Shown in pieces: positions 1 through 16,633 of a stretch of 16,633 nucleotides of DNA. How positions within the stretch are numbered: position 1 is the stretch's first letter; each line of letters starts with the position of its first letter. Origin of the DNA: Amoeboradix gromovi X-113 (taxonomy: Eukaryota > Fungi > Sanchytriomycota). Both the position numbers and the translations under genes were made by a program. Location of the stretch: NCBI GenBank assembly GCA_018985225.1, contig JADGIF010000158.1, positions 1 through 16,633 on the forward strand, read 5' to 3'. The notes below the pieces were generated by a model. It saw only the letters and a program-made list of their open reading frames with translations. It was not told where the DNA came from and made no database searches.

Positions 1-140
1 AAGAGAATAGCTGTACAGAATATTTATTTTTGAAATTTCGATACAAATTGTCTAGTCTAGTTTTTACAGAGCATGTCAAGATGTTCTTTAATTCACCTTA
101 AGGAGAAATTTTGAAACCAAATCTTTTTCATTTTTCTAAA

Positions 141-467
141 ATGATGATGCCACAACAATCCAACGATGCAGAAAAACAAAAGCAGCAACAACAACAAGCT
201 GAGCAGATTCAGGCAGTAATCCGAAGAGTTTTAACCAGAGAGGCATATGAGAGATTAAATAATGTTAAGTTAGTTAAACCTGAGAAAGCTCAAATGATTG
301 AGCATTATATATTTCAAATGGCTTCTAAACAGCCTATAATGCTTGGGGAAAAAGATATACTGAATCTTTTAGAACAGCCAGAGTTTAACGAAACAGCTAA
401 AGTTATAATCAAAAGAAACGTTGAATCTGATGATGAATGGGCTGCACTTGAAGGCGATGAATATTGA
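141..467 (+). CDS. PDCD5: PDCD5 / Sdd2-like dsDNA-binding protein
   Basis: Q-rich N-terminus then 'IRRVLTREAYERLNNVKLVKPEKAQMIEHYIFQMA...EKDILNLLEQ...IKR..SDDE', the typical PDCD5 pattern. First ATG at 141 (the ORF track starts at TTG 111). Confidence 0.9.
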   Translation: MMMPQQSNDAEKQKQQQQQAEQIQAVIRRVLTREAYERLNNVKLVKPEKAQMIEHYIFQMASKQPIMLGEKDILNLLEQPEFNETAKVIIKRNVESDDEWAALEGDEY

Positions 468-489
468 ATATTATATTAAAATAAATTTC

Positions 490-750
490 TATTTATAACT
501 TTTCCTCTTTAAAATTCCTGATTTACTGGAAAAATCCTCACATAGAAGTTCAAAACCCCAGTCAAATTTTTACAGTACTTGTTCGCACTTCCACTACTCT
601 GAGACGGGATTGATCATTGGATAACTTGCTCAAAGTGCATGTTCTTTGTTTGTACCTGTACTTCATTTTAGACCAGTTTCTGAGTATACTATTTTATTCA
701 GTTGAAAAAGTCCATTGTAGCGATATGGCTTATGGAATCACTATATATTC
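490..750 (-). ncRNA. Unclassified structured RNA element, copy A
   Basis: Minus-strand motifs ATAAGCCA (733-726), CAGAAACTGGTCTAAAATGAA (682-662), CAAAGAACA (648-640), TAGTGGAAG (596-588) and a 3' hairpin TTTTCC..TAAATCAGGAATTTTA..GGAAAA are colinear with copies B-D. Nested stems CTGGTC/GACTGG, TACAGGTAC/GTACTGTA, TGCACT/AGTGCG. Ends approximate. Confidence 0.6.
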
Positions 751-806
751 AGCTGAATTTACAGCTGTTTTAATTTGGATTGTTTTGAAACTAGCCGCTA
801 CATAAG

Positions 807-2221
807 ATGGAGGAAGTCAAAAATGTTATGTCCAAGCTTGTTGATAAAACCCCTATTAACGATAAGTTACTATCAAGACCACCATTTAGATATTTATACG
901 ATATGATTATAGAATTGAATCAGAAGTTCAACTGTTTCCAATTACCATCAATAGATCCAGATATAGTAACAAAAGAACAGAAATTATCGTTTTTGCAGTC
1001 TGTTATTGAACAAGTTGGACCAGGTGTTAATGCTAAAGCGTCTAAAATAGTCGCAGGTCTGGAAGTCGAGAATACCTGGGAATTATTAATTTTGATTTCC
1101 AAAAAAATCAACGAAAAGGTTTTAATAGACAAGGAGCTTGAGAAGCAACAGAAAAAGCAGGAAAAATCAAAGATACCGGAAAAAAATGTTGAGAAATCAA
1201 GAACCTCTCTAGCAGGCCCAGTACAAGATAAACCTATGAAAAAGAGTGGCTCTAAAGAAAAAAAAGAAAGGATAGAACCAAAAGAGATGAAGAGTCCCTA
1301 TACTAAGACCGCGGAAAAACCAGAACCCTCCAAAAAACCAGTTTCGAAATCAAAAGAAGAAAGTAGACGAGAAACCCAGCCTCTGGGTGAGAAAAACCTT
1401 AAAGTAGGTCTCAAGTCATCGGCTCCAAAGGAAAAGCCAGCTACTTCTATAAAGAAAACGAGTAGTAAGGAGCTAAAATCTCCTGAACAACCAGTCGCAT
1501 CATCATCTCCAAAGAAAAAAAAGTTGAGCAAGAATGAAAGCGAAGAGAACTTACAGCATCCAATCACTCGTAAGAAGTCGGAGGAATTTTCAAAAACAAA
1601 TGTCTTACAAACTGTGATTAACGCTACAAACATTGCAGTTGAAAACAAAGCACAGAGCTTTATCGACTCATCAAAGTACAAACAAACTCATTTAGTGTTT
1701 CACCTGTGTCTATTTTAAAAGACGAGAACCAAGAGCATCCTGACTTAAACTACTTAATGGAAATGACAAGCAACAGGTCTACTAAAAAAGAAGACATGCC
1801 GACTGCTATTGTACAATCGAAGTTATTAAAATCTATTGCGAGTACAGGATATAAGAATGAGACCGATAATCTAAAATTCAGTCCAAAATCACTAACAGAA
1901 TCTACTATTCAGGATTTTATTCAAAGTATCAGCAAAAACATACATCCACTAAGCGATATAATAGAATATTTGCCCGAGAATGTGGAAGCCATGTCAAGAG
2001 AGAACCTGAGCTGGGATCCTCTCATTGAAAAATATAAAATGGAGTATCTCGATGAGAAACAGGAAACAATGAAGCTTACACGCTCATCAACAAGGGAACA
2101 AAATGAGCTGAACTTAAGAATCAGAAAGGCTAGAGAAATGGTCAAGGTAGCTTATTATAACCTACATCATACGGAAGACATCGAACAAAAAATTATGAAT
2201 TCTATAGTAAATCCAGATTAG
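807..2221 (+). CDS. TRAF3IP1: IFT54 / TRAF3IP1 (MIP-T3) intraflagellar transport protein; exons 807-1675 and 1696-2221
   Basis: N-terminal CH-like domain 'KLLSRPPFRYLYD...KIVAGLEVENT', K/E-rich linker and C-terminal coiled coil 'IQSISKNIHPLSDIIEYLPENVEAM'. The two ORFs join in frame by removing a 20-nt GT-AG intron. Confidence 0.92.
1676..1695 (+). other. 20-nt spliceosomal intron (GTACAAACAAACTCATTTAG)
   Basis: GT..AG with CTCAT branch-like motif; removal restores the IFT54 frame (S-N-V-S-P-V-S-I-L-K). Confidence 0.85.
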
Positions 2222-2248
2222 TGATAACTATTAAGGACAGCATTTATT

Positions 2249-2896
2249 TTATAAAATATTCTCATATCTTTCAATTCCTTCTGCTAGTTTTGCACAGCTT
2301 AGAGCCGCAGAAAGTGGAAACTCAGACATACTTAATTTATAATCAGAAATATCTAAGCCATCAACTAAGTAAACATCATCGCCATGTGGAATGGCACCTA
2401 CAATGAAGCAAATATTCATATCTTCTCCTTCTTTAATCTCTTTCTCTTTCAGCTCGTTGAGAAATTCATCCACACGATGAATCTGTCCTTTATCAGACAA
2501 AACAACGTACCTAGTATTTGCAGGCATATGTCTAGTAATTGGATTCTTAACAATTCGCAAAAGAGTGTCATTTTGGGTGCTTTTTATTGACATTTTTTGT
2601 AATAATTGACACATTAATCCACAAAAACGTTTAAAGGTTCTAGGCAGTCTGGTTTTTTCATTAAGCTCAATTAGTTGATGGTCTTGAGTACTGATGTATA
2701 CTCTAAGTAGATTGGAATGGTTCAAAGGACTGTCCAGTAGCTGCAAAACAGAATGATGTAAAATGTCAGGCCTGCACGTAGCCTTCATTTGTGCTGATTG
2801 ATGATCATCCCAATTAAGTAGTTCCACTTTGCTGTATTTTAACTTAGATTTAACCTTTAATTCCAAATGTGCAGAATGAAGTAGAACATAGTACAT
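2249..2896 (-). CDS. EMG1: EMG1/NEP1 18S rRNA pseudouridine N1-methyltransferase (SPOUT family)
   Basis: 'LLNWDDH', 'RPDILHHSVLQLLDSPLN', 'RLPRTFKRFCGLMCQLL', 'VGAIPHG', 'SEFPLSAA' motifs. An in-frame TAA directly precedes the ATG. Confidence 0.96.
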   Translation of the reverse strand: MYYVLLHSAHLELKVKSKLKYSKVELLNWDDHQSAQMKATCRPDILHHSVLQLLDSPLNHSNLLRVYISTQDHQLIELNEKTRLPRTFKRFCGLMCQLLQKMSIKSTQNDTLLRIVKNPITRHMPANTRYVVLSDKGQIHRVDEFLNELKEKEIKEGEDMNICFIVGAIPHGDDVYLVDGLDISDYKLSMSEFPLSAALSCAKLAEGIERYENIL

Positions 2897-2984
2897 TTAA
2901 AAACGAGTTTGATCCTTGCATATCCTCTTTCCTAATTAAAATTCTTAACTACATCCAATAGAATTTGAAGCAACTTTTAAACAT

Positions 2985-3456
2985 TTCACGAATACCATTA
3001 CTCGATTATGTAAACCATTGTGTAAATCGTTGCCCATTTTTGTGTCGCACTCTGATTATTTCTCGTTAAATTCTACTTTACGAGAAAACCAAGAATTTCT
3101 GAAAAGAAACTGACAAAGCCAGACTACGTTAAGCCGGTTGCCCACGCTTCCACTAAGCTGGGCATAAAATAAACCGAGGTGCATCGTAGCGTGTGTTCTT
3201 TGCTGCCATAAGTCGTTTCATTTTAAGACCAGTTCTGCCTTCTGGGAGTAGTGGATAGTGTTACGTATCTCATTTTGATATCTAAATATGTGGCTTATTC
3301 TGGTAATGACGACTTGAGATGTTTGCATTAGATGAGAAAAAAGATATCAAGTTTTTATAAAACTAGAAACTCTGTAAAGAGAGTGCAATTTGGCATTAAG
3401 AAAAACATAGCCGCGATAAATGGTTTATTTAATTAGAGCCAAGAGCTGTTCGTAAT
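2985..3456 (-). ncRNA. Unclassified structured RNA element, copy B (core about 3059-3298)
   Basis: Minus-strand ATAAGCCA (3298-3291), CAGAACTGGTCTTAAAATGAA (3237-3217), CAAAGAACA (3202-3194), TAGTGGAAG (3155-3147), GAAATTCTTGGTTTTCTCGTAAAGTAGAATTTAACGAGAAA (3099-3059). Enclosed by a long imperfect outer stem (GCACTCT/AGAGTGC, TAAACCATT/AATGGTTTA). Confidence 0.65.
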
Positions 3457-3624
3457 TTCACATTTTCTTACAAAAATCTAATCATGTGCATTCCTTTAAA
3501 GTAGTCGTCAGATTTAAAGCATATATTTTTCAAGGCTCAATTAAATTGTTTAACTACGACGGCGATTTTACTTTATTTCGCTGCTTGAAATCATCCTAGT
3601 TTCATTCTAACTTTGACATTTACA

Positions 3625-3987
3625 ATGGAAATTATTCGAAATCAGATCAGAAAAATCACCCAGAAGTCACTTTTCATTCCTGTCACTTATTATATAAGCA
3701 GTCCTCATCCTATTTCAAATTTACGATTTCTTACTTTTTGTCCTATGCGTGAATTGACTAAAAACGAAAAGGCATATTGTGATGAGTTATCCGCGCTGTA
3801 CGAATTCCATCATAAATTTTGGCTTCATCACCTGCGTTTCCTTGAAAATTTAAAGTATCCTAAAGAATCGCTAATAAACAAAGAATATTATATAGTAGCT
3901 TCATCGACACATTTACATATTTATTATAAGGAGTTCTGGATCAAAATGTCCAAAATAGTTTGGCTTCGAATAAAAGCGTTTTTTTAA
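3625..3987 (+). CDS. COA8: COA8/APOPT1-like cytochrome c oxidase assembly factor
   Basis: 'YISSPHPISNLR...FHHKFW...H..YYKEFW' resembles the APOPT1 pattern (WIGPPDxxSNLR...FW...HxxYNxEW). First ATG at 3625. Confidence 0.7.
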   Translation: MEIIRNQIRKITQKSLFIPVTYYISSPHPISNLRFLTFCPMRELTKNEKAYCDELSALYEFHHKFWLHHLRFLENLKYPKESLINKEYYIVASSTHLHIYYKEFWIKMSKIVWLRIKAFF

Positions 3988-4973
3988 TTTTTGAATTTCT
4001 TAGTTGGTCTTTCCTCTTGTCTAGACAATCTCCAATTTTTAGTTTGCGTATTTTGTGAGAAGTCAATCTTTATTCGGCGCTCATCTATTATGACATTGTT
4101 CATTTTAACATAAGCTTGCTCACATGCCTGCTTCGTGTTGAACTCCATAAAGCAATACCCTTTGGAAATACCCTGTTTGTCTCTTACGATTTTACACTGC
4201 AGAATCTCGCCAAATCTGCCAAACAACAGCTTTAGATCATCCTCTACAGTTATAGGATTCAGCTTGCAGATAAACAGATTGTTTTCAGCTGGCTTTAAGT
4301 TTGAAAATGGAATATCGCCTAAAATTTCCAAAGTTTTAGCCGACTTTTCAGCATTTTCTACTTCTTGCTCATCTTCGTCTAGAATTTCAATATCGTCGTA
4401 ACTAAATGTAATAGCCTTCTGAACATGTTCCGGAAGAGTTGGACTGCTTGGATAGGTTAAACTATCTTCATATGGGTCATCCAATATAACTGTGTGCAGG
4501 ATATAAACGCTAGTCATGGGAGAGCCATTTTTAGTTGGAATTTTGGCAATTTTGTCAACAACCTCTTGTCCCTCAGCAACGACTCCGAAAGGGACATGAG
4601 TGCCATCAAAGCTACAAGGATTATCTAAGCATATAAAAAACTGAGAGGTTATGTGCGCTTTTCGAAGTTTGGTATGTGGCGACGAGAAGCTGACTGTATA
4701 TCGATCATGTTTGACCTTGGGAACATTTACAGTCATGAATTTTTTATCTGATTCATCGTTGTAATACTCAAAACAGCAACCGCCGCTTCCATCGTTATTG
4801 GGATCTCCTGTTTGAATCCAATTCCTTTCAACGCTGTAGAAACTGTTGAAATGAAATTTTTTAAATTTGCAAAGCTTGATAAAATTAATCCCGGGTCTTG
4901 ACTTTTCGAGATCAGTAGAAAGGTACAAGTCTATAACAAAATTTCCAACGGTTGTTTCTATCAGCACACTCAT
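3984..4973 (-). CDS. PPIL4: PPIL4 cyclophilin-RRM protein
   Basis: Canonical start 'MSVLIETTVGNFVIDL', 'QTGDP', 'ILHTVILDDPYED' and RRM 'PAENNLFICKLNPIT...IIDERRIKIDFSQ'. True ATG is 4973, not the longer ORF start. Confidence 0.95.
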   Translation of the reverse strand: MSVLIETTVGNFVIDLYLSTDLEKSRPGINFIKLCKFKKFHFNSFYSVERNWIQTGDPNNDGSGGCCFEYYNDESDKKFMTVNVPKVKHDRYTVSFSSPHTKLRKAHITSQFFICLDNPCSFDGTHVPFGVVAEGQEVVDKIAKIPTKNGSPMTSVYILHTVILDDPYEDSLTYPSSPTLPEHVQKAITFSYDDIEILDEDEQEVENAEKSAKTLEILGDIPFSNLKPAENNLFICKLNPITVEDDLKLLFGRFGEILQCKIVRDKQGISKGYCFMEFNTKQACEQAYVKMNNVIIDERRIKIDFSQNTQTKNWRLSRQEERPTKKFKN

Positions 4974-5010
4974 CAGCAAACAAATTTGTTTAAAAGGAGA
5001 ACACACAAAA

Positions 5011-5712
5011 ATGTCATTGCATACAAAACCATTTCTTTTAAAAGCTGTTTTGAGAGACTTCGTCAGCAACGCTCCGAAAAAGATTTTAGAATTGCCTTCT
5101 CAGATATACGGTTTGCCAGCTAGAAGAGATATCCTTTGGTCGTGTATGGTTTGGCAACGTGATTTGCAGAGACAAGGTACTTCTTCTACAAAGGGCAGAG
5201 GGGAAGTAAAAGGTTCTACTCGTAAGATGAGACCGCAAAAGAAAACTGGTAAAGCTCGGGCTGGAAATAAGCGAGCCCCACATTGGAGAACAGGTGGAAT
5301 TGTACATGGACCCAAACCTAGAATCCATGCTACCAGACTACCCTTGAAAGTTAGAGAACTAGGTTTAAAGGTATTGATGTCTCAGAAATTAAAAAACGAC
5401 GAGCTGGTGTTCGTAGATGAGTTCTCCAAATTAAATGCGAGTAAGTTGACTGAATCATTGTCCTTGCATTACCCACCATTACACAAAGATGCTGTATTTT
5501 CTGCTTTAAAAACCGAAGGCAATTATGCTAGCACTTTGTTTTTAACTGGTGTTGAGTCTGGAAAGGCTGCTGAATTGCAAAAAATTAATATTCCAAACGT
5601 TAAAGTTCTTCATACTTCTTCAGTAAACATCCTCGATATGTTGGATCATCATTATCTTGTGATGGACTCACTCGCACGGGAGTTGCTAACAAAAAGGTTA
5701 CTAAGAGAATAA
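5011..5712 (+). CDS. MRPL4: Mitochondrial ribosomal protein uL4m
   Basis: 'RRDIL...WQRD..RQGTSSTKGRGEVKGSTRKMRPQKKTGKARAG..RAPHWRTGGIVHGPKPR'. First ATG at 5011. Confidence 0.95.
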   Translation: MSLHTKPFLLKAVLRDFVSNAPKKILELPSQIYGLPARRDILWSCMVWQRDLQRQGTSSTKGRGEVKGSTRKMRPQKKTGKARAGNKRAPHWRTGGIVHGPKPRIHATRLPLKVRELGLKVLMSQKLKNDELVFVDEFSKLNASKLTESLSLHYPPLHKDAVFSALKTEGNYASTLFLTGVESGKAAELQKINIPNVKVLHTSSVNILDMLDHHYLVMDSLARELLTKRLLRE

Positions 5713-5724
5713 AAATGATTTATT

Positions 5725-7686
5725 TTAATTTATTTTAGCCAAAGTTAAAAATGATTTACAATCCTTTGTCTGTGTGTAGGTTTTAAACATATCTGGTGTG
5801 ACCACCATTGTTCCTTTCTTTCTGTTTATCTGGTCCACATTAATCATCAATAATTCTTTCAATTGTTTCTTCTTTCTCTTTATTTCTGCTTTCGATACAC
5901 AATCGGTACTCTTTGCAACCTCAATGTCCAATGCTTCTTCATACTCTTGTTCTTCTTTGAGTTGCGCGTTTGATAGCCTTTTATCATGCTCTTCTTTTTC
6001 AATACATCTAGCCAACTCAAGCCTAATCCTTAAATGATCGCAAATACTTGGCTCCATTCTAATCATCTTGGATTGTTTAATTTCTAAGGTTTTCAACATT
6101 AAATTGAATTTTTTTAGTTCACTAGGTAAACATAGAGTAATTGCAATCCCAATTCTATCATATCTTGCTGTTCTTCCACTTCTATGCACATAGGTATCTC
6201 CATTTCTGGGTACGTCATAGTGTATGACACACTCAGTATCCACTATATCTAATCCACGCGCAGCTACGTCACTTGCAACGAGAATGCAATTTTTAGTGGA
6301 TGAGAATATTTCTAAAACAGAAATTCGTTGTGACATTTTCATATCACCGCGAATAGTTTTGACGGTTTTAGACGGGAATAGTAGCCTAAGCAAAGCGGAT
6401 AATCTACGAACGCCATCCAAAGAATTCATGAATATTGCGGTTTTACCAGTAAAGGTATGATGCAAGTAATAAACCGCCAAGTCCTTTTGAACCATTGTGG
6501 AACAGTCAATGTGGTGATGAGAGATCTTAGGATTCCTTTTAATGTTGATATTACACAGAAATGGTTTAAACGGAATGATTTCCAACAACTTTGCTTCATT
6601 GGACTCATTTGGTGTTGCTGAGGAGCAAGATATATAAAAGGATTCGCTCCAATTCTTGCTTGAAATTAGTTTGATTCTACGAAGACTAGTACCGATATGG
6701 TCAATGCCATCTAAACCACGCAGGTTTTCATACTCATCCAACGCAAGCCATCTGCAGTAATTGAACACTTTAAACAAGACTCGTGTATGAACAGGTTCCA
6801 TGGATTCAATCTTAGCAGTCAGATCATCAGTATCGTCAAGAACCATAAATGGTAATTGCGAAGCGAGGTCACCCAATCTCCCTGGAGATGCTACTACGAC
6901 AACTTTGAGAGATTCCGACGCATTTCTTAACAAGCGGTCTTGCTTCTCTTGTGACATTCCACCTTGCAACTTTATCACTTTCCACTCTTTGAATTGCATT
7001 GTGATTTCAGATAAGACATCGAAAATTTGATTAACAAGTTCTCTAGTAGGTGCCAAAATGACAGCCGATGAAAAAGATTGGATGTTGTTGAGACTATTAA
7101 TCAACGGAAGTAAAAATGCCAATGTTTTACCAGACCCGGTTTGAGCAGCTATCATAACTTGGCTCGGATGTCTTTTATTCTTACCGTACCATGAAAAAAC
7201 CTGCTTTTGTATATCAGCAGGTTTAAAATCCTGCATTGAAATCGGAAGCCTACAGCACCAGCCCGGGAAGTTATCGTTTACGACAAATCTATCAGATACA
7301 GAAACAGAATCTTTGGTAGAATTCGGGTCCTTTTCTGGTTCTTCTGCTATTAAAGTTTCGTCTTGAAAAGGATCATCACTAAAAATTCCACTATCCCTAA
7401 CATCAATTAAATTAGTTTCTAAAGCTTCATCGCCCTGTACAGATTTACCAATGTTATTATCGTGTGGTTCTACAGAGTCAGCTCCTTCAAATGGCTTCGT
7501 TTCTTCCTTTGAAGCTAACCCTGATACAACACTCAAATCCATAGGATCATAATCTTCTAATACTTCTACACTTAGTACACCCTCACAGCTAGCTCCAGTA
7601 TCCAGCGCTCTCCATTTTTGATTATTTAGTTTTCGCTTTTTGTTGATATTATTTTTAGTTGTGGAAATGCGAGATGACTGCTTCAT
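5725..7686 (-). CDS. DDX24: DEAD-box RNA helicase, DDX24/MAK5-like, with deviant motif II
   Basis: AQTGSGKT, PTREL, SPGRL, SAT, DVAARGLD, YVHRSGRTAR (typical of DDX24/Mak5); N-terminal 'W...LSVEVLEDY'. Confidence 0.85.
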   Translation of the reverse strand: MKQSSRISTTKNNINKKRKLNNQKWRALDTGASCEGVLSVEVLEDYDPMDLSVVSGLASKEETKPFEGADSVEPHDNNIGKSVQGDEALETNLIDVRDSGIFSDDPFQDETLIAEEPEKDPNSTKDSVSVSDRFVVNDNFPGWCCRLPISMQDFKPADIQKQVFSWYGKNKRHPSQVMIAAQTGSGKTLAFLLPLINSLNNIQSFSSAVILAPTRELVNQIFDVLSEITMQFKEWKVIKLQGGMSQEKQDRLLRNASESLKVVVVASPGRLGDLASQLPFMVLDDTDDLTAKIESMEPVHTRVLFKVFNYCRWLALDEYENLRGLDGIDHIGTSLRRIKLISSKNWSESFYISCSSATPNESNEAKLLEIIPFKPFLCNINIKRNPKISHHHIDCSTMVQKDLAVYYLHHTFTGKTAIFMNSLDGVRRLSALLRLLFPSKTVKTIRGDMKMSQRISVLEIFSSTKNCILVASDVAARGLDIVDTECVIHYDVPRNGDTYVHRSGRTARYDRIGIAITLCLPSELKKFNLMLKTLEIKQSKMIRMEPSICDHLRIRLELARCIEKEEHDKRLSNAQLKEEQEYEEALDIEVAKSTDCVSKAEIKRKKKQLKELLMINVDQINRKKGTMVVTPDMFKTYTQTKDCKSFLTLAKIN

Positions 7687-7895
7687 GGAGAGTCCCTTCT
7701 AAATTCTAAGCAACAAATGGGACATGCTCTATGAAAGTAGATAAAAGGTCAGGTAAAAGCCTTTGAGGAAAGAAAAAGAGAATTGGGTAATTCAGTGTCC
7801 AACAACCCAGTAAAAGGTAGCCAAAATTACATCACAGATAACTTATGAGACCACTAAACTAACATTCAAATGATAGCCAGCGACAGCAAACTCAA

Positions 7896-8378
7896 CAACA
7901 GTTATAAATGCAGTAAAACATAGTTCCAATACGTTGCCATCTACCAAACAAGCAAAGAGAATGAACGTGATAAGAAAGTGATTAAACATAAACATAGCAG
8001 TTACTTCGACAACATGAAAGGTTATCTGGTATTGCAACCAAGAACTAGCGTAAGTACGGCAACAATGTTCATGACACATAATGTTTACCAAGTGACGACG
8101 AGGGCCCTTATTGACAGAGATATTAACAGCATGTAGTTTCACTAGTATAAACCACTTATTGCGGTTACTTGGCGTTTTACTTTCACTTAATTCTTTTTAC
8201 AGGATACTCTCAATGGCATAAAACTAGTTCATAAATAGAATCACAAGATGCCTTTCAACGCAAGGAAAGAGGTTTCTATACCATTTACAAGAAGCTCAAA
8301 AGTCGCATTGCTGCTATTCGGAAATTCATGATTTTCTTGGAAACCAGGACTTTCAACGAGGAGCGAGCTGTTGCTTAG
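7896..8378 (+). ncRNA. Unclassified structured RNA element, copy C (expanded)
   Basis: 3' block GAAATTCATGATTTTCTTGGAAACCAGGACTTTCAACGAG (8321-8360) matches copies B and D. AACATGAA (8011-8018) and CCAAGAAC (8038-8045) are motif variants. Stems ATAGCAGT/GCTGCTAT, CGAC/GTCG, TGGTAT/ATACCA, GCGT/ACGC, CAACAGTT/AGCTGTTG. Confidence 0.55.
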
Positions 8379-8477
8379 GTGATAAAATACGGAAAAGTTC
8401 AGCCCTTCATGATATTTGCCTTAAAGTCTCTCAAGTTCTTCAGCGCGTCTCTGTATACTTATGTTAACATGATTTAT

Positions 8478-9500
8478 TCAATTCACGTTATCAAATATTT
8501 TAGGGTCAAAAGATGTTCCCTCAACAATTGTGTCTTGTTTTTTCCATGCTTCCAATTGGTCCTTATCTAATGCTGCCTCGAGCTTCTCTTGCTCCCATTT
8601 GTCATATTCTTCTTTGTGCTCCCATCTTTCAGAAAAGTCCTCATCTTCAAATTGTGTGTAGTATTGATCAGAGAACAGACAATCAACCCCAGAAACTTTA
8701 AATATTTGCCGAAGCAGTCTTTGTATTGAAAGCGGAGATTTTATAGAGTATGGAATATAACTAATAATACTGTAATTTTCGATGATTTCACATAGTTGTT
8801 TTGATAAATTTTGAAATTTGAAAAAGATATTATTTTCTTGACTTTGAATATCTGGAAGCATGTTGCAGAGATCCCTAGGATACAGGTAATCCCTAAGTTT
8901 TCCTTGAAGTCGATTAGTATCAAGCAAATCCATTTTGCTCAGTACATTAATTGTAGGGCAACCAATATTCAGCATTGAGCCCAAAGAGGTTAGACTCATT
9001 GCAATAAAGTGATGAAAATCAGGTAAATAAGTGCTGTCGCTTACTGATACAACCACCAGTCTCATCATTTTTTCCAAGTCACTCATTATGCTTCTAGTTG
9101 ATTCATGATGCATATATAATTCAACTTGTCCTGGAAAATCGAATACAATAAATACAACATTTTCCTCATCCTTTGAAAGGGTTAAACCTTGAATATGCGC
9201 ATCAATACTAGAAGTTAGCCAGGAGATATTTCTGCCGATCTCATCCATACATTTTACCATTGAGCCATTTGGTCCTAACCCATCAATCCTTTCAGACATA
9301 ATGAAATCTCGAATATTAATATCGCAACTTGAATACGGGTGCGCAGGGTCGAGATTTACTAATAAACTGTTCAAATTTGTCTGTTGAAAATAAAGCGCCA
9401 ATGAGTTACACAGCGATGACTTCCCTGCTCCCGGTTGTCCTATGCATGCGATTCCAACTATATGCAAGTTGTTTGGCTTTGAAGGATTTTTTGCTGTCAT
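8478..9500 (-). CDS. GPN2: GPN-loop GTPase 2
   Basis: GQPGAGKS P-loop, VNLDPA, GLGPNG, FDFPGQVELYMHH, INVLSKMDL. Confidence 0.93.
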   Translation of the reverse strand: MTAKNPSKPNNLHIVGIACIGQPGAGKSSLCNSLALYFQQTNLNSLLVNLDPAHPYSSCDINIRDFIMSERIDGLGPNGSMVKCMDEIGRNISWLTSSIDAHIQGLTLSKDEENVVFIVFDFPGQVELYMHHESTRSIMSDLEKMMRLVVVSVSDSTYLPDFHHFIAMSLTSLGSMLNIGCPTINVLSKMDLLDTNRLQGKLRDYLYPRDLCNMLPDIQSQENNIFFKFQNLSKQLCEIIENYSIISYIPYSIKSPLSIQRLLRQIFKVSGVDCLFSDQYYTQFEDEDFSERWEHKEEYDKWEQEKLEAALDKDQLEAWKKQDTIVEGTSFDPKIFDNVN

Positions 9501-9565
9501 TGAATTTGGATCGAGGAGATTTTAAGTTGTACACACTTTGAGTACTAGACAGATTTCAAGAAAAG

Positions 9566-10684
9566 TCATTCGAATATATTTATTTTGGTGTCTGTTATGT
9601 GCTCTATTTGCTTTTTTGACTTATATTTTGACCCCAAAATGATAACATCTTCTATTCCGCTATTTTGTATATCTTCGATACTGCTCTTTAAGTTTCTCGG
9701 TTTGTGCACAAAGCCTAAGACATCACCATTATTGGTTTGTAGATATGATTCTATAGAGTTTTTAGCATCCTTGAAATGGCAGCCGAGATCAATTACTACG
9801 GCAGTTACAGGAGCGACACTTTTCGGGAAGTATTTATGCGACAGGCTCAGAATTGAAAGAAGTCTGGTTACGCCTATCCCATAGCATCCCATAATAGGAG
9901 ATTTCATCTCTAGTTTATTGGTAAAAAGCTTAGTAAAATAATCTCCAATTAGAAATGTGTGCGCTGCCTCTATAGCGTTCATTTTCGCACCGTCTTTCAC
10001 CAAGTTGTAACCATCCTCGTTAATATAAACCTCTGCTTCGCCTTCCGGATGGAGTATCAAGTATTCATGGCTAAACAACCCTTTCATATCGCTTGGATCT
10101 GATTCCACACGAATAAATGGTAGTTCCAACCTCTCAAATATTTTCTGATACGACTCTGATACTCGTTTATATGACAGCGCTGCAGCATCAGTATTTAAAT
10201 CAAAGGAATACAAATCGTTCATTAAAAATTGCCGAGTTCTTAAGAGTTCCTTACGACAACGCAACTCATTTCTGAACTTCCACTGCATTTGGTAGTAATA
10301 CAACGGAAGTTGATTTGTGGAAGTGTTATAAGACAGCAATTGAGATATATCTTCTTCTGAAGTAGGTGGTAAAATATACTCCCCATCATCCAAATGAATA
10401 AACTCCTTTTTGTAAATTTCAGACCTTTGCGAAACATCCCAATGCGCTTTTTTAGATACCAGTGGAAGCGCAATCTCTAAAGCATTAATCCCTTCTAGTT
10501 CCATCTTTATGATATTTTTAATCTTTTCCAATAACATCATGCCTAAAGGAAGAAAAGTAAAATACCCTGCAGAATACTTTGAAATTATTCCCATCTTCAC
10601 TAACCTATTTGGGTCAGAATCCTTTCTTTGCCCTAAAAGTTTTGTAAAATCCAACGTGCGACATCTTGATTTTGCACGAATCAT
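9566..10684 (-). CDS. PARS2: Mitochondrial (bacterial-type) prolyl-tRNA synthetase, compact, lacking the INS editing domain
   Basis: 'G.FTFLPLG', 'LPPTSEE', 'LPLYYYQMQWKFRNELR...LLRTRQFLMNDLYSFD', 'SHEY', 'MGCYGIGVTRL'. Confidence 0.92.
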   Translation of the reverse strand: MIRAKSRCRTLDFTKLLGQRKDSDPNRLVKMGIISKYSAGYFTFLPLGMMLLEKIKNIIKMELEGINALEIALPLVSKKAHWDVSQRSEIYKKEFIHLDDGEYILPPTSEEDISQLLSYNTSTNQLPLYYYQMQWKFRNELRCRKELLRTRQFLMNDLYSFDLNTDAAALSYKRVSESYQKIFERLELPFIRVESDPSDMKGLFSHEYLILHPEGEAEVYINEDGYNLVKDGAKMNAIEAAHTFLIGDYFTKLFTNKLEMKSPIMGCYGIGVTRLLSILSLSHKYFPKSVAPVTAVVIDLGCHFKDAKNSIESYLQTNNGDVLGFVHKPRNLKSSIEDIQNSGIEDVIILGSKYKSKKQIEHITDTKINIFE

Positions 10685-10708
10685 TGTGTCAATCTCCGTT
10701 GAAACCTG

Positions 10709-11376
10709 ATGACTACTTTATTCGAGCTGATGAAAACAACAAACTTTGCTTGGTTCTTAGGACATTTTGGTACAGTTCTTTCAACTGTTGGTTACTTTGT
10801 GTTTGGGTGGAACACATACTACCAGACTTTATTTCTTAGTTGTGTGAGTTATGGAATAACAATGTTATATCCTCCGATTCAGGCTGTTAACATCGATTAC
10901 TTACTTCTTTGCGTAAGTTGTTACATGTATGAGCCTTTCTGGCCGGTCTTGATACCATTAGCTGGCTATTCTTTATTGCATACATGCACTTACTTTAGCA
11001 ATACCATTATAGCTAAAGTGTATCCGCATATGACTCAGCTGCAATCGCCCATGGACAACCTGGTGAAGAACCAGGATAGCTTACTAAGATATATCTCGTA
11101 TTTTGTAATTAACTTAGTATCTGGGAAATTGTAGGAATGGGATCTCATATAATTTTCGGTTTAGTGATGATGAAAGTGTCGTTTTTTCTGTTTGTCGGTT
11201 ATATTGTGTTTATTAGACGCAAGTACCAGAATTCTGGTCTTACAAGACAAGCTTTCTCCCTCATTCATATGCAATTAACTAAACTTTTCGAAAAGTATCC
11301 TTCCGCTTTAGGTATCTACTTAAAGTTCAGCACTGTCCTCACCCAAATGGCACCTGTTGAAGCTAAGGCTAGTTAA
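10709..11376 (+). CDS. TMEM33: TMEM33/POM33/PER33 family membrane protein; exons 10709-11097 and 11118-11376
   Basis: 'FAWFLGH', 'SYGI', 'NIDYLLL', 'YSLLHTCTY', 'YIVFIRRKY..S..TRQAF'. The two ORFs join through a 20-nt intron giving 'YISIWEIVG'. Confidence 0.88.
11098..11117 (+). other. 20-nt spliceosomal intron (GTATTTTGTAATTAACTTAG)
   Basis: GT..AG with TTAAC branch motif; removal joins ORF 10709 to the frame of ORF 11137. Confidence 0.87.
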
Positions 11377-11417
11377 TAAACGATCAATTCATTTTTAATA
11401 TTTATAAAACAGGGGCC

Positions 11418-12245
11418 ATGAACTTTAGCGACGATGAGTTACCACAGCAGCAAGTAAGTCCTTTATTAATCACAGAGGCAGATCTGCGGAACGTTCCCAC
11501 ACAGGAATTACCAATTGACTCTGATGGGGAAGACGAAGCAAACATTGTATTTAATCCATTTATTCCGAGATACGCAAATGACGATCTATATTGCAGAGTC
11601 CCTATACCAATACAAGAGCATGTCTTAATGAAAGTTGTTAGAGGCAGGGAGGTCAATCAGCCTATTTATGATCTTTTTCTTGAAAGAACAGAGGAACTAT
11701 ATCTATTACATTCTAAGAAGCAATTTGGCACCCAAACATACCTTATATACACGGATGCTAAAGCTGATAAATACCTCGGAAAGGTAAGTAGTAACTTCCT
11801 CGGAACTATGTTTACAATAACTGACCATAATGGAGTAGAGCTAGCGGTTGTATTATATAAACCAAATATACTAGGATTTAAAGGACCGAGATGTATGACT
11901 ATTCTTCTACCTGCAATAAGCAAACAGGGAAAGATGAACATACTAAGATCAAGTTTGTATGACATGTACAAGTCTAATTCCAAGGAAATTATAGTTCTGC
12001 AGAACAAAACACCACTATGGAATGAGGAAACAAATTCTTACGTTTTGAACTTCAACGGTAGAGTAACAGTAGCAAGCGTTAAAAATTTTCAAGTAACTCC
12101 AAACCAGGATTTGGATTACATTTTACTACAATTTGGGAGAGTAGCAGCCAACCGCTTTACCCTGGATTGCAGGTATCCCATTTCAGTTCTCCAGGCATTT
12201 GGAATATCTTTGACAAGTTTTGAAAGTAAAATTGCCTGTGAATAA
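11418..12245 (+). CDS. Tubby-like protein (TULP)
   Basis: 'SNFLGT', 'NILGFKGPRCM', 'LQNKTPLWNEETNSYVLNFNGRVTVASVKNFQ', 'LQFGRV', C-terminal 'SKIACE'. Confidence 0.96.
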   Translation: MNFSDDELPQQQVSPLLITEADLRNVPTQELPIDSDGEDEANIVFNPFIPRYANDDLYCRVPIPIQEHVLMKVVRGREVNQPIYDLFLERTEELYLLHSKKQFGTQTYLIYTDAKADKYLGKVSSNFLGTMFTITDHNGVELAVVLYKPNILGFKGPRCMTILLPAISKQGKMNILRSSLYDMYKSNSKEIIVLQNKTPLWNEETNSYVLNFNGRVTVASVKNFQVTPNQDLDYILLQFGRVAANRFTLDCRYPISVLQAFGISLTSFESKIACE

Positions 12246-12380
12246 ATTATGATGATATATTAATAAATCAATGTTTATACGAATAAAGCGTCTCTATGGA
12301 ACCAAATGGTTTACTTGTCAGTTTAGTAATGTATCATGTGATAAACATACTTTAAAATTTGAAAAAAGTCAAGCCACCTC

Positions 12381-15300
12381 ATGGAAACTGTAGCTGACAG
12401 ACTATTTATTCTTACTGATTTTGGAAATAAAGCTATACGTGTTTTATATTCCCATGTTAAACTGTATAATTTCATATCAAATCCAACTGAGCAAGATTCC
12501 TTATTTGGAGACGCAAGTATTCCGATGAAAACAGGATTATCGCTCTTATTGGACGCTAATTACCAACCGCTATACAAAGCACTTCTTAAAAAGTTTCCAG
12601 ATATTCGTGATATACCGAAGAGCGCCACTGCTGTATTGGAACAAAACCAGAAGACCTTTATTGATGGACTTCAAAGTATGTATAATTCTATGTCAATATT
12701 TCTTCAGTTCCAGAATGATGCGCTCGATATTCTTAAGATTGCGGATAAAATCCAATACCTTAATTCCGAAATAACACCGGATTTATGCATGATGATTTTG
12801 GATGTTGTTAAGCAGATCGTTTTCGGCCAGCAGCTGATTTGCTCACTAGGCGAGCGCAGAAAGATATTAGTAAGTGCATATGCCAAAGCATATTTCCTTG
12901 AGAATGGAATTAATGAACCGCTCTTTCGTACTTTGGCAGATTTATGTATGAATGTTGAAAAGGTTCAGCAGTATTTGATAGAAATCTTCCAACCAGTTAA
13001 TAATATAGTTCACATGGCTTTGAATGCACTTCAGTTAGATTATACAAGTGGTGCTGGAATCTCTGCTGATACGCTAAGAAAAACAAAGTCTCTCAGGTTC
13101 AGTGGTAGTTTTAAGATGGGAAACATGAGCGAACCAATATACGACGATAAAACCTTTCGAATGCTTTATTACATAGAACGTTTAACTGAGAATATCATTT
13201 CTGCTGCGTTAGCTTGTCCCAATGACCTTGTAAAGGAGAACGCGTCGCATGTCTGCGGCTTTGCAGTTACAGTTACTGATAAGCTGTATCTATCTGGCGA
13301 CACCTTTTTAGAACTATTTTCTGAATTTGAACAGATAGCTAAAATTTCAAACAAGTCTACCAAAACTGTCAAAGTCATTAACGATTCAATTCAAAATGTG
13401 GCAAGTCGCACCTCTTTACACCTAGACAGAAGAGAAGCCATCTCAAAACTATTAGCAGACTCTATTTTAACTGTGAAATCTGATAACGGTTTTTTAGCAA
13501 CTCGATTGCCCACCATTTTAAGTCTCTTGAGTCTGGGATATCATGAGCTGGTATATTACTTCAAGCAATTTGAGCGGCTCACCCCTCGGCGTACAAAAAC
13601 AGCCAATTCCCCTGGATTTAGTTGGACTAGCATCCAATTGCTGCACAATTTGGTTCAATTATACGAATTAATAGTTGATAACATGAGCTTAATTAATCAG
13701 TATTATATAGAGATGCTTAGAACTACTTATGCTAGTGAATTAAACGAATATCTAAATATCATTCAAACTTCATCTGAACCTGAAGTAATTAAAAACATGT
13801 GGAACGATATTCACTTGTCCTTAAAAACACTTAAATCGCCAGATTCCAAGTCTTTGTACAGTATTAGAATGACCTGGCTAAGGTTGCAGGTATATTTTGC
13901 AACTCAGTCACCACCTTCCAACCAATCGACTCAGTCTATAATAGCAAAGGTTATGAATGAGATCTGCTTGAGATCTCGATTTATCGATAATTTAAGCAGT
14001 GAATTGGATTTGATATGTCCGCTGCATAATTTGTTCTACTTTAGATATAGCTTGATGGATCACATTGTTCAGTTCACTACAATGCCGATATATGACGATA
14101 TTCATGTGCAAACCAGCAGGTCAATTATGAGTTGTGTTATGGTTGCTAAATATTTTACGAGCCTAACCAGCTTTGAAAGTAAAACAAGCAAGCAGCATGA
14201 GAGGTTACAAAACTTTACAAAATTCTATGTAGACACTGCCACTCATTTATTGATAGATGCTGCTACATTCAATATGCATTCACTTAACTTGGAATTTGCC
14301 AGACTATATTTACTAAGTCATTCTTTTGGTCAACAATCGTTATTAACAGAGGAAGAAAAGAGAGTAATGGTTATGCCGGGGTTTGAATCAATGCTGAACC
14401 ATAAGAACGCAAGTTTGCTGAAATGGGCATCACAGCAGTTTATTCTTAATGGTCTAGTCAGTTCATTTAAGAACCCATTTTTAATTTCGAACACATTGTT
14501 TACTCCAATGATAGACTTTATTAAGAGTTATAACAAAATCGTAGTAGGTGTGCTACGCACTAGTATTCTTGAATCACCTAATAGTGCAAGTGGAAAAGAC
14601 AGTGGAAATAGTAGCCCATATAACATATATGCAAAAGACAGTCCAATAATGCAACAAGCTACTTTTATGATTAAGCGTCCTACCTTGTTTTTAACAGGAT
14701 TGATGGGATATTTCGAAAACTTAAAAAAGATTAGCGTAGCTAGTGAGTATGATTACATGTTCGGAGTGTCACAGCTACTGAGAGATCAGAGCAATTTGAT
14801 AACTGCAAATTTAGAACTTAATCAAGTAGAACTTAAAGGTAAAAATAATAAAAGGAAAGTAGATACCGTGGATAAGTTATTGGTCACTCAGCTAATAAAC
14901 TGGCTCATGGAGGTTATAGGAAGCAAGACTGTAGCTCAGAACTTTGGAATATCACCAATCCGTAAGTCTTTAGAAAGTTACGGATCCGATCCGTTTCCAC
15001 TACACCATTTTATATGCTACAAAGAGTTTTATGCTATTTCAGAGTGCGTTGGGCCTAATGCTAGAATTATATTAAGAGAGAAAATATACAGTGTAGCCAA
15101 GAACATATTTGATGAGTTATTTGTAGCCATTAAACCGGTATACGATGCAATTGAATCAGAAAAAGGAGAAAAAAGTGATGCTAAAGTAATGGAATTAATA
15201 GGAAAACAAAGATTGGCACCAGAATACAATGACTGGATGCTTCAATTTGGTACTTTGGGAATGCTATTTGAATTAGAGGATTTATTAAGCGAAGCATTCA

Positions 15301-15916
15301 GCGATTCAATGGAAGAGAACTCCAGCTATCTAAAGGCAGTAGTAGAACATGGTGATTTATCATCACATCCCAAGCTACCTGAGCTTGTAGAGATGTTGTC
15401 TAGCAGCGGAATCAAAAGCACCTCGAGTAAAAGTAAGTTGCAAATGGCAGCATTGGATATAAAGAGATTTACAACTACGCTGGCTATTTTTATGACTAGC
15501 GTTGCCTTAGATGAAACCTTGATGTATTACCCATTCCATGGAAGTACTTTATTATTAACATAGCGTTCACTAGAAATATCCAATCCATTCCGTATGCAAT
15601 TGCAATATTACTAAGAGATTTGTCCATAACTATTGACTCGCAGAAATGGGAGGCGATTTTCGAAGAGACCTGCCAGAGCTTTCTTGAACAATGCTGCTTA
15701 TTACTGATGAAACTAGAAAACGACAAGAGGGCCAAAAAAGTAAGTGCTGTGCTCATATTGTTGGAGAAGTTTACTCAATTAACTTTTGCAAAGTTTATCC
15801 ACATATTAAGACGAAAAACATGTTTACCTGCTAAACAGTACTACGTCACCAGTGCATGCCACTATATAGCAAAGGAGTTTTATTTCAGGAATGGTATAGA
15901 AGAAGAAAAGGATTGA
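12381..15916 (+). CDS. NCKAP1: NCKAP1/Nap1/Hem WAVE regulatory complex subunit; exons 12381-15543 and 15564-15916
   Basis: 'VADRLFILTDFG', 'KALLKKFP', 'IRMTWLRLQVY', 'L.NLFYF', 'PGFES', 'IKRPT', 'AISECVGP'; about 1170 aa after removal of a 20-nt intron. Confidence 0.88.
15544..15563 (+). other. 20-nt spliceosomal intron (GTACTTTATTATTAACATAG)
   Basis: GT..AG with TTAAC branch motif; it contains the apparent TAG stop, and removal gives 'HGTFTRNIQSIPYAI' in frame with ORF 15620. Confidence 0.88.
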
Positions 15917-16065
15917 TGCAATAAATAGAATGTTTTCAAAAAACCTGTTGGCTGTCCTAATGGAAATCATTTATTGTGATTCATGAATTCTATCACCCGA
16001 AAACACTTCATGCTATAATTTTTAATCGAACAAAAACAAGTTATTCTCTTTTCCCATCTATGATA

Positions 16066-16341
16066 AGTAGCAACTCGATTTTTTTCTTGAATAAATCATT
16101 TATGGCGATTTTTTATGCATTTTGGACAGAAATAAGTGCAAAATGTCATTTGAGAGTAGACAAAGACCATTTTCAAAGATGTACATATACTTGAAACATA
16201 TTCATTCGTACTCCGCCCCACCTTAGAGCATTAGAATCGTGCGTAAATGCTGCAAGCGAGCGACTTATTTTTGTCATTCTCTCTATCGAAATTTTTGATT
16301 TTCTTGTAATTCAGCATTTTAAACGAGATTGGTTTGCTACT
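16066..16341 (+). ncRNA. Unclassified structured RNA element, copy D
   Basis: ATAAATCA (16091-98), CAGAAA-6nt-CAAAATG-15nt-CAAAGACCA (same spacing as copy A), 13-bp stem GACAGAAATAAGT/ACTTATTTTTGTC (16125-37/16263-75), GAAATTTTTGATTTTCTTGTAATTCAGCATTTTAAACGAGA (16288-16328), closing stem AGTAGCAA/TTGCTACT. Confidence 0.62.
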
Positions 16342-16633
16342 AGGAATACACTACATATCTACTTAACTAGTTCTGATTTTTGGGACAATCTGAAAAGAGA
16401 CTGTTTAGTTTTTTAGTGTCTCAAACTGTCAAAACAAAGCATTTGGGACACCAAATATAAAAACTAGACTAACTCGTTTTTAAAGGAGGTGCACCATACG
16501 GAGGAATTGCTATCATTAATAAAAGATCTTCTATTATACCAATTTTCTTTCATTATTTTCAATCCCCTCTTCAAAATAAAAGTAGAAGACCCTGCATCTC
16601 GTTCAAATATATGAGGTCTTTGAGCATCTAAGC

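Follow-up and report, generated by a model that had tools for sequence, protein, structure and literature searches.

A gene-dense window with four large spacers

Sanchytrids are tiny fungi that parasitise algae, and the window (the whole stretch of 16,633 nt that was analysed) is a gene-dense piece of eukaryotic DNA from this group, with introns that are 20 nt long; the proteins it encodes are found in EukProt. Its genes encode PDCD5, IFT54/TRAF3IP1, EMG1 (80% identical to the EMG1 of Sanchytrium tribonematis), COA8, a cyclophilin-RRM protein, ribosomal protein L4, a DEAD-box helicase, a GPN GTPase, a class II tRNA synthetase, TMEM33, Tubby and NCKAP1. The two published sanchytrid genomes measure 10.5 and 11.2 Mb (PMC8371127). 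The initial annotation had singled out four spacers of more than 300 nt, each holding one copy (A to D) of what it took for an unrecognised structured RNA, and the spacers indeed measure 339, 716 and 791 nt, with the one that follows NCKAP1 reaching about 410 nt or more.

The four copies form one repeat family

The four stretches are a real repeat family, with the strands assigned to them at the outset (A and B minus, C and D plus): leave-one-out nhmmer searches recover each copy with E values of 3e-8 to 7e-6, and the between-copy alignments beat shuffled sequences in six of six pairs (z 3.4-8.0). The 3' blocks quoted earlier are present at 3099-3061 (B, minus), 8321-8361 (C, plus) and 16288-16328 (D, plus), and the order of the motifs is colinear in all four copies, C included once it is placed at 8147-8360. 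The variable arm spans 18-68 nt across the copies, and two spacings are nearly constant in the four (m2-m3, 21-22 nt; m4-m5, 56-61 nt). The elements of the family, named here according to the reading developed below, are as follows.

505..733, minus strand: right-end region of copy A (leave-one-out E 7e-6; A-B z 5.6 without the terminus)
733, 669, 648, 596, 539 and 510, minus strand: motifs of copy A, hairpin core partly broken
3062..3460, minus strand: right-end region of copy B, longer form (leave-one-out E 4e-8)
3428 and 3298 (boxes); 3224, 3202, 3155, 3099 and 3067 (motifs), minus strand: copy B
8147..8360, plus strand: right-end region of copy C, predicted to be the omegaRNA scaffold; begins with the 20-nt box and ends in ...AACGAG (leave-one-out E 6e-7)
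8316..8363, plus strand: conserved terminal block of copy C with its hairpin; the element ends at 8360-8363
15962..16327, plus strand: right-end region of copy D, longer form like that of B (leave-one-out E 3e-8)
15962 and 16091 (boxes); 16140, 16161, 16229, 16288 and 16322 (motifs), plus strand: copy D

Most of the between-copy signal resides in the last 45-48 nt, where identity reaches 76-79% as against 59-68% upstream. When this terminus is excluded, only the A-B pair is clearly significant (z 5.6), with A-D and C-A at 6/500 and 16/500 shuffles, respectively. Copies B and D share a longer form in which the 20-nt box occurs twice, 129-130 nt apart, and their first units align with each other (z 7.4). 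A 130-nt internal duplication in these two copies was considered and rejected, the apparent signal being an artefact of overlapping segments; without segment overlap the duplication is weakly supported (B1-B2 79/500, D1-D2 15/500 and B1-D2 2/500 shuffles).

The copies are lineage-specific insertions with a sharp end

Orthologous sites were available for comparison at A, B and C, in syntenic contigs of two related sanchytrids. The spacer at site A is 29 nt long in a relative as opposed to 339 nt here, that at site B is 138 nt as opposed to 716 nt (with an unrelated insert in one relative), and that at site C is 37 or 58 nt in the two relatives, with the gene order kept. Since the orthologous spacers are short or unrelated at these three sites, the copies are lineage-specific insertions, and about 33 kb of the two relatives contain no copy of the family. 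A 21-nt match between the end of A and the insert of one related sanchytrid was set aside as probably due to chance: its letters can be read as common codons, the same pattern also matched unrelated coding genes, and the terminal models gave E values of 0.06 or worse.

Contigs from the same sample define the terminus. Among the 33 that matched positions 2850-8500, 25 lie only partly on the stretch, and the surplus contigs stack on two termini (8320-8363 and 3078-3120) before continuing into unlike flanks, a pile-up that shows a repeated end and yields no copy number. At least 8 other contigs match the terminal block of C at 80% or more, again with unlike flanks behind it, and one contig fuses 3098 to 3416, passing from the box straight to the terminal block as a shorter derivative would. 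The family has a sharp, recurrent end at ...AACGAG, and the flanks beyond it differ among all four copies. Of the mobile origin that the initial annotation had inferred, the non-autonomous element stands, given the lineage-specific insertions and the terminus found on many contigs; the RNA-mediated mechanism is unsupported. The right end has no inverted counterpart in any spacer, and no target-site duplication is evident by eye in the flanks of the copies, both of which are weak tests, as the left ends may have been lost.

Copy C adjoins a decayed Fanzor2/TnpB relic

The spacers were scanned with a protein profile that tolerates frameshifts and decay, built from 24 and then from 106 Fanzor2/TnpB proteins of giant-virus, phage and bacterial contigs, and significance was assessed by shuffling. 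These proteins are Fanzor2-like (Pfam PF07282; best PDB match 9B0L). In copy C the scan uncovered the following.

7755..8137, plus strand: decayed C-terminal relic of a Fanzor2/TnpB protein (z 6.6, 0/200 shuffles)
8110..8130, plus strand: RuvC-III codons I-D-R-D-I-N-S (produced by 0/4000 shuffles)

The relic, interrupted by stops and frameshifts, contains the RuvC-II region, a YTSKTC-like motif near 7985-8010, zinc-finger remnants and RuvC-III. Its score of 27.0 exceeds that of all 32 host-gene tiles (maximum 23.0), and the opposite strand gives z 0.3-1.7. The IDRDINS codons are the sole RuvC-III-type motif in the four spacers, and copy C is the one copy with a decayed version of the C-terminal motif of Fanzor/TnpB proteins that includes the zinc finger and ends in RD, [TS][TS]xx-C4-x(5,50)-RD. 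The relic scores z 3.6 (0/60 shuffles) with the 106-protein profile and z 4.0-4.9 with a shorter one; an entropy-weighted default profile, which is flatter, gave only z 0.8-1.8, so that the significance depends on the sharpness of the profile, and the settings were tuned over several runs. Motif registers drawn by eye were mutually incompatible, and we relied only on those tested by shuffling (the register 'm1 = YTSK, m3 = DRD' scored below decoys and was discarded). The profiles used in this comparison were all of the Fanzor2 type.

Because of the frameshifts, a plain six-frame hmmsearch finds nothing in the spacers. No piece matches a Pfam or NCBIfam TnpB model, and no intact ORF carries the RuvC-I, II and III triad: all frames are broken and the RuvC-I region is absent. 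Two other coding interpretations were rejected, namely coding on the opposite strand (summed p 0.74-0.98) and host genes split by 20-nt introns, which Pfam, NCBIfam, Atlas and PDB fail to support and whose DNA is absent in the relatives.

The motif series of copy C begins 17 nt past the relic codons and runs for about 215 nt to ...AACGAG, placing the end of the element 248 nt from the first D of RuvC-III. A 200-nt apical expansion is unneeded in this copy, since its motifs fall at 8147, 8220, 8242, 8260, 8321 and 8355 and the additional upstream DNA is the relic of the Fanzor ORF. That copy C adjoins a significant Fanzor2/TnpB relic speaks against the original labels of an unrecognised ncRNA gene family or a ribozyme, and points instead to the right end of a DNA transposon together with its omegaRNA.

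The remaining copies are tied to this relic through shared DNA. Profile scans detect no significant Fanzor protein signal of their own in B and D, and the alignment of copy B's first unit with copy C begins at the D-I-N-S codons (z 4.5, 1/500 shuffles). Two further stretches were scored on the minus strand.

736..780, minus strand: possible RuvC-III remnant in copy A, just upstream of the box (0-3/150 and 2-9/200 shuffles)
3461..3610, minus strand: DNA upstream of copy B, possibly decayed zinc-finger coding, not significant (between 3/120 and 40/120 shuffles with different profiles)

The stretch in copy A fits weakly, in a single-register test with the register predicted from C; it also resembles the empty spacer of a related sanchytrid and may be old host spacer instead. 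The regions downstream of 106 other Fanzor2/TnpB loci are dissimilar to these right ends. A 33-protein profile of TnpA, the serine recombinase with a MerR-type HTH that marks IS607-type transposons, finds no match in any spacer (best 2/30 shuffles), the gene possibly having been deleted. Nor did the analysis turn up an intact Fanzor, a transposase or a left end. Searches for a parent element among representatives (which gave repeat-like junk), homologues of the HTH ORF in a related sanchytrid's insert, viral contigs, plasmids and phages returned no intact parent.

Folding and covariation in the right-end region

The stems of the copies had been described as keeping their pairing while their sequences diverged. 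When pairs are counted this is mostly unsupported, and the regions fold no better than shuffled sequences, whether as a whole (z +0.05 for A, -0.91 for B, -0.25 for D and +0.38 for C), as terminal pieces (z -1.1 to +0.6) or in windows slid along the copies. Across copies, pairing in the terminal hairpin reaches 85%, above every slid control; the hairpin shows no two-sided change, its variation consists of G-U wobbles only, and three of its core pairs are broken in copy A. A check of covariation, counted over four decayed copies (n=4), gave a mixed outcome, with no two-sided changes in the hairpin and one suggestive central helix. This helix joins the segment just after CAAAGA to that just after GGAA/AGAA, pairs in four of four copies with differing sequences, and is also recovered by RNAalifold; it tops a ranking of 105 segment pairs that used a D anchor shifted by hand (uncorrected p 0.0017, or about 0.18 after correction). 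In Fanzor2 omegaRNAs, the last 5 nt or so of the scaffold form a pseudoknot with an upstream loop; no pairing of this type between the end and upstream sequence is conserved among the 105 segment pairs in these four decayed copies.

Consistent with the initial annotation, the spacers have no match in Rfam 15 (the top score over all spacers is 21.8 bits, the threshold being 60), including to the catalytic cores of known ribozymes, and no tRNA was found in them. Indels that are not multiples of three, which had been taken as a sign of structure, are expected of any dead copy, and selection on each present copy is unsupported. The lack of folding excess and the broken pairs of A fit decay. An ancestral RNA fold behind the region is nonetheless plausible, a structured RNA being its probable ancestor.

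Comparison with known Fanzor elements

In the Fanzor2 of Acanthamoeba polyphaga mimivirus (ApmFz2/ApmFNuc; PDB 9B0L), the sequence stays conserved for 200 nt beyond the ORF, up to the right end, and this stretch is expressed as a guide-bearing RNA (PMC10530073), whose scaffold spans -205 to 0 and has long stem-loops that are dispensable (PMC11832414). The copies described here resemble this system in the TnpB-type C-terminus (YTSKTC-like motif, zinc finger and DRDxN), in the roughly 200 nt of conserved non-coding DNA, in the sharp right end with a variable flank, and in the overall layout, including the variable arm; the 248 nt measured in copy C is a similar distance. ApmFz2 likewise has neither terminal inverted repeats (TIRs) nor target-site duplications (TSDs), as is the case for IS607-type Fanzor2 elements (PMC3627910). 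The present copies differ in that the ORF is dead in all four and no serine-recombinase gene is seen, and in that they share no sequence similarity with the Fanzor2 right ends compared and lack a detectable pseudoknot. IS607-type transposons have a fixed crossover dinucleotide at both ends and at the target; the end here is ...AACGAG, with no fixed GG crossover seen.

Fanzor elements of other eukaryotes offer partial parallels. The ghost Spu-1 elements of Spizellomyces punctatus (Fanzor1; PMC10432273) are likewise many dispersed right ends devoid of a nuclease in a zoosporic fungus, but they carry 30-nt TIRs and a 75-nt scaffold, are strongly conserved and have demonstrated expression, whereas the present copies lack TIRs, span a longer region, are heavily decayed and include a Fanzor2-like relic. 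CRe-1/2/3 of Chlamydomonas and CMe-1A of Cyanidioschyzon are similarly high-copy, old and 5'-truncated, with an excess of 3' ends (PMC3627910); they are, however, Fanzor1 elements, the CRe group being Helitron-linked with TSDs and CMe-1A unclassified (PMC3627910), and neither a TSD nor a Helitron end was found here.

A model for the origin of the copies

Taken together, the copies are likely the dead right ends of Fanzor2/TnpB transposons, truncated at the 5' side or internally deleted; a Fanzor origin as such, whatever the anatomy, is very probable. One family, inserted in this lineage, shares a sharp end, and in copy C the relic fixes the order of the parts as ORF end, scaffold region and element end. 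By analogy with ApmFz2, this region would correspond to the omegaRNA.

We propose that a DNA transposon carrying Fanzor2/TnpB spread through the sanchytrid genome and that its debris would account for most of the large spacers, the surviving part being the last nuclease codons, a non-coding stretch of 215-370 nt and a terminal hairpin ending in ...AACGAG. As in ApmFz2 and IS607 TnpB, the parent element would have transcribed the non-coding stretch as an omegaRNA scaffold, with read-through into the flank supplying the guide, and the Fanzor would then have cut sites free of the element. The omegaRNAs of Fanzor2/TnpB are small RNAs that end 15-21 nt into the flank and are bound by the nuclease. 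Under this omegaRNA model the predicted guide positions are the following.

484..504, minus strand: flank past the end of copy A
3041..3061, minus strand: flank past the end of copy B
8364..8384, plus strand: flank past the end of copy C
16328..16348, plus strand: flank past the end of copy D

Shortened copies may have been mobilised in trans, in the IS607 manner, and then decayed, and the present copies are presumably inert. The terminus would be conserved above the body because it is common to the subfamilies, as transposase site and RNA 3' end, and not because each copy is selected. Membership of the IS607 group is putative, as no TnpA relic, left end, pseudoknot or likeness to other Fanzor2 ends was found.

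A different anatomy would make the motif region itself decayed Fanzor coding, running from RuvC-II to YTSKTC, with copy C made of two tandem relics; the earlier 'loops' would then be conserved codons and the terminal block an E-x-Y-T-S-K-T-C-x-x-C-G motif. Copy A gives some signal in that register (685-522, z 2.9-3.8, about 1/90 shuffles), anchored sums over the four copies choose the same columns across profiles (0-1/45 decoys with the 24-protein profile), and the 44 nt common to other contigs approximate the length of the YTSKTC protein motif. The signal nevertheless fades with the 106-protein profile (A 3/60; anchored 6-12/45 or worse), the zinc-finger cysteine codons are missing in every copy, with a stop there shared by C and D, the differences in the aligned terminal blocks have no clear third-position bias, and a second relic would have to begin exactly at the end of the first ORF of C. 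We regard this arrangement as unlikely; it would alter the anatomy of the copies and not their origin.

It is also conceivable, though improbable, that selection maintains the copies as live omegaRNA 'ghost' loci that stand alone, each lending its own flank as a guide to a Fanzor made elsewhere in the genome. The ghost loci of Spizellomyces punctatus are expressed and have scaffolds that function in editing assays (PMC10432273), and the conserved motif spacings, the terminus conserved above the body and the one helix kept with differing sequences in four of four copies would suit such loci. The body identity of 59-68%, the broken hairpin of A, the lack of folding excess, the absence of two-sided change in the terminal hairpin and the failure to find an intact Fanzor all argue against this, and the only sequencing run found to contain the stretch is a DNA run that may be its source. 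We hold it similarly doubtful that the 10-Mb genome harbours a selected and expressed Fanzor2 omegaRNA repertoire at very high density, each locus guiding a Fanzor in trans by its own flank, with the scaffold maybe derived from duplicated nuclease coding. The least probable of the explanations is that a host ncRNA family or a ribozyme-like retroelement, unrelated to Fanzor, lies beside the relic of C by coincidence in a relic-rich genome. The lack of an Rfam match, the conserved motif order and the missing protein signal of B and D would agree with it, yet neither the orthologous sites nor 33 kb of the relatives contain the copies, the homology between B and C starts inside the RuvC-III codons, and there is neither a match to a ribozyme core nor a TSD.

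Implications

The copies described here are most likely dead Fanzor2 right ends. Elements of this kind are already known, but the literature searched contains no Fanzor report for their host group, the Sanchytriomycota. By themselves, the four copies are ordinary dead transposon ends, and they illustrate that omegaRNA relics can mimic an unknown ncRNA family. A large set of diverged right ends would lend itself to deriving the fold of a Fanzor2 omegaRNA by covariation, and an intact parent element would add a new compact nuclease to those guided by RNA. If this reading is true, most of the large intergenic DNA of a very compact fungal genome is Fanzor debris.

DNA flanking the copies and genes of the window

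Past copy D, the last of the four spacer repeats read as decayed Fanzor2/TnpB right ends, local folding reaches z-scores of -2.8 to -3.0 at window 16360–16500. An open frame at 16473–16628, within the same segment (16360–16633), is reminiscent of the start of VPS16; Pfam and PDB searches returned no match. Three genes of the window are interrupted by 20-nt spliceosomal introns (GTA...TAG):

1676–1695, 20-nt intron in IFT54
11098–11117, 20-nt intron in TMEM33
15544–15563, 20-nt intron in NCKAP1

A 20-nt box and a shortened derivative

Just 3' of the Fanzor ORF end lies a 20-nt box that is found again in copies B, C and D; searching for it gave three matches at ≤4 mismatches, and shuffles gave 0. 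Copies B and D each carry two such boxes, spaced 129–130 nt:

3428 and 3298, minus strand, box in copy B
8147, plus strand, box in copy C
15962 and 16091, plus strand, box in copy D

The box is a candidate 5' anchor of the predicted omegaRNA scaffold, which in copy C extends from this box to the ...AACGAG terminus. In another contig of the same sample, the first box region is fused straight to the terminal block (the conserved last 45–48 nt); the junction links window positions 3098 and 3416, which makes this copy 317 nt shorter, a miniature derivative.

Gene order and spacers in relatives

Compared with window 111–16633, gene order is conserved from PDCD5 to TMEM33 in L001 and from IFT54 to Tubby in L004. 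These two contigs come from ENA metagenomes and belong to two sanchytrids that have not been cultured; their spacers mostly lack elements of the A–D type. L001 carries a phosphorylase-kinase-like gene (4229–7696) between helicase and L4, missing there in the window and in L004. At the site of copy B, L004 has a 670-nt spacer, unlike that of the window, with a 179-aa ORF (9156–9695, the same as 8074–8613 in L005). The ORF weakly matches HTH domains of transposase type (PF13384/PF13518, E ≈ 0.005), and a search for its homologues found none. The L004 insert is an independent insertion in the same spacer.

Follow-up and report, generated by a model that had tools for sequence, protein, structure and literature searches.

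Fanzor2 nucleases and the TnpB nucleases of IS607-family transposons have guide RNAs composed of stem-loops and a pseudoknot, the latter joining the last ~5 nt before the guide to the scaffold's 5' region (PMC10711439, PMC11832414). A DPG motif in RuvC-I is a signature of the Fanzor/pro-Fanzor clade (PMC10711439). In a live element of this kind, a serine recombinase (TnpA) would move the element, the scaffold and adjacent flank would be transcribed or processed as the guide RNA, and the nuclease-RNA complex would cut the empty site, so that the element is retained or copied back. The paper on the genome of Amoeboradix gromovi does not mention transposable elements (PMC8371127), and we found no paper linking Fanzor, TnpB or IS607 with sanchytrid fungi. 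Here we analysed a window of this genome (the whole stretch of DNA presented, 16,633 nucleotides) and found that two of its intergenic sequences, copies A and B, are very probably old and decayed MITE-like elements, derived by internal deletion from an IS607-type transposon that once encoded a Fanzor2/TnpB RNA-guided nuclease. Their surviving parts, 503-648 and 3061-3211 on the minus strand, appear to be the right end of the element, that is, the last RuvC-III codons followed by the scaffold up to the transposon boundary.

The first-pass annotation had presented A and B as related copies of a structured RNA in which the six bases following each of two shared motifs, CAAAGAACA and TAGTGGA, form a helix on the minus strand. 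Its coordinates for the motifs and for both arms are all correct when read on this strand. In copy A, the anchor CAAAGAACA is read directly at 648-640 and is followed at 639-634 by TGCACT, the 5' arm (UGCACU, N); its equivalent in the transposon family is the codons I-Y-I right after RuvC-III. The second motif, TAGTGGA, is read at 596-590 and precedes AGTGCG, the 3' arm (AGUGCG, M), at 589-584, within the loop of the family stem S2. Direct reading of the minus strand places the corresponding elements of copy B at 3202-3194 (CAAAGAACA), 3193-3188 (CACGCT), 3155-3149 (TAGTGGA) and 3148-3143 (AGCGTG). Six pairs are possible in A (U.G, G-C, C-G, A-U, C-G, U-A), and the arms of B allow six Watson-Crick pairs. 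The minus strand is indeed the informative one: the U.G of copy A would become A.C on the plus strand, and the orientation of the element's ORF agrees.

Copy A is flanked by two plus-strand genes, a PDCD5-like gene (141..467; Pfam PF01984, E 1.9e-17), whose stop and the near end of copy A are 36 nt apart, and an IFT54/MIP-T3-like gene (807..2220; PF10243, E 7e-16). These Pfam matches agree with the genes named earlier, and their orientation bears out that copy A, on the minus strand, is part of neither neighbouring mRNA. On the other hand, its status as a transcript of its own, which had been deduced from this arrangement, does not follow from being antisense to PDCD5 and IFT54. The IFT54-like gene contains a 20-nt GT…AG intron (GTACAAACAAACTCATTTAG) at 1676-1695, and its ORF ends at 2215-2223 with three consecutive in-frame stops, TAG TGA TAA.

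To map relatives within the window, an HMM was built from a ~600-nt repeat of the same genome and the 16.6-kb sequence was searched with nhmmer. Four copies, A to D, were matched. The right end of copy A, composed of relic RuvC-III codons and the omega/reRNA scaffold, extends over 503..648 on the minus strand (HMM 474-625, E 1.7e-13), with a 3' terminus …TTTTAAAGAGGA at about 503. That of copy B, where the relic codons L-M-A-A-K-N-T precede the scaffold, covers 3061..3211 on the same strand (HMM 465-624, E 5.9e-15). These E-values exclude a chance similarity of A and B and, together with their mutual alignment over ~300 nt, confirm that the two copies are related; the similar motif spacings pointed out in the first-pass annotation are due to this homology. 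Copy A is 61% identical to a main-family copy, and A and B show 61-63% identity to young copies. The left end of copy B (…AATAAACCATTTATCGCGG…) is found at 3291..3435 on the minus strand by alignment and by the HMM (18-162, E 4.3e-4). On the plus strand, copy D has a left end at 16069-16123 (HMM 3-57, E 6.5e-7) and a right end at 16135-16327 (HMM 431-623, E 3.7e-17), and copy C corresponds to the last ~62 nt of the right end at 8302..8363 (HMM 561-626, E 4.3e-10). Since copy C is only this terminal part, the "200-nt apical expansion" ascribed to it is unlikely.

Copies B and D (the latter at 16069..16327) are thus internally deleted mini-elements that keep both ends, and MITE-like examples with both ends around an internal deletion also occur beyond the window (loci L020 and L021). 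Copy A keeps the right end and matches an element end at its 3' side only. Positions 649..772 of the minus strand may hold internal or left-end remains, as a weak MAFFT alignment suggests, with no significant family HMM match; the sole match to the family 5' terminus is ACAGCT at about 770-765, which does not allow the 5' boundary to be demonstrated. Both A and B lack the TnpB/Fanzor ORF, of which a few relic codons are left, with stops (…MAAKNT… in B, …QTKNM… in A). The right-end fragments (A, B, D, L012, L013, L020, L021) mostly start at HMM positions 431-499, i.e. at the RuvC-III codons, indicating that the whole RNA scaffold is the part that survives.

The identity of the family was established in the window's own assembly (10,549,678 bases). 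BLAST searches with A and B revealed relatives on other contigs. In one relative, the region aligned with the copies closes an ORF that reads …MPCTRYATLKRTSLETYNCTNCHLEIDRDHMAARNIYIKYL… (Pfam PF07282, E 4e-6), the Zn-ribbon and RuvC-III signature of TnpB/Fanzor nucleases. PF07282 (TnpB Zn-ribbon/TNB) gave at least 150 matches over the cut-off in the genome, from 560 candidates. Among the loci fetched for the best of these matches, 19 of 20 turned out to be one ~600-nt repeat with sharp ends, present in at least 150 copies in the 10.5-Mb genome, which starts with CAGCTCGATTGTTTTCTTGAATAAATCATTTATCGCG… and ends with …GGAAATCAGGACTTTTAACGAGGAG. The 22 full copies examined begin with CAGCTCGATT… and end with …AACGAGGAG, and their flanks are unrelated. 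Neither target-site duplications (TSD) nor terminal inverted repeats (TIR) were seen at these 22 copies, as is expected for IS607. An adjoining CCG was likewise not seen at the ends of the copies examined. The 134-aa ORF of the family, reading …FTSQTCTRCG…YTCTNCHLEIDRDHMAARNIYIKYL…, corresponds to the C-terminal third of TnpB/Fanzor2 (PF07282, E 3.4e-20). Dozens of the ~600-nt elements (for instance L018:1420-1824 and L017:1435-1842, among many more) have an uninterrupted frame of 134-145 aa, which codes only for the region from RuvC-II to RuvC-III and a 38-aa tail encoded by the scaffold. This open frame could mean either that the family is young or that a truncated protein is under selection.

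In the searched assembly, we found no intact autonomous element bearing the family's own right end, only three long broken fragments; one long fragment of the family, L044, encodes DPGVRKFL, the DPG signature of RuvC-I. Similarly, no TnpA was found alongside the family's own ends, the recombinase being seen only with sister subfamilies. An apparently intact Fanzor2 of 569 aa, within an open frame of 672 aa, is located at L024:1417-3169 (G000:C542), where it overlaps a resolvase-type TnpA in the 3' part of that gene. This nuclease carries ALDPGVRKF (the DPG motif) and MDRDHLAARNIF, and the solved structure closest to it is that of the mimivirus Fanzor2 L79 (PDB 9b0l, E 5e-16). A resolvase-domain ORF (PF00239) adjoins TnpB in both L024 and L038, with right ends differing from that of the abundant family. 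The L024 Fanzor2 was rejected as master of the family, since its DNA is homologous only up to HMM position 493 and it has a different right end. At L038 (G000:C459), a complete mini-element (185-758) is followed, ~270 nt downstream, by a TnpA-TnpB pair of another subfamily (1032-2613), an arrangement that may have arisen by insertion beside the end of a related element.

The interpretation of the two anchors as RNA motifs is not supported. In intact 134-aa ORFs, the sequence aligned to CAAAGAACA is GCAGCAAGGAACATA, which reads GCA-GCA-AGG-AAC-ATA and codes for A-A-R-N-I. The anchor at 640..648 is thus what remains of the codons A-(K/R)-N-(I/T) in the TnpB RuvC-III motif DRDxNAAxNI, and its conservation is inherited from the protein-coding constraint in active ancestors. 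TAGTGGA is the 5' arm of S2 (UAGUGA/UCACUG in the family), a stem of the putative guide RNA (omega/reRNA). S2 is 90% paired across 28 copies, with its terminal A-U replaced by G-C in four of them. In copy A it is located at 573..596 of the minus strand, where UAGUG (596-592) faces UACUG (577-573), and five of the six pairs are kept.

The right end of a young copy folds at -41.5 kcal/mol into a hairpin CCC[GCCUCA]GGG, S2, two longer hairpins, H3 and H4, and a closing pairing UCCUU/GAGGA. When this stem-loop model, with the N-M helix included, was applied to 28 copies, 83.8% of the cells were paired, and 19 double-change cells were counted for the same fold model versus 9.8 in shuffles (none of 500 as high); in H3, for instance, CUAGC/GCUAG is changed to CUGGC/GUCAG. 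The 3' tail GAGG(A) can pair either with the CCUC loop (4 bp) or, as GAGGA, with UCCUU (5 bp), there being too little variation to choose between them. Either option would match the published pseudoknot between the 5' region and the 3' terminus. Copy A keeps UCUC/GAGG and copy B does not. A covariance model of the right end retrieved at least 150 copies above 137 bits, and those among the matches listed all belong to the young family; the divergent copies came from BLAST with divergent queries. RNAalifold gave no consensus structure on the family alignment, which is blurred by decayed copies and indels. Homology of position and fold suggests that the scaffold once served as a functional guide RNA. 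In A and B, H3 and H4 each retain only 6-8 of 13 pairs and the closing pairing 1-2 of 5, and copy A has a 6-nt deletion in H4. These two copies look like old, neutrally decaying relics and are probably inert now. On the plus strand of copy A, CAAAACCCCA can be read; it is not conserved in B.

The first-pass annotation had regarded the helix as fixed by two full compensatory swaps and one U.G to C-G change between A and B. With N taken as the six bases after CAAAGAACA and M as the six after TAGTGGA, M falls inside the S2 loop, and its pairing with N would create an additional pseudoknot. The family consensus (N=UAUACA, M=AGCGUG) pairs at four of the six positions, leaving A.C and A.A mismatches, and the same 4/6 pairing is found in essentially all near-consensus copies sampled (~40 read directly). 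The consensus of the older lineage, approximately UAYACU/AGCGUG, pairs at 5/6 and shares the A.C mismatch with the young family. Across 27 diverse copies, 69.4% of the N-M cells pair versus 71.4% in column shuffles (the observed value was reached by 488 of 500), and 2 double-change cells, which are A and B themselves, compare with 3.8 in shuffles. Hence the view that compensatory change fixes the helix is not sustained: other copies do not keep the pairing, which is the outcome that the first-pass annotation had itself named as a refutation. The apparent swap at position 4 is composed of two independent single transitions from an ancestral A.C mismatch (C to U in A, A to G in B), and at such a mismatch a pair results from any transition. 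In the U.G to C-G change, one side alone is altered. Position 2, where A-U became G-C in A, is the sole true double substitution.

It is highly improbable that A and B represent an independent functional family of structured ncRNAs, with their own minus-strand transcripts and a long-range 6-bp helix kept by compensatory evolution. This explanation gains from the double substitution at position 2 of copy A and from the complete 6/6 pairing, with different sequences, in A, B, L013 and L054, whose other stems are eroded; this is slightly more than simple decay predicts. Furthermore, N-M is 69% paired in register 0, versus 23-58% in most slid registers, indicating that an ancestral complementarity does exist. 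However, every conserved part of A and B aligns to the transposon right end, CAAAGAACA being relic coding sequence, and the abundant family pairs at only 4/6 with no covariation above column shuffles. Among 22 copies with less than 80% identity to the reference, pairing amounts to 61% for N-M and to 68% for the control stem S2, showing that both decay alike. The helix is absent from the MFE folds of A and B; the penalty for forcing it is +4.6 kcal/mol in the former and +4.2 in the latter, with a pair probability of ~0.001 under nested folding. Rfam 15 had nothing at the gathering score for the A/B region, and nothing relevant at E up to 10; snRNA, snoRNA, RNase P/MRP, SRP and telomerase RNA, considered by eye, were dropped once the coding frame appeared. 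N-M is at most an ancestral, peripheral pairing (5/6 in the older lineage) that present copies do not maintain. What stands of the structured-RNA reading is that the sequence derives from a structured RNA, the putative guide-RNA scaffold, on the minus strand. The copies represent right ends of miniature IS607/Fanzor2 transposons, and an unrecognised RNA family is not supported.

A role of the miniature elements within the transposon system itself could also be considered. Non-autonomous copies might have been domesticated and still make guide RNAs that serve a Fanzor2, or a nuclease-dead derivative of it, in trans, for homing or for regulation of nearby genes. Both ends are kept and the last ~150-195 nt, i.e. 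the scaffold, always so; at least one intact Fanzor2 gene is present in the genome, and many young-family copies keep the open 134-145-aa frame. We consider this very unlikely all the same, as the intact Fanzor2 is of a different subfamily whose right end is unrelated, the stems of A and B are eroded, and retention of the ends is expected anyway for cis sites of transposition. A further proposal, that the minis, including the old A and B, are still transcribed to guide-RNA-like molecules and that the 6/6 helix of A, B, L013 and L054 reflects selection after loss of the coding constraint, has hardly any probability in our judgement; if it were true, the transcribed minis of this fungus would be a reservoir of guides available in trans to a Fanzor2 or to a dead derivative of it. 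Alternatively, the relics could matter mainly as DNA, acting as promoter, 5'-UTR or terminator in short spacers, with copy A serving as the IFT54 promoter and the PDCD5 3' end. The right end of copy A is separated by 36 nt from the PDCD5 stop, the possible 5' remnant of this copy would reach to ~35 nt before the IFT54 start codon, and four relics lie in the spacers of this single 16.6-kb contig. There is no evidence of selection on the relics, however, and we regard such a role as unlikely; it is compatible with the transposon-relic explanation and does not exclude it.

With A and B read as transposon relics, an apparent new structured-RNA family "occupying every large spacer" becomes the debris of one transposon family, and a false lead is removed. 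Miniature IS607/Fanzor2 elements are present by the hundreds in this 10.5-Mb fungal genome and have kept precisely their guide-RNA end, and the family could serve as a natural data set on how a guide-RNA scaffold decays or persists without its nuclease. The relics also account for much of the intergenic sequence that looks conserved in this genome, which is of use for its annotation.

The omegaRNA of ApmFz2 from Acanthamoeba polyphaga mimivirus (PDB 9B0L; PMC11832414) provides a direct comparison, its nuclease being the nearest solved relative of the intact Fanzor2 of this genome. In both systems the scaffold overlaps the 3' end of the ORF, contains several stem-loops and ends at the transposon boundary. 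In ApmFz2, the last ~5 nt next to the guide pair with the scaffold's 5' region, and GAGG(A) with CCUC or UCCUU are the candidate counterparts here. The present scaffold is shorter (~115-135 nt versus 205 nt) and unrelated in sequence, and A and B are decayed copies devoid of a nuclease gene. A similar relationship is observed with the reRNA of IS607-family TnpB, such as that of ISXfa1 (PMC10711439). Common features are the absence of TIR and TSD, DPG in RuvC-I, and three or so stem-loops; a pseudoknot beside the guide is a candidate here, and association with a serine-recombinase TnpA is seen in this genome for sister subfamilies. The A. gromovi elements differ from ISXfa1 by their eukaryotic (fungal) host, by their hundreds of miniature copies and by a TnpA that is found only with sister subfamilies.

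The omegaRNA of ISDra2 TnpB (PDB 8H1J, 8EXA), of the same superfamily, likewise starts inside the 3' coding region of tnpB and has a pseudoknot core with dispensable peripheral 5' stems, but ISDra2 is an IS200/IS605 element with a Y1 transposase, and no RNA sequence similarity to it is detectable. In their internal deletions that keep both ends, their high copy number and their location in intergenic spacers, the copies resemble MITEs and the PATEs of IS200/IS605. Unlike these, the present family has no terminal inverted repeats or TSD, and its retained right end is the putative guide-RNA scaffold in addition to being a recombinase site. Miniature IS607/Fanzor2 transposons that carry such an end are of an already known kind, and no new RNA gene has to be assumed for A and B.
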